In this document: positions 1 to 64,000 of the stretch, in pieces | Layout of the letters: each line of letters begins with the position of its first letter | Position numbering within the stretch: position 1 is the first letter of the stretch | IMG/VR virus record: IMGVR_UViG_3300028840_006907 | Location: 64,001-128,000 of that record | Origin: a virus | Reading direction: 5' to 3' (one strand) | DNA length: 64,000 nt | The notes under the pieces: generated by a model | The model's input: the letters and a program-made list of their open reading frames with translations, nothing else | What the model was told of the DNA's origin: nothing | The model's database searches: none | Translations under genes and position numbers: made by a program

Positions 1-441
1 AAGAAATTTCTCCGGCAAACAGATCTACTCGAAACGGAAGTTCTTGCCCAAGACGGGGATGGCTTTAAAAAGGCCATACTTCGTAAGAGTGCCCGTCAAG
101 TTGATTCAAAGATATCTTGGGTAGTCTTTAAACGGGATGGCTATATGTGCCGTTACTGTGGCCGTGATGACGTACCACTTACTGTTGACCATTTGGTGCT
201 CTGGGAAGATGGTGGTCCAACCATTGAAGAGAATTTGCTTTCAAGTTGTAAAAATTGCAATAAGAAGCGTGGAAGTATGCAGTATGCTGATTGGTTGAAA
301 TCACAGCGATACAGAAATGTATCGGAAAATCTGTCTGAGGAAATAAAGAGAGCAAATGAAGCTCTTATCTCAACATTAGATGCTATTCCTCGAAAGTTAC
401 ATATTCCATCACGTGGAGGGAAGAAAAAGAAAAAAAGATAA
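1..441 (+). CDS. HNH endonuclease (5' end truncated by window edge)
   Basis: Frame is open from position 1; HNH-type motif CRYCG...VDHLV...CKNCN in translation. Confidence 0.6.
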   Translation, partial: KKFLRQTDLLETEVLAQDGDGFKKAILRKSARQVDSKISWVVFKRDGYMCRYCGRDDVPLTVDHLVLWEDGGPTIEENLLSSCKNCNKKRGSMQYADWLKSQRYRNVSENLSEEIKRANEALISTLDAIPRKLHIPSRGGKKKKKR

Positions 442-469
442 TATATAACAAATAAAGAAGGAGCTTTAT

Positions 470-751
470 ATGAATTATGGTAATTCTGCTAGAAAAGCAT
501 TATTTGGTAAAATTTATGGATCTCCTGGTGCAGATTGGGGTAAAGTACATGCTATATTAAAAAACAAAGAAGCATCAGAACGAAGATCGTCGTCATCTAG
601 TAGTGGGGGTTGTACAGGAGGATATACCCCAACATTTACTCCTCGTGGACCTCGTACAGAGTTCGAAGAAGGGTTTAAAGGTAAATGCAAACATTGTAAT
701 TATACAATTAATTTTCATACCCCTAAAAAGAAATGGTGCCCTCTATATTAA
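470..751 (+). CDS. hypothetical small Cys-containing protein
   Basis: 93-aa ORF; AAGGAG about 8 nt upstream of ATG; C-terminal CxxC. Confidence 0.45.
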   Translation: MNYGNSARKALFGKIYGSPGADWGKVHAILKNKEASERRSSSSSSGGCTGGYTPTFTPRGPRTEFEEGFKGKCKHCNYTINFHTPKKKWCPLY

Positions 752-759
752 AATAAGGA

Positions 760-1410
760 ATGTTAAAAATGTTATTAGAAACTGAATATTTATCATGTAT
801 TTCTGAAATAAATCCTAATTTCGAAAAGATAATAGCTTTCCATAATTTAAAGGAATTAATAAATTTATATTCTGAGAGTTTCCGCATTTATCATAATTTG
901 GATCACATCGAACATGGTTATACATTACTTGAAGAAGTAAAAAATTTGTGTGATGATTATTTTCTGGTTTTATATGCTTGGTTTTACCATGATTGTATAT
1001 ATGTGCCCAATGCTAAAAATATTAATGAAATAATCAGTGCTGATAGAGCTGTATTTGATGGATCTCGGTTAGGTTTTGGTATTGATGCAGTGAGGAAAAT
1101 TCGGAATTTAGTTATGGCAACGGAACATGTTAAACCCATGGTTAATACTAATGATGAGAAAATTATACATGATGTTGATCTAGCAATACTTGGAGCAAAT
1201 CCAGATGATTATGATAGTTATTCAAGTGATATTAGAAAAGAATACTGCATCTTTCCGTGGAATCAATATCGAGATGGGCGACTTTTTGCAATGAATACTT
1301 TTTTGAAATTAGATCAGATTTATTTTACTGATTATTTTAAAGACCTTTTTGAGAAGAGAGCCCGAGCGAACATAAAACGTGAGATGAAAGCAATAAGGGA
1401 AATAGGGTAA
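760..1410 (+). CDS. hypothetical protein (His/Asp-rich motifs, possible metal-dependent hydrolase)
   Basis: 216-aa ORF; HNLDH and YHD motifs only; second ATG at 769 has better RBS spacing. Confidence 0.4.
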   Translation: MLKMLLETEYLSCISEINPNFEKIIAFHNLKELINLYSESFRIYHNLDHIEHGYTLLEEVKNLCDDYFLVLYAWFYHDCIYVPNAKNINEIISADRAVFDGSRLGFGIDAVRKIRNLVMATEHVKPMVNTNDEKIIHDVDLAILGANPDDYDSYSSDIRKEYCIFPWNQYRDGRLFAMNTFLKLDQIYFTDYFKDLFEKRARANIKREMKAIREIG

Positions 1411-1656
1411 ATTTTTATATAAAGTTTGGGGACTGCAGGTGCGTGGGATATATGTCTGCGAAACTTTATCTTACCTTGGTGAGCCTTGCAGTCCCTCTTT
1501 CTATTTAATATGTCAATTTTAATACTTGTAATTTTTACTCTTTGTGCATTTATAGTGTGGTGGTTTATTACCCATACCATTTATTCAGCTAAGTGGTATC
1601 TTTTAAGTTTAATAGGTAAACTCAGAAAAAAATTTAAGAAATGGAACCGGTTTTAA

Positions 1657-2097
1657 ATGGGATCATTATTAACATTAATTATAAGTGGTAAAGTTAAAGA
1701 AAGAATTAAAGAGATTGTAAAATATGCTGAAGCGCATCGGGTAGATTTTGAAACTCTGATGAGTATGAAAGATTATGGTAATCCAGGTTACACCGGTCCC
1801 ATTCCTGCCGGACTGAATCAAAACAATACGATGAAGATCTATGATATTAAGGGTTACCATTATTATAAAATTGCTTATACTATTGAGCAGATGGAACAAC
1901 TTTGGGTTAGACATTTCTCTGCTTCAGTAAGTACGAATGAAATGCCTAATTTGAAAATGCTTATGATGTGTCTTCCTGATTTCGGTTTTAAAGAATGTAA
2001 TATAAACAAACTTTATGTTGAGCCTCTTCCACCTGCATTACATATATTAGAGCCACTTGATATGACCTGGGAAGAGTTCACAAAGAAATATAAATGA
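1657..2097 (+). CDS. hypothetical protein
   Basis: 146-aa ORF, no recognisable motif. Confidence 0.4.
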   Translation: MGSLLTLIISGKVKERIKEIVKYAEAHRVDFETLMSMKDYGNPGYTGPIPAGLNQNNTMKIYDIKGYHYYKIAYTIEQMEQLWVRHFSASVSTNEMPNLKMLMMCLPDFGFKECNINKLYVEPLPPALHILEPLDMTWEEFTKKYK

Positions 2098-2340
2098 AAA
2101 AGAAGTACCAATTGATAGTGGCCCAATCAGTGGATCGTGAAAATGATATTCATACCTTATTTATGTACTATGTAAGCTGGTGGAGAGCCAAATTAAACCA
2201 GTTTACCCATTATATCTTCAATAAGAAGTGCTCCTCAACAACATTAAGAAGAATACCTTTCGTTTAATTTACCTTAATTTCCGAGTAATTTTCTATTAAT
2301 ATTTGTTGCAATATCTAAACCAATTTGGAAGGATATTGCA

Positions 2341-5300
2341 ATGTACTCTATTGATGATTTTATTCAAACTGTTTTTTCATATACTCTTCAGAAACAGAAA
2401 TTCTTCGCAGCAGCAGAACGTGCTTTAAAGAAAAATCTCCAATCCTATATACGCCCCGACTTTTTCGGAACTAGTTCGGGAGATGTCCGACTAGATAATT
2501 TACTTGTATCTCTCGCCAATAGATTGGGTGAAGCTGATGTTGAAGATAAAAGAATTTTTCTTGAAGATGCAGTAAGTGATTTTGTCTCAGAAGAGAAGGC
2601 TGACGAGTTAAGAGCAATCCTTGAAACCAAATTGGAAAGAAAACATAAAATCCCTGAAGAACTAGCTGATAAATTTATCAGTAAATCAGGTTTACTTGTT
2701 GATGAAGAGAAAAAAGAATTTGATCGTGTGAAGAAAGATATGGTCAAATTGATCTCAGGTTTTATTTACGGTTTCTTCGAAAATAAATTTAAAGAATTTG
2801 TACGAGCAAAAAAGAAAAAAGAAGATATCGGTAGAGAAGTAGCCCCGGATCTAGAAGTCCTGCCTGATAGTGAATTAATTGATCAAGCTGAAAAAGAACA
2901 AGAATGGCAAGAAGGTTTAACTAAAGATCTGTTTGGATATATCAATAAAAATGTTCCGGAAAAAAGGCGCTATGCTTATAAAATGATCTTGTTAAAAAGA
3001 TTTATGGTAGCACCAGCTAGTAGGATGGGTTTTGTTGAAATGGCAGAAAAGACAGGAATACCCAAATCATCTCTGGAAGAATGGGAAAAAGATTTGGGCC
3101 GTAGACTTGCTGAATATCTCTCTGCAGGTGGCCTTGGCCCTAAATTCGTTAGTGAGGGTGGCCTTTATAAAAAAGATGTTAAAGTTCCCGATTATAAAGA
3201 TGTTTTTAAAAACAAAGAGAATTCGAATGATTTCAAAGATTTCATGGAAGGCAAACAACCAAAAACCGGTAAACCCATGAGTGAGAAGGTAAAAAAAATA
3301 TTAGAGTTGTTTGCTGAAGGTAAAGATACCAAGGAAATCGAATCACAGACTGATGCGAGTATTGGTCAGATAAAAAAATTAAAAAGTACTCATTTCTCTC
3401 CCTGGTATAAAGAGTGGTATGCTGAAATGCTTAAGGATGTCAGAGAAGCTACAGAACGTATAAAGAAAGCTCTTATGATAATTAATGGTGAGACACCTCC
3501 TCCAGCTTCTCATGAGAAATATGTGAATATGGCAATAGCTAAAAAATACCCTCTTGAACTTACTGTAACTTTTAGTGCCAATTATGATAACCAGGATTTA
3601 ATAAAGGAAAGTGATCGAGTTGATCCGGAAAAAGACCCGGTTGATTTTAAATACAAACATTACCAGGTAAAATTAGAAAGGACCAGTAGACCCCGAATTG
3701 AATATACTTTTGATCAAAAATTAACCGATAAAGGTGATTTTGAAGGTAGCCCTCGATCATCATTGGTCATTGAAGGAAATCCTGGTCATGAAGGTTTGAG
3801 AAGAAGGCTCGATGAATATGTCGAGCAAGAAATGAAACCAGAGGGTATCCTTCCTTACGGTCCTTCGGTAAAGGGTAGAAAACCTGTCCAGATCCCTGTT
3901 GAATATGTAAATGAATCTCTTGATAGTACTAAGACCTATGATGGGTCTAAAAAAAGAAGATATCGTGGATTTATTGATTTCGCTGACAAGTACAAAGGTT
4001 TCATGGTAAAAGACCAACCTCATTTAACCCGGGTTCAGGAAGAAAGTAAAAGGGAAGAGAAGAAATTGTTACCTAAGGGTGGAAAAAATGAAATTCGAAA
4101 ATTGATCCAGCATTTAAAAGAAAATATTGGTGATGAAATGGAAGAGACTACACCCGATAAGAAAAAAGTTGAGGTGTGGAAAAAACAGATTAAAGAATTA
4201 CAGGATCATTTGAAGAAAGATTCTGAAAAAGAAATAGTGGATTTTGTCTCAAAACATAAAGAGAGGTTTAAATTCGCTGTCTCTGAAGAGCGCATGAAAA
4301 ATGTTCGTGAATTGATGAAACTCAGAGAACTAGTAGAAAACCAAGAACAACGATTGTTACAAAGAAAAATGAAAGGTGATCCTAAAGATAAGGATACAGT
4401 TAAACTTAAAGAAGATATAGCAACAAATAAAGATAAAATCACTAAGCTCGAAAAAATCCTTGAAGAAACAAAAGAGCCATTTCCTCCACCAGAATCGGCT
4501 AAAGTTCAAAAGTTATTAAAGGAACTTTCTGATCTCGGTATTAAAGACAGAAAATTAGAAGAATTCCTGACTTCAACTGATCTCCAATTTTTTGTTAACC
4601 AGGTACAAGGTGCTCTGGCCAAGGAAGCACAAGATAATATCGCAGGTGTTAAGAAAAACAAAAATATGAGTGATGAGGAAAAGAAACAGGAATATGAAGC
4701 TATTGAGAGAAAACGTGGTGTAAAGCTGAATAAATTTATCGAGTTGTTTGAAGCTGTACCTGAAGACATGAAAAAACGTCTGGAGAAATATAAAAAGGCT
4801 GATCCCAGTGGGTATAAAAAATTAGAAAAGAAGCATGGGGCTCTTTTAAACTGGGTAAATAATCCTGAAAAAGCCCTCTCTAAAGTAAAACAGAATCTTT
4901 CTACACCGAAAACTCTTGAGGCTCCAAAAGGTAAACAGGAATCAGTGGTACCTATGGAGGAAGAGGATGCTAAATACATGCTCAATTGGCTTGAGGCCCA
5001 GTTACAGGGTTTCGATGTTATAGGAGAAAGATTTGGTCAGGCAGCTTTAAAAGCAGAAGGTTTAAGTCCACAAGAGAGAGTTAAGGTAGAAAAACAATTA
5101 AAAGATACAGAAAAAGAGTTTCAGGATTTACGAAATAGAATAGGTGAAATGGAAGGTAAAGGGAAGGCTACCACTAGTGAAATCAAAGATCTGAAAAAAG
5201 ACATACCGACTTATATGAGAACAATAGAAGGTTTAAAAAGTTCTCTTTCTGATTCAAAAGAATCTCCTGCTATGATTATGGCACAAGTTTTAACTGATCG

Positions 5301-6885
5301 ACTTTCTGATTTCACTAAAATGTACAATCCGTTATCAAAGACTTTATGGTTTAGCCCAAAAACCTATGAGAAGAGAGCAGAAATTGTTACCAGTGAAGAT
5401 GATCCAGCTTTAGCTTCATTGCAAAAGAACATTGCTAAGGATACAGTTTCATTTTCAAAACTCAGCATCTTCGATAAAGAATCCATTAGATCTCTGGCAA
5501 GTACCATCCGGTCAGGTTTATCAAAATTCAAAAAGGAGTTACCAAGAATGGCCTCTTTTAATCCAATCTATTTAACAGTAGAAGAAAAAGCCCTTATGGA
5601 TAAACAAGCTAAGGAAGAAGATCACTTTGAAAAACGTGTTAAATTTGTTTTTCCTGAAGGTGAATTGAATGATGCCAAAAATATGGTAACTCAGCTCAAA
5701 GAGAAGAAATTAGATGATGCATCGAAAAAAGCTCAGAAAGAATTATCAGAATTAATTAAAAATGTCACAAGTGCCTATGATGATTTCGATATAGGTAAAA
5801 TTAAAGCATTGGCAGAAAAAGAGGAGATTTCTGAATCAAAAGCTGCTGTTCGTTTAAAAAGAATAAAAGACTCATTGGCTAAATATGCTCTAAGTCAATT
5901 CATTCTTAAGTGGCAAGATGTCATAGACATGGGATTTAAAGATACTCCAAGAAAGAAAGGACCTTTGGGAGGACCGGAATCCCAAAAATATGATAAAATT
6001 TTGGAAATAATTGAAGAGGATGTACCTGAGTTATTTAAAGAGGCTCCTCCTGAGAAAGAAATAAAAGAAGCTCCTAAAGGCTTACCTACTCCTAAGGAAA
6101 TCAGAGAACGTATCGAAATGGAATTTGAAGAAGGATTTCCAGCACAAAAAGAAAGAGAATACAGAACTCTGAAGGACAAAGGTCATAAATTATTCAAAGA
6201 TCCTTCTGGGGCTGGTGGTGGCGGTGGCGGAAAAGGTAAAAGTCGCCCAAAACCTATAAAGAAACATCCTCCTGCCCATACATATGAAACACTTAAGAGT
6301 AATTTCAAAGAAGCTCTGAAAACAAAATCAGTTCATGACATAGTACTTAGTGAAATAGGCAGGTATTTACATAATGTGAGAAATTATGTGAAAGGTGGCT
6401 CTTATTTCGATGTGGATGATGTTGTTGCTGGAGTTGTCGATGTATTGAAAAATTTTAAAAAAGTCATCAAATCATTAAGAGTAACCATGGATCCAGGAGC
6501 TACTGCAGATATAAAACTGAAAGATGAAAAAGAGGCAAAACAACTTTTTAATAAATTATCAGATATTTACAAATTAATAGATATGATTGCTGCTGATGAA
6601 AGTGGGAAACCTGTTATAAAAATAGGTCCTATACCAGGTGATCTGAGTAAGATAAAAACTCAACGTGGTGAACCCGATACCTGGTTCCCGAAAGGTCTTA
6701 TGGAAGCTGTTCAAGTAAAAAAACGAGAAGAGATTGAAGAAGGAGCAAAAGAGAAAGCTCCTGAAAAGTCAGTTTCAGCAAAAAAAGTATCAGCACAATT
6801 TTTGGCTTTTAAATTAGCACATAAGTTTTCCTTTTCAGATTTACAAAAGATTGAAGGTCTGAAAGAAGATATAGATAAAAAATAA
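2341..6885 (+). CDS. large Lys/Glu-rich coiled-coil protein (1514 aa), possibly virion-associated
   Basis: Single uninterrupted 4.5-kb ORF, GGAAGGA RBS, low-complexity charged sequence with a Gly-rich stretch. Confidence 0.55.
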   Translation: MYSIDDFIQTVFSYTLQKQKFFAAAERALKKNLQSYIRPDFFGTSSGDVRLDNLLVSLANRLGEADVEDKRIFLEDAVSDFVSEEKADELRAILETKLERKHKIPEELADKFISKSGLLVDEEKKEFDRVKKDMVKLISGFIYGFFENKFKEFVRAKKKKEDIGREVAPDLEVLPDSELIDQAEKEQEWQEGLTKDLFGYINKNVPEKRRYAYKMILLKRFMVAPASRMGFVEMAEKTGIPKSSLEEWEKDLGRRLAEYLSAGGLGPKFVSEGGLYKKDVKVPDYKDVFKNKENSNDFKDFMEGKQPKTGKPMSEKVKKILELFAEGKDTKEIESQTDASIGQIKKLKSTHFSPWYKEWYAEMLKDVREATERIKKALMIINGETPPPASHEKYVNMAIAKKYPLELTVTFSANYDNQDLIKESDRVDPEKDPVDFKYKHYQVKLERTSRPRIEYTFDQKLTDKGDFEGSPRSSLVIEGNPGHEGLRRRLDEYVEQEMKPEGILPYGPSVKGRKPVQIPVEYVNESLDSTKTYDGSKKRRYRGFIDFADKYKGFMVKDQPHLTRVQEESKREEKKLLPKGGKNEIRKLIQHLKENIGDEMEETTPDKKKVEVWKKQIKELQDHLKKDSEKEIVDFVSKHKERFKFAVSEERMKNVRELMKLRELVENQEQRLLQRKMKGDPKDKDTVKLKEDIATNKDKITKLEKILEETKEPFPPPESAKVQKLLKELSDLGIKDRKLEEFLTSTDLQFFVNQVQGALAKEAQDNIAGVKKNKNMSDEEKKQEYEAIERKRGVKLNKFIELFEAVPEDMKKRLEKYKKADPSGYKKLEKKHGALLNWVNNPEKALSKVKQNLSTPKTLEAPKGKQESVVPMEEEDAKYMLNWLEAQLQGFDVIGERFGQAALKAEGLSPQERVKVEKQLKDTEKEFQDLRNRIGEMEGKGKATTSEIKDLKKDIPTYMRTIEGLKSSLSDSKESPAMIMAQVLTDRLSDFTKMYNPLSKTLWFSPKTYEKRAEIVTSEDDPALASLQKNIAKDTVSFSKLSIFDKESIRSLASTIRSGLSKFKKELPRMASFNPIYLTVEEKALMDKQAKEEDHFEKRVKFVFPEGELNDAKNMVTQLKEKKLDDASKKAQKELSELIKNVTSAYDDFDIGKIKALAEKEEISESKAAVRLKRIKDSLAKYALSQFILKWQDVIDMGFKDTPRKKGPLGGPESQKYDKILEIIEEDVPELFKEAPPEKEIKEAPKGLPTPKEIRERIEMEFEEGFPAQKEREYRTLKDKGHKLFKDPSGAGGGGGGKGKSRPKPIKKHPPAHTYETLKSNFKEALKTKSVHDIVLSEIGRYLHNVRNYVKGGSYFDVDDVVAGVVDVLKNFKKVIKSLRVTMDPGATADIKLKDEKEAKQLFNKLSDIYKLIDMIAADESGKPVIKIGPIPGDLSKIKTQRGEPDTWFPKGLMEAVQVKKREEIEEGAKEKAPEKSVSAKKVSAQFLAFKLAHKFSFSDLQKIEGLKEDIDKK

Positions 6886-6923
6886 AAATAAAATAAGAGC
6901 CCTCTTAGAAGGCTTGTAAAGGC

Positions 6924-7682
6924 TTGGAGACATCTGTGAAGTATAGCGTACTTGTACCCTACTATAAACGCCTAGGGCACCTACATAATACCTTTATTTC
7001 CTTTCTACACCATTATTCAGATAGAAATGATTATGAGGTTGTCATAGCAGAAGATTATAAAAATGTCCAGAATAAAAAAGACCATGACGGTCTATCAGAA
7101 ACCATTGAGAAATTCCGTGAAAAAATACCGATAATTCATTTAACTCTTTCTATGGAAACCTGGAATCCAGCTCATGGTTTTAATGAAGCTGCAAAGTGGG
7201 CTTCTGGTGAATATTTCGTTGTAACCAATCCAGAATGTTTCCATCAAGTGAACATACTGGCTGGACTCGATAAAGAATTTGAAGAAGACCCCAATGTCTA
7301 TGTTGTATGTGGTTGTATGAATTATGTCCGTTGTAATTTTTTTATTAAAAACTTTAATGATCTAAATGGAAAATTTCAGAGATGGTACCAACACTCAATA
7401 CATAGAGCAGCCCACTATCATTTCTGTTCAGCTATTTCAAAACAGAATTGGGTAAAAATAGGAGGATTCGATGAAGACTTTGCTATGGGTATAGCCTATG
7501 ATGATGTCGATTTTAAATTAAGCATTCAAAAAGCCAAGATACCCTTTCATATCCGGGATGACCTTCTTACTATACATATTGACCATGGTTCCTTCCCATC
7601 TCCTCCAAATGCTCAGAAATTAGTTAATCGAAATAGAATCACCTATCAAAGAAAATGGGAAGGAAGTAATGAATCTTACTAG
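6924..7682 (+). CDS. putative glycosyltransferase-like protein
   Basis: 252-aa ORF with non-ATG start (TTG 6924 or GTG 6936); weak GT-A-like features only. Confidence 0.35.
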   Translation: METSVKYSVLVPYYKRLGHLHNTFISFLHHYSDRNDYEVVIAEDYKNVQNKKDHDGLSETIEKFREKIPIIHLTLSMETWNPAHGFNEAAKWASGEYFVVTNPECFHQVNILAGLDKEFEEDPNVYVVCGCMNYVRCNFFIKNFNDLNGKFQRWYQHSIHRAAHYHFCSAISKQNWVKIGGFDEDFAMGIAYDDVDFKLSIQKAKIPFHIRDDLLTIHIDHGSFPSPPNAQKLVNRNRITYQRKWEGSNESY

Positions 7683-9762
7683 TTATACCGCAGCCGACAG
7701 TATCCCGATAAAATTGATTAAGAACTTTAAATTGTTAAAGTCCATGACAACAAAAGGAGTCATCTTACCAATCCATGTCCAGTTCATACCCACAAATAGA
7801 TGTAACATGAAATGTGGATTTTGTAGCTGTGCTGAAGATGACAGAAAAACAGAAATGTCCCTTAAAAATGCTAAGAAGATCATCAGAAAATTAAAAAAAC
7901 TCGGTACTCAATCCGTAACCATCACCGGAGGAGGAGAACCACTCCTTTATCCTCATCTCCAAGAATTGTTTTCTCTGTTTAAAGATGCCGGGATAAAAAT
8001 CGGTTTTGTTACCAATGGCCTCTTATTAGGTAAATGTACCTATGAAGATGTAACCTGGTGTCGGATTTCTAATTCTGATGAAAGAAAAATGGACATGGAC
8101 TATTATCACACAATAGCTTATGCTGTTGAAGATAACCCAAACGTGGACTGGGCCTTTAGTCATGTCGTTTCTCCAAAACCAAATATCTCCGAAATAAAAC
8201 GGATCATAGAATTTGCCAATCTCCATGATTTTACCCATGTCCGATTAGTAGCTGATCTATTGAATTATAAAGAAGTAGATTTAATGCAGTTAAAAATCAC
8301 TCTTCGAGATGAAAATGTCGATGATGATAAAGTCATCTATCAAAGTAGAAATACCCCGCTCAGAGGCGGAGACTGTTATATATGCTATCTTAAACCCATG
8401 ATAGGGGCTGACTGTAATGTGTACGCTTGTTGTTTAGAGGCTAATGAACCTGTATTAATCCAGAGAAATAACGAAAGGATGTATTTATCTATAAAGGATG
8501 TTGTTCCAGGGGATTATGCTTGTGAATATGGAAAGATTTTAAATGTGTTTCATAAAGAGGGTGAAGAAGGCTTGGAAATAGTTTTGCAAAATAATAGGAC
8601 TATTTATGTTTCGAAAGATCATCTTATGCTTAAATTGACAAACCCTGAAATTAGACATAAGAGAAAGAAGTTATTATCTGACTATGAATTAGATACAATA
8701 GAATCTTCTGAATTAAGAATTGGAGATTTACTTCCGGTCAAATATAAATATGATATTAGTGAAATAAAAGAAGATACTATATCTGAAGAAGAAGCAGAAT
8801 TAATAGGATATTATGTAGCTGAAGGTTGGTCCAATGAACGAACTTGTATAGTTGATAAAAAATATCCTACTAGAACTACCACTATAGGATTTATGCTAGG
8901 GAAAGAGTCAAGAGAATATATAAGAAGATTTGAAGAAATTTGTGATATTTTGAATCTAAATTTTTCTATGACTGAACGTAGAACTGGTATGCAGTATCAG
9001 ATAGGTGCACATAAACCCTACGATGACTTAATTGTACACTGTGGTAATAAAGCAGAATTAAAAAAGATCCCTCCTTTTATTTTAAACGGCTCTGATAAAA
9101 TAAAGTGGAAATTTATTCAAGGCTATTTTGGAGGTGACGGGAATTTTCAAACTCCTTCTAAAAGCTATGATGGTTTTAAAATGAGAATGAGTACTGTCAG
9201 TAGACAACTAGCTAATGATATAATTTATCTCTTTTGTACTTTAAATATTCATGCTTCTATGAGAGTTGAGAGACGTGAAGGAAAAATGATAATAGAAGGA
9301 AGAGAGGTAAATGCTAAAGATCGGTATCATATAAATATAGGGGGAGCCTATAATTTAGAAAAAGCCCCATTCCTAAATGTAATTCAAACAAAAGAAAGAA
9401 GTCCTAAAAGAGCCCTCGGTTTTTTGAAAGATGAGGATAAGGGCATTATGTTTGTACCAGTTAAAGAGATCAGAGAGAAAAAGTTAGGAAAATTAGTAGA
9501 CATTCAAGTGGAAGGTTCAAATAAATTTATATCTTCATTTGGTATAATAGTTCATAATTGTGGCGTCCAGTATGCTCTTAAAAAGCCTTCAAAGAATCTT
9601 CCTAAGAAACTGAGCCTAGGAAGTGCTTTTGATCTTGAGAAGATAATTGAGAACAGTAATAAGCCCCTGGACGGGAGCATGTGTTATCGATGCTATTATA
9701 GTAATTATAACAAGATACTAGGATCCATCCTGGATGATACCGATCATATGGAGTTTGTATGA
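7669..9762 (+). CDS. radical SAM protein interrupted by an intein
   Basis: CNMKCGFC (CxxxCxxC) Fe-S motif near N-terminus; about 376-aa insertion with intein hallmarks. Confidence 0.7.
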   Translation: MNLTSYTAADSIPIKLIKNFKLLKSMTTKGVILPIHVQFIPTNRCNMKCGFCSCAEDDRKTEMSLKNAKKIIRKLKKLGTQSVTITGGGEPLLYPHLQELFSLFKDAGIKIGFVTNGLLLGKCTYEDVTWCRISNSDERKMDMDYYHTIAYAVEDNPNVDWAFSHVVSPKPNISEIKRIIEFANLHDFTHVRLVADLLNYKEVDLMQLKITLRDENVDDDKVIYQSRNTPLRGGDCYICYLKPMIGADCNVYACCLEANEPVLIQRNNERMYLSIKDVVPGDYACEYGKILNVFHKEGEEGLEIVLQNNRTIYVSKDHLMLKLTNPEIRHKRKKLLSDYELDTIESSELRIGDLLPVKYKYDISEIKEDTISEEEAELIGYYVAEGWSNERTCIVDKKYPTRTTTIGFMLGKESREYIRRFEEICDILNLNFSMTERRTGMQYQIGAHKPYDDLIVHCGNKAELKKIPPFILNGSDKIKWKFIQGYFGGDGNFQTPSKSYDGFKMRMSTVSRQLANDIIYLFCTLNIHASMRVERREGKMIIEGREVNAKDRYHINIGGAYNLEKAPFLNVIQTKERSPKRALGFLKDEDKGIMFVPVKEIREKKLGKLVDIQVEGSNKFISSFGIIVHNCGVQYALKKPSKNLPKKLSLGSAFDLEKIIENSNKPLDGSMCYRCYYSNYNKILGSILDDTDHMEFV
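8431..9558 (+). mobile_element. intein with LAGLIDADG-type homing endonuclease domain
   Basis: Starts with Cys (CLEANEP), block-B-like SKDH, LAGLIDADG-like LIGYYVAEGW and FIQGYFGGDGNF, ends IIVHN followed by Cys. Confidence 0.6.
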
Positions 9763-10310
9763 TCCGTTATAAAGAGATCTATGAACGAGTATTTGACATA
9801 CCTCATTATTCCAGAAACCAAGACCGAAAGATTACCTGTTCCCAAGTACATAACTATTTAATAGGAACTGAAAAATCTATCATTGATATAGGATCGGGGC
9901 GTGGGCCTGTTCTTATAGAACTGCTGAATCATTTTCAGAGATCTCAGATATTGTCTTGTGATTTAAAAAAGTTCCATGATATTGAAGTCCCGTTCCTGAA
10001 ACTGGATTTAACTGAGTTCAAGGATCGGGAAGCAATATTGAGGGTCTTTCCACAGTTTGATTTCTTAACCTGTTTTGATGTCCTGGAACATATCGAGCGA
10101 CAGGAATTGCACGCTATTCTCAGATTCTTTAAAGAGCTATCTAAAAAACATCTAATTATTGTAGCAAATCACTCTGATAACTGGGGCCAGGAATTACATT
10201 TAATACAGGAGCCCATGGACTGGTGGGAGGAAAGTTTTGGTGAATATTTTAAGATATTGGATAAAAAGAGTATTCATAATGATAGAGCGTATGTATTCCA
10301 TTTAGAATGA
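9759..10310 (+). CDS. class I SAM-dependent methyltransferase
   Basis: Gly-rich motif I IIDIGSGRGPV and FDVLEHI-type motif. Confidence 0.5.
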   Translation: MIRYKEIYERVFDIPHYSRNQDRKITCSQVHNYLIGTEKSIIDIGSGRGPVLIELLNHFQRSQILSCDLKKFHDIEVPFLKLDLTEFKDREAILRVFPQFDFLTCFDVLEHIERQELHAILRFFKELSKKHLIIVANHSDNWGQELHLIQEPMDWWEESFGEYFKILDKKSIHNDRAYVFHLE

Positions 10311-10320
10311 GAGGTATAGG

Positions 10321-10572
10321 ATGTTTAAAGGACTGATCAATTCGATTAAGGAAGATAACGGTAATGCTTCTTCTACCAGATTTATTATGTATGGTACTGG
10401 AGCTGTTGTCTTAGGGACATATCTTTTTCATAACATACTTTCTGCAGTAAGAGGAGGAGAATTTATTGATTTCCCAGTAAACAGTGTCGTTGTTCTTGGT
10501 ATCGTTCTGACGGGTAAAGTTACACAGAAATTCGCTGAGTTTAAAGGTAGCAATGGGAAGACAGATGCTTAA
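10321..10572 (+). CDS. small membrane protein (holin-like?)
   Basis: 83-aa ORF with two hydrophobic segments. Confidence 0.4.
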   Translation: MFKGLINSIKEDNGNASSTRFIMYGTGAVVLGTYLFHNILSAVRGGEFIDFPVNSVVVLGIVLTGKVTQKFAEFKGSNGKTDA

Positions 10573-10976
10573 GTTTCTTCGTGCTTTAAAGGAAAAAATA
10601 AAACCAGCAAATCCTACTCGTAGAAGTACTGTGATTAAATATTTAATGAGTCACCCTTTTGATAAACACACAAAATTAATCCCATTTGATAAATATTTAA
10701 AAAATATCCGGAAAAAGCATTCATGAAATGTCCCTTTATATAGAAGGAGATTGTCATGAATGTAATAAAACTAGAAGACTGCAGGAAATATTTCAAAGAT
10801 GAAGGAAATTTTAGGAAATTTGTGGAAACTTTTGGAAATTTTTTTAAAAAAGTTTCTCTTATCTTATCCTTGGTGATGATATTATAGGCACAACTTTAAC
10901 TCCTGAGTCCACCAAGGAATATATTATCGAAAGAATTTTAAAGAGGGAAGATATCCTGATAAAGGTTATAGAGGAG

Positions 10977-11540
10977 TTATAGGGATTTATTTGCGTGTGG
11001 AAAAGGTTTAACCACAATTTCTCGATCCAGGAACTTGCACAATGTTGCATATTTATTTTTATCTTCAATATCTATGAGTAGGAATCGGGGTTTGTCTTTG
11101 AAGAACTCTATGATTTCTTCATTCCTCTTATGGTATCGATCTATTATTTCAGCTTTGTTCTCTGGAATAAATTCAATCTTCCATATCCAGTTATACATGA
11201 CTTGTGCATTTTTTAATTGAATCCAATTTAAAACTGAGTTAAACCATTTCTCGGGATCCCGGGTCAAATGAATGAAGTAGGCATCGGGGAACATATCATA
11301 GAGCATTTCATGACTCCCTTCTAAATTGAAAGGGATATCACAAAATAAATTGGCTGTATATTTTCTTAATCGAAAAGCTTTAAAAAGTTGAATCATATTT
11401 TCTTTGGAATGTTTAAGTCCACCTCCAAGATAGAGTCCATATGCTTTAGTAGAGGGAATAGGGTTGAAACCAAGCTTTTTTATGGCTTGTTCCATAGAGG
11501 TTGTACCGGTTTTATTTGAGCCTATACAAAAGACTTTCAT
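10977..11540 (-). CDS. sulfotransferase-family protein
   Basis: N-terminal GSNKTGTTS P-loop-like motif typical of sulfotransferases. Confidence 0.45.
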   Translation of the reverse strand: MKVFCIGSNKTGTTSMEQAIKKLGFNPIPSTKAYGLYLGGGLKHSKENMIQLFKAFRLRKYTANLFCDIPFNLEGSHEMLYDMFPDAYFIHLTRDPEKWFNSVLNWIQLKNAQVMYNWIWKIEFIPENKAEIIDRYHKRNEEIIEFFKDKPRFLLIDIEDKNKYATLCKFLDREIVVKPFPHANKSL

Positions 11541-11617
11541 TTATGTATGATCTTTTTCCCATCTTGCTCTGAACGATTCACTTTCTTCTTCTATCCATTT
11601 ATGGATTGTGTCATCAT

Positions 11618-11983
11618 TCACGTGGTTACCGGCTTCTCTTTCTTTTTTAAGGTGCTTCTCAATTTCCTTGATCTGGTCTTGCATAAATTCTTTTTGTCGT
11701 CCCATTCTTCCAGACCTCCCTTATTGAGAGTATCATTTTTAAGCGTTAAGTTCAAGTCTCTTAATGACATACATGGAACATCCCGTACTCGTTTGGAGTT
11801 CCATATAGGGCATACAGTATGATTACACCTATTAGGACCTAACCTACACTCGACATTAAAATGTCCAGGTTCTCCGGCATAGAGGAAATTTCGTTCTATG
11901 CAGTGCGCCTGGAATACCTGAAAAGGCATTATCTTTTCGACACTTACCCCGTTTTTATGTGATTTATTATTCATATTTTTCAT
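11618..11983 (-). CDS. hypothetical Cys/His-containing protein
   Basis: ORF-track start at 12127 lies inside the repeat array; trimmed to internal Met at 11983. Confidence 0.3.
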   Translation of the reverse strand: MKNMNNKSHKNGVSVEKIMPFQVFQAHCIERNFLYAGEPGHFNVECRLGPNRCNHTVCPIWNSKRVRDVPCMSLRDLNLTLKNDTLNKGGLEEWDDKKNLCKTRSRKLRSTLKKKEKPVTT

Positions 11984-12019
11984 TCTAGGAATGTAAAGTA
12001 TTAGAGGATTATTAAGGGG

Positions 12020-15018
12020 AGGGAAACCCCGCTCAGATGCAGGGAAGAAGATTTCATTAAGAAGTTTTAGGAAGAGCCCCGCAGAGGAGGAACCTCGCAA
12101 GATGCGGGGAAAAGGAACTTCAGGCAATTGGCTGGGATTAGCCCCGCGAAGGTGCGGGGAAAACAGTTTCCATGAACTATATTAGGGAGAGCCCCGTTGA
12201 CACGGGGAAAAACCCGTCTTTACTTAGTGAGATCGAGGAAGGAACAGCCCCGTTGATACGGGGATAAAATAATATGACTTTTACGAATCCTCTAGGGACA
12301 GCCCTGCAGAGTGCAGGGAAAAGTAACGTCTGGGAATTGTTTAGGATTAGCCCCGCGAAGGTGCGGGGAAAGCCATAGATTTTATATTGACACAGGAAAA
12401 ACCCCGGTATAGTCCGGGGAAAAGTACGTAATCAAGATGTAAGAGGATTAGACCCGGCGAGTCCGGGAAAAGATTGGCCCAATCACTATTAAGTAGGGTG
12501 GGATAGCCCCGCAGAATGCAGGGAATAGATGCCTCACTTCATACCACTGCGTCAACCCCAGTAGAGTCCGGGGAACATGAGTGTAAATCTCTGTCGTAGG
12601 TTCAACCCCGGAGAGATCCAGGGGAAATGGGTACAACTTTGTGTACAAGGGGTAGCCCCGGAGAAATCCGAGGAAAATGAGTGTAAATCTGTGTTGAGGG
12701 TCCAGCCCCGCTCAGTGCAGGGAATATTAAGGGTCAAAACCGGTTGCCCCTGCGTCAACCCCGGTGAAGTCCGGGGAACATGAGTGTAAATCTCTGTGGT
12801 AGGATCAACCCCGCAGAGTGCAGGGAAAAATTGAACTTTTTAATCAACCCTGTAACAGCCCCGGAGTCAGTTTTGACAAGTCCGGGGGAATATCACTTCG
12901 TAAAGGAGTGGCTGTCAAGGGGGCAACCCCACAGAGATGTGGGGGAAAGTAAGCCAACGTTCCGGCATAGGCATAGCCCCTGAATTTACAGAGGGCAATT
13001 TTTCCAGTGTCCAGAAGAAGATGCAGGGAGAACCCCGGAAAGTCCAGGGGAAAATGTGTCACAGAACAACTCTTTGTGATCTCCAGGGTGAACCTCGCAG
13101 AGGTGCGGGGGAAAAGTGTCAATGAATACCAGTATGAGTCAGCCCCGGTATAGCCCGGGAATAATTACTTCTAGTCTGATAGAAGGTGCAACCCCGGGAA
13201 GTCCGGGGAAATCGGTCATAGCCATCTGGACCAGGAAGAACCCCGGTGAGATCCGGGGAAAAGGACGTTTAAATCCTGACATAGTAGCTAACTGAGGCGT
13301 AGCTCCGGTCGGGTCAGCCCTGCAGAGAGCAGGGAACAAACATAGGTAATAAATCGGCACGTGACAGCCCCGCAGAGAGGCGGGGATATATAGCGTGAGT
13401 TGCAGGGTAAGGTTCAACCCTTGTTTACCAAGGGAAAAATACCGGCAGATAAGAATTTAGGATGACCCCCGGTGAAAGTCCGGGGAAAATAATTAATACG
13501 CAAAACAGCAGGGCCAGTCCCGCGAGATGCAGGGAATGTTCAGCCAGTTTGTGTAATATTTCAGGAGACGGTGGTGCAACCCTGTCAAGGACAGGGATAT
13601 GCAACATCTGTGGCTCTACGAGGATCAGCCCCGGCAAGTCCGGGGAATTATCTTTTTATAAATGCCAAAAATAACAGTTGGGAGGGGCCAATTCCGCTGA
13701 TGCAGAAAGACATTTCATAATTAATATATTTATGGAAGAGCCCCGGTGAAATCCGGGGAAGTCAAGTAATTACAGCTCGCTGACCACTGGGGGTAGCCCC
13801 GGTAAGATCCGGGGAAAAGTTTGTTTTGAAACAAACGCTAGGAACAGCCCCGCTCAGGTGCGGGAGAATCACTGCATATTTGGTTAATGGCCCCCCTGAG
13901 TCAATCCCGCTCAGGTGCGGGGAAAATAAAGAGATAGACTAATTCAATATGCAGGAAGAACCCCGCTATATGCAGGAAAATTTAAAAAGTATGGATATCT
14001 CCTTGAGTCAACCCCGGAGATCCAGGGAAATGTAGGCACTCGTTGTCCTTTGTCGAAGTGTGAAGGGCAAACCTCGTTGATACGAGGAACAAATTTAGTT
14101 TTACTTTTGAATAAAAGTGGTCAAGCCCCGCTCAGGTGCAGGGAATAGATAAGTATACCGACGATAGCCAGGACAGCACCTGTGGTTTAGCCCTGCATGT
14201 GCAGGGAATAGTTGAGTTGAAGATTGAAGAAAAAGATAAAGTAGGGTCAGCTCTGCATGTGCAGAGAATAGCCTTTCTTCAAGCGTTGACTTGGGAGTAG
14301 GTGGGGATCAGCCCTGCACATGCAGGGAATAGAATGGTGAATCAAATTCCATTTTGTCAAAGAACGGCGACAGCCCTGCCAGTGCAGGGAATATGATTTT
14401 AACGATGGTAAAATTGGGAAGGGGTCAGCCCTGCACATGCAGGGAATAGTCGCTAGTTCAAATCCAATCGCCCCGACAGGATCAGCCCTGCATACGCAGG
14501 GAATAGAAAATACTGACGATAAACTAGCGATATGGGATCAGCCCTGCATACGCAGGGATATAGCTTGACGAATGGCCGTTTTAATGCCAGGAGTAACCCC
14601 GCTGCGAGGAATAGTCATTTCAAATATATAGGTAAAGCCCCGCGAAAGAGCGGGGGTATAATATGGCGGATTTTGTTCTATTGGTGGAATCCGGGCCATC
14701 CCCGTAGATTGACACGGGGAGATCTTTTAGAAATCTACCAAGGTGCCTTTCCGGAGTCATCCCCGTATATACGGGGGAGATTTCAATTCAGGGAATTTCG
14801 GTACAAAATTGGTCGGTTTATCCCCGTATACACGGGGAATATTGTTTCAATAGGGCATAGCAGATCTAGGATCGGGGAATCCCCGCAGGGGCGGGGAACA
14901 TCTCGGATTTATTAATCAAATTCAAACGTTTTTCGGGGAATCCCCGCAGGGGCGGGGAACATTGTTTTAAGAGGTGGTAGTTACCTCGTAGGGGAATCCC
15001 CGCAGGGGCGGGGAACAT
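12020..15018 (-). CRISPR. CRISPR array 1: about 55 hairpin repeat units, three identical leader-proximal repeats, progressively divergent distal repeats
   Basis: Leader-proximal repeat (minus strand) ATGTTCCCCGCCCCTGCGGGGATTCCCC at 14874-14901, 14935-14962, 14991-15018 with 33- and 28-nt spacers; periodic CCCCGC/GCGGGG-type hairpins back to about 12020. Confidence 0.8.
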
Positions 15019-15127
15019 ACTAAGTCATAATGCCATTCAAATCAAAGGTTTATAGGAACCCTAATTTTCTACCAAAGAAAAATGTACTTGTCATGTATAA
15101 ATGTCAAAGAGCGTCAGAGAGAAATCC
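15019..15127 (-). promoter_or_regulatory. CRISPR leader 1 with conserved ~50-bp block shared with leader 2
   Basis: 15058-15112 nearly identical to 22627-22677; contains TTGACA on the minus strand. Confidence 0.5.
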
Positions 15128-17359
15128 CTAGTGGATATACCGAATCCATTCATATCGAATTTTCATCGTTTTATAAGGAGCTTTTTTTCTCCCTGGAAAT
15201 ATGTTTCCTTCAAAAAGGAAAAATTTTTGAACAATTTTAAATTCAGCGTTTGATGGTGTCAAGCTCTGTGGTGCATAATCCGAACGCCAGTAATTATTAC
15301 AATATATAAATTTTTCTTCTCTGTCTTTTTGTATAAGGCCCGGAAACACCACTAAAACTATCTTTTCGTTTTCAATAACAATATCCCCTTGATAAATAGC
15401 TATTTCTAAATCCAGACCATCCTGCTCTATCACACGAGCATATTTCGAGAGTTTCCCATCAATCTTTACTTTAGCTTTAGGGGGAATATCAAAAGTTATC
15501 CATTCACCTTTTATGTCCTTAATGCTTTGAATAGGTTTTTTAACTGGAATTTCTTGAAAGACATGATCTTGGTATTCTGCTTTTTTAAGGATTTCTCCAT
15601 CTTTTTCCATATTAAGCAATAAAGCCTTTTCCATGATGTCTTTAAGTTCATAGAGATCTTTTTCAGTTAAGGGCTCTTTTGTTCCGAATACGATGGAACC
15701 TACATTCTCTAATCGAGCGATTTTATCAAAACCCTGTTTCCGGACAAAGTCTATGGTAATATGTTCTATTTTTCTATTTCTTGAAAGTCTTATGATTCTT
15801 ACAAATTCAGTTTTAATTGTGTCTTTGAAATTATCAAAACTTAAATGATCTTCTACGTAGGGATGATACAAATCCGCTATAAGACTTAATAAAATTTCTA
15901 TGTCTTCAGGTTTATCCTGTTTACGGTTGTAATCATAAGCTTTAATAATTTCTTGTCTCATTTCCATTAATATATCAGGAGCCATTATTTCACTTAAACT
16001 GGTAGATCCTTTTTTGTCCCGATAAAAGGGAGCTGTTGGAAGTAAGGGAATCCTGATAGCAGCACAAAGTTCTGACATTACAATTGAGGTTAAGAACAAA
16101 TTCAATCTGTCTGAATATAATGCCCTGATATTATTACGTTCTTCTTTTTTAATAGGTGGAACATAAATGTATAACCATATTTTATCTTTTTTAGGGTAAC
16201 ATCTGAAAATACGAAACATTATTTGAGAGAAGGTCACCTGACTCTTTCCATAACTTGTATTATGTAAAACAGCAGCAGGAGGCCAATCATACCCTTCATA
16301 GAATATTCTGCAAGATACGGCGACCCAGTATTTTTTATGATTACGTCTCAATAACTCTCTATTTTTTTTCTGAGTTTCCGGTGTGACTAAATCCAGTACT
16401 TTGGACGCAGGATATATTTCGTGAATAGCTTTTAAATATTTTTTAAGGGTTCCTTCCTCTCTGAACCGGTTCCCCATGTCAGGTAATATGACAATGTGTC
16501 TTTGATCTTTGTGCTCTTTCATATATCTAATGATCTGAGTAAGGGGATCTTTCCTATAGTGAGTGAAACGGAAATTGAATTCTTTGATTTTTATGATTGA
16601 GAGATAGTCATTTAATGGGATAACCCATTTTTCAAAATGATGTTTATAAGCATTGGGGACTATTTCTCCTCTGTCTGTGCGGTGGTAAGTAGCTGTATAA
16701 AAATTTACGTTACAAGTAGGTTCATGGATGGTACATACATCTCTGACAAAATCACCCAAATGAGTGGAATCTAGTGGGGTTGATTTTGAATGATGGCATT
16801 CATCTACATGTACAGTTAAATTTCTAAGGGCTTTCTTTTTTTCATAGTTGGTTAATTTTTCCCAGGTCATGACAAACCCTCTATGGGTAGCTGTAGCAAT
16901 AGGGCCTGTTATATGTTTTTCATTGTACGGGTATTTTCGAGGATCTGCTAAAAGGAATTCTTTAAGTCCTTTAATGGATTGAGGGTTTTCACTATTGAAT
17001 TTATGTTCTTTTGGTACTTCCCACAATCTTACCATACCTTTATATTTGATTTTTATTTGTCTATTTTGGGATCTGCAGAAATTTTCACCTATTTCTATTG
17101 TTGGTGCGATAAAGATATGTTTTCGAGTATTTTTAGATATTATGATTTCATCCAGGGATATGCATACTGCTAAAAAAGTTTTGCCGACTCCCCCTGGTGC
17201 ATCAAAGATCATGTATCTGAATTTTTTCCCATATTCTTTTGCATTGCATTGCCAGCCAGAGGGTATCATGATCCCTGATTCAAGTTTTTTATTATAGGTA
17301 CCAAGGTCAACCGGTTCTATTTTAATAGATTGCTGGAAAAGCGGTAATAGCTTTTTCAT
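15128..17359 (-). CDS. SF2 helicase, Cas3-like helicase module without HD nuclease domain
   Basis: Walker A DAPGGVGKT and DECHH box; in-frame stop 18 codons upstream excludes an N-terminal extension; no HD dipeptide. Confidence 0.6.
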   Translation of the reverse strand: MKKLLPLFQQSIKIEPVDLGTYNKKLESGIMIPSGWQCNAKEYGKKFRYMIFDAPGGVGKTFLAVCISLDEIIISKNTRKHIFIAPTIEIGENFCRSQNRQIKIKYKGMVRLWEVPKEHKFNSENPQSIKGLKEFLLADPRKYPYNEKHITGPIATATHRGFVMTWEKLTNYEKKKALRNLTVHVDECHHSKSTPLDSTHLGDFVRDVCTIHEPTCNVNFYTATYHRTDRGEIVPNAYKHHFEKWVIPLNDYLSIIKIKEFNFRFTHYRKDPLTQIIRYMKEHKDQRHIVILPDMGNRFREEGTLKKYLKAIHEIYPASKVLDLVTPETQKKNRELLRRNHKKYWVAVSCRIFYEGYDWPPAAVLHNTSYGKSQVTFSQIMFRIFRCYPKKDKIWLYIYVPPIKKEERNNIRALYSDRLNLFLTSIVMSELCAAIRIPLLPTAPFYRDKKGSTSLSEIMAPDILMEMRQEIIKAYDYNRKQDKPEDIEILLSLIADLYHPYVEDHLSFDNFKDTIKTEFVRIIRLSRNRKIEHITIDFVRKQGFDKIARLENVGSIVFGTKEPLTEKDLYELKDIMEKALLLNMEKDGEILKKAEYQDHVFQEIPVKKPIQSIKDIKGEWITFDIPPKAKVKIDGKLSKYARVIEQDGLDLEIAIYQGDIVIENEKIVLVVFPGLIQKDREEKFIYCNNYWRSDYAPQSLTPSNAEFKIVQKFFLFEGNIFPGRKKAPYKTMKIRYEWIRYIH

Positions 17360-17382
17360 TGTCTTTTTCCTCTCAAATAAGT

Positions 17383-17412
17383 CCTGGAAAGCCTTTTCAG
17401 GGGCTTTCCAGG
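17383..17412 (-). other. 11-bp stem-loop between micro-ORF and helicase gene
   Basis: CCTGGAAAGCC / GGCTTTCCAGG inverted repeat with 8-nt loop, about 25 nt upstream of helicase ATG. Confidence 0.4.
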
Positions 17413-17444
17413 ATTAATGTACTGTGTATTCTATATCAACACTT

Positions 17445-17600
17445 TCAATCGTTTTTATCAATCTCCGTGGCTAATACCGACATAAATGACATTCCGGTTC
17501 CTCCTGGTAATTCAATAATAGAAGGTCTTTTGATGTTCTCTTCTAAATTCCTAGAAGCGAGTTGCCAAGAATAGGCTTTTATAGTTTTTGTATTATTCAT
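17445..17600 (-). CDS. micro-ORF (51 aa) between cas6e and helicase
   Basis: GGAGAT 8 nt upstream of ATG at 17600; no known motif. Confidence 0.25.
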   Translation of the reverse strand: MNNTKTIKAYSWQLASRNLEENIKRPSIIELPGGTGMSFMSVLATEIDKND

Positions 17601-17628
17601 TTTAAAATCTCCATATAAAAGGTTTATT

Positions 17629-18273
17629 TTAATAAGATTTATACGGTGCAATAAGCATCATACCACATCCGAAACCTTTACTCTTACCAATTCCATTATA
17701 AATAGTATTCACAAAAAGATTTTTATTGACTACCTGAAGGACTCCTCGTAAATCAATACTGAAAAAAGATACAACTTTACCATCTTTTTTTTTGAATTTA
17801 CAGAATTGAAAAGATTGAACGGAATGCTTTTGAATCATATTTTTAAAACCGTAACTTTGGCCACGTTTCTGAAGCCAATTCTTTGAGGATTCGTGAGCAA
17901 TGAAATTCCAATTATAGGGTTCATCAAGAACTTTCATTTCATTTGCCAGATCCGTCATGATTGAAACCTTTTTCCTGGTTTTCAATTTACAAACTTCGGC
18001 ATTGAGTCTGAGATCGTATTGAAGAAATATTCCAGATTTTAAATTATTTAAATCGAATACTTTTGTTTGTGTAGTGTATTCGTCCTCTGGAGGATTTGGT
18101 TTCTTTTTTGATATGATATAAAGTTCACCATTATAGAGATAATAAAGGAAATCTCTTACCCTGTTAGATCTTTGATCACCAAAAAATTCCCAGACTTTTT
18201 GATGAAGCTCATATATACCTTCGGTGGGAGAATATCTTCTCAAGCTGTCACTGTAAATTTTACTCAGAAACAT
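17629..18273 (-). CDS. cas6e: Cas6e (CasE) endoribonuclease
   Basis: Start set at internal Met (GGAGG RBS); MFLSKIY N-terminus and C-terminal GIGKSKGFGCGMM resemble E. coli CasE. Confidence 0.75.
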   Translation of the reverse strand: MFLSKIYSDSLRRYSPTEGIYELHQKVWEFFGDQRSNRVRDFLYYLYNGELYIISKKKPNPPEDEYTTQTKVFDLNNLKSGIFLQYDLRLNAEVCKLKTRKKVSIMTDLANEMKVLDEPYNWNFIAHESSKNWLQKRGQSYGFKNMIQKHSVQSFQFCKFKKKDGKVVSFFSIDLRGVLQVVNKNLFVNTIYNGIGKSKGFGCGMMLIAPYKSY

Positions 18274-18910
18274 TCGATACCTCCTTCCATCCCATATACT
18301 CAATTCGGGATCGGTATTGTTTGGGACCGGTTACCTGATCAAAACGTTGATTGCTTTTTACTATTTTGATACTGGTATCGGTACCTTCCCAAAATATTCG
18401 GTTCTTTTCACGCCCTTTAAGACTACCATTAAGAAATTCAGGAAGAGAGTACTGTTCAAACGCCTCTGAGAGGCTCTCAGCCTTAACGATCTTAGGATCG
18501 GGTGGTATGTCATAGGAACAGCATTTCCTTCCAAGAAAGGGGGTATAGATGGGCCTATTAAGGGCTTCCATTATTTTCTTCAAAGTATAGGGACAGTTTT
18601 CATTCTCCCATATACATACGGTAAAGATGGCATTGACTAGGTAAAATCTATTCGAGACAATTCCTGGTCCGACTCTGACAATATGGAAATCTTTTAGAAT
18701 AGTACCAGGATTATCTTCCCTACAGGCAAATCCTAGTTGGGCAATCTGAGTTAATTCTTTCACCATTTCTCTTGAGACTCCAAGAGAAGCAGCGATTAAC
18801 CCGCTTACGCCAGATTTGGTAGGGTGATCATCTGTCTTTCGGGTATTACCCTGAAGGGGGAGACCCCAGGCGGATAGAGTACCCGAAAGAAGGAATAATA
18901 AATAATTCAT
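18260..18910 (-). CDS. cas5e: Cas5e (CasD)
   Basis: MNYLLFLLSGTLSAWG and YTPFLGRK resemble E. coli CasD MRSYLILRLAGPMQAWG and YTPYLGRR. Confidence 0.8.
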   Translation of the reverse strand: MNYLLFLLSGTLSAWGLPLQGNTRKTDDHPTKSGVSGLIAASLGVSREMVKELTQIAQLGFACREDNPGTILKDFHIVRVGPGIVSNRFYLVNAIFTVCIWENENCPYTLKKIMEALNRPIYTPFLGRKCCSYDIPPDPKIVKAESLSEAFEQYSLPEFLNGSLKGREKNRIFWEGTDTSIKIVKSNQRFDQVTGPKQYRSRIEYMGWKEVSNVSE

Positions 18911-18933
18911 AATATTATAACTCCTGGTAACAA

Positions 18934-20019
18934 TTAGAAATCGATGAATTTAATAAGTTCGTTAAGTGATCCTTCTTTTGTGAGTACATTCAAGATCCTA
19001 TAATCCATTTCATGGTAACATGAATCAAAACTACTTTTCATGTCAAGAAGGGCTTTGACAGCATTTTCCATAACCGCAGGACCTTTAATAGGAGTATGGA
19101 AGGCTTGACAGAGACTTCGTGGGGCAGTTGGAGCTTTTTCGATCATAACGAATGCTGGCCATGTTTGACTATCAGCACATCTGTTTTTATTAGCTGAGGG
19201 GGATGAAGTGGTTAATACTTCGACTATCTGTCGGATGGTTTTGATAGCTAGTTCTTTATTACCTTGAAGATTTTTCGTTAAGAGCTTGGAATTGATTACA
19301 AAGAAACTATAATAGACACCCTGGGTAAAATAGAAATTATCTAGGTGACCTGAACCTTTGGTTCCTTCTAATCCAAGGTTATCGGTAGCTGTAAAATAGT
19401 CGGTTTGGACAGATCCTATATCATTGACAGTAAAAGCGAAATTTGAGGACAGTGAAGCTTCAACATCATATTGGGGCAGTTTTGCAATCATGCGACCGGT
19501 AAGGGCTGTTCTGATTCCTGTATTTTCTTTTAAAAAGAAGAATTCTTGATCAGTGGGTTTATGCCCCTCAATAATTTTGTCAATCAGTTCTTCAATATGT
19601 TGTCTTTCGCTCGGTTGAATTTTAATGGTTTCGGTTTTAAGAAGATCAACCTTTTTTTTCTTTTTCTTTGTATTTTTATCATCTTCTTTTTCAGTGTGCT
19701 TTTTGATATCAACAAAAGTACCAATAAATTTAAATGCGTATTCTTCAGCTTTTTTAGGTGATATTCCACCATCAATTAATCTTTTCTCGACATATTTTCC
19801 AATAAGAGGAGTCTGAAGACCTATATCGATTTCGCACCTTTCAAATAGAGCCTTGTTTAAATCATATTTTCGATTTTGTGAAGACGAATAACCTCGGTTG
19901 GTATCATTAAGTTTCATTGTTTTAGGACGTCCGTCCTGGCCTCGGTTTATGCTAGATACAGCTACACCAGTGAGAAGGTGAATTAACCAGTAGGGGTCTT
20001 TAATAATAGTTTTAGACAT
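18934..20019 (-). CDS. cas7e: Cas7e (CasC) backbone subunit
   Basis: 361 aa; N-terminal SSINRGQDG...SSQ pattern like Cas7e SxLNRDD...SSQ. Confidence 0.75.
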   Translation of the reverse strand: MSKTIIKDPYWLIHLLTGVAVSSINRGQDGRPKTMKLNDTNRGYSSSQNRKYDLNKALFERCEIDIGLQTPLIGKYVEKRLIDGGISPKKAEEYAFKFIGTFVDIKKHTEKEDDKNTKKKKKKVDLLKTETIKIQPSERQHIEELIDKIIEGHKPTDQEFFFLKENTGIRTALTGRMIAKLPQYDVEASLSSNFAFTVNDIGSVQTDYFTATDNLGLEGTKGSGHLDNFYFTQGVYYSFFVINSKLLTKNLQGNKELAIKTIRQIVEVLTTSSPSANKNRCADSQTWPAFVMIEKAPTAPRSLCQAFHTPIKGPAVMENAVKALLDMKSSFDSCYHEMDYRILNVLTKEGSLNELIKFIDF

Positions 20020-20045
20020 AAATACTCCTTGATATTTATTATTTA

Positions 20046-21989
20046 TTATATGTTATTTGAATATTCTCTTTCCCAGTAGAACTTGACATCTTTGCTCCAG
20101 TGGGCATACCCTTCCATGAAACTGATGATGTTAAATCCTTCCATTCGAGAAACAACATCAGCAAATACTTTCCAGTTTTTTTGTATATCCGTTTTATTGA
20201 AACTCATCATTTCGTCAACATGTCGGCGGTTAATTTTTTGAGAACCCATTTGGGCACCGAAAGATTGAGAAAAATCCAGATCCTTAGCTTTAAAAACAAT
20301 TAGTAGAAGAGGTACGAAAAGAGTCTTCATATCTTCTGATCTTAAAGCAGGGAAATGCATAGACATTTCTAAAATAAAATTCAAATAAAGGTCTTCATGT
20401 TTTAAGATATCGATGTCAAAACATCGGGTAAATACCCTATGTTTTTCTGTATTTCTAATAGTCCCGTACCAGGACAGGAATGGTTTGGTAAAGACCTGGT
20501 TAAAATGAGGTAGGTTTAATTTCCTGTATTCGATATGGGCGAAATTCTCATATTCTAATGGTTGTAGTTTAAGAGGTTTAACAACTTTTTTATTTAAGGT
20601 TTCGATAAATTGTTCCTTAAAATATTTCTGTAAACCTCTCTTTTCAGTACCTACATTTTTTTCAAATGTATCGAAAGCTTTAACTACCATCTTTTCCAAC
20701 CATTTTTCGATATTATGATTCTTGAGAACTTCATAGAAGTATTCTTCAGTTTCTGTCAGAAATTCGTGAAATATTAAAGGTTCGGTTTTATCAGTTCCCC
20801 AGAACTTTCTTATATAATTACAGGTATACCATCCTATAAGATATGAGTGTTCTCTGATATTTAAAGTAAACGCACTATCTTTATAGAGTTCTTCTGGGAT
20901 ATCGAATTTATTTTCCTCCCATCCAAAGAGTTTGGCTTTAGCCATATTATAACCGAAAGTCCATAATCCGAAATCAGTTATTCCAAGATATTCTCGGTTC
21001 TCCATGAAATGACTCACCACTAAAGCTGGAGTTAATTTTTTAGCTGGTAGTAGATAGGTCACAAGATCGAGATGGCTGGTAAAGTCCAGGGGTTTCCGGA
21101 AACCTGTTTCTTTGCCTTTTATAATGGGTGAAAGGATATGACGTGGTTTGACATAACAGTTACCATAATTCCTCGTTTTTATCTTTCTAACCATTAATTT
21201 GGAATGATTGCCACAGATAGTACATGATTCATCAAATTTATCAAAGATAAGATGAATACGTAGAGGCATTTCCCAGAGCGGGTAATAAGGATTCATCTCA
21301 TCCAGGGAAACAGTAGCTTTGTTTTTACTATCAACGGTATCACTAAGCCATGGGAGTGTTACACCTTTTGGATTTCCTCCGAATTCAAACATGGTCTTTT
21401 TAATAATAACATTAGACCATATTGTTTCCCATAACGTGGAACCGGTAATAATAGTGGTAAGAGAACCATTGGCACCGGCTGTTATCGAAGTACGGTATCC
21501 TTGGCCTCCCATAATGGCACTGAGTTGATTAAGATAAAGGGCAATTGTAGCACAGGATTGGCAAAAAGTATGTATCTTTGCTTTTTGGAAGAAATCTTTA
21601 CCAGCTTTAATTGTCGCTGTCCCTGGAGTATCAAAGAGGAGATTACCAACATTTACGATTCTTTCAAGGTCCTGTGGCCGTTTATCCTGTAAAAAACGAG
21701 GACCTTTGCCATCTAGTTCAAAGAGTTTTGGTTTAAGTTTTTCTAGGATGGCTTTTTGGTTTGGTGCTTTTTTGAATAGTTTTTTCCATTCTTTCTTACT
21801 TGTAGGAGCAAGATAAGTGTTGAAAAAACCTATGAGAAGCCGTACACCTACAGCATTGAAATCGGGTCTACCGAAATCGAGAGCTATTATAGGGTTATTA
21901 GGTTTTGAAGTTATTTTGTAGGGTGGAATGTTTTCCCTGGTACCGTCTTTTCGGATGACGGGGATCCAAGGGTCCTTAATTACATTCAT
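20046..21989 (-). CDS. cas8e: Cas8e (Cse1) large subunit with about 145-aa C-terminal extension
   Basis: MNVIKDPWIPV and CQSCATIALY match Cse1 DNWIPV and CGGCTAIALF; GGAGGT RBS. Confidence 0.8.
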   Translation of the reverse strand: MNVIKDPWIPVIRKDGTRENIPPYKITSKPNNPIIALDFGRPDFNAVGVRLLIGFFNTYLAPTSKKEWKKLFKKAPNQKAILEKLKPKLFELDGKGPRFLQDKRPQDLERIVNVGNLLFDTPGTATIKAGKDFFQKAKIHTFCQSCATIALYLNQLSAIMGGQGYRTSITAGANGSLTTIITGSTLWETIWSNVIIKKTMFEFGGNPKGVTLPWLSDTVDSKNKATVSLDEMNPYYPLWEMPLRIHLIFDKFDESCTICGNHSKLMVRKIKTRNYGNCYVKPRHILSPIIKGKETGFRKPLDFTSHLDLVTYLLPAKKLTPALVVSHFMENREYLGITDFGLWTFGYNMAKAKLFGWEENKFDIPEELYKDSAFTLNIREHSYLIGWYTCNYIRKFWGTDKTEPLIFHEFLTETEEYFYEVLKNHNIEKWLEKMVVKAFDTFEKNVGTEKRGLQKYFKEQFIETLNKKVVKPLKLQPLEYENFAHIEYRKLNLPHFNQVFTKPFLSWYGTIRNTEKHRVFTRCFDIDILKHEDLYLNFILEMSMHFPALRSEDMKTLFVPLLLIVFKAKDLDFSQSFGAQMGSQKINRRHVDEMMSFNKTDIQKNWKVFADVVSRMEGFNIISFMEGYAHWSKDVKFYWEREYSNNI

Positions 21990-22210
21990 ATGATACCTCC
22001 GCGATTTATGAATGGTTGCGGAAATTTAATTATTTATGTTTTTACTCAACTTATTTATGTTTTTTTGCTTAGCTGAGACTTTGATTTAATTTTTTAATTA
22101 ACCCATTAGTTATAAAGTTAATTATAATCTAAAATAAATATAAATGCAACATTTTTTCAAGTACTTTATATATAACTATAATATTTCGAATTGTTTATAG
22201 CATGAGAAAT

Positions 22211-22236
22211 ATTTCCTCCGTTTACACGGAGGAAAT
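22211..22236. other. perfect 10-bp palindromic hairpin between array 2 and cas8e
   Basis: ATTTCCTCCG TTTACA CGGAGGAAAT. Confidence 0.35.
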
Positions 22237-22264
22237 TTAGGATTATATCAGAGATGGGCTCTGA

Positions 22265-22586
22265 GACAGCCCCGGTAAAGTCCAGGGAAATAAAAATTAG
22301 TGATAATTCGGGAATCAGCAGGAGGAGAGCATCAGCCCTGCGTATGCGGGGAATAGTGTTATCGTCTTACAGGATGTAAAGCAGAGACAGCCCCGCGTAT
22401 GCGGGGAATAGAAATTAATACATCTCATAAAATCTAGCATCAGCCCCGCGTATGCGGGGAATAGTTATTTATCTATACTTCCTACAACTCCCATAACGCA
22501 TCAGCCCCGCGTATGCGGGGAATAGCTCGTTGGTTTTCCCATTCCACAAAAGTTCAACGCATCAGCCCCGCGTATGCGGGGAATAG
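22265..22586 (-). CRISPR. CRISPR array 2: five 28-bp repeats plus a degenerate terminal repeat, four spacers
   Basis: Repeat (minus strand) CTATTCCCCGCATACGCGGGGCTGATGC at 22329, 22384, 22437, 22498, 22559; spacers 27, 25, 33, 33 nt. Confidence 0.85.
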
Positions 22587-22690
22587 ACTATAATATAATT
22601 AGTTGAAAATCAGAGAGTTACAAAGACCCTAATTTTCTACCAAAAAAAGTACTTGCCGTTTATAAATGTCAAAGAGCTTATCTTTAAAGG
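22587..22690 (-). promoter_or_regulatory. CRISPR leader 2
   Basis: 22627-22677 nearly identical to the array-1 leader block. Confidence 0.5.
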
Positions 22691-22857
22691 TATAAATCCT
22701 CTTCATCCTCAGGAGCCAGATCTATATCTGAAAGAGTTCTGCTCCCACCGAAATCTAATTCTAATACTTCATCTTCTCCACCTGTATTAAAAAAATCATC
22801 TTCTTCACTTGGCTCTTTAAGAATCTCATCAGCATCGTATTCTTCGATTGGTAACAT
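22684..22857 (-). CDS. small highly acidic protein (57 aa)
   Basis: Hand-translated MLPIEEYDADEILKEPSEEDD...; GAGGGG RBS; stop abuts leader 2. Confidence 0.45.
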   Translation of the reverse strand: MLPIEEYDADEILKEPSEEDDFFNTGGEDEVLELDFGGSRTLSDIDLAPEDEEDLYL

Positions 22858-22872
22858 AACATTTCCCCTCTT

Positions 22873-23316
22873 TTAATTGTTTCCTTCATTGATATAAAGA
22901 AATCCAGTTCTTTCCAATGTTAAATCTAAATCATTCTCTTTAAGTTTAAAGTTTTTTATTGTGTCTTGCACATCTTTTTTTCCATTCATACATACCCATA
23001 ATGCGTGTTGAAAGAATTCATCATTATCAGGTAACTTTGAGATGTACTTATGTGTAGGTGGAGGACAGTTTTCAGGTTTAATATCCTTTTTTAAAGCCAG
23101 TGCGGTTTTACCGCTATTAAATACATGTAATGGTAATCCTAAGAGATATACCCGACTTTTCATCTCTCTCAATGTCTGTTCTGCCTGGGATAATGTCATT
23201 TCATTGTTTTTCATTAATTCCATGATAGTTTGAGCCACAACCATTGCATTGTTATATTGTGGTTGATCTATAATTTTATTCATCTTTTTTAATACTTCTT
23301 TTATTATATCTGGCAT
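22873..23316 (-). CDS. hypothetical protein
   Basis: 147-aa ORF in a co-directional gene string. Confidence 0.5.
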   Translation of the reverse strand: MPDIIKEVLKKMNKIIDQPQYNNAMVVAQTIMELMKNNEMTLSQAEQTLREMKSRVYLLGLPLHVFNSGKTALALKKDIKPENCPPPTHKYISKLPDNDEFFQHALWVCMNGKKDVQDTIKNFKLKENDLDLTLERTGFLYINEGNN

Positions 23317-23317
23317 G

Positions 23318-23812
23318 TTAAATATTCTCTCCTTGTCCGGCTACAGTAATGCCTATTACTTCTTCTGGTTTTATGGTGAATTTAGTAAGGCTTTTAACAA
23401 CACCACTTGCTTTTGGATAATCTTTTAAGAAGATAAAGTTTATACATGTTTTAAGGGCTGTATAATTAATGGACTTTTCATTTAATAGAAGGACATATTT
23501 TAATCGGGGGTAATATTGACTGATTGTTTTTGTCCTTTCCTCAAAAGAAATAATATGAGAGATGGGAAATTGGTATCTTATCATTTTTATAATTAAGTTA
23601 TTACGTAGGTTAGATCCTGTAAGTAAAAATTCATTTCCTTCTAGAATAGGACGAAATTCATTATAATTATAATCAAGTCTTCCGAATACAGATAAGGTGC
23701 GATTAACTTGTTCATCATCTATGATATGGGTAAAAGAAAATTTTAAATACTTGAATAGTATTTTCTGCTTTTCTTCAAAAGACCCATGAGCCCATTTCCA
23801 GTTCTCAGTCAT
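23318..23812 (-). CDS. hypothetical protein
   Basis: 164-aa ORF, tightly packed. Confidence 0.5.
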   Translation of the reverse strand: MTENWKWAHGSFEEKQKILFKYLKFSFTHIIDDEQVNRTLSVFGRLDYNYNEFRPILEGNEFLLTGSNLRNNLIIKMIRYQFPISHIISFEERTKTISQYYPRLKYVLLLNEKSINYTALKTCINFIFLKDYPKASGVVKSLTKFTIKPEEVIGITVAGQGENI

Positions 23813-23815
23813 TTT

Positions 23816-24100
23816 TCACTCTTCCTCTTCTTCCGTAGCTTCTTCATACAAATTTATCATCCCGTCAACTTGGGTCTTGTGAGATCTTAATCTTTCCAAT
23901 AGGATTCTTTGGAGATCCTTTTTACTATTTATTTCTTCTTCATCATTGGTCCAGTACAGGCTATCACTGAAAAATATATAGATATCATTTCCATTGGTTT
24001 GTAGAGAAATAGTTTCGATAGTACTTAAATTATCAATACCGGTTTCAATCTCTTTATTTAGCTCTTTTATTATTTTCAGTAGTTCGGGAATATCCAACAT
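23816..24100 (-). CDS. hypothetical acidic protein
   Basis: 94-aa ORF. Confidence 0.45.
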   Translation of the reverse strand: MLDIPELLKIIKELNKEIETGIDNLSTIETISLQTNGNDIYIFFSDSLYWTNDEEEINSKKDLQRILLERLRSHKTQVDGMINLYEEATEEEEE

Positions 24101-24111
24101 TTATAATGCTC

Positions 24112-24444
24112 CTATAATTCAGTTACTTTAATTCCAAGATGTTTATAAAACCATTCTGCGACGATATGTCTATGGCAGAATTTTGTTTTATTTTCCCAGC
24201 ACAGGAGAATGGCATTCTCACCAAGTCGTTCATAAATTCTTTTAGGATCTAATTTATCCAGTACGTTTTCATAATAAAGTTTAATGTATTCTTTGGTATT
24301 GAGATCTTTTTTAAATTTATTTATGAGCCATCTTGGTGGAGCTAAAAGAGTAAAGTGTCTTCCTTTGAAACTGGGAGGATTTTTATATGCTATCGATACT
24401 GCATTTGGATTTTTACCTGATTTAGAGAAGTAGGATGTATTCAT
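24112..24444 (-). CDS. hypothetical protein (DUF488-like CHR motif)
   Basis: 110 aa; ILLCWENKTKFCHRH motif, recalled family only. Confidence 0.35.
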   Translation of the reverse strand: MNTSYFSKSGKNPNAVSIAYKNPPSFKGRHFTLLAPPRWLINKFKKDLNTKEYIKLYYENVLDKLDPKRIYERLGENAILLCWENKTKFCHRHIVAEWFYKHLGIKVTEL

Positions 24445-24896
24445 TATGTGTCACCGTCCATGGGTTTTGCTACTTGTACAAATATTTCATTTTCATATTT
24501 TATCCAATCCCATTTATCTTTAATCCATCTTCCTCTCATACTACAGGTATATTCGTTATTGTAATAGCAATTAAAAATAAGGTACAGCTCTTGTGTTTCG
24601 GTCCATCTCTTAAAGAATTCATCTATTCGAACACTGTTATTTAAATCTTTTGCATCAACTATTGAATCTACCTCAGTTCCAATAAGAATGGTCCTTTTTT
24701 CAGGATCAATGTGTACATCTTTGTTCAATCCATCTAAAGCTATTTCTAATTGTTGTGCTGTGTAGAGTCTGGGTAAGCCATCCGCTGTAACACAAAGTAC
24801 AGGGATTTCATCTTCAACAAATTCTCGTTCTGTTTTTTCGTCCATAGTAGAGGTGATCGTGTGTTTACTTGTAGTTGGTGAAACTATAATATTCAA
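24444..24896 (-). CDS. hypothetical protein
   Basis: 150-aa ORF. Confidence 0.5.
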   Translation of the reverse strand: MNIIVSPTTSKHTITSTMDEKTEREFVEDEIPVLCVTADGLPRLYTAQQLEIALDGLNKDVHIDPEKRTILIGTEVDSIVDAKDLNNSVRIDEFFKRWTETQELYLIFNCYYNNEYTCSMRGRWIKDKWDWIKYENEIFVQVAKPMDGDT

Positions 24897-24952
24897 AATT
24901 TATTATCCTTTCTTTATGGTAAAGTATATAAATATATCATTTCATAATATTA

Positions 24953-25150
24953 CTATTTTCTTTTATCGGGAAGATACCAGGAGGTCATAATAGCATACAT
25001 TCCCCCGATGATTAGAAGTACTTCTTTTATACCTATTTGTTCACCGTTAAGGAAAATTGATACTCCGTAACAAAAGAGTAAAAAAAGACCAATGATTAGA
25101 TAAGTTAATCGATTTATTTTAAGCATTTTTTCTGTCTCGCAATTTGACAT
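24953..25150 (-). CDS. small membrane protein
   Basis: 65 aa, two hydrophobic helices. Confidence 0.35.
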   Translation of the reverse strand: MSNCETEKMLKINRLTYLIIGLFLLFCYGVSIFLNGEQIGIKEVLLIIGGMYAIMTSWYLPDKRK

Positions 25151-25203
25151 AACAAAGTGAAAAGAACAGTTGAAACAATCTTTTTAATACTTTCAATCAT
25201 AAT

Positions 25204-25404
25204 TTACCAATCTTCAGAATCGGTTAAATTAATTTCCTCTCCACATAAACATTCGACATGAATCAAAGGACCCATGCCGGTAGGGGTAAATACGAATGAA
25301 AGTCTACCTCCAATGGCTCCAGCATCACTGTCGCATTTTTCACGATGTTTTTTATCCCACTCTTTGAATTTCCTGACTTGTTCTTCATCTAATTCAAATT
25401 TCAT
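25204..25404 (-). CDS. hypothetical small protein
   Basis: 66-aa ORF with Cys/His pairs. Confidence 0.35.
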   Translation of the reverse strand: MKFELDEEQVRKFKEWDKKHREKCDSDAGAIGGRLSFVFTPTGMGPLIHVECLCGEEINLTDSEDW

Positions 25405-25467
25405 AATTTACCCTTTTAATTATGTCCATGGATCAGGGAGATGTTCCCTGATCCATAATTAACATAA

Positions 25468-26352
25468 TTATTTTTTGAGTCCTTTTGCTAATTTTAAATC
25501 TTCAAGCCCAAAAACCCAAGTGGCCTGTTGTCCTGATTCAGAAATTTTATTAACCATCTCTTGTGTCTTGTTTATTTGATAATATGTTGCAAATGGGATG
25601 CCATTTCTTTTACAAGCTTTACCCATTGAATCAATTTTAGCTACTTCAAGTTTCACACTAACCAATTGAGCAGTTTCTTGGACTATTTTTTTATCTTGTT
25701 GAATATTTGATGCAGTTACATTTGTTAAAGTTAATGGCACTGAATTTCGTTGAAATATGGTATCTGCCATTGCATATAATTGGTTATTCAATACTTCTTT
25801 ATTCTTTTTAGTATTAAGTGTTTCAAAATTTTTAAATCCGGCAAAAACTATTCTGGCACTGGGTCTGCAATCCATTCCGGCATAAGTATCATAAACTGAC
25901 ATTAAGCTTATAATCTCTGTATTAGGGGTAGTACCTGGTTTAGATTTCATTTCACCTAATATTTTTGTGAGGTACTCAGTATTATTTCGAGAGAGGTTTA
26001 CTTTGTACCTGACATCTACAGTTAAGGGCGCTTGGTCTCCAAGAGTTATTCGATGGTCTTTGTCAGGGCTCTCTTTTACAAAGGGCTCTTTCTTGGTATA
26101 TACTCCAATTTCTACGAGAATTAGCTTGTTATGAAATTTAGTCTTTCTGTCTACTTTCCCTAGATTAACTAATTGTCCGGAGGTGTAAATTTTTAATTTG
26201 CCTCCACCGTCCATTTCAAATCCAGTGCTTATTTGTTTTACCCCAATATATTTTCGCGGTACTTCGACATATGTATCTCTAGCACAGCCTATCATCATGA
26301 GTAGGAATGAGGTAATTATTATGGTCGATAGAAGTTTTATGTACAGTTTCAT
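25468..26352 (-). CDS. putative lipoprotein
   Basis: Hydrophobic signal-like N-terminus ending in MIGC lipobox-like Cys. Confidence 0.5.
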   Translation of the reverse strand: MKLYIKLLSTIIITSFLLMMIGCARDTYVEVPRKYIGVKQISTGFEMDGGGKLKIYTSGQLVNLGKVDRKTKFHNKLILVEIGVYTKKEPFVKESPDKDHRITLGDQAPLTVDVRYKVNLSRNNTEYLTKILGEMKSKPGTTPNTEIISLMSVYDTYAGMDCRPSARIVFAGFKNFETLNTKKNKEVLNNQLYAMADTIFQRNSVPLTLTNVTASNIQQDKKIVQETAQLVSVKLEVAKIDSMGKACKRNGIPFATYYQINKTQEMVNKISESGQQATWVFGLEDLKLAKGLKK

Positions 26353-26384
26353 TTAAAGTGGTCTCCTTTTTTATAGTTAAATGG

Positions 26385-26693
26385 TTATTTGGTTGTATCT
26401 TGATAAACGGCTTCCCGTTTTTTCCCAACATCAGTTTCAAAAGTACTCTCTGGCATTTCCTGTGGTGGTATTAATCTTTCCTGATATCTTTTAGCGGTTG
26501 TAAATATCTGTAAAGCGATAATAACGATATTTAAAAGAATCCAAGTTTTTCCAAAATGCTTTTGAATTCCTTTGGGTAAAGATTTCTTTTTGAAACTGAT
26601 TATAGCTATCACAACATTTAAAATCAATAGAGTGGTTATTAAACCAGTCCACATTCTAAGATCTGATCTAAAAAGTTGTTCTATGAGATCCAT
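26385..26693 (-). CDS. membrane protein
   Basis: 102 aa, two hydrophobic segments. Confidence 0.4.
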   Translation of the reverse strand: MDLIEQLFRSDLRMWTGLITTLLILNVVIAIISFKKKSLPKGIQKHFGKTWILLNIVIIALQIFTTAKRYQERLIPPQEMPESTFETDVGKKREAVYQDTTK

Positions 26694-26714
26694 TATTTTT
26701 CATCACCTCCTTTT

Positions 26715-27032
26715 TTATTTCAGTGTTATAAACTTCCCATTAGGATTTGGCTTTTTTTCACATTTAGGACAGTACGGCATTTGTTCTTGTTTGACTTGTC
26801 CTGAACCTGACAAAGCAAAAAGTCCGTCATGAACAGGATGGGCTATTAAACCTACCAATATTTCATTACCACATTCAGTACAAATGAAATCATTATTTGT
26901 GCATTTGTAGGCATGTTTTTGGGAGAGCTTCTTATGGTAGACAGTATTGCATATAACGCATTTAGCTATATGTATCTCTTCTTCGATACCCCCTCCACGT
27001 GTAAATTTAAGTTCAACATCGCAACATTTCAT
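26715..27032 (-). CDS. zinc-ribbon protein
   Basis: Multiple CxxC pairs. Confidence 0.4.
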   Translation of the reverse strand: MKCCDVELKFTRGGGIEEEIHIAKCVICNTVYHKKLSQKHAYKCTNNDFICTECGNEILVGLIAHPVHDGLFALSGSGQVKQEQMPYCPKCEKKPNPNGKFITLK

Positions 27033-27322
27033 AATGCCTTCTTTCTTCTTTTTCGTCTATGTTCTAAAAGTATTTTTCCCATTTCATAATTTGTGATTTC
27101 TTTGGCACCCATTTCAATAGCTCTTTTTCTTCGGCTTTCTACCAAATCGAAATGAATAAAACCGGTTCTACTTTTTTGTATCCAGTTTTTTTTCATTCCA
27201 ATCTTTTCTGCAAATTCGAGTAATTCTTTAATACTAATATCAGAAAACATGTGACAGTTTTTCACATATCTTCCACGAAGTTTCCAAAGGTTATCTTTTA
27301 ATTCATCTACATATATTGTCAT
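27029..27322 (-). CDS. hypothetical protein (DUF4031-like?)
   Basis: 97 aa; YVDEL...CHM...HFDL pattern, recalled family only. Confidence 0.3.
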   Translation of the reverse strand: MTIYVDELKDNLWKLRGRYVKNCHMFSDISIKELLEFAEKIGMKKNWIQKSRTGFIHFDLVESRRKRAIEMGAKEITNYEMGKILLEHRRKRRKKAL

Positions 27323-27849
27323 GGTAATGTTAATCCGAATTTGTCAAAAATTCCTATGATTGCTTCAGCATTACCCATAGCATCATCTAGTGGATTATGG
27401 GTATGTTTTGTTTTTCGAAACTTCTTTTTCCAGTTCCTTTGAGCGTTGAATTTTTTTACAAGCCCACTATATAGATCCCCGATTCTCCTGGCACTATGTC
27501 CAAAAGGATTGTTATTACAAAAATGCCATAGATAATAATTTATGAATTGCCAGTCGAAAACGGGGTTATCCGAAATGAATACAATTCCTTGTTCTTTTTC
27601 ATTTATATTTTTTAACCATTGGTGAAATTTTTCTATTACTTTTTTGGGTGGAGGGAATTTTTTAACTTCTTTATATGAGAATCCTGAGACAACTAGAGCT
27701 GATTCGATAAATTTATTTGTTATAGGGCGTAATTGACTATAAAAAGTCCTGTTTAATTCTGGCTCTACAACTACCGCTCCGAAACAGACCATGGAATAAT
27801 CGCCGGGGCATGGACCGTCAGCTTCAATATCTACTGAGATAAGTTTCAT
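27319..27849 (-). CDS. putative 3'-5' exonuclease (DEDD-like)
   Basis: N-terminal VDIEADGP motif. Confidence 0.45.
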   Translation of the reverse strand: MKLISVDIEADGPCPGDYSMVCFGAVVVEPELNRTFYSQLRPITNKFIESALVVSGFSYKEVKKFPPPKKVIEKFHQWLKNINEKEQGIVFISDNPVFDWQFINYYLWHFCNNNPFGHSARRIGDLYSGLVKKFNAQRNWKKKFRKTKHTHNPLDDAMGNAEAIIGIFDKFGLTLP

Positions 27850-28031
27850 TGGTTTAACCTTTCATGTATTGTCTATTTATGTGTTTTTCATTTAGACCTA
27901 ATTTTTCAAGTGCTGAGGTAACCATATAATCCACTATTGTGATGTCAATTTCTTCTTCAAGATTTTCTTTAACAAGATTACCCGTTCTAATAATTTCTTG
28001 CACCATGTTTTCTTTTATAGTTTTTTTCATT

Positions 28032-28346
28032 TTAATTGGGATTTATAAATTTAAAAATTTCTTTTATAGCATCATCACAAGTATTATTTTTTGGAGAAGA
28101 TTTTAATATAGAATCAATTGCTGTAGCATAAAGCGCTCTGAGTTCAAATATAAATCGAATCTTTTCTTCTTTTGAAAGAGCTATATACATATCTCCTACA
28201 TTCTTGTCATGATTCATTATTTTTTCTTGGCAACTCGGACAAACAACTTGATTTAAAGGGCATCCTTTTTTACTATTACATGCTAAACATTTGGTTGGCA
28301 ATTTATCCTCTGTAATAAAACTGTGGCACAATTTACATCTATCCAT
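28032..28346 (-). CDS. Cys-rich zinc-binding protein
   Basis: Repeated CxxC motifs. Confidence 0.4.
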   Translation of the reverse strand: MDRCKLCHSFITEDKLPTKCLACNSKKGCPLNQVVCPSCQEKIMNHDKNVGDMYIALSKEEKIRFIFELRALYATAIDSILKSSPKNNTCDDAIKEIFKFINPN

Positions 28347-28362
28347 TTATTATCCTTAATTT

Positions 28363-28863
28363 TTAAAATTTCATAAAAGGTGGTAAATCTTCATCTGAAC
28401 CTCTTCTGAAAAAATCAGATAACATTTCAGATAACATATCAAGTATTCTTTCTACTCTTTTATTAGTAAATAGTTCCATAAATTTTTCTGAAAATTCCCT
28501 TCTCTGAATTGGATTAAGATCTATTAAAAGGTCTTTAATACTTTCTTTATTGGTATGTACTTTGTTAATACAGTCACTACAGAATATTTCCAGTAACATA
28601 CAGCTTTTTTGGCCATAGCAATCATGGCATCTCTCAATTTTGTTTTCTCCTTTTTTATATGTCTTTTTGCATAAGAGACATGATTCCTTTTTTTCTTTTT
28701 TATTGAAGTCAGTTTTGCAGGAATCTACTTTTTCTAGGCATGCTGTACATAAAGTATTCGGTCCAATACAATCTTTTTTATATTCGCATATTTCACATTT
28801 ACCACATTTTCTTATATCTTCTATAAGAGGTTTTTCACACTTTTTACATAATACTATTTTCAT
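28363..28863 (-). CDS. Cys-rich zinc-binding protein
   Basis: Repeated CxxC motifs. Confidence 0.4.
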   Translation of the reverse strand: MKIVLCKKCEKPLIEDIRKCGKCEICEYKKDCIGPNTLCTACLEKVDSCKTDFNKKEKKESCLLCKKTYKKGENKIERCHDCYGQKSCMLLEIFCSDCINKVHTNKESIKDLLIDLNPIQRREFSEKFMELFTNKRVERILDMLSEMLSDFFRRGSDEDLPPFMKF

Positions 28864-28895
28864 TATTTTCTACTCTTTTTTATATATAATTTTAA

Positions 28896-29093
28896 TTAAA
28901 GGGTTTCGAATTTTTCTTTTTCATCGTATTCATGTATAATTTTTCGCATTTGTTCAATCCGTTTTTTGAAATCGGGCATAGTTCTAATTATTTCAGAAAG
29001 AGGCATCCCCATTTTAATGACATATGTTGCTGTAGCATATCCTAATTGAAAAGCTTCAAATGCAAGATCTACCCGTGATTTATAATGATCCAT
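28896..29093 (-). CDS. hypothetical small protein
   Basis: 65-aa ORF. Confidence 0.3.
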   Translation of the reverse strand: MDHYKSRVDLAFEAFQLGYATATYVIKMGMPLSEIIRTMPDFKKRIEQMRKIIHEYDEKEKFETL

Positions 29094-29102
29094 ATACCTC
29101 CC

Positions 29103-29312
29103 CTATTTCAACATTTTAAAATGCTTAAAGGTATCCCAAAAGAAATTTATTGTACATATGATAAAATAGCCAGGTATCAATTTTAATAAGAGTTCTTTTT
29201 TTGTTTTATATTCTCCTAACCATAAATGCCCAAGAACAACAGTCCATTGCATTAATAAAAAATTCGCTATTACAAATAATACCCATACTAATCCTATAGA
29301 CATACTTACCAC
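29103..29312 (-). CDS. small membrane protein
   Basis: 69 aa, hydrophobic. Confidence 0.3.
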   Translation of the reverse strand: MVSMSIGLVWVLFVIANFLLMQWTVVLGHLWLGEYKTKKELLLKLIPGYFIICTINFFWDTFKHFKMLK

Positions 29313-30025
29313 ATTTCCCCAATGGCCTTTTTCTGTTTATTGGTTAATTTATAAACCAGCTTGCAATTAATACATTTCATTCTAGTTATATTCCCAAATA
29401 TATCATAAAGATCATCAGTTACCTTTCCAATCTTGTGACAAGAGTTTTGCTCACCTGCAGAAATGGTCCCATCGATATTAACTGATGGAGTGCACATTTT
29501 ACCCATCATTGCAAGACCCATCATAACTTGTGAAAGAGAGTTCGCCCCTGAATTTCGGCATAAGGATCTAAGGTTAAAACAATTAGGTGCTTTAGAGGTT
29601 ATTGGAAGTTCATTTTTAATGGCTCTTCCAAAGGGTGTTATCACTCTAAGCTGATGCTCATATGTAATATTAGGATGTTGTATAATAGGTACTTCTTTTG
29701 GATAGTACCGAGGATCATTGGTAATTTGAATATTTATTCCAATTTGAATGATTTCTTTTTTTAATGTTTCATCTTCAAGAAAAGTACCATTCGATAAAAG
29801 TGCTGGCATCAAACCTATATTTTTGGCTCTATTAATCATTTCAATAATGTCTGGATGTGAAGTTGGCTCTCCGCCTGTAAGCATTATTATAGGCATTTCA
29901 AGATTTTTTAAATATCGCAATGTCTGGTCATATGTTTTAAGATCCATATGTTCACCTTCCGGACATGCATTCACTGAACAATGAATGCAATTCATATGGC
30001 ATTTTTCAGTGACTCTTACGAGCAT
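29306..30025 (-). CDS. radical SAM protein
   Basis: CHMNCIHC (CxxxCxxC) near N-terminus, Gly-rich LTGGEP. Confidence 0.6.
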   Translation of the reverse strand: MLVRVTEKCHMNCIHCSVNACPEGEHMDLKTYDQTLRYLKNLEMPIIMLTGGEPTSHPDIIEMINRAKNIGLMPALLSNGTFLEDETLKKEIIQIGINIQITNDPRYYPKEVPIIQHPNITYEHQLRVITPFGRAIKNELPITSKAPNCFNLRSLCRNSGANSLSQVMMGLAMMGKMCTPSVNIDGTISAGEQNSCHKIGKVTDDLYDIFGNITRMKCINCKLVYKLTNKQKKAIGEMW

Positions 30026-30183
30026 TTCACTTATCCTTTCAAATATAATACTTACTTCTCCTCTATACTATATATACCAGATTTAAAGGCCAATTATCCC
30101 AAAATAATTTTAAATAATTTTGGGTATACTATATAACTCTATATTTATGAATGTATTATATAAGAAAAAAGTTGAGGGGAGAT

Positions 30184-30873
30184 TTAGTGTTTTCTATGTT
30201 TTCCAGTATTTAGAGATTTCTCATAATTCTTAGTGAGATGGTCATACATCTTTAAAAACCAACGATGCCATCGAGGTTTTTCTAACCAGCAGTCTTTTCC
30301 TACATGCCGAAATCCCATTTTAGAAGGAGGAGCACCTGTTACAAGATCATAGCCATTTTCTACGCGAGTTGTATCTATTGGAAGTTTATTATATTCATCT
30401 CTAAATGTCTTGTTTCCAATACGAGGACAACCATATACTATACAGGATAGGCCATTGATTCCTCTATTTTTGGCAAGGTGGCGTGCACATAAAACAGCCA
30501 GGGCTGCTCCACGAGAATGGCCTGTGGTATATATAGGCTTTTCATCATATGATTTTATGTATTTATCGATCATTTCTTTAAAGACAATCCAGCCATCATA
30601 GAAACCCTGGTGTATGGTCTTCGCCTCTTGGAGGGGGTAGATTTCAAAATCTGAGAGCCATCCTTTAATATTATCGGTACCACGAAAGGTCATGATAATA
30701 CGATTGGGATATTCAGCTATGAAAGCATAGTCAGTATTGTCTATTTTATGTATGAACTTGTCAGGTTCTTGGATATTATATCTATTTTTAGAAAGAGAGA
30801 CTAATTGTCCAGCATTGGTTGGTTCTTGGTATGCAATATTAGCAAAACCCCAGATATCTCTAAGTATCTTCAT
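30184..30873 (-). CDS. lipase class 3-like alpha/beta hydrolase
   Basis: GHSRGAA nucleophile-elbow motif (GHSxG). Confidence 0.5.
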   Translation of the reverse strand: MKILRDIWGFANIAYQEPTNAGQLVSLSKNRYNIQEPDKFIHKIDNTDYAFIAEYPNRIIMTFRGTDNIKGWLSDFEIYPLQEAKTIHQGFYDGWIVFKEMIDKYIKSYDEKPIYTTGHSRGAALAVLCARHLAKNRGINGLSCIVYGCPRIGNKTFRDEYNKLPIDTTRVENGYDLVTGAPPSKMGFRHVGKDCWLEKPRWHRWFLKMYDHLTKNYEKSLNTGKHRKH

Positions 30874-30906
30874 ATCAAAGCCTTATAACTATATTTTTGA
30901 TTATTT

Positions 30907-31197
30907 CTATTTAAGAGTGGATTGATACCCCGATACCTTAACATACTTTTTTGTGAGCGCTTTTCTCAATGATTTTATTTTTGGGATAATCTTTCTAAAT
31001 ATTAAAATTGCTTTCTCTGCATGAATACTAAAATCGGTTATAGCCTTATCCAGCCGAATCTTATTTAATTGGTATTCATCAAGTTTCACATGTTTGAAAC
31101 AATTGGCTATTGATTGGTTAATTTGGTGTAATCTTTTAAGTTCCTTTTCATTAATTTTAAGTATCATTTTTGGAATCGGTTTCATCTTCTTCCTCAC
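30907..31197 (-). CDS. hypothetical protein
   Basis: 96-aa basic ORF. Confidence 0.35.
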   Translation of the reverse strand: MRKKMKPIPKMILKINEKELKRLHQINQSIANCFKHVKLDEYQLNKIRLDKAITDFSIHAEKAILIFRKIIPKIKSLRKALTKKYVKVSGYQSTLK

Positions 31198-31316
31198 GAG
31201 GTTTTCTATTTAAATTACACCTTTCTGAATCTCGCTCTACGTTACATCCTTCAGGAGACATGTACCAAGCGCAATCAGAACAATTACCATAACCTAATTT
31301 TTTATCTGACATAATT

Positions 31317-32270
31317 TTATTCCTTAAAATAAAATTTAGATTTTAAATTATCGTAAGCACTCCAATTACCTTCAATAATACGATTAGTATATATAGTACT
31401 TAGATTGTATTCAGAGTCGATTATATCAGCTTTAGATAAAAGTATAGCTTCAGGAGTCATCGGGACTACTGCAGCCCCTAAATCCAGAGAACCGTGATGA
31501 CTTAATATTAAATGACCTAATATTTTTTTCATTCGGTTTCTTTCTTCCGGAGGAGCTTCTAATGCGTTTATGATTGGTATAATATTAGTATAACTTAAAT
31601 TGAGATGACTATGCAATCGTCCTATATCAGTCATTTCAATAGTCAAGTCATATGTATAGGAAAACATTTTTCCGTGATCATGAAGAAAAGCTCCCATGCA
31701 AATGATAGAAGGATCTATTGGATAAATATAACAGAAAGAGGAACAGATCTTCGTTACACATAAAGTATGCTCTAATAGACCGTGTAGATAAGCGTGATGG
31801 ACGTTACCCTTTCCTCCAGGGCACATTTTAAATTTATGCACAAATGTTTCATTATTTTTAAATTTATCCCAGAGATCTCTCATATATTTATTTTTAACTT
31901 TATCATCCATTATTTGAACTAGTTCAACCCACATTTCATCGGGATCATGTGGTGAAGTAGGAAGGAAATCTACAGGATTATAAGGATTTGTTTCTTCAAT
32001 TGAAGATACAATGATTTGATTCTGACCTTGATATACATTAACTTTCCCTTGAATACGACAAACTTTAGCATTTTTAACTATTTCGTAATAAGTATCTGCA
32101 TGATTGAAAGCGGTTGCTGCTATCTGTCCTTTTTTATCTCTCAACTCAAAAGTTAGAAAATTACCTTTTGAAGCGTTTTTGAATGGTCTTAGTGAAGCGT
32201 CTGCTATAACGAAGATTCCATCTATATCTGTTCCACTACTCAATGTTAATATATCTGCTGTGTTTACCAT
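31317..32270 (-). CDS. OB-fold plus HD-domain nuclease (YhaM-like)
   Basis: HHAYLHGLLEHT and FLHDHGK HD-domain motifs after an OB-fold-like N-terminus. Confidence 0.55.
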   Translation of the reverse strand: MVNTADILTLSSGTDIDGIFVIADASLRPFKNASKGNFLTFELRDKKGQIAATAFNHADTYYEIVKNAKVCRIQGKVNVYQGQNQIIVSSIEETNPYNPVDFLPTSPHDPDEMWVELVQIMDDKVKNKYMRDLWDKFKNNETFVHKFKMCPGGKGNVHHAYLHGLLEHTLCVTKICSSFCYIYPIDPSIICMGAFLHDHGKMFSYTYDLTIEMTDIGRLHSHLNLSYTNIIPIINALEAPPEERNRMKKILGHLILSHHGSLDLGAAVVPMTPEAILLSKADIIDSEYNLSTIYTNRIIEGNWSAYDNLKSKFYFKE

Positions 32271-32474
32271 TATTCTCCTCCTATATCTATGTCTATTTCA
32301 CCAATACCATCACCGACTTCTTCAATACCATCACAAATGATATCACAAAATGGTATATGCTTTCGGAAGATATAGCAGAAAATTATAATGAGAATTATTA
32401 TTGCAACAACAATTAAAACCCAACCCCACCAAGGCATAGGTCACTCCTTTATTATGTGTTATCTATTATTTTAT

Positions 32475-32885
32475 TTATACAAATTCAGTCATTGCTGTTA
32501 TATCAAATTTTAACTGAATCGGTATTGGTGCACCAAAATCCCATATAGAGAATTCTTTACAGTCAGTGCATCTATAAATTACTTCATTATCAGATTCTGT
32601 TATGAAACTTCCAGAAGTAATCAGCTCATTTCCGCAATTACATTTTAAAAAAGTGCATGGTTCATATGTAAATCTAACATCATACCAATCCAAACATTTC
32701 TGTGAAACTGAATTGAATGTTTCCATTCCTATTTGATTTTTTAAGCATCTTTGTAGGATATAAGCAGTTGAAAGGATTTTTAATTTTCCTTCAAGCTTTT
32801 TCCACCAAATGAATCTTCTCACAATTCTGGTTTTATTATAGACTTTCTTATGTATGCCTGGGTATGGATGAATATTGATCGCCAT
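32475..32885 (-). CDS. hypothetical Cys-containing protein
   Basis: 136-aa ORF. Confidence 0.4.
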   Translation of the reverse strand: MAINIHPYPGIHKKVYNKTRIVRRFIWWKKLEGKLKILSTAYILQRCLKNQIGMETFNSVSQKCLDWYDVRFTYEPCTFLKCNCGNELITSGSFITESDNEVIYRCTDCKEFSIWDFGAPIPIQLKFDITAMTEFV

Positions 32886-33242
32886 CTTGAATTACTCCAT
32901 AATATAAAAAGAACCTCATACTCTCAGTGCCTTTCAAGTCAAATTCCATTGCCAAATCCATGCATTAATCTGATATAGAATATATTTGTACTTGAGGTGA
33001 CATAATCGCCTGTCCCGCCTAGGCCAATCGTCTCTCGTTGGGCAAAGGATCGAACATATTAGTTGTCCCTATACCCTTGTGAGCCCGATTTTCAAGAGCA
33101 GAAATCTTTCTGGTATCGTCAAGAAAGATCCGCGACTGCACTTCGATAACATTTCTTTATCTTTTATTTTCGAGATACCACCGGAAATATCTTCATCAAT
33201 ACTTTGTAACCTCCTTTTGAGAGGGTATGAGGCCCTATTAAT

Positions 33243-33881
33243 TTAAAAAATACTTTTATATAATGTATTGTCACTATTTCCAATTTTATATGAAACTAGC
33301 GCTCCGAATTCTACAAATCGTTGCATTAATAAATATGCTTTGGCTCCAAATTTTTTAGAATAATCTTCAATCAATTCTGCCAGCTCTTCACGAGAAAATA
33401 AATGCGTGGTTATATCTTCACTTGCTTCGCTTAGATCTGAACTTATTTCTCCTTTAACAGAGCATAAAATCATAAATACCGATTCGTTCGTTAATCCTGT
33501 TGAACTATATATCGGAGGAGATACATGAAATATTTGATCGATATCTAATCCAGTTTCCTCCTTCATTTCTCTACGAGCCGCGATTTCGGGTGTCTCTCCT
33601 TTATCTATGAGCCCAGCAGGAAGGCCCCACTCGTAGTCTTCCAATGGTACTCTGTACTCTTTTGTTATCACCATTTTTCCATTATATAAAGCAGCGATAA
33701 CTACAGCTTTTTGATTATTAATTCTACGTACCCAATCCCATTTTTTATGTTCACCTCTTGTATCAATATATGGTGATGTAACCATTTGGATAAAAGGTGT
33801 TTTAAAATTAATTTCGATTAGATCCTTTAATATCCTCATTTTTCCATTAATCCTTAGAAATAAATGTTTCTGGTAACTCAT
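33243..33881 (-). CDS. Nudix hydrolase
   Basis: Nudix box GLIDKGETPEIAARREMKEETG. Confidence 0.7.
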   Translation of the reverse strand: MSYQKHLFLRINGKMRILKDLIEINFKTPFIQMVTSPYIDTRGEHKKWDWVRRINNQKAVVIAALYNGKMVITKEYRVPLEDYEWGLPAGLIDKGETPEIAARREMKEETGLDIDQIFHVSPPIYSSTGLTNESVFMILCSVKGEISSDLSEASEDITTHLFSREELAELIEDYSKKFGAKAYLLMQRFVEFGALVSYKIGNSDNTLYKSIF

Positions 33882-34335
33882 GTTCTGATATTATCATGGT
33901 TCTTGTATTTGTTACTCGTAATGTATGCCATTTATATTCAAGATCATCCCAGAGTCCCTTAAATGTAAAAAGGTATTTTTCTTTTTTATCATACACATTG
34001 TATTCAAGACCGAGCATTCTAGTTTCTACCCACCGTTCAAGAAAAGAATCTCCGTAAGTGTTGCTGTCTTTAATATCATATTCTATAAGAGCTGTGTTAG
34101 GATCATTGAATCTTCCACTTATAACCAATCTTCTTTTTTCTATATCAACACATACATATTTAGATAAATCACGGCAGACACTTTTCAGTTTATTTTTATC
34201 AATCTTTTTTGAAGATTGATCTAAAACAGCTATACAAGAACATACAGGGACATCGGTTTTTTTCATTGTCTCAGCACCTGGAGACACTAAATGTCTTGTG
34301 GAGCTTAAATAAACAGTGAATTGTTTTAAACCCAT
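33847..34335 (-). CDS. hypothetical protein
   Basis: 162-aa ORF. Confidence 0.45.
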   Translation of the reverse strand: MGLKQFTVYLSSTRHLVSPGAETMKKTDVPVCSCIAVLDQSSKKIDKNKLKSVCRDLSKYVCVDIEKRRLVISGRFNDPNTALIEYDIKDSNTYGDSFLERWVETRMLGLEYNVYDKKEKYLFTFKGLWDDLEYKWHTLRVTNTRTMIISEHELPETFISKD

Positions 34336-34425
34336 AATAACCTCGAATCGTTGAAGTTAAATGCTCCTATATATTATACAAGATTGGGATAAGTAATATT
34401 CACTTTTTTTAAAAAAAATTTAGGA

Positions 34426-34502
34426 TGGTACCCCAATCAGGACTCTAACCTGAAATCTTTGGCTCCGGAAACCAACGCTTTATACAATTAAGCTATTGGG
34501 GC
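34426..34502 (-). tRNA. tRNA-Arg (anticodon CCG), CCA encoded
   Basis: Hand-folded cloverleaf: GCCCCAA/TTGGGGT acceptor, loop TTCCGGA, atypical T-loop. Confidence 0.5.
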
Positions 34503-34511
34503 ATTATAAGA

Positions 34512-34586
34512 TGGCGGTGCGTAAGGGAATCGAACCCTTGCCAGGAGATCGACAGTCTCCGGTCCTAACCACTGAACGAACGCACC
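34512..34586 (-). tRNA. tRNA-Asp (anticodon GTC), CCA encoded
   Basis: GGTGCGT/ACGCACC acceptor, loop CTGTCGA, T-arm GGTTCGATTCC. Confidence 0.7.
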
Positions 34587-34595
34587 GTATTTTTA

Positions 34596-34760
34596 TTAAT
34601 CAATTTTTTTATTTCCGATAAAAAGACCGCAGTCGCATTGCCGAGCCATTTTCGTTTTATTCTTTATTACAATGCCTATTGCTTTAATAGGCTTTTTACA
34701 AGTGTTGCAAATATTTTGCTGTGTCTTTTTGTCATGCTGTTTCACTGCTGTTTTAGCCAT
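34596..34760 (-). CDS. micro zinc-ribbon protein (54 aa)
   Basis: Hand-translated MAKTAVKQHDKK...CNTCKK...CDCG; AAGGAG RBS. Confidence 0.35.
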   Translation of the reverse strand: MAKTAVKQHDKKTQQNICNTCKKPIKAIGIVIKNKTKMARQCDCGLFIGNKKID

Positions 34761-34782
34761 TACTTGTACTCCTTAAATGTTA

Positions 34783-34856
34783 TGGCAGGGACGGTCAGAT
34801 TCGAACTGACATCGCCGGTTTTGGAGACCGGGTGCTTGACCGTTAGCGACGCCCCT
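34783..34856 (-). tRNA. tRNA-Trp (anticodon CCA), CCA encoded
   Basis: Loop CTCCAAA, T-arm GTCAG TTCGAAT CTGAC. Confidence 0.65.
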
Positions 34857-34871
34857 GTATTGACAAATTTT

Positions 34872-35045
34872 TCATGATTTGAACCATTCACTACAACCTT
34901 CGGCTAGTTCTAATAAATGAACACAAGGTTTTGTTTCTTTTGCCAGAACACAGCCACACACTGTACAAATTACCACAGCAGGTTTCAAATCATGTTTCTC
35001 AATTTCAGCGAATGCTTTCACTATATCATTCACTATATCATTCAT
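34872..35045 (-). CDS. micro Cys-rich protein (57 aa)
   Basis: Hand-translated MNDIVNDIVKAF...CTVCGC... Confidence 0.3.
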   Translation of the reverse strand: MNDIVNDIVKAFAEIEKHDLKPAVVICTVCGCVLAKETKPCVHLLELAEGCSEWFKS

Positions 35046-35062
35046 TTTTTCTCCGAATTATC

Positions 35063-35135
35063 TGGGCGCAGACGGACTTGAACCGCCCACGAATGGCTTA
35101 TGAGACCACTACTCTACCGACTGAGTTATACGCCC
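35063..35135 (-). tRNA. tRNA-Met (anticodon CAT)
   Basis: GGGCGTA acceptor, loop CTCATAA, T-loop TTCAAGT; no CCA. Confidence 0.65.
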
Positions 35136-35143
35136 TTGACTTA

Positions 35144-35221
35144 TGGCACACCCGGCACGATTTGAACGTGCGACTTCTTCGTTCGTGGCGAAGATCTCTA
35201 TCCGGACTGAGTTACGGGTGC
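35144..35221 (-). tRNA. tRNA-Arg (anticodon ACG), CCA encoded
   Basis: Loop CCACGAA, T-arm CACG TTCAAAT CGTG. Confidence 0.6.
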
Positions 35222-35227
35222 GTATTT

Positions 35228-35728
35228 TTATAAAAAAGTTTTATACGTTTTTTTATTAATGATATATGATAATGTTGATTTTGCTGATTTATATTCCTTT
35301 GCTAATTTATTTAAACTTTCTCCATTTTTATTTCTGTTAATTATAGATTCTATCTCTTTTTTTGTGAATTTTCTTAATTTATACGCAGCTTTAACTGCTT
35401 GCTCTTTTCTTTCTTTTTCAGGTATATCAAATGAATTCTCTGATCTTGTACCAATTGATATATTAGAATCATTGAAATTTAATCTATTTCTATCTAAGTG
35501 TCTAGTCTCAATCCCTTCTTCAAAAACTTTATCCCCAAATAAAAAGTATGCTTTTAATTTATGTACTTTTAAATTTTTAATCTTTTTGTTTACATAGATA
35601 TTTATGGTAGGGTAACCTTTTGAATAATGGAATCTTAAAGGTTTTCCCATTGGCCCAATAACTTCATTTTTATCATTAAAATGATATCCTTTTTTTACAG
35701 CTATTTTTAAGACATCATTATTTTTCAT
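35228..35728 (-). CDS. HNH-family homing endonuclease
   Basis: Phage HNH-like GYHFNDKNEVIGPMGKPLRFH block and C-terminal helix-turn-helix; sits inside the tRNA cluster. Confidence 0.5.
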   Translation of the reverse strand: MKNNDVLKIAVKKGYHFNDKNEVIGPMGKPLRFHYSKGYPTINIYVNKKIKNLKVHKLKAYFLFGDKVFEEGIETRHLDRNRLNFNDSNISIGTRSENSFDIPEKERKEQAVKAAYKLRKFTKKEIESIINRNKNGESLNKLAKEYKSAKSTLSYIINKKTYKTFL

Positions 35729-35748
35729 ATATTAATTTTTCTTTCTAA

Positions 35749-35821
35749 TAGGGGTACGGGGAGTCGAACCCCGGTCGTGGGAGAGAAAATCCCATATCCT
35801 AAGCCATTAGAAGATACCCCC
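35749..35821 (-). tRNA. tRNA, anticodon probably TTC (Glu), atypical position 37
   Basis: GGGGGTA acceptor, T-arm CGGGG TTCGACT CCCCG, loop TTTTCTC. Confidence 0.5.
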
Positions 35822-35866
35822 ATAAAATAAAAAAGCTCCTGTCTGGTTCTCACCCGACAGGAGCTT
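35822..35866 (-). terminator. rho-independent terminator-like hairpin
   Basis: 10-bp stem AGCTCCTGTC/GACAGGAGCT followed on the minus strand by TTTTTTATTTT. Confidence 0.55.
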
Positions 35867-36023
35867 GTATTTGCTTTATTGTTAGACAATATTATACCCT
35901 ATCAGGTGATATGTACCTCCCGATCTCGTTCGCGCCATTCTATAGCGATTGATATAATATTGTTTGTTGTTTTCATAATAATTTAAATATACCCCAAAAG
36001 GAAAGATATGTCAACTTTAAATT

Positions 36024-36653
36024 TTATTTTTTCTTGAGTCGCTTATGAAAAGTATAAGCTTGAGCTGTTTGAAGTAAAAGAGTTAACCAGTTTTCTTCAA
36101 ATTCTGTTATTAGATAAGGGAATTTTTTGACATCTTTATCTAATTTTGCCCACTTCCAATTAATTGGATCATCGTTACTACTAACCCATATATCTCCATT
36201 GTGCTGATTAATATAAGCTACCCAAAGTTCATTTCTTTCATTAGTATAAGAGTGAAAACAGAATCCTGTTATAAACGGCCCATCGGGAAGTTTGAATGGA
36301 TCTTGGTATTCTTCGAAAAATTGTTTTGATGTTTTTAATCCTGTTTTAATACATCCTGGAATAATTATTTTTTCTATGACATTTTTTTCTGACATTTCTT
36401 CGTTCAATTTTAAAGTAAATTTTGTACTACCTGAGTGCCTTTTCTTCATTTCTTCTTCTGATAATTGTTTAACAATACCGTAATCTTTAAAAGAGGATAG
36501 GTTGAAGGAAGCCCCAATATTCTTTTTACTTTTATTATTAAAAGTAGCTTTTTTTGTCAATCCAGTAATATCTGATATTACATACCCTATGTAAGTTAAA
36601 TTTTCTTTACGCCTAATTTCTAAACCATTTTCTAATAGCTGTGTGTCTTTCAA
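36024..36653 (-). CDS. hypothetical protein
   Basis: 209-aa ORF. Confidence 0.5.
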   Translation of the reverse strand: MKDTQLLENGLEIRRKENLTYIGYVISDITGLTKKATFNNKSKKNIGASFNLSSFKDYGIVKQLSEEEMKKRHSGSTKFTLKLNEEMSEKNVIEKIIIPGCIKTGLKTSKQFFEEYQDPFKLPDGPFITGFCFHSYTNERNELWVAYINQHNGDIWVSSNDDPINWKWAKLDKDVKKFPYLITEFEENWLTLLLQTAQAYTFHKRLKKK

Positions 36654-36908
36654 AACATCTCCTTTGATTTATTATATGGATTTAAGATTTCTATATAATT
36701 AGAAATATATGAAAAATATAAGGAAAAATCAAGAAAAATTTAAGATATCGTGAAAAAGTCGTGAGAACTATTTAAGTATAAAAATCGGAAGTACATAGAT
36801 AGGGATGAATTATATTATTAATCGACACTTTTTTAAAATGATGAAGCCCTTTTGAGGGTAGTCGCACGGGATATCTGTGATTATGAAAATTATCATAGGT
36901 ATCCCATT

Positions 36909-37106
36909 TTATTGTATTATATGTAGCTGATTATCTATTTCCCAATTATCCTCATCTTTAATAATATCTTCTGGCCATCTGGCTGCAGGAGAAAATTCAT
37001 TATTTTGCCAAATTATAAATTTTTTCATAGCTTCTGATTTGTCTTTTGCTAATACAAGATATTGGTGGCATCCACATCCTTCAGCAAGGAATGTATAATA
37101 GTTCAC
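36909..37106 (-). CDS. hypothetical small protein
   Basis: 65-aa ORF. Confidence 0.35.
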   Translation of the reverse strand: MNYYTFLAEGCGCHQYLVLAKDKSEAMKKFIIWQNNEFSPAARWPEDIIKDEDNWEIDNQLHIIQ

Positions 37107-37193
37107 TTAAAAGAGCCTTTTTAATATGTAGGAATTTAAATTGGAGGATCCGCATTATGACGCAGATCCTCCAACAATGAAAGGAACTTAATA

Positions 37194-38192
37194 TTATTTA
37201 GATTTATTACTACCGGCGGCAATTTTCGAAACTTCTGAAATAGTCGCAGCGTCACCTTGTGCTTTCAGAGCTGCCTGTGCCATTGTAGCAACTTTTTCGT
37301 TGGCACTTAATACAGCTTCATTTGCTCTATTAATTTGTTTTTCCAGATCCACCACTTTAGCTTCAAGATTGGCAATAGTAGATTGAGCAATTTTAGCCTC
37401 AGCATCGGTATGGGATTTAACCATATTAGCCTGGAATTGCGCCGATTTCTTAGCTTTTTCCTCACCATTAGTAAAAGCTTCATCAATTTTATCTTGAATA
37501 CTCTTTTCAAGATTTTCAATCTTTCTAGAAAGTTCATCAATTTTACTATCTTTTTCATTGGCTATTTTTTCACGTTCACCGACTTCTTTTTCACGTTGAT
37601 CAAGGGATTTTGATTTCAACTCTAATTCATCAGCGACCTTATCAGCATCTTTACGACGGTTGCGTGTAGTATCATAGTTATATTGTTCTTCTTCACGAGC
37701 ACGTTCAATATCTTGTTTTTCTGTAATTTTTTCTGCTTCCTCATTGGTTTTCTTAATGGTGTCACGATAATATTCATCGGCTTCTTTCTTTTTCTCTTCA
37801 GCGTCAGCAATAATTTTCTTGGCCTCTTCATCTTTGTCAGCAATTAATTTTTCTTTAACCGCAGCCAGAGCAGCCAGGTCATTAGCACTAACTTCAATAC
37901 CATGAACTTCTTTTAATTCTGCTTTTTTAGCACCAATTGCAGTAACAAGATCATCGTATTCTTTTTTTAAGCCAACAACACCTTCGACAAGTTTTGTAAG
38001 AACAGTTTCAATAGTACTCGTGTCAATTCCAGAAGCATTTTTAACCGCACTTGATACAGCATCTTTGTTTGCTCTTTCAGTAGTACTGACAGGTTCATTT
38101 GCTTTTAATTTAGTTAATTCAGCTTTAGTTTCTTTATATGCATCCCATATTTCTTTTTTTGTGGAACCCATATATTTAATCTCTTCTGCCAT
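37194..38192 (-). CDS. Ala/Lys/Glu-rich coiled-coil protein (scaffold-like?)
   Basis: 332 aa of heptad-like charged sequence. Confidence 0.5.
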   Translation of the reverse strand: MAEEIKYMGSTKKEIWDAYKETKAELTKLKANEPVSTTERANKDAVSSAVKNASGIDTSTIETVLTKLVEGVVGLKKEYDDLVTAIGAKKAELKEVHGIEVSANDLAALAAVKEKLIADKDEEAKKIIADAEEKKKEADEYYRDTIKKTNEEAEKITEKQDIERAREEEQYNYDTTRNRRKDADKVADELELKSKSLDQREKEVGEREKIANEKDSKIDELSRKIENLEKSIQDKIDEAFTNGEEKAKKSAQFQANMVKSHTDAEAKIAQSTIANLEAKVVDLEKQINRANEAVLSANEKVATMAQAALKAQGDAATISEVSKIAAGSNKSK

Positions 38193-38334
38193 TTGAAATT
38201 CCTTTCTTTCAAAAGATTATTAATAAAAAGTTTGTACTACCCAACTATTTTTTGGTTGAGTAGTCCGTTAAATAATATTTAATTGTGAATATTTTTACTA
38301 GAGGAATTGGATGCTCCTTTACGGAGCACCTTTA

Positions 38335-39456
38335 TTATTTCATTCCGTGTTCCCAGTCCTCGACCTCATAAAGAAATTTTGTACCAGCAAGCAACTTCCG
38401 GTTATAGGAAGTACTCTGGATAAATATATTGTATTTGCCAAGATCTGCTTCTTTAGGAGCAAAAGAGACTCTTCCTTCTGGAATGCCTACGATCTCTCTT
38501 GCTTCACTACCACTGAAAAAATCTCCGGTGATTTTATCCTGGAGAATGACTTCTTTATATTCCTGAATCAGAACACGTTTAATAAATTCGTAGAATCCTC
38601 GGCCCTTCTTAAATGTCATCCCATTGTCTAGGACAAATTGTTTAATTGGACAATCTTCCTCAACATCCATAACCTGAAACCGTCCTGGTGGTACTGCAGA
38701 TAGCTTTGTGGTAGCATAACGCTCTTTATATTCTTTCGGAAGTGTAATTTCAGCTCCAGTAAGGGCTGTAAGGTTTTTGACCATGGAACGAGAGAAGTGA
38801 CGCTTCTTGAATCTCTTATTTACAAATTCAACAACTTTCTCTTTCCCGGCCTGGGAATAACATATAGCTTTAATCAGATCTGGAACATCTGAAAACTGAT
38901 TTAGTTCAAGATGAAGTCCTTCAGTTTTTCTGGCTACTTCTTTATAAAAACTGGTAGCATGACGACGGCCTAGTGCCTGAACTGCATATACGTGAACGCC
39001 CATTTCCAGGAGACAGTCTAGTTCGTTTCTCCAATCAAGATGTTTGTAATTTTGAGCCTCATTCTGTTTATGGGGAACATCATCACCGATAAGAACTAAA
39101 ACTTTGTTTTTGCCTGCTGTCCAGTTAAAGGCTCTGGCAGAATGAAGAACTAATTCATAACATTCCGGTGCATCACCACCGTAAGTATTACCACAATGAC
39201 GAATAAATTTTATTAATGAACTTTGATCGGTTGAGAGTTCATGTGTTTTAATAACATAAGTATTTCCATCATCACAATAATCCCCATGTGCAATTAACCC
39301 CATGCGAAAATTTGGTATGTCTTTAAAGAGATTTTTTGTAAACTTTTCGACCTCTTTTCGAACCTGGGTCAGGCATGGGTACATCGAGCCAGTAGTGTCA
39401 AAAGACACTAACACTTCGACGATTCCTTCTTTTTCATCCATAATTTTTTCCTCCAA
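38335..39456 (-). CDS. vWA-like domain protein
   Basis: MIDAS-like VSFDTTGSM near N-terminus. Confidence 0.4.
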   Translation of the reverse strand: MEEKIMDEKEGIVEVLVSFDTTGSMYPCLTQVRKEVEKFTKNLFKDIPNFRMGLIAHGDYCDDGNTYVIKTHELSTDQSSLIKFIRHCGNTYGGDAPECYELVLHSARAFNWTAGKNKVLVLIGDDVPHKQNEAQNYKHLDWRNELDCLLEMGVHVYAVQALGRRHATSFYKEVARKTEGLHLELNQFSDVPDLIKAICYSQAGKEKVVEFVNKRFKKRHFSRSMVKNLTALTGAEITLPKEYKERYATTKLSAVPPGRFQVMDVEEDCPIKQFVLDNGMTFKKGRGFYEFIKRVLIQEYKEVILQDKITGDFFSGSEAREIVGIPEGRVSFAPKEADLGKYNIFIQSTSYNRKLLAGTKFLYEVEDWEHGMK

Positions 39457-39495
39457 TTTATGATTTTGGATTTTTGAATTTGTTTATTTATGTAT

Positions 39496-39852
39496 TTATG
39501 TTTTTTTGGCTGGAAAACCTAAATATGTAAGTTTCCAATCTAATTTTTGAGTCCATCCTTTTTCGATGGCTATATTTCTTGCTTCTTTTCTTGTCCTTGC
39601 TTGAATAACTTTAAAAAAATCTTTACGTGCAGGTACAGTAAAAAGAAAGAGAGGGGGATTTCCGTTAGGCATCTCCACTTTTGGAAGATGTTGATCTTTA
39701 GAGAAAATCCTCTCTATAGTTGTTACCCGATACCCACACTTTGGATTGGTACATAATCTCCTTCGCCTAGTGACATAAGGAGTTTTACAACGTGAATCTA
39801 TTACTTGAGTAGCACTCTCACATTGAGGGCATTTAAATTTTGTATGTGTCAT
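39496..39852 (-). CDS. NrdR-like zinc-ribbon regulator without ATP-cone
   Basis: [16 protein letters not shown]...TRRRRLC...RVTTIERI matches NrdR N-terminal zinc ribbon. Confidence 0.5.
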
Positions 39853-40726
39853 CTATACTTTGTTCCGCTATATTTAACAAATATTTTCCGTAATTATTCT
39901 TTTCCATTGGTAGAGCTAGGTTCATTAATTGCCCCTCATTTATATAACCATTTCGGTATGCTATCTCTTCAGGAGAAGAAATGATCAGTCCTTGTCTGGT
40001 TTGTATAGCTTCTACAAACTGGGAAGCTTGCATCATGGATTCATGTGTACCCGTATCAAGCCATGCTACTCCTCGGCCAAGAAGTTCTACTTTCAATAAT
40101 TCTTTTTCAAGATAAATCTGGTTAAGGCTAGTTATTTCAAGTTCTCCTCTGGGGGAGGGTTTTACCTGATGAGCGTATTCCACAACATTTTCATCATAGC
40201 AATATAAACCGGTAACAGCATAGTTTGATTTTGGATATTTGGGTTTCTCTTCAATACTAATGGCTCTTCCGTGTCCATTAAATTCTACAACTCCATATCT
40301 TTGGGGATCTGTGACTTGGTAACCGAAAACAGTAGCACCATGATTAAGTGTTACTGATTTTCGGAGTTTATCAATGAATTTATGACCCCAGAATATATTG
40401 TCTCCTAAAATGAGTGTCGTAGGTGAATCCATGGCAAAATCAGCCCCGACAAGAAAGGCTTGAGCCAGCCCTTCAGGTTTAGGTTGTATTACATAAGAGA
40501 AGGACAGCCCCAATTTATGGCCATCTCCGAGTAATCGTTTATACGACTCTATATCCTGGGGTGTTGATATTATGAGAATTTCTCTAATTCCTGCAAGCAT
40601 TAGTATTGATAGAGGATAATATATCATCGGCTTATCGTATATAGGAATTAACTGTTTGCTTATTCCTATAGTAGCTGGATAGAGCCTAGTCCCTGATCCT
40701 CCGGCAAGGATAATACCTTTTACCAT
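39833..40726 (-). CDS. rmlA: glucose-1-phosphate thymidylyltransferase
   Basis: [19 protein letters not shown]...[16 protein letters not shown]-terminus. Confidence 0.85.
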
Positions 40727-40944
40727 TATTTTGTCTCTCCTTCAAAAGCTGCTTCTTTTTCATCACCTTTATTTTTATTAGCCATTTCGATGTATCTTTG
40801 TTCAATAAGATATGCTATCTCACCAGGTTCTAAATTTAATACAGCAAACCATCCTGGCATATCATTACGCATTAATCTTATTTGTACAACAGTAGGAGAG
40901 TGTTTTACATCACAGATGCTTATAACAGGCTTTTGTTTTGACAT
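40726..40944 (-). CDS. small protein with MPGWFA motif (paralog A)
   Basis: 72 aa; motif shared with adjacent ORF. Confidence 0.4.
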
Positions 40945-40952
40945 AATTCCCC

Positions 40953-41177
40953 CTATTTTGATTTTAATTTTCTTGGTAATTTAGAAAACCCGCTACGGTC
41001 TTCAATTCCATTTTGAATTAAATTTTCATCAATTTTATATTTCTCTTCAAGTAATTGAGTAATTTCTTCTGCATCTAAATCCAATTCTGCAAACCATCCT
41101 GGCATATTTTTTTCTTTTAGTGTGATTCTGATAGCCCCCTCAACAGGTATCACATCTAATATGCTAAATGATCCCAT
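40953..41177 (-). CDS. small protein with MPGWFA motif (paralog B)
   Basis: 74 aa; tandem paralog of 40726-40944. Confidence 0.4.
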   Translation of the reverse strand: MGSFSILDVIPVEGAIRITLKEKNMPGWFAELDLDAEEITQLLEEKYKIDENLIQNGIEDRSGFSKLPRKLKSK

Positions 41178-41189
41178 CCTTTCTCCTTA

Positions 41190-41441
41190 TTAACATTTGG
41201 GTGGTTGGTTATAACTGGACACATTTGCAAGAGAACCAAATGCACTTTTAACTCCTTTAAAAGTTGATGTGATTATATTGTCTATTGTTGAAATAGTAAC
41301 TTTACATATAGTTACTATCCCTGTAACAATCACCCACAATGAAAATCCTGCCGTAACTAGAGTGAAACAACAAACAATTGTTTCTTGCACGTTGAGCCCA
41401 TCATTAATTAATTCCACTATTGCTTGCATTAATTCATTCAT
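41190..41441 (-). CDS. small membrane protein
   Basis: 83 aa, hydrophobic. Confidence 0.35.
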   Translation of the reverse strand: MNELMQAIVELINDGLNVQETIVCCFTLVTAGFSLWVIVTGIVTICKVTISTIDNIITSTFKGVKSAFGSLANVSSYNQPPKC

Positions 41442-41466
41442 ATCTGATTCCTATTTTATTTATTAT

Positions 41467-41931
41467 TTAATCTTCCCAAACAGTGTATTTATTAACACCT
41501 TGCCAATTAGTCTTATCATAAATGATCACAGGTCTTAAGAGATCCGGATCCAGAGCCATGGGAATCAACCATCTTAAATTTGGAATGATATTATTTGGCA
41601 AGTTGTTAATATCTGCTATAATTACTTTCTCATCTGTGGGATTATGTTCGGGTAAAATCAGTGCTGCTTTATTCAAAGCATAGAAAAAATAAACTCTCCA
41701 TCCTGAACCATTTATGATAGCAAAGTTTTTAAAATCCGCGATAGTATAAGAAGTTTCTTCTTTAAATTCCCTGATCATTGCCTGTTCAGGAGACTCCATT
41801 GGTTCAATATGACCTCCTATTCCGTTTACTTTATTTATCTGCCATTCTGGTCGATTTTTTTCTATCAGCATTACTTTATTAGTATGCCCTAAACAATCAT
41901 TAAAAAGAAATCCGACTACCATTTCAGTCAT
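41467..41931 (-). CDS. Nudix hydrolase (second copy)
   Basis: Nudix box GGHIEPMESPEQAMIREFKEETS. Confidence 0.6.
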   Translation of the reverse strand: MTEMVVGFLFNDCLGHTNKVMLIEKNRPEWQINKVNGIGGHIEPMESPEQAMIREFKEETSYTIADFKNFAIINGSGWRVYFFYALNKAALILPEHNPTDEKVIIADINNLPNNIIPNLRWLIPMALDPDLLRPVIIYDKTNWQGVNKYTVWED

Positions 41932-42317
41932 TCTTTTACTACCTCGATTGCGGGTTCACCTGGTTTATATGAATTACAAAGAGAATCGATAAATTCTTCT
42001 ATTGTACCGTACCTTTCTCGGGCACCTAATCCTTTATATTTTTCATTGTTCCAAAATTGGTCTGCCCGTTTCTCCATATACTCTCGATGTTTCTCAGGAG
42101 TAAGATCTGTAAAGATCCTGGAACCAACGGGAGGATCGTAATTAGGAAGACAACAATCTCCTTCCCAGTTTATATGAAGCATGTCTTTACCACATTTTAT
42201 ACATGTGATACCAAACGGGGTAACACCATCACGGCTGTTCCATATTGTTTCGGAATATCCACAATCCTTACACTGATATTTCATTAAACAGAAAGCTTCT
42301 TTGTGTAGATATGCCAT
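41928..42317 (-). CDS. zinc-ribbon protein
   Basis: CKDCG...CIKCG pairs. Confidence 0.45.
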   Translation of the reverse strand: MAYLHKEAFCLMKYQCKDCGYSETIWNSRDGVTPFGITCIKCGKDMLHINWEGDCCLPNYDPPVGSRIFTDLTPEKHREYMEKRADQFWNNEKYKGLGARERYGTIEEFIDSLCNSYKPGEPAIEVVKE

Positions 42318-42329
42318 AGATCCTCCTTG

Positions 42330-42542
42330 TTAATGTCCAAATACTTCATCTGTATCATCTTCAACAAATGCTATAGGATCAGCTACTCCGAATTCTCCCA
42401 TATCTTTTACGCACTCATGGTAAACACAAGTGGGAGTTAACGGCTTGTTTGCTTTAACATTTTCTTTGAATTCAATCTCATTTATACCAATTTCAAAAGT
42501 GCGCTTACAATTTCTGCATAAAAGTTTAATATAATATTTCAT
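42330..42542 (-). CDS. small zinc-ribbon protein
   Basis: 70 aa. Confidence 0.35.
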   Translation of the reverse strand: MKYYIKLLCRNCKRTFEIGINEIEFKENVKANKPLTPTCVYHECVKDMGEFGVADPIAFVEDDTDEVFGH

Positions 42543-42790
42543 TTGGTTTTGTCCTTTTTAAGTCTGTTTTTAACCCGGTCCTTTTCTTGAAAATGCAAAT
42601 CTGCTGTTGACATGTGTGGGCATCCATCATATGGATCAGTGCAGAATTTAATTTCATGCCGAAAACCAATATGTGATTTTATTAATATTATTTTTTTGCA
42701 CCATATGTTTTTGTCTTCATCAGTTATAAGACAACAGACTGGTAGGGTTTCAATACCTTTATTAGAATTTTCTTCGTAATTTACCATCAA
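42539..42790 (-). CDS. hypothetical small protein
   Basis: 83 aa, overlapping stop/start. Confidence 0.35.
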   Translation of the reverse strand: MMVNYEENSNKGIETLPVCCLITDEDKNIWCKKIILIKSHIGFRHEIKFCTDPYDGCPHMSTADLHFQEKDRVKNRLKKDKTK

Positions 42791-42996
42791 TTTAAACCTA
42801 TATGATCAAATCGTTTCAAGGCACATTCTACACATTCATCATCACTTTTTATTTCTATTTTCGGATTTACATCACATCCGCAGTCTATGCATTTCTTTGG
42901 TTTAATTAATCTCGCTTTAATATTTAATTTTGTAAATAGTTGTATAAATTTTCCTATAAACTTTTCTTGTGTTTCTATTATAAAATAGTGGCTCAT
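42787..42996 (-). CDS. small zinc-ribbon protein
   Basis: 69 aa, CIDCG...CVEC. Confidence 0.35.
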   Translation of the reverse strand: MSHYFIIETQEKFIGKFIQLFTKLNIKARLIKPKKCIDCGCDVNPKIEIKSDDECVECALKRFDHIGLN

Positions 42997-43047
42997 TTAT
43001 TGTTCTTGCCCTTTTGCAAGGTTCCTTTCTTTTTAGGTTTAAATACA

Positions 43048-44658
43048 TTAGTACAGAGGCTTTCCTGGTGCTGATCTCATACTCATAGGTCTTGGTATTT
43101 CTTCTTTCGCTGTTTCATCTTCTATAATAGCTATCTCTTCATTGAATTTATATGCTTTTAAATTCTTTTTAGACTGTTCGAAAAAGGTGATAGCTTTATC
43201 GATTTCATCTATAAGTGTTGATGTTTCCGGATTATCCATATTAATAAAGACCTTTTCAATAATACCGCATGTTAATTCTGCTTGTGTAAAATTATTGTTT
43301 AAGCATCGTGTTAGTATTTTTTCCAGATCTTTTTGTAGAGGAAATTCAATATCTTCGAATTTGGTATAGAAGCGTTTTAGTTTATTGAATTTGGACAGCA
43401 TCACGACATATGCCTCATCCCCGGTTCTGGGAGGTTTTATTTCAACTATTTCATCGAATCTCCCTGGTCGGTCAATGATAGTTTTATGGACTAATTCTGT
43501 GTCGTTAATGGTTATTAAAAGAACTATGTTAAGGTTATTATTTGTATCATCTATTTCATTTATAAAAGCTCCAACACGTTCGTTTTTTTCCTTAAATCCA
43601 AGAGCATCGAGATCTTCAATAATAACAAGAGCTGGTTGAATCATCCGAACAAATTGAAAGCACTTTTTTATTCGGTAAACTGTGCTGAATTCTTCAGGAC
43701 CTAGTTTGATAATAGTTATATCCGTAAGGATCTCTTCGAGTTTTTTTATGATAATAGATTTACCGGTACCCTGAAGCCCTATGAATCCGAAACCCCTTTT
43801 ACGATTATACTTTAAAATTTTCCTTATTACTTGTGCAAAAGCAGGAACATCATATTGGTTGATATTCTCTTCAACCTTCTGACGTGGTTTTGTTATAAGG
43901 CCATTTCTGAATTCCAATATATTGTCATGGGTATTAAAGGTGACAATGAAATCTTTTATTATGAGTTCTTCTAGATCGCGGATAATTTCTTCTGCTGAGT
44001 AAGATGAATTTAACGCATATTGTAAATCAAAGTAATATGAGGAAGATATCAACTTTGTGATCTTTAAATCGAACAATATTTTCTCATCATTAAATTCAAC
44101 CAGAATAAGGATCTCATTAAATTCGTGATCGAGTGAAACCTTTTCTAATGGTTTAAAAGAATGATCATAGTAACCTATTATTTTATATCCATTTGTTTTC
44201 GGGCTTTTAAATAGCCAGAATATGATGTCTTCATTTAAATATTTAGTCTCGTAATAACTGACATTATGGATATCCTCTATCTCTAAAAATTCTTTTAATT
44301 TCTTCTGCCTCTTATCATATTCAGAAAGTTCTTTTTGGTTTATTTTATCTATATATTTCTTGATTTTAATACCCATCTCCAGGCCATAGAGTGAAGCCGG
44401 TAAGGTATAGCGAAATAAGTTGAAGGTGTTTTTAAAAGTGAGTTTTCGATTACCATTGGTTAAGAATTTAAATCCTTTATCTAAATCTAAGATAACAGAT
44501 AAAGCTTTTGTGATATCTGCTGGACTTCCGTAATTTTCACCAATAAAATTGAATAAATGATATAGTTTGTGGTTTCTGGGAACCAGATTCATCAGTGATA
44601 TATCTGTTTTGGGATTTTCATCTCCTGCTGTCGTTACTGGCATATTTACTCGTGGCAT
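43048..44658 (-). CDS. AAA+ ATPase
   Basis: Walker A GLQGTGKS and Walker B VIIEDLD. Confidence 0.6.
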   Translation of the reverse strand: MPRVNMPVTTAGDENPKTDISLMNLVPRNHKLYHLFNFIGENYGSPADITKALSVILDLDKGFKFLTNGNRKLTFKNTFNLFRYTLPASLYGLEMGIKIKKYIDKINQKELSEYDKRQKKLKEFLEIEDIHNVSYYETKYLNEDIIFWLFKSPKTNGYKIIGYYDHSFKPLEKVSLDHEFNEILILVEFNDEKILFDLKITKLISSSYYFDLQYALNSSYSAEEIIRDLEELIIKDFIVTFNTHDNILEFRNGLITKPRQKVEENINQYDVPAFAQVIRKILKYNRKRGFGFIGLQGTGKSIIIKKLEEILTDITIIKLGPEEFSTVYRIKKCFQFVRMIQPALVIIEDLDALGFKEKNERVGAFINEIDDTNNNLNIVLLITINDTELVHKTIIDRPGRFDEIVEIKPPRTGDEAYVVMLSKFNKLKRFYTKFEDIEFPLQKDLEKILTRCLNNNFTQAELTCGIIEKVFINMDNPETSTLIDEIDKAITFFEQSKKNLKAYKFNEEIAIIEDETAKEEIPRPMSMRSAPGKPLY

Positions 44659-44927
44659 TATTCTTTATCTTCTTCCTCTATTAATTTGTAACCCATACTA
44701 TGAGGCTCTTGTGGTTTAAAATATTTGTCATAAGTATCTGTGTCATCAATGTGAGCTATAATATAATCCCCTTTTATTTCTTTTACTTTCCCTATTATTT
44801 TATCTCCAAATTTAATTGGAGACCCTATAGGAGGTGCCCCTAAATTTGGGTTAATAGGAAATTTTATAAATTCCCCTTTTTCTTTTCGTTTTAAGAATTT
44901 TAAGAATATTTTTGGAAGAGCCATCAT
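44658..44927 (-). CDS. hypothetical small protein
   Basis: 89 aa. Confidence 0.35.
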   Translation of the reverse strand: MMALPKIFLKFLKRKEKGEFIKFPINPNLGAPPIGSPIKFGDKIIGKVKEIKGDYIIAHIDDTDTYDKYFKPQEPHSMGYKLIEEEDKE

Positions 44928-45202
44928 AATCCTAGTGCTTCTTTTTCTTTTTTGGTTAATTTTTTTAAAGCTCTTTTTCTGTAAATAACTTTGGGATCTG
45001 TTTTATCCAAATTATAGACTTTTCCTTCAACAATGACACGACCGCCACTGATCTCTTCTCCACTGGCTTTTAAAGGTCTGTAATCAACCCATTCTTCTTT
45101 CAAATCCCCACATTTTAATTCACAAGTTTCTTTATGGATAAATGCCTCTTTCATAAGATTCGACCCACCCATTGTACTTCTTTTCATTAAATAGACTTCC
45201 AT
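44924..45202 (-). CDS. hypothetical small protein
   Basis: 92 aa. Confidence 0.35.
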   Translation of the reverse strand: MEVYLMKRSTMGGSNLMKEAFIHKETCELKCGDLKEEWVDYRPLKASGEEISGGRVIVEGKVYNLDKTDPKVIYRKRALKKLTKKEKEALGL

Positions 45203-45612
45203 TATTTATTCCTTTTAATCAATGTCAAAAGAGTCAGCACTTCCACATTTGGGACACCTAGCTTTTCCATGGTTGTGGTCTCTTTTCCAATTCTCATAAA
45301 ACCACCATTTTTGAATCCAAAACTTTCGAAAGATCCTTTTAAATTGCTGTAACGCTAACCACCAGGAGTGCGGGTCAGATCTTTTCCAACCATTTTCTTC
45401 AGCATAATAGTCATCAAACCTAATTCGTGTTGGATACCAGTAACCTTTTTTAGTGAATACATATGAAAGGAAACAGGATATTGGATTATACCCCCATTTT
45501 ATTTTTATGATTGGGAAAGTATAATAACCATATTTTCCAAATTTAAAGTCCCAGAAATCATCCTGACTCCAATCACAGTTATGACAGTGTAAATAAGCGA
45601 TATTTAACTCCT

Positions 45613-46407
45613 TTATATATAGGTAGTGATTGTCTTTTCTACTGCCATAGGCAAAGTCTCAAAATTGGCATCTAATCTAATACAGGGAATTATACTAACA
45701 ATTTCTTCCATATTAAAATGCGATACTTCAAGTTCTCGTTTATAACCATCACTGTAATGATCGTAACATTTTTTATATTTATTAACAAAGTCTTGCCTGA
45801 CAACGAGATTTCTGTTTTCTTCTACAATAAGCCTCCCTTTGGTACCCTTGGTTCTCTGTACTACATTGTAGTATCTTTTCGCATATTTCGGAATTTTAAA
45901 ACGCCATAGATCATCAGGAGAAGCCCCACTGAATTTTACTGCTAATTTTCTTTTTTTCGATGGAGGTAAAAAACCGTCAATTAAAATCAATGCCTGTATG
46001 TTAGGTTTTTTATGATATGGTTTGAAAAAAGACAAGGCGGTAAGGGTATCCCCAACTCCGAAGCTCTTGGCAACAATGATATGATTAACATTATTTCCAT
46101 AATATTGCATAGTTTGTTGTAAAGCCTCAAAGAGACATTCTTCTGAGTCAGATCCAATAGTACCTCGACCAAAGATGAATACATAATTATCTTTGGTCTC
46201 AGGGGCCTTATTGCTCGTCCTGGCTTGTTCAACCCCGGTTAAGACTTCATAAAACAGGGAAGAATTGGTTTTCTCTATTTCTTGAACGTGAGGTAGCCAG
46301 ATAGTATTATAACCATCTAGTGCGTTCATATCAAAAGGATGTTCAGTGTCCTTTTGATGGAACCGGTTCATCCCAAGCATTACTGTTATAATAGTATATG
46401 AATCCAT
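45613..46407 (-). CDS. hypothetical protein
   Basis: 264-aa ORF. Confidence 0.5.
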   Translation of the reverse strand: MDSYTIITVMLGMNRFHQKDTEHPFDMNALDGYNTIWLPHVQEIEKTNSSLFYEVLTGVEQARTSNKAPETKDNYVFIFGRGTIGSDSEECLFEALQQTMQYYGNNVNHIIVAKSFGVGDTLTALSFFKPYHKKPNIQALILIDGFLPPSKKRKLAVKFSGASPDDLWRFKIPKYAKRYYNVVQRTKGTKGRLIVEENRNLVVRQDFVNKYKKCYDHYSDGYKRELEVSHFNMEEIVSIIPCIRLDANFETLPMAVEKTITTYI

Positions 46408-46654
46408 CCATTCTCCTAATTGTTGAAAAAGCTACATATATTTTACGACATAAGGAGACGCTTTCATTAAGTAGTTTTTTTGAAAATCTAAAATAGTTTT
46501 ATTCGGGAAAAATTTCTGTGGTTAAATATTTGATATTAAAGTATGATTTTAAAGGAATTATCTAAGTTAAATCATTTTTTCAACTCAACAACGTAATATT
46601 AATATACCTTCATAAATATAGAACACTCTTTATCACATTTTTTTAGGATGGATT

Positions 46655-47758
46655 ATGAAATTGTTTGTTACCGGTGGAGCAGGATTTATAGGAGCTAATT
46701 TCGTAAATTATTGGATTCAGAAACACCCCAATGACTATGTTACTGTTTTTGATAAATTAACGTATGCAGGGAATCTTAGTAGTTTATCAAAAGTAATGAA
46801 ACATCCTCATTTTAAATTCATTCGTGGGGATATTTTAGATTATAATTTATTATGCAAATCATTGAAAGAAGTAAGTACAGTTGTTCATTTCGCTGCGGAA
46901 TCCCATGTGGATCGGTCTCTTTCGGGATATGAAGCAGAGATGTTGTTTAATCGAACTAATTTGGATGGTACTATCACGCTTCTTCATGCTTGTTCTTTAA
47001 TGGATGTTGAGAGATTTCATCATGTCTCTACAGATGAGGTATATGGTGATTTAGGATATGATGATAAGCCATTTAATGAGAAATCACCCTATAATCCCCA
47101 TAACCCTTATGCTATAAGTAAAGCTGCGGCTGATTTTGCGGTTAGAGGATTTTCCCGTAGTCATGGGTTGGTATATACTATAAGTAATTGTACCAATAAT
47201 TATGGTAAATACCAAACCCCAGAAAAAATTATCCCTCGATCTATATGTCTTTTATTGCAGGATAAAAAGATTGAACTCTATACCGATGAACTAGGAAATC
47301 CAGGGACGAATATTCGAGATTGGATTTTTGTAGAAGATCATTGTAGGGCAATTGAGAAGATCCTTTTATATGGGAAAAATGGAGAAACTTATTGTATTGG
47401 TGGTAATTGTGAGCTAAAAAATATCGAATTGGTTAAAAAGATTTTAGCAATTATGTCAAAATTATTGGGTAAAACCTTTTTTGTTGAAAATAATGTCAAA
47501 CTAGTTAAAGACAGACCCGGGCATGATTTAAGATATGCTATGGATATTGAGAAGATTTCTTCTGAGTTGGACTGGATCCCTAAGCATTCATTTAATGAGG
47601 CATTTGAGTTAACCGTAAAGTGGTATTTATCAGAAGAAGGACAACAGTGGTTAAAATCAGTTGAAAAAACTTCTGGGGAAGTGAGAAAAGATCAGAGTAA
47701 AAAACATAAGAAGAGTTTTGATCTAAAGAATAAATTCAGCCATATTTTCAAACAGTAG
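46655..47758 (+). CDS. rmlB: dTDP-glucose 4,6-dehydratase
   Basis: MKLFVTGGAGFIGANFVNYW Rossmann N-terminus, YAISKAAAD catalytic YxxxK. Confidence 0.85.
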   Translation: MKLFVTGGAGFIGANFVNYWIQKHPNDYVTVFDKLTYAGNLSSLSKVMKHPHFKFIRGDILDYNLLCKSLKEVSTVVHFAAESHVDRSLSGYEAEMLFNRTNLDGTITLLHACSLMDVERFHHVSTDEVYGDLGYDDKPFNEKSPYNPHNPYAISKAAADFAVRGFSRSHGLVYTISNCTNNYGKYQTPEKIIPRSICLLLQDKKIELYTDELGNPGTNIRDWIFVEDHCRAIEKILLYGKNGETYCIGGNCELKNIELVKKILAIMSKLLGKTFFVENNVKLVKDRPGHDLRYAMDIEKISSELDWIPKHSFNEAFELTVKWYLSEEGQQWLKSVEKTSGEVRKDQSKKHKKSFDLKNKFSHIFKQ

Positions 47759-47760
47759 AA

Positions 47761-47800
47761 GTTGGCCTCTCCTATAAGAAGAGGCCAACCATTCTTTAAG
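47761..47800 (+). terminator. rho-independent terminator-like hairpin after rmlB
   Basis: Perfect 10-bp stem GTTGGCCTCT/AGAGGCCAAC then CATTCTTTAAG. Confidence 0.5.
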
Positions 47801-47872
47801 TGGTATACACAACTTAAAGAGCGGTCCTTCATGTTAACGTAGGTAATTTTCTCTGTAAGTTGTTGATTTATA

Positions 47873-48282
47873 TGGAGGTGAGGAGAGTTGAACTCCTGTC
47901 CGCGAAGGTATCTTGAGTAAACCTCTACATGTTTAGTCTATGGTTTAAATCTTATTCATAATCACGTTCACAGACAAACTTAATTAAGAACCAGTCTCTA
48001 GTCTCATTCATTGGTCAAGACTCCTCAATGAACCAGAACCCGTTTGGCTATCCGGAATTAACAGGGTTCAGTTAAAACCGGATTTGTCGTTTTTTGTTTA
48101 AACGACGGCTTCTTCTGCTTGATGAATAGCAGCAAGGTTAAGTGCTGAAAACATCGCACAGAAGTTAACTGTATTAGTTTTTTCAGTTATTATTGAAATC
48201 GGCTTTTTTACGAGGCCAACCGATTAACCTCGACATGCAGTTTACATTTCAACTCATCACGTCGAAAACCAAGTACACCCCC
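47873..48282 (-). ncRNA. ssrA: tmRNA (SsrA)
   Basis: Minus strand starts GGGGGUGUACUUGGUUUUCGACG, has GCAUGUCGAGG...GGUUGGCCUCGUAAAAAAGCCG, ends GGACAGGAGUUCAACUCUCCUCACCUCCA; 620-bp ORF-free gap. Confidence 0.65.
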
Positions 48283-48382
48283 AGAATTATCAAAGAACTA
48301 TTAATAGTATAAACTATTTCAATGAAAATATCAAATGTTTTTATCTTTATAAGGCTGTTTTTTAATTAGACTAAATACTAAT

Positions 48383-49201
48383 TTAACTTGATAAAGTTAA
48401 GCTTGGCACTTTTTTAATAGTAGTCTCAGTTTTACTCTCTTCAAAACTGACACCAACAGTAGTCTCATAAAAATCATATAATTTCTCTAATTGTTCTTCC
48501 AATCTTTGATTTGATTCAATAGCTATTTCTCTCGCTTGTTTAAACATGTTATAAGCCATTTTTAAATAATCTTCTTTGTTTTCATCGTAAGCTTCACGAA
48601 TTTCTTCCCTTGATACTTCCATTTTATCACTACAATAAAAATTATCAAAAAACTGGCTAGTTAATTCATATAGTATGATAGCTTTTTTCTCAGCATATTC
48701 TTTAAATTCATTATCAGTCATTTTATCAATATGATTTTGTTTAAATGCTGTAATCATGAGTTCTTTGACATCTCTACACATAATTAAATCTACAAGAGTG
48801 GCAAATGCTTTGTAATCTTCATGAGATGTGACATTTTTACTATCTTTAATATGTGGCATAAGAAGTTTACCATAAGTATTAAGCATGGCTGAACGGGAGA
48901 TAATTAATTGTTCTTCAACAGCAGACATTTGAGCTTTAAGAGTTTCCTGATATTTGATATTGCTATATACAGACATCACTTCAATTGTTTTTACCACGGT
49001 TTTTTTGAAATCAATGTTATGAGGGCATTTTTCATGAGGGGATGTTTTTCCTCCTTTTTGTGTCCCCAGTGCGAATACGAAAGATTTACCTATTTTTATA
49101 TATGGTTTTCCAAGAAAAATGATGATTAGTAATGTGATTAGGATAATGAGCAACACAGTCATAAGTTGCCAAAACTCAAATTTACTTAGAAATTCGACCA
49201 T
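48383..49201 (-). CDS. membrane-anchored hypothetical protein
   Basis: 272 aa with N-terminal transmembrane helix. Confidence 0.5.
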   Translation of the reverse strand: MVEFLSKFEFWQLMTVLLIILITLLIIIFLGKPYIKIGKSFVFALGTQKGGKTSPHEKCPHNIDFKKTVVKTIEVMSVYSNIKYQETLKAQMSAVEEQLIISRSAMLNTYGKLLMPHIKDSKNVTSHEDYKAFATLVDLIMCRDVKELMITAFKQNHIDKMTDNEFKEYAEKKAIILYELTSQFFDNFYCSDKMEVSREEIREAYDENKEDYLKMAYNMFKQAREIAIESNQRLEEQLEKLYDFYETTVGVSFEESKTETTIKKVPSLTLSS

Positions 49202-49300
49202 AAGATAAACTCCTCCGAAATATTTAAACGATTAAAATGCTGTTATCTTGTTGCAATTTCTGTTTAATAAATTTTCGGTATTAATACATTATTGGAGTTT

Positions 49301-49756
49301 TTAGCTCTTTTTGATGAATTTTTTAGTGAGTGCTGTAAAACGATTGTGTCTAATCTCTTCTTTTTTTGGCTCCATTCTAAGGATCTTATTACTCCATAAA
49401 AATTCGCCTTTTTTTAGTATAAACCATATATCTTCTTCTACTAAATAACCCAATTCAAGATGGTCATGTTTCTTAAATAGTCTCCCTAAAACATTTATAA
49501 TGTCATCTGGAATGATAAAGGTTATGACAGAATTTCTAAGATTTGCTACGAATTGCTTTATTTCGGTTTTTTTTATTGGGTCAATAATTTTTTCTATTAA
49601 AACAGTGACTGTATTTTTTCTTAGAATTTTGTTAGTATAAAAATTGTGCATTATTGTTCTCCTTAACAATAATACACAATTTAGGTAAGAAAGATTTAGA
49701 AAAAAATTAAATAATTTTATCCCAGTCGAATCCTGGGCCAATATCAAGTTTTCCAT
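49301..49756 (-). CDS. hypothetical protein (paralog of 50631-50987)
   Basis: Shares C-terminal EFLWSNKI...RFTALTK block with the ORF on the other side of the amidase. Confidence 0.4.
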   Translation of the reverse strand: MENLILAQDSTGIKLFNFFLNLSYLNCVLLLRRTIMHNFYTNKILRKNTVTVLIEKIIDPIKKTEIKQFVANLRNSVITFIIPDDIINVLGRLFKKHDHLELGYLVEEDIWFILKKGEFLWSNKILRMEPKKEEIRHNRFTALTKKFIKKS

Positions 49757-50627
49757 AGCCTCGATAGTTTACATGTGAACAAATTCCCTGGAAAGTCTGA
49801 GCTTCCTCTTTAGAAGGGAATAATCTGTAACGTTTATTCTCTGGAAGTAGTTCATGAGGAATATTGAATCTACTACATAGATAGGCTAATAAGTTACGAA
49901 GAGAGTCATATTGCTCTTCTGTGAAAGTAGCAAAATACGTATATTTGCGAAATGGCGTATCCAATTTAACATAAAATTCATCTTCATTAATGCCACAATA
50001 TTTCGTTCCGTAAACGGTATGTAAGTCTCCATTCTCTCTTACCAATGGGCCTATATTGGATAATTCAATAGCGATACTTCGTTTCGAATTTATACCATTT
50101 CCACCGACAGATCCTCGGCCCAGATGGTATGACCAATATCTTGGATCAAAAAGCTCGTATACAACACCATTTCGGCCTATCACATAAGCCGTAGACATAT
50201 GGACATCCTGCTCAGTCAGAGAGGCTAAATCACTCCGTAAAAACCCAACTGTAAAATGCAAGACTACCATATCTTTATCATATTCTGTCTCATAATAATA
50301 GCCAGTCACACCCTTTGGAGTTAAAATCGATAAAGGGAAAGTGAATGACCCATCTTCTTTCACATCATAAGAGACTCCGTCAGTATCTTTTTTTGTCCTT
50401 TCAAATTTTTCCTCGTGATTAGTAATACCTTCAGGGTACATCATTACCTCCTTTGTCTGATTGGTATTATCCTTTTCTGGTTCTTCTTTAATAGGCTCCG
50501 GCATTAAAGAAGTAGATGCAATAACTGATTCTTTTATTTTTGGTTGATCAGTTATTTTTTTGTTTGACTCGGTATTTGCAAACATTTGGCTTAAAAACCT
50601 GAAAAATGATTCTAATAAATTTTTCAT
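49707..50627 (-). CDS. N-acetylmuramoyl-L-alanine amidase (amidase_2/PGRP-like), probable endolysin
   Basis: HFTVG, YHLG, SIAIELSNIG and SHVNY...DIGPGFDW blocks parallel T7 lysozyme-type motifs. Confidence 0.6.
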   Translation of the reverse strand: MKNLLESFFRFLSQMFANTESNKKITDQPKIKESVIASTSLMPEPIKEEPEKDNTNQTKEVMMYPEGITNHEEKFERTKKDTDGVSYDVKEDGSFTFPLSILTPKGVTGYYYETEYDKDMVVLHFTVGFLRSDLASLTEQDVHMSTAYVIGRNGVVYELFDPRYWSYHLGRGSVGGNGINSKRSIAIELSNIGPLVRENGDLHTVYGTKYCGINEDEFYVKLDTPFRKYTYFATFTEEQYDSLRNLLAYLCSRFNIPHELLPENKRYRLFPSKEEAQTFQGICSHVNYRGYGKLDIGPGFDWDKII

Positions 50628-50630
50628 AGT

Positions 50631-50987
50631 TTAACCTCCTTCCTTTATAAGTGCAGTATACCGATTGAACCTTTTCTTTGGTTCTGATTTTACTTCTTTA
50701 GGTTTTTCTGTAGTGATTTTAAAGTTACTCCATAGAATTTCCTCACCTAGAATCACAAACCATAATCTGTGTTTTCGGATATAACCTACATCACATATAT
50801 TATTTTTAAGAAGTACTTGATTAATTTTATAAAGAGTACCATTTGGTATCTTTAAACTAATCGTCCTATCTACATTGCGTGCATAAGTATCACCACCCTC
50901 CGTAAAAAGTAATACTTTGTTATAAGTGTCTTGTAATTCATCTATGGGAACATAAATAGGAAATTTTTTACTCATAATTCTACCCAA
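50631..50987 (-). CDS. hypothetical protein (paralog of 49301-49756)
   Basis: C-terminal ILWSNFKI...RYTALIK block. Confidence 0.4.
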   Translation of the reverse strand: MGRIMSKKFPIYVPIDELQDTYNKVLLFTEGGDTYARNVDRTISLKIPNGTLYKINQVLLKNNICDVGYIRKHRLWFVILGEEILWSNFKITTEKPKEVKSEPKKRFNRYTALIKEGG

Positions 50988-51305
50988 TTCATTATATATT
51001 TAAAATTCACCCTCAATACATTATACAAGATGTATAAGAGAGAAATTTGGTACTATTTTACTTTTTGAATATATTTAAGAGTACATCTTCAACTTTTTGC
51101 TTTGTAAGTTTTGTCTTTTTAGTGGCATATAGATATTGAATATCCAATAAATATTTCTTGGCTTCATTCATCTCATTTGAGGTATCTGTCTTTGATGTTT
51201 TTAAGTCCATAAGGTTAAAAAATAAAATTAAAGGATTATTACAGAAATTAATTATATTAAAAACAGATTTATAAAGAAAAAAACCATATTTACAAGAGAA
51301 CTACC

Positions 51306-51476
51306 ATGCCGAAATGTAGCGTATGTGGCCAGGATAAAGGAACTGTTGATAGAAATATGTTTGATGGTATGTGTGCTGAATGTACGGATAAAGCTTTATA
51401 TGACCCTTCAGTTAGTAAAAAGGCTGAAGAGAATAATAAATTACTTAAACAATTAAATGAATTGAACATTTTTTAG
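51306..51476 (+). CDS. micro zinc-ribbon protein (56 aa)
   Basis: Hand-translated MPKCSVCGQDKG...CAEC; weak RBS. Confidence 0.3.
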   Translation: MPKCSVCGQDKGTVDRNMFDGMCAECTDKALYDPSVSKKAEENNKLLKQLNELNIF

Positions 51477-51484
51477 GATTAATT

Positions 51485-51946
51485 ATGCTAGATAAAGTAC
51501 CTACATTATATGTATTAATCGGTATCCCGGGTTCAGGGAAGAGCCGTTGGGCCATAAAGAATTCTCAGTATTACCGAATATGTCCTGATGATATGATGAA
51601 TCAGAAGAATAATATCAATGCTCATTTAATTGTAAGAGGAATGTTGATCACAGCTTTAAAATTTGGTATAGACACCGTTTTAGACGGGACTAATCTTAAT
51701 ACACGTTTTCGTAGAGAGATGTTTGCTAAACTCCCATTTCATAAAAGATGTGCAAAAATGTTTGAGATAGATCCTGAAATAGCTTTTGACCGCATGAGCA
51801 AAGATATAAAAGACGGTATTTATAGAGCCGATGTACCTAAATCCACATTTTATCGATATTATGGAGATTTTTTATATTGTAAAGAGGCTGTGAAAGAAGA
51901 AGAAGAATTCGATTCGATAGATTATGTTGATCAGGATTCATTTTAA
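51485..51946 (+). CDS. P-loop kinase-like protein
   Basis: Walker A GIPGSGKS near N-terminus. Confidence 0.5.
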   Translation: MLDKVPTLYVLIGIPGSGKSRWAIKNSQYYRICPDDMMNQKNNINAHLIVRGMLITALKFGIDTVLDGTNLNTRFRREMFAKLPFHKRCAKMFEIDPEIAFDRMSKDIKDGIYRADVPKSTFYRYYGDFLYCKEAVKEEEEFDSIDYVDQDSF

Positions 51947-52063
51947 GTCATCTACTTCAAAGACCCACAGAAAAACCATATATAGTAAGAAAAAATCTGT
52001 TTTCTCTGAAAAATGTATTATTTTAATATCTATATATAATATAGAGCATAGGAGGAAACTGAT

Positions 52064-52522
52064 ATGAATATAAGAGATAGAGTGTTAGATCTTTTAGAGA
52101 AAAGTTCGAAACCCTTATCTTCAGAAGAAATTGCAAAGCAATTGAAGCTAACTAATCGGCAGGTTCAAGAAGCAAACACAAAACTTAAAAGACAAAAGCG
52201 TATTAAATCACATGGTATTCGTCCATGTAAGTTTTCGTTTCTCACAAGAGAACTAGGGACAAAACTATCAACCAAAAAAGTCGAAAAGAAAAAAACTGAA
52301 AAGAAGAAAACGACTGTTAAAAATAGTTCTTCTTTTAAATTTAATGGCTACATATTGATGTTTTTAACGGAGGATTCTCCTGACCCTAAGATGCTCCATG
52401 ATTTTGATAATGCTAAAGAATTAACTGATAAATTCGAAGAACTTCAAGATATGGATGGATTGATTGATATAGCGGCTTATTCAAAAATTGGGATGGTTCG
52501 AAAACTACAATTAGAAATTTAA
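52064..52522 (+). CDS. hypothetical protein with N-terminal HTH-like segment
   Basis: 152-aa ORF, AGGAGG RBS. Confidence 0.45.
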   Translation: MNIRDRVLDLLEKSSKPLSSEEIAKQLKLTNRQVQEANTKLKRQKRIKSHGIRPCKFSFLTRELGTKLSTKKVEKKKTEKKKTTVKNSSSFKFNGYILMFLTEDSPDPKMLHDFDNAKELTDKFEELQDMDGLIDIAAYSKIGMVRKLQLEI

Positions 52523-52523
52523 T

Positions 52524-53405
52524 TTATTTGTCTATATAGTGATAGCCCATTTTCTCCCACTGCTCTCTGAATTGAATAGCTTCATATTCTATCCCTAATA
52601 AATTTATTAGTATCTTTTCACTCTTTTTTGTTTTTTGTTGAATAGCTTGTTTAGTGATTTTATAAGAGTTAGCTAATTCTTCAAAAGTCCATTTACCTTT
52701 ATTATCCAAATTATACCGATGGATAATAATATTTTGTTGTTGTTCATTTAAATAGTTTTTTATGACTCTTCGAATGATAACATCTATTTCCGAATTCTCA
52801 TATTCTTTTCCGGTTAAGTAATGTTCATCAAGATCAGGTATATTATTTATTAGAAGGATGTCTTCAATTTCATTTCCATTACCTATGGGTTCATAGAGAG
52901 ATTCAACTTTTAATAATTTAAATCTCAATTTTTCCTTTTCTGTATATCTAATGTGAGGCATGTATTTTGTAATTATATTCTTTCTCGCTATTGGTGGTAT
53001 CATACTCATTATAAAAGTGGTCTCTTTATAAGCTGGGTTATAGCATTTACTTGAATGGGTGAGAATAGTAAGATTGATTTCATTTATAATATCCTGATAT
53101 TCTACTCCACCTTGTAAAGAGGTATATATCTTCTTTGCTATATTCACGACTATTCCTTCGTGTTTGGCTGGATCTATACGGTATATCTGTCGTATTAAAA
53201 TTTCTTTTCCTTTTATGGATGGTGAAGGTCTTTCTTTAAAGAGGCGGTATTCAGCTATTTTATTTTTTATTTGTTTAATTCCCGCTTTTTTGGCTGTCTT
53301 TTCATCGGTACAATTTGTTACTACTGCTGTGAATACTCTTTTGGAACCACTGAGATTTAATTTATCAGCTTTACCTTGTAATTTTACCTTAACTTCAAAT
53401 AGCAT
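52524..53405 (-). CDS. sigma-70-family-like factor
   Basis: C-terminal TFEELANSYKITKQAIQQ resembles sigma region 4 HTH. Confidence 0.45.
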   Translation of the reverse strand: MLFEVKVKLQGKADKLNLSGSKRVFTAVVTNCTDEKTAKKAGIKQIKNKIAEYRLFKERPSPSIKGKEILIRQIYRIDPAKHEGIVVNIAKKIYTSLQGGVEYQDIINEINLTILTHSSKCYNPAYKETTFIMSMIPPIARKNIITKYMPHIRYTEKEKLRFKLLKVESLYEPIGNGNEIEDILLINNIPDLDEHYLTGKEYENSEIDVIIRRVIKNYLNEQQQNIIIHRYNLDNKGKWTFEELANSYKITKQAIQQKTKKSEKILINLLGIEYEAIQFREQWEKMGYHYIDK

Positions 53406-53564
53406 TATAACTCTCTTATTTTTTATATGAATATTTTCCAGGAATCACCCTAGCATGATCTGTGATATTTTGTTGTGGAATTTATTTAAATTACAGTTTA
53501 TGGGATTCTAATTATGACATGAATATTTAAAGAATATTACGATTTAATTTATTTGAAGAAGTTG

Positions 53565-53593
53565 TTGACTTTTTATTCGAAATTGAGTATACT
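53565..53593 (+). promoter_or_regulatory. sigma70-like promoter
   Basis: TTGACT, 17-nt spacer, TATACT. Confidence 0.5.
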
Positions 53594-53757
53594 ATACAAA
53601 TAGCAAATGAAATTTAAATTAAAGAAGGAAAAATGACTTCAATAAATCTAAGCGCAATTATAAAAACAGCGGGAGCCACCGGGACAACAGTCGTAGTGGG
53701 TACGGCAGGAGTATTGCCTTAGAGGAAGTCTATATTATATATAAAGTCAAAGAAAAA

Positions 53758-53792
53758 GGACTTCCTCGATAAAAAGAGGGAGTCCTTTTTTT
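53758..53792 (+). terminator. rho-independent terminator
   Basis: GGACTTCCTC/GAGGGAGTCC stem followed by TTTTTTT. Confidence 0.55.
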
Positions 53793-53794
53793 AT

Positions 53795-53868
53795 GCCGGA
53801 ATAGCTCAGTTGGCCAGAGCGGTTGATTTGTAATCAATTCGTCGGGGGTTCGAATCCCTCTTTCGGCT
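53795..53868 (+). tRNA. tRNA-Thr (anticodon TGT)
   Basis: GCCGGAA/TTTCGGC acceptor, loop TTTGTAA, T-arm GGGGG TTCGAAT CCCTC. Confidence 0.65.
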
Positions 53869-53934
53869 TGTAAATTTATTTGGAAAGGAGATGACATGAT
53901 GGCGAAAGTGTGATACTTAAACAAAGGAGCCGTT

Positions 53935-54234
53935 ATGTCTCATCCGAAAAACAAAAGAGAACGTTTTCTTATTGGGAAACGTAAAGGGGAAAAACGTTCT
54001 TATTTGTATTGGAGTGGTTATTCCAATTGGTTTGACCTTCCAGATTATTTCTATAAGAAAAGCCCTCGTAATAAGGGTGTTGAGTATGAGGAGAAAAAGA
54101 GATTACTCGAAAAGAGTAAAGCAATAAGAAGGGATACAACAAAGTTATGCTCTTGTCCTCAGTGTGGAAATCCGCGCAGACATTTTAAAGAGCGTACTTT
54201 ACAAGAAAAAAGATATTTTACTGCGGGGGGCTAG
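53935..54234 (+). CDS. basic zinc-finger protein
   Basis: 99 aa, CSCPQCG motif; 3' end overlaps next tRNA. Confidence 0.45.
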   Translation: MSHPKNKRERFLIGKRKGEKRSYLYWSGYSNWFDLPDYFYKKSPRNKGVEYEEKKRLLEKSKAIRRDTTKLCSCPQCGNPRRHFKERTLQEKRYFTAGG

Positions 54235-54294
54235 GCCTGGTGGTCTGGCAGGTCTCATAAGCCTGCAACTCAAGTTCAATTCTTGGCCCCGCAA
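54222..54294 (+). tRNA. tRNA with CAT anticodon (Met or Ile2)
   Basis: TGCGGGG/CCCCGCA acceptor, loop CTCATAA, T-loop TTCAATT. Confidence 0.5.
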
Positions 54295-54314
54295 ATGCAT
54301 ATAAAGGGGAAATA

Positions 54315-54683
54315 ATGGGAATGGATATACATGAGTGTTTTGAATATAAATTAAAATCATTTAATGAAATGGTTGCAAAGATCAATGAGAAACCGAAAGA
54401 AGATGAAGAGATCGATCTTGATAAACCTTATATCAGTCAATGGGATCATTTTGAGAGCTTCTTGAGGGAATTAATCTCTGATGATCACAGTCGGTTTAAA
54501 AGTGCTATTTTATGGCTTTTCTTTGCTGATGAAGAATTAGAGTTGCATGAAAAGATGAAAAACTTGTTTAACATATTAACAGATTTTGACGATAAACAAT
54601 TGATCTCTATGGTTTATGATTCGGGTTGTGATCGAGTGAAAGTTGATTTTGATAAATCGGAAAGTATAATTCATATGGAATAA
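54315..54683 (+). CDS. hypothetical acidic protein
   Basis: 122-aa ORF. Confidence 0.45.
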   Translation: MGMDIHECFEYKLKSFNEMVAKINEKPKEDEEIDLDKPYISQWDHFESFLRELISDDHSRFKSAILWLFFADEELELHEKMKNLFNILTDFDDKQLISMVYDSGCDRVKVDFDKSESIIHME

Positions 54684-54689
54684 AAATGG

Positions 54690-54765
54690 GGGCCGGAATG
54701 TTCCAAGGGGGCGAGAATGCCTTGCAAGCAATCTGCGGTGAGTTCGATTCTCACTCGGTCCACCA
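54690..54765 (+). tRNA. tRNA-Ala (anticodon TGC), CCA encoded
   Basis: G3-U70 wobble in acceptor stem, loop CTTGCAA, T-arm GTGAG TTCGATT CTCAC. Confidence 0.6.
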
Positions 54766-54919
54766 TAAGTAAAATAACAAAATCTTTCAAAAGGAAGTAG
54801 GCTTAAGAGTAGCCACTTTAATGAGTGATGAAAGGCGATGTGCACACGAATTTCGTGGAGTAGTTATCCGAATAGTCTTTGGTGTAACAACACACCTTTT
54901 GAAAGATTATTAATATAAT

Positions 54920-54994
54920 GCGAGTGTAGTTCAATGGCAGAACCCCACCCTTCCAAGGTGGTTGTTGTGAGTTCAAATCTCATCACTCGCTCCA
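54920..54994 (+). tRNA. tRNA-Gly (anticodon TCC), CCA encoded
   Basis: GCGAGTG/CACTCGC acceptor, loop CTTCCAA. Confidence 0.7.
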
Positions 54995-55001
54995 AATTTA
55001 T

Positions 55002-55076
55002 GCGGTAGTAGCTCAATGGTGGAGTTCCTCTTTGCCAAGGAGGAGGTTATCGGTTCAAGCCCGATCTACCGCTCCA
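55002..55076 (+). tRNA. tRNA-Gly (anticodon GCC), CCA encoded
   Basis: GCGGTAG/CTACCGC acceptor, loop TTGCCAA. Confidence 0.7.
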
Positions 55077-55166
55077 GGTCAAAGGCTCTGGCAGGTTGCC
55101 TTAAATAAAATGGGGTGTGGGTACCTAGGCACTTCTCACATCTCTGCCTGACCTGATTAAATTTAC

Positions 55167-55245
55167 GGGCGCGTAGCCTAGCTGGTTAGGGCACCTGTTT
55201 TACACGCAGGAGATTTCGTAGGTTCAAGTCCTACCGCGCCTACCA
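55167..55245 (+). tRNA. tRNA-Val (anticodon TAC), CCA encoded
   Basis: Loop TTTACAC, T-arm GTAGG TTCAAGT CCTAC; 7-nt variable region. Confidence 0.55.
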
Positions 55246-55253
55246 TAAATCAA

Positions 55254-55328
55254 GCCGGAGTAGCTCAGAGGCAGAGCAACGCTCTCGTAAAGCGTAGGTC
55301 AAGGGTTCAAGTCCCTTTTCCGGCTCCA
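55254..55328 (+). tRNA. tRNA-Thr (anticodon CGT), CCA encoded
   Basis: Stem ACGCT/AGCGT, loop CTCGTAA. Confidence 0.65.
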
Positions 55329-55424
55329 TTATGAAAGAAGAAATAATATGCCAAAAGCAGAAAGGGCAGATGCCCATTAACTATCTCTGGAAAAACAATT
55401 GATGGAAATTTCGTTGTTAAGGGT

Positions 55425-55655
55425 GTGTTTCCATTATTCTCTTCATTAACAGGCTTACCTCTTGAAGATATCCTAGAAGTTTTAAAACAGAATAATATGA
55501 TTGTGGATTGGCTGGATTTTTATGACCAGGCAATGGAAGAGAATTGGAAACCGAAACGGACTTTATTGAAAATTCGTGATTCGGTCGGAGAGGTATATGG
55601 ATCTAAGGTAGGAGAAGAGATCATGAAAAAATTTAAAATTTTTCGGGATATTTGA
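55425..55655 (+). CDS. hypothetical small protein
   Basis: 76-aa ORF. Confidence 0.4.
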   Translation: MFPLFSSLTGLPLEDILEVLKQNNMIVDWLDFYDQAMEENWKPKRTLLKIRDSVGEVYGSKVGEEIMKKFKIFRDI

Positions 55656-55705
55656 TATTCTAGTCTCGTATAATATTTATAGGGATATTTAAATATAAAT
55701 AATAA

Positions 55706-56290
55706 ATGGAGGGAAATATGGTAAATAAAGATCCAGAAGATGTGGCTTTATTCGACATGGATGGCACTCTCTGTGACTACGAGAAAGGACTTATAAAGAG
55801 CTTGGAACAACTCAGGTCACCAATGGAGCCTCCTGTAACGAAACCACCTTCAAAAAGTTCCCCGAACTATTTAAGGGTACGTGCGGATCTGGTACGTACG
55901 AATGAAGATTGGTATGTTAACCTTGATCGATTTGAACTTGGTTTTGATATCTGGAATATTGCTGAAGAACTCGATTATACCAGAATGATTTTAACCCAAG
56001 GCCCGAAACGAAATCCATTCGCATGGTCTGGGAAAAAGATGTGGATCGATAAGCATCTGGGGACGGATGTTGGCATCACCATCACGCGAGATAAAGGGTT
56101 AGTGTATGGACGTGTTCTTGTAGATGACTACCCAGGATATATCAATCGTTGGTTGGAATGGCGTAGGAACGGGTTGGTAGTAATGCCAGCTAGTAGAATT
56201 AATGGTGATTTCAAGCATCCTCAGGTTATCCGATATGACGGGAGTAATTTAAATGAAGTCAGAGAAAGAATGATTGCAGTGAAGAGGTAA
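55706..56290 (+). CDS. HAD-superfamily hydrolase (5'-nucleotidase-like)
   Basis: Motif I FDMDGTL. Confidence 0.5.
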   Translation: MEGNMVNKDPEDVALFDMDGTLCDYEKGLIKSLEQLRSPMEPPVTKPPSKSSPNYLRVRADLVRTNEDWYVNLDRFELGFDIWNIAEELDYTRMILTQGPKRNPFAWSGKKMWIDKHLGTDVGITITRDKGLVYGRVLVDDYPGYINRWLEWRRNGLVVMPASRINGDFKHPQVIRYDGSNLNEVRERMIAVKR

Positions 56291-56291
56291 T

Positions 56292-56693
56292 ATGAGAATG
56301 GTTTATTGTTTTCAAGATTTTGGGTCACACGGATTAATATATCCTCTTGAAGGTGATAATACTCCTAATATGGTTTTTTATATTGAGGAAAATGAAAACG
56401 GTATTTTAGATAATGCATATTTAATGAATACTATTTTTTGTAAAACAAAAGAGATATTCAATACAATTCTTAATAGAATTAAGAATGATCTATTTGAAGT
56501 GAAATATAAAGATTATTCGATTATGTTTAAAGCAATGAAATCGGATAAATCTTATGTGGGTAAATTAAAAAAGCCTTCGAATTCTCTATGGACATTAACA
56601 GAAATTGAAAAAAAAGATACAATCACTCAAATAGATTTATTTATAAAATGTGGCATTGTTCTAATAGGTTATTCTGAGGGAAAAGTAAAATGA
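56292..56693 (+). CDS. hypothetical protein
   Basis: 133-aa ORF. Confidence 0.4.
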   Translation: MRMVYCFQDFGSHGLIYPLEGDNTPNMVFYIEENENGILDNAYLMNTIFCKTKEIFNTILNRIKNDLFEVKYKDYSIMFKAMKSDKSYVGKLKKPSNSLWTLTEIEKKDTITQIDLFIKCGIVLIGYSEGKVK

Positions 56694-56902
56694 ATAATTT
56701 AAATAATTCCGAAGATTTAATTCAAAATTTATCTAATAGATCGCTTTTTTTATTAGATCAAGTCTCTGTTTTGAAAAACGATGAAGATTTTCTACTTTTA
56801 TGTTTACATATTGATTCATTGAAATCTTTCGAAAAAAAGATATTTATTAAATTACTTGAGAAAGAAAATATGGATTTTTATGAAAGATTTAAAAATTTAT
56901 GA
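56690..56902 (+). CDS. hypothetical small protein
   Basis: 70-aa ORF, overlapping stop/start. Confidence 0.35.
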   Translation: MNNLNNSEDLIQNLSNRSLFLLDQVSVLKNDEDFLLLCLHIDSLKSFEKKIFIKLLEKENMDFYERFKNL

Positions 56903-57333
56903 AATGTCCTGTTTGTAGTACTAAAATAAAAACAATGCCGAATGACGAAGATACGGTTTATTGCCCTAATTGCCATTCAGAGATTCCTCAAAGATTTGCT
57001 GAGAATTTTGAATTATATAAAGAAATGGGAAAAAGGATCAATCCATTCAATGAAATTGAAATCGCTCCTCAGGTCTTAGCGGATCAGTATGAAGATATTG
57101 CAAATCATTTTATACCACAAATCATTGGAGTAAAAGGATTCCTGATAACTGATGAATCGAGTTTGCTTGATTTTAATTTCGAAATTGTAGATGGGAAAAT
57201 AAAAAGAGAGACCAAAAAGACACTGAAGAAAATAAAAAAAATTTATGATGTAGATGTATCTGATATCAAAGATTTGAATTTAATGAAAATCTTTGAACGG
57301 TTAAGGATATTATCACCTGTATTTAATCAGTAA
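56899..57333 (+). CDS. zinc-ribbon protein
   Basis: CPVC...CPNC N-terminus. Confidence 0.45.
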   Translation: MKCPVCSTKIKTMPNDEDTVYCPNCHSEIPQRFAENFELYKEMGKRINPFNEIEIAPQVLADQYEDIANHFIPQIIGVKGFLITDESSLLDFNFEIVDGKIKRETKKTLKKIKKIYDVDVSDIKDLNLMKIFERLRILSPVFNQ

Positions 57334-57475
57334 AGTGAGGTATTATGCTTTATTTAATTATTAACTCAATAATGATTCTTATAGCTATAGGGGTTTTAGT
57401 AATGTTCTATAGATTCAGTGAACAAGATATTGGCATGGAGTATGCCAGGGACGGATTACCATATAAGGGGAAAAT

Positions 57476-58360
57476 GTGGATTTAATAATTGAAACAGATA
57501 TAGGTCATGATCCTGATGATTTCTTTGCACTCTGTTATTTCTTTTCTGTAGGAGTAAATGTACGGGCTATTTTAATCTCACCAGGAGATGAATCACAAGT
57601 TGCTATTGTTCGTTTTCTCCTCTCTGAACTGGGTAGAGAGGATGTAGTTGTAGGTGTCCCGGAACTGGGCAGAAGAAAGGAATATTTAACAAGTATTCAT
57701 AAATATTTTATTATAAGATATAATTATCCACGTTTTTCAGATGATTGTTGTGTTGGTGAAGAAATTCTTCATACTGTTTTTGATATATACCCTCAGAGTG
57801 AATTGTTTATTTGTGGTGCAATAAGAAATATTGGTAATTATCTTATCAGAAATGAAAATATAAAAATACCGAAAGCAGTCATGCAAGGTGGGTTTATAGG
57901 ATACGATACTCATGGTATTGATGTACCTAAATTAGATAAGTTCATTGGTAAAGAGAGTGTACCAACTTTTAATCTCAATGGATATGTCAGAGGTTCTCAG
58001 GCTTTTTTAAATCATTATAATATTGGGGAAAGATGGTTTGTTTCTAAAAATGTGTGTCACACAGCTATCTATGATTCAAAGATCCATGAAAAAGTTACGG
58101 CTATTCCGGCCAAGAACAGAGCAATGGAATTATTCCAGGAAGGAATGACAGAGTATTTAAGGAAACATCCTAAAGGTAAGAAATTCCATGATCCAACGGC
58201 AGCGGTATGCCATCTTCATCCTGAAATCGGGACTTGGGTAAAAGCCCGGTTATATCGATATCAAGGGGGATGGGGTTCTCGTATAGACGGTAATGGTGAT
58301 AATATTATAGTTGATATTGATCATAAAAAATTATGGGATTACATTGCAAAAGGAAAATAA
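57476..58360 (+). CDS. nucleoside hydrolase (IUNH-like)
   Basis: N-terminal IETDIGHDPDD matches the DxDxxxDD fingerprint. Confidence 0.55.
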   Translation: MDLIIETDIGHDPDDFFALCYFFSVGVNVRAILISPGDESQVAIVRFLLSELGREDVVVGVPELGRRKEYLTSIHKYFIIRYNYPRFSDDCCVGEEILHTVFDIYPQSELFICGAIRNIGNYLIRNENIKIPKAVMQGGFIGYDTHGIDVPKLDKFIGKESVPTFNLNGYVRGSQAFLNHYNIGERWFVSKNVCHTAIYDSKIHEKVTAIPAKNRAMELFQEGMTEYLRKHPKGKKFHDPTAAVCHLHPEIGTWVKARLYRYQGGWGSRIDGNGDNIIVDIDHKKLWDYIAKGK

Positions 58361-58369
58361 TAGTTTGAT

Positions 58370-58645
58370 ATGTTACAGATTGCTTTTGATGTAGATGGTT
58401 GTTTAATTCAACAAATTGGGGTAAAAGAAGATACTCCCCGATATGATGTTATTGCTCTTTATCGTTTATTTGAAAAATTTGAAAATGATCTGTACATTTG
58501 GTCCGGCGGTGGTATAGATTATGCTACTAGATGGAGAGATAAATTAGGTTTAACAGGTGAGGTCGTTCAAAAAGGCTCTTTTAAACCTGATATTGCTGTT
58601 GATGACGAAGAAGTTGATCTTGGTATAGTAAATTTAAGGGTTTGA
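58370..58645 (+). CDS. hypothetical protein
   Basis: 91-aa ORF. Confidence 0.4.
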   Translation: MLQIAFDVDGCLIQQIGVKEDTPRYDVIALYRLFEKFENDLYIWSGGGIDYATRWRDKLGLTGEVVQKGSFKPDIAVDDEEVDLGIVNLRV

Positions 58646-58646
58646 T

Positions 58647-58829
58647 ATGAATGCAAATAATGAAGAAAATCTGGATCAGGAAGATACTGGTTTTATATTA
58701 TGGTGTTTAGGATTTGTCCTTGGTGTATCAGAAGGTTTAGATGATAAACATAAAAAATTTATAAAAGATAATCATGATAGGGTTGCTTTAAAAATAGGCC
58801 GAATACATGAGAGGCAACAGGTAAATTAA
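58647..58829 (+). CDS. hypothetical small protein
   Basis: 60-aa ORF. Confidence 0.3.
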   Translation: MNANNEENLDQEDTGFILWCLGFVLGVSEGLDDKHKKFIKDNHDRVALKIGRIHERQQVN

Positions 58830-58993
58830 TGGGACTTATAGGAAAACCTAATAAAGAATATAAAATCCGATTAAAATATTGGACCAAAGGCATGGAAATA
58901 CAATGCCCTAGTTGTAAAACAATGGTTAAAGAACCCTATAAATGTCCTAAATGTTTTTCTATTCTTAAACCATATGTTAAGGGGAAAAGATGA
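58829..58993 (+). CDS. micro zinc-ribbon protein (54 aa)
   Basis: Hand-translated MGLIGKPNKEY...CPSCK...CPKC; start and stop overlap neighbours. Confidence 0.35.
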   Translation: MGLIGKPNKEYKIRLKYWTKGMEIQCPSCKTMVKEPYKCPKCFSILKPYVKGKR

Positions 58994-59796
58994 TAAAGTT
59001 AATTTATGCTACTGACCTTCATGGGGATCCTCGTAAGTATCGAGCTGTTCTGGAATTCGCTCTGAAACATGATATAAAGTTAATTCATCTCGGTGCTGAT
59101 ATATTACCGAAAGGTACCAATCTGTTAAAGATACAGAAAAGGTTCGTTAAGAATTACTTAAAAGATTTTCATACTGAGTGCGACTCTTATGGTATCAAAA
59201 TTTTAAGTTTCTTTGGCAATGACGATATCTATACTCGTAAGAAGTATTTTCGGGAATATGGTGAATTGCTCGATGAGAATCCATGTACAATAGAAGGCTA
59301 TGAATTTAAAGCTTACCCCTATGTCTTGGATTATCCCTTTGGTATAAAATCCGCTTGTAAACTGGATTATCCTGGGTGGAAATGTCCCGATCTTTATTTA
59401 ACCAATCCATGTGAGTTTAATGAAAAAGGTTATTATCTCATTGAAGATATAAATGATTACTTTCTGCAGAAGGGTACTGTGGAAGATGATCTTAAAGAGA
59501 TCCATGCCGATGATAAAACTATCATGGCGATGCATATGCCTCCGCAGGGACTCGGTATGGATGTCTGTTACGGGAACAGGCGTGTAGGTTCCAAGTCAGT
59601 CCTGGACTGGATCTATCGGGAACAACCCTTGTTATTTCTGTCAGGTCATATTCATGAAAGTCCTGAGATAACGGGTATTTGGAAGACTATGGTAGGTGAC
59701 ACAGTGGTTATTCAGCCCGGACAAAAAACCGATAAAACCACAATGGTTTATATCGAAATAGATGGTAATAAAGTTGATGCTCAATTAATAGGATAA
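58990..59796 (+). CDS. calcineurin-like metallophosphoesterase
   Basis: DLHGD, GNDD and GHIHE motifs. Confidence 0.65.
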   Translation: MIKLIYATDLHGDPRKYRAVLEFALKHDIKLIHLGADILPKGTNLLKIQKRFVKNYLKDFHTECDSYGIKILSFFGNDDIYTRKKYFREYGELLDENPCTIEGYEFKAYPYVLDYPFGIKSACKLDYPGWKCPDLYLTNPCEFNEKGYYLIEDINDYFLQKGTVEDDLKEIHADDKTIMAMHMPPQGLGMDVCYGNRRVGSKSVLDWIYREQPLLFLSGHIHESPEITGIWKTMVGDTVVIQPGQKTDKTTMVYIEIDGNKVDAQLIG

Positions 59797-59799
59797 ATT

Positions 59800-60072
59800 A
59801 TGTTTGAAAATTTACAGATAATAGTTTCTTCGGAAGAAGAGAAACAGGAATTATTAAGAGGGTGTAAGCATATTCATGATTTTACTGTGTTGTCTCAGGA
59901 TGATAAAAGCATCACAGCTCACGATGAATTTGGTGAAACTAGACCTCTTGAAAAAGATGTTGTTGGGGTATGTTTGAATTTCGATGAGTACCCTTTTGTT
60001 AATTTCCTAGCCGGACTATACGACTGTGATGATAAATCGATTCAAGAAGATATTATTAAAGTAAAACCCTAA
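59800..60072 (+). CDS. hypothetical protein
   Basis: 90-aa ORF. Confidence 0.4.
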   Translation: MFENLQIIVSSEEEKQELLRGCKHIHDFTVLSQDDKSITAHDEFGETRPLEKDVVGVCLNFDEYPFVNFLAGLYDCDDKSIQEDIIKVKP

Positions 60073-60169
60073 TTGCTCATACTAAATTATGATGTGATTA
60101 TAAAGTGAAAATATAAAAAGAAACAGTCTAATACCTGAAGAATACAGAAAAAATAAAAATAAAAAACTG

Positions 60170-60198
60170 GTTGACACGGTTATGTTTTTTTAGTATTA
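60170..60198 (+). promoter_or_regulatory. sigma70-like promoter
   Basis: TTGACA, 17-nt spacer, TATTAT. Confidence 0.55.
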
Positions 60199-60401
60199 TT
60201 AAGGGTAGTTATTGAAGATTAAATTTTTAAAAAGTAGGAAAATGATGAATTTATTTAAGGCCCAGAACACAGTCAAAAGCATAAGACTACTATCAAGTAG
60301 TTTTAAATGCTCATTGTGTTTATCCCATATGCTCTATTCAATTAGAGGAAAACAGGTATGGGTGGGGTCTATGTGAATGTGATTTAATACATAATACGGA
60401 T

Positions 60402-60444
60402 AAAAAAAGCCCCCGCCCGATAAAAAGGACGGGGGCTTTTTTCG
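60402..60444 (+). terminator. rho-independent terminator (A-tract, GC hairpin, T-tract)
   Basis: AAAAAAAGCCCCCGCCC gataaaaa GGACGGGGGC TTTTTT. Confidence 0.65.
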
Positions 60445-60462
60445 TTTATAGGGTTAAAAGTA

Positions 60463-60711
60463 ATGAAAACAGTAAAAGACAGAGCATATTCATTTAATCA
60501 TACGAAAGATCGGCTTCTTGAAAGATGCCAGGTATCTTTATCGTTCGATGAATACAATGAGCTTTGTCAGAGATATATTGATAATAAAGTAACAATTGAT
60601 AATGTGGAAGGAGAGCAGATAGTATTCCTGACTGGATTTAAAGGAAACATGATTAAGTTTGTCTGGTCAAATAAACGTAAGTTGATTACAACTGCTCTTA
60701 AAACAATTTAA
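60463..60711 (+). CDS. hypothetical protein
   Basis: 82-aa ORF. Confidence 0.4.
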   Translation: MKTVKDRAYSFNHTKDRLLERCQVSLSFDEYNELCQRYIDNKVTIDNVEGEQIVFLTGFKGNMIKFVWSNKRKLITTALKTI

Positions 60712-60767
60712 CAAAGGAGACAGCCATTATGGTTGATGACTTTAGTGACTTTAGAAGTTTTAATTAT

Positions 60768-60843
60768 GGCTGTCTGACCGATGTGGTAAAGGTGCTGGAC
60801 TGAAAATCCAGAAATTCCGGTTCAATTCCGGAGGCAGCCACCA
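60768..60843 (+). tRNA. tRNA-Phe (anticodon GAA), CCA encoded
   Basis: Stem CTGGA/TCCAG, loop CTGAAAA, T-arm TCCGG TTCAATT CCGGA. Confidence 0.65.
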
Positions 60844-60870
60844 TTAGTAAATTAGTGTTTTTTAATAAAA

Positions 60871-60946
60871 GGGCGTATCGGCAAGCGGTTAAGCCACTAC
60901 TCTGATAAGGTAGCATGCGAAAGTTCAAATCTTTCTACGCCCACCA
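60871..60946 (+). tRNA. tRNA-Ile (anticodon GAT), CCA encoded
   Basis: GGGCGTA/TACGCCC acceptor, loop CTGATAA. Confidence 0.65.
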
Positions 60947-60965
60947 TAAATCTTAGGAGGACAAG

Positions 60966-61732
60966 GTGTTCTGGGTTTTACAAAACAATCTTTTTAATGA
61001 AGTAGGGTTTCAGTCTTTGGTAGGAACTCTGGAAAGGATGAATATAAAACATATCATTGTGAAAGTGGTTCCTTTTGTAGGAGATATAATTCCTGACATA
61101 AACCCGAAGAACCCTGTCATAGCAGTGGGAGCCTATTCCATGTGGAAGGTTGCCAAAAGAAAAGATGGCACCCAGGTGTCTTTGTGAATGAGAATTTTAC
61201 GTATCCGAAATTGATAAAACATTATGGAGACAATCTCTTAAATAAAGAATGCAATATAACTACACTTGAGAATGTTCTCCCGAAATATAACGAATTTTTT
61301 ATAAAACCTTGTAAGGATAGTAAAGTTTTCTCAGGACAAAGGATGACCTGGGTAGAATTTAAAGAGTGGAGAGAAAGAATCTTAGAACTCGGATGGGAGG
61401 GTTCAGTAAAGGGAAGTACCTGTGTAGTACAGGCACCTGTAAAAGAAATCTACCGGGAGTACCGGTTCTTTATAGTGAATGGTAAAGTTGTCACAGGTTC
61501 GCAATACAGAGTAGGAATGCGGGTATTTTCAACGGAATGTCATGAAAAGGATGTAATTGAATATGCTCAACGAATGGTTGATCTCTGGAGTCCGGATGTA
61601 GGTTTTGTCATTGACATAGCACTAACTCCTGAAGGATTCAAAGTTATCGAGATAAACTGTTTAAATGCTTCAGGCTTTTATGCCTGTGATATGAGTAAAG
61701 TAGTTTTTGCATTGGAGAAAATTTATAATTAA
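60966..61732 (+). pseudogene. ATP-grasp-like gene split by a frameshift (or programmed frameshift)
   Basis: ORFs 60966-61187 and 61142-61732 overlap in different frames across the A-run AAAAGAAAAG. Confidence 0.4.
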
Positions 61733-61733
61733 C

Positions 61734-61819
61734 GCAGACGTGCTGGAATGGTAGACAGGCTTGGCTAAGGACCAAGTGTTCGTATGGGCGTGAGAGTTCG
61801 AGTCTCTCCGTCTGCACCA
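61734..61819 (+). tRNA. class II tRNA, anticodon reads AAG (Leu), CCA encoded
   Basis: GCAGACG/CGTCTGC acceptor, stem CTTGG/CCAAG with loop CTAAGGA, long variable arm. Confidence 0.5.
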
Positions 61820-61833
61820 TATAGGAAGTAAAG

Positions 61834-61998
61834 ATGGGCGAATGTAATTGCTGTTATATGACAATGGGAGAACATGCTTTGACTTGCCCTGCGTATAAAA
61901 GGGATAAAAGTCAGCCCTGTGATTGTTGCTATATGACAACAGGAGAACATGCTCTTACTTGCCCACAGTATGAAATTGAAGATAATGAGGAGGATTAA
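61834..61998 (+). CDS. Cys-rich peptide with internal tandem duplication (54 aa)
   Basis: AGGAAG RBS; CNCCYMTMGEHALTCPAY and CDCCYMTTGEHALTCPQY. Confidence 0.45.
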   Translation: MGECNCCYMTMGEHALTCPAYKRDKSQPCDCCYMTTGEHALTCPQYEIEDNEED

Positions 61999-62077
61999 GA
62001 TGGGACTGAACTCATCGTTGTTTAAACGTAAGTGGTTTGTAGATTAAGACCTGAGCCTGAGTGCTACAGGTCTGTAC

Positions 62078-62150
62078 GGGCTTGTGGCCAAGTTGGTAAG
62101 GCTCTTGACTTTTAATCAAGAAATCGTCAGTTCGATCCTGACCAGGCCCA
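62078..62150 (+). tRNA. tRNA-Lys (anticodon TTT)
   Basis: Stem CTTGA/TCAAG, loop CTTTTAA, T-arm GTCAG TTCGATC CTGAC. Confidence 0.65.
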
Positions 62151-62159
62151 TATGTAAAC

Positions 62160-62236
62160 GCTCCCGTAACTCAGTTGGTCAGAGTAGCTGATTCTTAATC
62201 AGCGAGTCGAGTGTTCAAATCACTCCGGGAGTACCA
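62160..62236 (+). tRNA. tRNA-Lys (anticodon CTT), CCA encoded
   Basis: Stem GCTGA/TCAGC, loop TTCTTAA. Confidence 0.6.
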
Positions 62237-62255
62237 TAAGTAAAGTAAATAATTC

Positions 62256-62344
62256 GGAAGGGAGCCAGATATTGGTTAGCTGGGGCTGTCTGCTAAACAG
62301 TTGTTCTATAAGGACTTAGGGTTCAATTCCCTATCCTTCCGCCA
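62256..62344 (+). tRNA. tRNA-Ser (anticodon GCT), CCA encoded
   Basis: Loop CTGCTAA, long variable arm, T-arm TAGGG TTCAATT CCCTA. Confidence 0.6.
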
Positions 62345-62360
62345 TAAAAAGAAGATTAGC

Positions 62361-62603
62361 ATGAAAGATGAAGATGAACTTAAATGGTGTGATGACGATT
62401 GCAAAAATTGTGATGACGATTCAATAATTAAAGAAATACATGCTATTCGGAAGGAACATGCTAAAAGGTTTAATTATGATATAAAAGCTATGGGAGACGA
62501 TCACAAATTAAAACATCCAATCATTGTAGAGATGATGACTGCAAGTAGAAAAGGAGATCATGAAACTGTTAGAAAATTAAGACAAAAGTTGAATTCTATG
62601 TGA
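62361..62603 (+). CDS. hypothetical Cys/Asp-rich protein
   Basis: ORF-track start 62301 overlaps tRNA-Ser; trimmed to ATG at 62361. Confidence 0.4.
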   Translation: MKDEDELKWCDDDCKNCDDDSIIKEIHAIRKEHAKRFNYDIKAMGDDHKLKHPIIVEMMTASRKGDHETVRKLRQKLNSM

Positions 62604-62767
62604 ATGAAAAGATTTTAAAAATGAATATGAAAAAGAAAGAACAGAAAAAGGCAATAAAATGGGGCAGAAGAAAGATATACATAGGAAGAAAAAGATTAAT
62701 GCCCGTAAACGAAAACCGTGTAATCGGGATTGCGAAAACTATAAAAAATTCAAGTGTTAATATATAG

Positions 62768-62845
62768 GGCCGAGTGGTGAAGTTGTTTTAACACGGTAGT
62801 CTGCAAAACTATTATGCGTCGGTTAGAATCCGACCTCGGCCTCCA
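62768..62845 (+). tRNA. tRNA-Cys (anticodon GCA), CCA encoded
   Basis: GGCCGAG/CTCGGCC acceptor, loop CTGCAAA, T-loop TTAGAAT. Confidence 0.55.
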
Positions 62846-62861
62846 GTTCTTTGAAATAAAT

Positions 62862-63061
62862 AAGTATATCGAGTCCACGCGCAGATGTTAAGTCTGTGAG
62901 GAAGCTCAGGACATCACCGCTGACGGAAGGAGACGTAAGTCGTAGGTACTTCCTAGGATGCAACACAAACAGACCTATGCCGGTGAGCGGGGCTATGATG
63001 GTCGGGTTAGTGGCAAAGATAAATGTGGACATAAAACAGAATCCTGGCTACGGATATACTT
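62862..63061 (+). ncRNA. candidate structured RNA with RNase P-like P1/P4 motifs (about 200 nt)
   Basis: No ORF, locally GC-richer; GAGGAAGCUCAGG and ACAGAAUCCUGGCU can pair with a bulged U; terminal helix AAGTATATC/GATATACTT. Confidence 0.3.
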
Positions 63062-63068
63062 ATTATAC

Positions 63069-63175
63069 GGAGAGGTAGGTTTAATTGGTAAAATCAGTGC
63101 TTTGCACAGCACCTAAGCTAGCAAGGTGCCATTCCAGGGATGGATTTCGGGGTTCAAGTCCCCGTCTCTCTGCCA
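63069..63175 (+). other. oversized tRNA-like element (107 nt) with canonical T-arm and CCA end
   Basis: GGAGAGG/TCTCTCT acceptor, D-loop with GG, GCA-anticodon-like loop, 34-nt extra region, T-arm CGGGG TTCAAGT CCCCG. Confidence 0.35.
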
Positions 63176-63186
63176 ATAAATTATAC

Positions 63187-63275
63187 GGAGGTAGACCGGC
63201 TGGACGAGGAGCCTGTCTTGAAAACAGGTAGGGCTGTAAAAGGTCTTCGGGGTTCAAGTCCTCGTGCCTCCGCCA
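63187..63275 (+). tRNA. tRNA-Ser (anticodon TGA), CCA encoded
   Basis: Stem CCTGT/ACAGG, loop CTTGAAA, long variable arm. Confidence 0.6.
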
Positions 63276-63352
63276 TAAAAACAATAGTTATCAAAAGGTA
63301 ACTATAAGTTCTTTGACATTTCGGTTATTATGAAGTAAGCACATATTTATAT

Positions 63353-63431
63353 GGTGAGCGTAGCTTAACTTGGTTAGAGCACTGGATTGTGGTTCCAGGA
63401 GTTGGGGATTCGAGTTCCCTCGCTCACCCCA
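63353..63431 (+). tRNA. tRNA-His (anticodon GTG) with encoded G-1, CCA encoded
   Basis: Extra 5' G opposite discriminator C, stem CTGGA/TCCAG, loop TTGTGGT. Confidence 0.7.
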
Positions 63432-63459
63432 TAAATTTTCATTTTATATAGAATGAAAC

Positions 63460-63549
63460 GAGTAGGAGGTCAGATAGTGGTTGGCTGCACCGGACTGTAA
63501 ATCCGGATCTCGTAAAGGGACGCTGGGGGTTCGACGCCCTCCCTACTCA
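63460..63549 (+). tRNA. tRNA-Tyr (anticodon GTA)
   Basis: GAGTAGG/CCTACTC acceptor, stem CCGGA/TCCGG, loop CTGTAAA, long variable arm. Confidence 0.65.
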
Positions 63550-63563
63550 TTTGTCAATTTTAT

Positions 63564-63649
63564 GGAGAGCAACCGAATGGTTAGGAGGCGGTTTCGAAAA
63601 CCGTTAAGGCTGAAAGGCTAACTAAGTTCGATTCTTAGGCTCTCCGCCA
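63564..63649 (+). tRNA. tRNA-Ser (anticodon CGA), CCA encoded
   Basis: GGAGAGC/GCTCTCC acceptor, loop TTCGAAA, long variable arm. Confidence 0.6.
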
Positions 63650-63985
63650 TTAACAAACAGATTTTAAAAAAGATGATGCTACTCTTTTAATTGCTTCTTT
63701 ATCGGCGTTTTCCATTTGATTAACAATTTTTTTGGCCCAGGTATATCCAGAATCACCTCCCCAAACAAGCCATGCTACATAACCTTTATCTTTCCATGGT
63801 TCATTTTTATATTCTGGGTTTATCTTTTTATTCTTTTGATGACGGTCGAAGAAAGCTTTCATTCTTTTGACTGTTTTGGGAGATAAAATATCTCTGTTTT
63901 TAAGATTAACAGCTCTTTGAACACCAGACCCAACACCTTCTGCTTTTGCCTGTTCAACTGTTAGTCCTCCTTTACCACCGGCCAT
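63650..63985 (-). CDS. hypothetical protein
   Basis: 111-aa ORF; start 15 nt from window end so RBS not visible. Confidence 0.4.
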   Translation of the reverse strand: MAGGKGGLTVEQAKAEGVGSGVQRAVNLKNRDILSPKTVKRMKAFFDRHQKNKKINPEYKNEPWKDKGYVAWLVWGGDSGYTWAKKIVNQMENADKEAIKRVASSFLKSVC

Positions 63986-64000
63986 TCTTCTATATCTTAA

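Follow-up and report, generated by a model that had tools for sequence, protein, structure and literature searches.

A virus-borne RNase P RNA of bacterial type, reduced to its catalytic domain and encoded among phage tRNA genes

Introduction

Few ribozymes are common to all cellular life, and RNase P RNA is among them. Organellar RNase P RNAs, those of mitochondria and plastids, are strongly reduced and keep P1 and P4; they are non-viral and are reduced differently from the phage RNA described here. The tRNA cluster of phage T4 encodes small stable RNAs with no assigned function that are co-transcribed with the phage tRNAs, and we know of no resemblance between these RNAs and RNase P.

Bacterial type-A RNase P RNAs usually measure 340-420 nt, and their catalytic domain has been defined as the helices P1/P4/P5, P2/P3 and P6/P15/P16/P17 together with P18 (PMC4919922). 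Once isolated, this domain cleaves pre-tRNA with or without RnpA, at a reduced rate and with a reduced affinity for the substrate (PMC4919922). Several catalytic-domain-only RNAs have been engineered (Green 1996; Loria and Pan 2001; Wu 2012, as cited in PMC4919922). A natural case is the Pyrobaculum-type RNA, which lacks nearly the whole specificity domain (Lai et al. 2010, as cited in PMC4919922).

Among viruses, the only other RNase P-like RNA that we found on record is that of camelpox virus, which did not cleave pre-tRNA in vitro (PMC3001073). A 2024 review on RNase P mentions no phage-encoded RNase P RNA (PMC11143913), and Lui et al., who ran all Rfam models on megaphage genomes, obtained only tRNAs and tmRNA (PMC8172020). 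We found no description of a phage-encoded RNase P RNA in the full-text literature; most subscription journals lay outside the coverage of that search and an earlier description is possible.

Here we describe a virus-borne RNase P RNA of bacterial type which consists of the catalytic domain alone. Its gene is located in the IMG/VR virus record IMGVR_UViG_3300028840_006907, of which we analysed positions 64,001 to 128,000 (64,000 nt, hereafter the window). The window appears to come from a huge phage; it contains 21 tRNA genes, a tmRNA, type I-E-like cas genes, a long repeat-hairpin array and an intein-bearing radical-SAM gene.

Location and general features of the gene

The miniature RNase P RNA gene extends from position 62862 to position 63061 of the window on the plus strand (200 nt, from the first to the last base of P1). 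It lies between a tRNA-Cys(GCA) gene with an encoded CCA (62768-62845, +), which ends 16 nt before P1, and a 104-nt tRNA-like gene ending in CCA (63069-63172, +), separated from the 3' end of P1 by 7 nt. This is the position at which a sequence-only reading had proposed an RNase P-like RNA. The same reading had described the segment as GC-richer, and its G+C content is indeed 0.49, compared with about 0.31-0.39 in most 4-kb blocks of the window (block 12001-16000, at 0.45, is the exception). The tRNA cluster that it had noticed is also there, with a gene count below the "about 25" that had been announced: ARAGORN predicts 21 tRNAs, to which one tRNA-like gene recognised by Rfam only and one tmRNA are added. 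The term ORF-poor was loose, as the segment shares sequence with two ORFs, of 60 and 69 aa; these ORFs are not conserved. A stop-free frame across at least 90% of the RNA is present in only 36% of 77 homologues, and the absence of a conserved reading frame among the homologues argues against small overlapping coding genes.

The downstream tRNA-like gene at 63069-63172 is missed by ARAGORN and matches the Rfam tRNA model with 30.1 bits. It is predicted to fold as a cloverleaf with an extra arm, the acceptor stem, D-arm and T-arm being normal. About 32 extra nucleotides follow an anticodon loop reading UUGCACA (anticodon GCA, possibly Cys).

Rfam models and type assignment

When the window was scanned with Rfam at gathering thresholds, no RNase P match was obtained. 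A permissive scan of 62700-63300 returned RF00373 (RNaseP_arch) at exactly 62862-63061, with 46.8 bits for a gathering score of 84. The match spans model positions 1-288 of 288 and has an E-value of 4.3e-12 for the 601 nt searched, which becomes roughly 5e-10 when rescaled to the whole window. The sequence-only reading had named Rfam covariance models as a way to check its proposal, and the RNase P models do align over the full length of 62862-63061. None of the Rfam RNase P families has a gathering score low enough to admit the window, owing to the loss of the specificity domain: some 117 model positions of this domain (P7 to P12) are represented by about 31 nt of the window when aligned by Rfam. 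Among the relatives described below, L075 passes the gathering score of RF00010, the bacterial type-A family (106.8 versus 100 bits), and L003, L017, L068 and L208 obtain 46-57 bits with the same model. Such sub-threshold scores of miniature RNase P RNAs would explain why phages of this kind have been annotated with tRNAs and tmRNA only (PMC8172020).

Within the RNase P clan of Rfam, only the best-scoring family is reported and lower-scoring members are suppressed. On this basis, the best clan match of the window and of its relatives is RNaseP_arch or RNaseP_bact_a, and not the type-T family RF02357. An archaeal origin, to which the RNaseP_arch match could have pointed, was rejected: the relatives fit the bacterial type-A model best, and P6, P16, P17 and the GGU of L15 are type-A traits. 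The RNaseP_arch match is best read as the effect of a shorter model that tolerates the deletion, and not as a sign of archaeal ancestry. At both its 5' and its 3' end, one member of the family, L003, differs very little from E. coli M1 RNA (the M1 sequence used shows 100% identity with annotated rnpB), and the 3' part of L003 aligns with an RNase P RNA annotated in Salmonella.

A large family of homologues in viral contigs

Pattern scans combined with a covariance model allowed us to recover at least 187 homologous loci in viral contigs, corresponding to at least 161 distinct RNAs. The G+C content of these RNAs ranges from 0.31 to 0.66 and the contigs reach 527 kb. A scan of metagenomes gave at least 120 matches. 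An exact pattern for both P4 strands matched 11 viral contigs, and a pattern leaving four P4 pairs free matched 91 (92 sequences). Longer and shorter spacings gave 52 and 16 further contigs, respectively, and a pattern resting on J5/15, L15 and CR-IV, and silent on P4, matched 61 contigs of which 31 were new. The covariance model, R1, was built from ten sequences; it matched 92/92, 64/68 and 31/31 of the pattern sources, nearly all of them along the entire model, with scores of 34-174 bits (172.5 bits for the window RNA). The closest relative of the window RNA that we found is only 81% identical. When the window RNA and three of its relatives were compared with GenBank phages by BLAST, no phage carrying the RNA was revealed, the only match being one of 40 nt to a bacterial rnpB; a Megablast of 20 kb of the window found nothing.

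The pattern was also run on 185,579 species genomes and gave 24 matches, of which 15 are real and almost all lie on MAG contigs carrying tRNA arrays. The model failed to match eight of the 24 and matched one more only weakly (16.9 bits); these, which include Paenibacillus and Neobacillus isolates, were treated as chance. One carrier is an isolate, Achromobacter anxifer LMG 26857 (NZ_CAHLAR010000005.1, L110:6070-6302, +), in which the RNA gene is found among 32 tRNA genes in 8 kb. The locus probably belongs to a prophage or to a large phage residing in the strain, which is a possible experimental system for the miniature RNase P RNA.

The family varies in size. Sixteen relatives of about 150-170 nt carry no remnant of the specificity domain, not even the stub described below, and their P5 is capped by a short loop that still forms P6 (L172:12435-12599, L169:9722-9885, L179, L171 and 12 more). 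At the other end of the range, members of 264-352 nt contain a tRNA-like module (L194:7447-7752, -; L210:5480-5831, +; L188:339-682, -; L211:746-1009, -). The module sits at the tip of the inner hairpin, in the place of the specificity domain, and shows a T-arm (GGGUUCAAAUCCC) together with an acceptor stem; its last letters are ...CCACCA in L210 and L188. The Rfam tRNA model gives 42.8 bits at 7589-7668 of L194, and ARAGORN calls none of these modules. Such modules may represent tRNA genes nested within the RNase P RNA and dividing it into two pieces, or a tRNA mimic built in cis. A different arrangement is seen in L007, where a second, partial copy (3411-3509, -; model positions 47-152, 32 bits) adjoins the full-length copy at 3200-3410.

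Covariation and secondary structure

Covariation was assessed on 78 distinct alignment rows, that is 77 distinct RNAs and the partial second copy in L007. The structure was counted with pseudoknot brackets and included P1, P2, P3, P4 with its bulged U, P5, P6, a P7-like stem with an inner hairpin, P15, P16 and P17. In this structure 93.0% of the cells are paired, compared with 61.6% in shuffles and 32-42% when the partners were slid by 1-3 columns. Double (compensatory) changes are present in 44 of the 51 pairs, and the covariation score is 0.717 versus 0.177 for shuffled alignments, with none of 500 shuffles reaching 0.717. In the aligning model R1, P2 and P4 were specified incorrectly, P6 was left out and the 3' strand of P15 stood in the register of the window, one or two columns off the register that was counted, so that the alignment was not fitted to those helices as counted; P2, P4, P6 and P15 are nonetheless 91.5, 100, 78 and 92.7% paired. 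R1 was kept only as aligner and search tool. RNAalifold, run on the alignment with no structure supplied, predicts P1, P3, P4, the stub, P15 and P16, and 26 of its 32 predicted pairs are compensatory. The MFE fold of the window RNA alone has only a slight advantage over shuffles (z -2.0) and lacks the pseudoknots, and it was set aside as evidence. Conserved structure in homologues, the second check proposed from the sequence, is therefore found over 77 distinct sequences for P1 to P7, P15 to P17 and both pseudoknots, and together with the full-length Rfam matches it supports the proposal of a reduced RNase P RNA.

The RNA is closed by P1, in which AAGUAUAUC (62862-62870, +) pairs with GAUAUACUU (63053-63061, +), as had been predicted for a terminal P1-like helix. 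Its columns are 86-92% paired, with compensatory changes in 7/7 counted pairs. P2 is formed by GUCCAC (62873-62878, +) and GUGGAC (63025-63030, +) and shows changes on both sides in 6/6 pairs. The P3 hairpin (62880-62898, +) has 6 bp in the window and is reduced in most relatives to 3 bp and a tetraloop, its three outer pairs being 95.9% paired.

CR-I (GAGGAA) and the 5' strand of P4 occupy 62898-62911 (+), and CR-V (ACAGAA) and the 3' strand of P4 (UCCUGGCU) occupy 63036-63049 (+). The P4-like strands GAGGAAGCUCAGG (62898-62910) and ACAGAAUCCUGGCU (63036-63049), on which the initial proposal was founded, are both present; A-GC[U]CAGGA and UCCUG-GCU form 8 bp with the single bulged U, as proposed, at 62906. 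Four pairs of P4 covary. In the search that left these four pairs free, standard pairs were observed in 92/92 sequences, in 23 different combinations. The P4-independent anchor led to the same picture, since GAGGAA, the following NN-U-C and the P4 pairing are kept in nearly all well-aligned homologues that it retrieved, and ACAGAA/ACAAAA persists in that set. In two relatives (L206:1816-2009 and L209:2105-2298), P4 reads GAGGAAAUUGGUGCC / ...GUCCAAUUAC, with the pairing AAUUGG/CCAAUU and no obvious bulged U; these may be an exception to the otherwise universal P4 bulge.

P5 pairs CAUC (62912-62915, +) with GAUG (62957-62960); 99.7% of its cells are paired and 3/4 of its pairs covary. In the P6 pseudoknot, CCGCU (62917-62921, +) pairs with AGCGG (62986-62990) in the P17 loop, and 5/5 pairs covary in the alignment. 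A measure independent of the alignment gave the same helix: J5/7 and the P17 loop share at least 5 contiguous complementary bases in 72 of 77 sequences, with a mean of 5.65 versus 3.74 +/- 0.12 when partners were swapped between sequences (0/200 controls reach 5.65).

The specificity domain with CR-II and CR-III (P10 to P12, J11/12) is absent. What is left is a 29-nt stub (62925-62953, +) made of a P7-like stem, GGAAG/CUUCC, which encloses the hairpin GAC-GUAA-GUC. The stem and the hairpin are 93.1% and 97.7% paired across the alignment, and the flanks of the stub, GGAG and CGU...AC, are conserved. This stub may derive from P7 and P10.

Beyond the stub, J5/15 (CAA) and the 5' strand of P15 (CAC) lie at 62961-62966 (+), and P15 is completed by GUG at 63010-63012. 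GCAA at J5/15 is conserved in 90-97% or more of the sequences and was not imposed by the search patterns that yielded this set; P15 covaries as CG/AU/UA/GC. P16 (GACC/GGUC) encloses the P17 hairpin (GCC...GGC) at 62972-63003 (+), the loop of which forms P6, and these two helices are 95.1% and 89.8% paired, respectively. The 3' side of L15 (GGGUUA, 63004-63009, +) contains the GGU motif at 63005-63007, conserved in at least 97% of the 77 sequences and imposed by no search pattern for that set. In bacterial type-A enzymes, this GGU pairs with the 3'-CCA of the tRNA. CCA is encoded by 18 of the 21 tRNA genes of the window, which fits the retention of the motif. Across phages, no correlation was found between CCA encoding and the presence of GGU: the former is bimodal (about 0% or about 100%) and the latter universal.

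CR-IV reads AGAUAAAUG (63017-63025, +), for AGAUGAAUG at the same place in E. coli M1 RNA, and its AG..AAUG is conserved although the search patterns behind that set did not impose it. The P18 hairpin is absent, as the 3' strand of P15 runs almost straight into CR-IV (GUG-GCA-AAGAUAAAUG). P18 is also missing in some bacteria.

Comparison with known RNase P RNAs

On these structural grounds, the RNA is assigned to the catalytic domain of bacterial type-A RNase P RNA (P1 to P6 and P15 to P17), without P18. It shares with the type-A RNAs (E. coli M1/rnpB, RF00010) helices P1, P2 and P3, P4 with the bulged U, P5, the P6 pseudoknot, P15 to P17 and the GGU of L15, and CR-I, CR-IV and CR-V are present as in M1. 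It differs from them by its 200 nt, by the lack of P8 to P14, CR-II and CR-III beyond the stub and of P18, by a gene placed inside a tRNA array and not alone on a chromosome, and, for the window copy, by a score under the gathering threshold.

The type T (type P) RNA of Pyrobaculum and other Thermoproteaceae is likewise natural, of similar size and essentially a catalytic domain alone. That RNA is archaeal and cellular and has several archaeal proteins, whereas the phage RNA is viral and has P6, P16/P17 and the L15 GGU; these type-A hallmarks, and a best clan match that is not type T, mark the two as independent reductions. The engineered catalytic-domain-only bacterial RNAs have the same architecture as the phage RNA but are laboratory deletions with reduced rate and affinity, whereas the phage family is natural and widespread. 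The camelpox (orthopoxvirus) RNA is, according to its description (PMC3001073), virus-encoded and similar to RNase P RNA; unlike the phages, its virus is eukaryotic and has no tRNA arrays.

Genomic context and search for a protein partner

The genes coding for the miniature RNAs are strongly associated with tRNA genes of the same strand. Of the tRNA genes that ARAGORN predicted around 92 RNAs, 995 share the strand of the RNA and 7 lie opposite; a tRNA gene is found within 100 nt of 54 of the 92 RNAs and within 30 nt of 48, and 12 of the 92 fetched pieces contain none. The order tRNA-Cys then RNase P RNA is kept in L251. A scan for promoters and terminators around the gene of the window revealed no signal, relative to shuffled sequence, that would mark a transcription unit of its own. 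As no convincing promoter or terminator separates the gene from its neighbours, co-transcription followed by release through tRNA processing is the simplest reading, and tRNA-Cys probably shares a transcript with the miniature RNase P RNA.

An HMM for RnpA (3 sequences) run against 6381 ORFs from the window and the flanks of L001-L183 found no RnpA-like ORF. In a Pfam search of 60 small ORFs of the window, PF00825 was not among the best 25 (E up to 0.0029) of the 36 families matched. Clustering of the ORFs within 3 kb of 161 loci revealed no recurrent neighbouring protein family indicative of a subunit, the largest family, present at 13 of the 161 loci, being a homing endonuclease or RNase H-like protein. 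The search for a protein partner covered 64 kb of the phage and up to about 15 kb (mostly 1-15 kb) per relative.

Several other features were recorded near these RNAs. A DUF2828/DUF7788 protein is encoded near the RNase P RNA in 7 loci, and weak matches to Y-RNA-like RNAs (YrlA; 31-38 bits, below the cut-off) occur beside tRNA genes; the loci listed for these two observations are L005:1299-1413 (-), L003:178-299 (-) and L047:7300-8859 (+). L030, L036, L045, L059 and L065 encode tRNAs with a CUA anticodon, labelled 'Pyl' by ARAGORN; these tRNAs are amber suppressors, which suggests phages with a recoded TAG stop codon. The tmRNA of the window (47870-48282, -; Rfam 159.9 bits) has an unusually long predicted tag peptide (EKTNTVNFCAMFSALNLAAIHQAEEAVV), and tmRNA genes also accompany the miniature RNase P RNA in L009 and L211.

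Elsewhere in the window, the gene at 7669-9762 (+) encodes a radical-SAM protein whose sequence is split by an intein, which itself carries a LAGLIDADG homing-endonuclease domain. An ORF at 27322-27849 (-) encodes a putative RNase T / DEDDh-type 3'-5' exonuclease (Pfam RNase_T, E 3.7e-08), which might take part in tRNA 3'-end trimming and could equally be a DNA proofreading-type exonuclease. A G+C-rich stretch of 3 kb (12000-15050) without ORFs of at least 150 aa contains about 50 degenerate CRISPR-repeat-like hairpins (CCCCGC...GCGGGGAA) at an unusually short spacing of about 50-60 nt, with a more regular array at its end (14184-15018). It adjoins type I-E-like genes on the minus strand (15128-21989), which include a helicase (15128-17359), a Cas7e-like gene (18934-20019) and Cse1/Cas8e (20046-21989).

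Discussion

What we observed is homology to RNase P RNA, a shared secondary structure, conserved core residues and a genomic context of tRNA genes. From this we infer a catalytic RNA, and we consider it likely that the phage RNA is a working RNase P RNA which matures the phage's own pre-tRNAs and tmRNA, probably with the RnpA of the host. The gene would be co-transcribed with the neighbouring tRNA genes as one precursor, from which the RNA would be released by trimming of the 3' end of tRNA-Cys and by an RNase P cut just before the tRNA-like gene that follows; cleavage at the 5' end of 63069-63172 would set the 3' end of the miniature RNA. The RNA would fold by way of two pseudoknots, P4 and P6, and bind the acceptor end of the pre-tRNA through the GGU of L15, paired with the 3'-CCA, and the adenosines of J5/15. 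Metal ions held at P4, around the bulged U, would then hydrolyse the 5' leader. The protein partner would most probably be host RnpA, as the phage DNA analysed yielded no rnpA gene. The phage may gain by this an extra, or host-independent, capacity for the 5' maturation of 20 or more tRNAs and of tmRNA. The reduced rate and affinity of isolated catalytic domains (PMC4919922) make the efficiency of such an enzyme in the cell uncertain.

In a wider form, large phages of many bacterial phyla would carry their own RNase P ribozyme limited to the catalytic domain, with a minimum of about 150 nt, allowing maturation free of the host RNA and possibly of any protein, and some lineages would have grafted a tRNA-like module at the former site of the specificity domain, the part that recognises the tRNA. 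We put this generalisation forward tentatively, as slightly more doubtful than probable.

The RNA could also have been given a new job, either as a ribozyme or ribonucleoprotein re-targeted away from tRNA 5' leaders to substrates such as tmRNA, mRNAs or other phage RNAs, or as structural or processing punctuation in tRNA operons. Loss of the domain that checks the tRNA elbow would relax the choice of substrate, some relatives carry a tRNA-like module in its place, 12 of the 92 loci have no tRNA gene nearby, and the window also encodes a tmRNA. The association with same-strand tRNA arrays is nevertheless strong and specific, the CCA-binding GGU is retained and nothing points to another substrate, which makes a change of function unlikely.

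A non-catalytic decoy, whose scaffold would capture host RnpA or pre-tRNAs and thereby inhibit or redirect host tRNA maturation, is improbable to a still greater degree. RnpA binds the catalytic domain, which is the part retained; no phage rnpA gene was seen in the DNA examined; and loss of the specificity domain lowers the activity of engineered RNAs (PMC4919922). Conservation, however, extends to elements that serve substrate binding and chemistry and not protein binding (the L15 GGU, the J5/15 adenosines, the bulged U and ACAGAA), and a decoy would starve the phage's own tRNA arrays, in which its gene sits and which themselves need RNase P. The last reading, either a pseudogene left from a piece of host RNase P RNA acquired by chance or two small coding genes, to which the two overlapping ORFs and the score under the Rfam cut-offs could lend some weight, is effectively refuted and of negligible probability, because the at least 161 distinct homologues of 31-66% G+C keep every helix through compensatory changes and show no conserved reading frame, and because DNA-level similarity to bacterial rnpB is limited to short universal motifs.

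Conclusions

If the phage RNA is indeed a working RNase P RNA, it would be the first catalytically active viral RNase P RNA known and the smallest of bacterial type. A widespread phage family reduced to the catalytic domain would define a minimal bacterial RNase P and would offer a test case for the need of a specificity domain. An RNase P of 150-200 nt may also find use in guide-sequence-directed RNA cleavage. For the biology of large phages, the finding would add 5'-end maturation to the translation functions, such as tRNAs and tmRNA, that they are known to carry.

Follow-up and report, generated by a model that had tools for sequence, protein, structure and literature searches.

The introns known from bacterial and phage tRNA genes are group I ribozymes longer than 200 nt, and those of archaeal tRNAs can be as short as about 11–16 nt. 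Anticodon loops of 8–9 nt are found in frameshift and quadruplet suppressors, often engineered on tRNA-Ser scaffolds. Seryl-tRNA synthetase (SerRS) takes its recognition cues from the variable arm and the acceptor, not from the anticodon; a U73 discriminator is a major determinant for CysRS. RNase P-dependent formation of a 3′ end is exemplified by mascRNA. At the margin of the tRNA world, Bacillus cereus tRNA-Other is described as a non-translating pseudo-tRNA (PMC3399842), and phage tRNAs are reported to evade tRNA-targeting defences (PMC11555353). One megaphage paper detected only tRNAs and a tmRNA, and our search of the literature found no description of a phage-encoded RNase P RNA, nor of tRNAs with anticodon-loop insertions such as the one reported here.

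The window analysed, a 64,000-nt stretch of DNA, derives from a 469,617-bp phage contig (GCA_016840655.1, JAEORW010000001.1) whose tmRNA and minimum of 25 tRNA genes identify it as a huge phage. The dense tRNA array of the window includes tRNA-Ser(GCT) (62256–62344), two small ORFs, tRNA-Cys(GCA) (62768–62845), an RNase P-like RNA and the oversized tRNA-like element that is our subject (63069–63175). The 3′ neighbour of the element is a functional-looking tRNA-Ser(TGA) gene of what we term the new type (63187–63275, + strand), after which come tRNA-His, tRNA-Tyr and tRNA-Ser(CGA). The genome holds a second, full set of Ser tRNAs, with GCT, TGA and CGA inside the window and GGA just beyond it.

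The element (el107, + strand) is a 107-nt, class II tRNA-Ser-family gene with an encoded CCA. The Rfam tRNA model RF00005 matches 63069–63172 across model positions 1–71 with 30.1 bits against a gathering score of 29 (E = 0.03 for the 64-kb window, 5e-4 locally), a score that is borderline because of the insertions. ARAGORN misses the element in a default run; with introns allowed (-i) it calls a gene of identical bounds, labelled tRNA-Cys(GCA) with an 11-nt intron, i(40,11). The extent given in the initial annotation, 63069–63175 and 107 nt, was right, with Rfam and ARAGORN -i agreeing on the bounds; the refuting outcome named there, other boundaries or no tRNA, did not arise. From the ARAGORN call we retain the bounds and judge the tRNA-Cys(GCA) label to be wrong.

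For family assignment we used a covariance model (R1) of 12 tRNA-Ser genes from related phages, with the element left out. R1 matches the element end to end (model positions 1–86) at 51.6 bits (E about 1e-11), far beyond chance and with no broken pairs, scoring it above the window's own Ser(GCT) (48.2) and Ser(TGA) (40.9), and finds 19 nt where three loop positions are expected. In MAFFT alignments the element is colinear with the tRNA-Ser genes of relatives, save for a 17-nt block within the anticodon loop (CACAGCACCTAAGCTAG, 63105–63121), bases of the D stem and three nucleotides of the variable arm. Infernal and MAFFT thus place the surplus in the anticodon loop independently of each other. 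The element keeps 32 of the 35 family-invariant columns (the window's other class II tRNAs keep 23–26), and C72→U is one of only three such positions lost. Its nearest sequences are the Ser(GCT) genes of the related loci L134, L136 and L081 (73–76%), and no tRNA-Cys occurs among its 25 nearest tRNAs. Full-length agreement with R1, a variable hairpin, G73 and CCA place it in class II tRNA-Ser, and the suggestion of a duplicated (pseudo-)tRNA is borne out to the extent that alignment and R1 both make it a member of that family.

The acceptor stem pairs GGAGAGG (63069–63075) with TCTCTCT (63165–63171), including G1·U72 and G7·U66 wobbles; the R1 alignment flags no non-standard pairs in it. The D arm GGTTT-AATTGGTA-AAATC (63078–63095) has a 5-bp stem, one pair more than in relatives (one extra base on each side), and a loop with G18 and G19. 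The anticodon stem is built from GUGCU (63097–63101) and GGUGC (63125–63129) through G-C, U·G, G·U, C-G and U·G pairs, as supported by both the R1 and MAFFT alignments. Its 3′ strand recurs unchanged in tRNA-Ser(GCT) of both L081 and L134; its 5′ strand differs from theirs at four positions, all transitions that keep the pairing with GGUGC. Between the two strands lies an 'anticodon loop' of 23 nt (UUGCACAGCACCUAAGCUAGCAA, 63102–63124), 16 nt over the canonical 7. The variable region (63130–63147) contains a class II, Ser-type hairpin with a GNRA loop (UCCA-GGGA-UGGA, 63133–63144; pair probabilities 0.65–0.74), the arm being 3 nt longer than in relatives. The T arm CGGGG-TTCAAGT-CCCCG (63148–63164) has pair probabilities of 0.92–1.0. 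The discriminator G73 and the encoded CCA (63172–63175) are read directly from the sequence, and both are invariant in the Ser family. The acceptor/T geometry is 7/5, and the 107 nt decompose into 86 plus 16 (anticodon loop), 2 (D stem) and 3 (variable arm). The acceptor strands, the D-loop GG, the canonical T arm and the CCA named by the initial annotation are accordingly all present in the sequence and fold.

Of three competing local folds evaluated for the surplus, two prevail. In about 73% of the predicted ensemble GUGCU(UUGC) pairs with (GCAA)GGUGC, which lengthens the arm to 9+3 bp around a 6-nt loop, and in about 26% a GCACC/GGUGC hairpin closes an 11-nt loop; both folds retain the Ser-type variable hairpin. 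None of the competitive folds of the element has a 7-nt anticodon loop, and in none does a serine anticodon (GCU, UGA, CGA or GGA) sit in a 7-nt loop with U33, the loops being 23, 6 or 11 nt. The triplet CUA is central in the 11-nt loop of the minor fold; an amber suppressor was considered and rejected, since the window lacks a recoding signal. Frames of 100 codons or more, read in the standard code, account for 76% of the window, long ORFs in it end with TAA, TGA and TAG alike, and there is no sign of stop-codon recoding or frameshift sites within it.

Because the inserted block occurs only once in the window, we rejected two origins for it, a mobile mini-element and a simple copy of sequence lying elsewhere in that stretch. 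Exact-pattern scans with a 33-mer of the insertion (IMG/VR) and a 25-mer (GTDB representative genomes) gave no match. An origin by local partial duplication of the anticodon arm (CAGYRCYU..GC), judged by eye, is plausible. The oversized tRNA-Ile(UAU) and tRNA-Lys(UUU) genes of other phage arrays, which have 7-nt anticodon loops and long variable arms, are a different phenomenon.

Upstream, a catalytic-domain-only RNase P-like RNA of about 200 nt (62859–63064, + strand) ends 4 nt before the element (ATAC, 63065–63068). With RF00373 it scores 46.8 bits (E = 7.8e-12) where the gathering score is 84, and its alignment to RNase P models runs from end to end of the model but for a deleted specificity domain. 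Its terminal 12-bp helix is a perfect inverted repeat (62859–62870/63053–63064). Other phage copies score 28–50 bits against gathering scores of 84–100, so that no Rfam RNase P family threshold is reached. The motifs GAGGAAGCUCAGGAC and ACAGAAUCCUGGCU (CR-I and CR-V) are invariant across the 12 phage contigs of our alignment and can form P4 with a bulged U, a pairing read by eye. Compensatory double changes occur in 15 of 29 predicted pairs among these 12 aligned copies, mostly in P1 and P2 and also in two hairpins. Ten additional viral contigs, nine of them with a real copy, came to light through a 17-nt core motif, and blastn found further copies in metagenome and ENA contigs; a scan of genome contigs with the same 17-mer yielded 120 chance matches, none with the second core motif. 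Every copy in the motif-recovered contigs and close relatives lies in a tRNA-bearing locus, and in eight contigs (the window, L108, L094, L134, L136, L090, L082 and L087) a tRNA starts about 2–20 nt from the 3′ end of the RNA. Judged by conservation and covariation, 62859–63064 is an RNase P-like RNA kept in many huge-phage tRNA arrays, and it is more notable than the element and potentially more important.

Relatives of the locus were collected with two baits, the R2K/ATP-grasp protein encoded alongside and a motif from the upstream RNA; about 135 related loci (L001–L136) entered the comparison. A conserved block, Phe-Ile-R2K-Leu-Lys-Lys-Ser(GCT)-Cys-[RNase P-like RNA]-Ser(TGA)-His-Tyr-Ser(CGA), is present in L081/95/96, L094, L105/107/108, L134, L135 and L136; L135 has it without the RNase P-like RNA, and the L136 contig stops inside its own Ser(TGA). 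In every related contig that extends to the slot filled here by the element, among them L108, L107, L094, L134, L136, L135 and L081, an ordinary tRNA-Ser(TGA) of 84–86 nt takes its place, and in L108, L094 and L136 this gene directly adjoins the RNase P-like RNA. In sequence type, the functional Ser genes of the window (at 62256, 63187 and 63564) and the Ser(GGA) beyond it differ from the 'old-type' of most relatives. L134, the closest relative whose contig extends past the RNase P-like RNA, has a new-type Ser(TGA) immediately after that RNA, and L134 and L135 both hold a mixture of old-type and new-type Ser genes.

No homologue of the element was found in the roughly 135 related loci, in IMG/VR or in GTDB. 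Blastn returned only T-arm/acceptor matches to ordinary Ser tRNAs, in sets of 81 loci retrieved through the downstream 111-aa ORF and R2K, 10 through the RNase P motif and 40 from metagenomes, and in three further contigs. Blastn against GenBank phages gave no relatives, and a search of 5.8 billion proteins gave no relative above 84% identity. At the position of the element, L134 has a homing-endonuclease-type ORF between tRNA genes (2728–3195, matching Pfam HNH_3), and L081 has a candidate ORF of this type at the same array position (about 7440–7860). Such putative ORFs at this position in some relatives would fit a recombination-prone region. L081 also carries a tRNA-Sec-like gene (RF01852, 64.3 bits).

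We consider it probable that the element is a redundant tRNA-Ser paralogue with a 16-nt anticodon-loop surplus, non-decoding and in the course of becoming a pseudogene. Normal codon decoding would be ruled out for such an RNA, which makes a redundant tRNA-Ser copy turning pseudogene the most likely identity. As far as sequence comparison can tell, the element is nearest to the old-type tRNA-Ser(GCU) of huge-phage relatives, with the surplus apparently gained in its own lineage alone, and it is best seen as the last old-type Ser copy at a place where the Ser isoacceptor set was replaced by another type. The resemblance of its first 15 nt to the start of the neighbouring Ser(TGA), as originally proposed, is weak and confined to GGAG..GTAG. 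The real links to that gene are an exact 11-nt repeat (ATTATACGGAG, leader through +1..+4), which stands at 63062 and 63180, and a 3′ segment of 35 nt with 83% identity; they suggest a product of local duplication or gene conversion.

The redundant copy is probably still processed. The tRNA array, with the element included, presumably forms one transcript, since no terminator separates the genes (a promoter and terminator scan of the locus performed no better than shuffles). RNase P would cut at the 5′ end of the element (63068/63069), because the acceptor/T-arm minihelix that is its recognition target is intact, and this cut would at once free the element and generate the 3′ terminus of the RNase P-like RNA upstream. 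What accumulates would be an L-shaped molecule whose anticodon arm is too long and which SerRS might still charge, since this enzyme reads the variable arm and acceptor, not the anticodon. Against decay, outside the loop the stems all pair, the bases of tertiary interactions are conserved and the CCA is kept. Such an intact body would indicate either a recent insertion or a folded body still under selection. The transition-only stem changes, the extra D-stem pair and the kept GNRA loop appear compensatory, and a decaying pseudogene need not show them.

Two competing readings depend on how the anticodon arm is parsed. The initial annotation described a GTGCT/AGCAC stem with a GCA-anticodon-like loop, TTGCACA, and a 34-nt extra or variable segment, which would make the element a tRNA-Cys. 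GUGCU/AGCAC is indeed perfectly Watson–Crick, U-U-G-C-A falls within its loop, and the Rfam tRNA model aligns the anticodon arm in this register. One A had, however, been counted twice: GTGCT, TTGCAC and AGCAC sum to 16 nt, leaving a loop of 6 nt, and the hairpin has a pairing probability of about 0.2% and, within the cloverleaf frame, lies about 8 kcal/mol above the best arrangement. It also leaves GGUGCC unpaired, although the family counterparts of this segment form the 3′ strand of the anticodon stem. By homology and by thermodynamics alike, the partner of GUGCU is GGUGC, so that the 34-nt segment proves to be a mis-parse and the true surplus is the 16 nt in the anticodon loop. Genuine tRNA-Cys genes (in the window and in L081) end in T-CCA, with the U73 that CysRS requires; all Ser tRNAs here, and the element with them, have G73. 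With a long variable arm, no GCA in a 7-nt loop and no tRNA-Cys among the nearest sequences, a tRNA-Cys identity is extremely unlikely, and of the two comparisons first envisaged, with tRNA-Ser and tRNA-Cys genes, it is the Ser kinship that holds. The removal of an anticodon-loop intron of about 11–16 nt to leave a functional tRNA is very unlikely. It would account for the need for -i in ARAGORN, archaeal introns can be this short, and excision of 16 nt can give loops with U33 and A37 (UUGCAAA with GCA, UUGCCAA with GCC and UUGGCAA with GGC). Yet the ARAGORN solution carries a G·A stem mismatch and a 23-nt variable region, and relatives are intronless at this position. An exhaustive scan of the anticodon arm found no full helix-bulge-helix-bulge-helix motif (hBHBh′), only one partial hBH in an implausible register, and a surplus of 16–17 nt is too short for a group I core (about 200 nt or more, P3–P9). 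The loops left by the eight possible clean 16-nt excisions read Ala, Gly or Cys codons, never Ser. Splicing would thus put a Cys, Gly or Ala anticodon on a Ser body with G73 and so create a mistranslating tRNA. The earlier wording, 'tRNA with an insertion or intron', therefore survives in its first half only, as an insertion into a Ser body.

That the element is instead a functional, non-decoding tRNA-like RNA, acting as an RNase P handle or cis substrate, as an anticodon-nuclease decoy or resistant mimic, or as a serine donor outside translation, is a possibility we take seriously, though an unlikely one. The intact body and compensatory-looking changes speak for it, as does the recurrent start of a tRNA just behind the RNase P-like RNA; precedents are mascRNA, tRNA-Other (PMC3399842) and the defence-evading phage tRNAs (PMC11555353). 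Against it, relatives use any ordinary tRNA as the downstream handle and the window has an ordinary tRNA 11 nt further on, so the element would be dispensable in this role; the 16-nt segment is conserved nowhere else, and we identified no defence-related or partner gene. In a more elaborate version, which we regard as quite unlikely, the element would be kept, processed and possibly serylated; its intact acceptor/T-arm module would offer the phage RNase P-like RNA a recognition handle or a substrate tethered in cis, while its elongated arm would act as an anticodon-nuclease decoy or confer resistance. It is scarcely credible that the element arose by misassembly or sequencing error, for instance through chimeric joining within a tRNA-Ser gene. 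The element is a singleton, seen in this genome only, as such an error might be; its sequence is nevertheless identical in the Logan assembly of SRR6963591, within 12,258 identical bp (possibly from the same sample), which makes assembly error unlikely, and such an error would not be expected to bring with it independent, compensated alterations of D stem and variable arm. A redundant, non-decoding tRNA-Ser copy is the reading we prefer.

As a lineage-specific, probably disabled tRNA-Ser copy, the element alone is of small import. Its setting speaks to the fast turnover of huge-phage tRNA arrays, with two unrelated tRNA-Ser types swapped in one syntenic block and homing-endonuclease ORFs scattered among the tRNA genes of relatives. 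It also calls for caution in annotation, as a default ARAGORN run passes over the element and the intron mode mislabels it as tRNA-Cys. Should the RNase P-like RNA be active, it would give phages a minimal ribozyme of their own for tRNA processing, and the next tRNA or tRNA-like gene (here the element) would be part of that RNA's maturation.

The phage RNA has CR-I, CR-V, P1, P2 and P4 with a bulged U in common with the catalytic domain of bacterial type A RNase P RNA, and the lack of a specificity domain and a length of about 200 nt in common with the reduced, archaeal type T RNase P RNA of Pyrobaculum (PMC13462272). The latter, S-domain-less RNA is its closest natural analogue, from which it differs in that the phage sequence motifs are bacterial-like. 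Unlike either type, it is phage-encoded, lies within tRNA arrays and scores below the Rfam gathering thresholds.

Among tRNAs, the element is closest to the 'GGAGRG-TAGGATAATTGGTAATCC' tRNA-Ser family of L081, L094, L108, L134 and L136, with which it shares the 7/5 acceptor/T arrangement, the D loop AATTGGTA, a short GNRA-capped variable hairpin, GGUGC, G73 and an encoded CCA. It departs from that family in its 23-nt rather than 7-nt loop, without a Ser anticodon in a canonical loop, in G1·U72 rather than G1-C72, in its 5-bp D stem and in the 3 nt added to the variable arm. With tRNA-Sec, allo-tRNAs and selC-like tRNA-Cys it shares a long-arm, SerRS-type body and a possible non-Ser triplet, GCA; its geometry is the standard 7/5, not 8/5, 9/4 or 8/4, it has neither a 6-bp D stem nor a 7-nt loop, and RF00005, not RF01852, is the match reported for it after clan competition. 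Like expanded-loop suppressor tRNAs, it combines an enlarged loop with a Ser-type scaffold whose synthetase ignores the anticodon, but at 23 nt (11 nt in the minor fold) its loop is well beyond known decoding loops. An interrupted anticodon loop is a feature in common with archaeal tRNAs bearing BHB mini-introns and with bacterial tRNAs bearing group I introns, and the length of the surplus is in the archaeal mini-intron range; unlike those genes, it has no BHB, is too short for group I, offers no way to restore the family anticodon and has relatives without the surplus. With B. cereus tRNA-Other (PMC3399842), the element has in common that it is a tRNA-derived gene with a cloverleaf body from which normal decoding is not expected; it differs from that RNA and from pseudo-tRNAs in having a single, discrete 16-nt loop surplus set in a near-perfect body.

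Many huge-phage contigs carry, inside their tRNA arrays, an RNase P-like RNA of ~200 nt that comprises the catalytic domain only, a short hairpin taking the place of the specificity domain. The window copy lies at 62859–63064 on the plus strand, and homologues are found in the related or other contigs (L numbers) compared with it: L081 (~7102–7436), L094 (~7311–7546), L108 (~6499–6712), L134 (~2408–2608), L136 (~2192–2430), L090 (2169–2377), L082 (2970–3162), L083 (896–1104, minus strand), L088 (3202–3405, minus strand), L085, L086, L087 and L089. Two motifs, GAGGAAGCUCAGGAC and ACAGAAUCCUGGCU, are invariant, and there is covariation in P1 and P2, with double changes in 15 of 29 pairs. Immediately 3′ of the RNA there is usually a tRNA. 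Copies score 28–50 bits, every one below the Rfam gathering threshold, and we found no account of this RNA in the searchable literature. It could represent a phage-encoded minimal ribozyme for tRNA processing.

In the window (62845–62857 and 63307–63319) and in relatives (L081, ~7094 and ~7955; L108, ~6488 and ~6808; L094, ~7680), a conserved sequence, AGTTCTTTGA(A/C)AT, occurs upstream of tRNA-His as well as of the RNase P-like RNA. Not detected by a generic sigma-70 scan, this motif is a candidate promoter or processing signal.

Two tRNA-Ser types of unrelated sequence occur at shared syntenic positions among closely related phages: an old type, found in most relatives, and a new type. We compared the window genes (62256–62344, 63187–63275 and 63564–63650) with those of L081, L094 and L108, and also considered L134 (2626–2709) and L135 (1419–1503). 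The window possesses only the new type, plus a probably disabled copy of the old; the types are mixed in L134 and L135. This pattern indicates that tRNA-Ser isoacceptor genes have been replaced recently within a conserved array. Relatives also have ORFs inserted among the tRNA genes of the array, either in the slot that the 107-nt old-type tRNA-Ser gene takes up in the window or close to it. One such insertion, L134 2728–3195, has a Pfam HNH_3 domain match, and those of L081 (~7440–7860) and L094 (~7880–8340) were read by eye. The inserted ORFs are consistent with endonuclease-driven turnover of the tRNA array, the domain match coming from the L134 ORF only.

Three likely window tRNA genes are absent from the default ARAGORN output: tRNA-Tyr(GTA) (63463–63549), tRNA-Ser(CGA) (63564–63650; 53.4 bits with R1, a covariance model built from 12 tRNA-Ser genes of relatives) and tRNA-Ala(TGC) (54690–54765). 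Lowering the thresholds, scoring with the Rfam tRNA-Sec model (which gave hits below its threshold) or applying R1 recovered these missed genes. The window additionally encodes a tmRNA (47873–48282, minus strand, 159.9 bits) whose tag ends ...QAEEAVV. Among other contigs with the RNase P motif (L090 1020–1390; L088 7430–7900, minus strand), one has a tmRNA and another a GOLLD RNA; the latter scores 191.6 bits and sits within that contig's tRNA array.

L081, one of the relatives, bears a tRNA-Sec-like gene (8313–8411) that is 99 nt long, has the anticodon TCA, lies between tRNA-Tyr and tRNA-Ser(CGA) and is identical in sequence in L095 and L096. ARAGORN labels it tRNA-SeC, and it reaches 64.3 bits with RF01852 (gathering score 47). 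The gene, which has no counterpart at the matching window position, could encode a phage UGA-decoding or Sec tRNA. Also in relatives, a conserved element of ~75 nt lies 3′ of tRNA-Tyr (L081 8219–8292; L094 8527–8603; L108 ~7070–7170). A long stem, AACCGAGA...TCTCGGTT, with a T run after it, encloses this element, which includes TTGCCCATTTACGACC, has no Rfam match and is absent from the window.

Different huge-phage contigs encode tRNA-Ile(UAU) genes of 92–93 nt (L085 7445–7536 and L088 4106–4197, both minus strand; L089 528–620, plus strand) and a 91-nt tRNA-Lys(UUU) (L083 247–337, minus strand), scoring 57–64 and 53 bits, respectively, with the Rfam tRNA model. All combine normal 7-nt anticodon loops with long, class II-like variable arms, which are uncommon in the tRNA-Ile and tRNA-Lys families.
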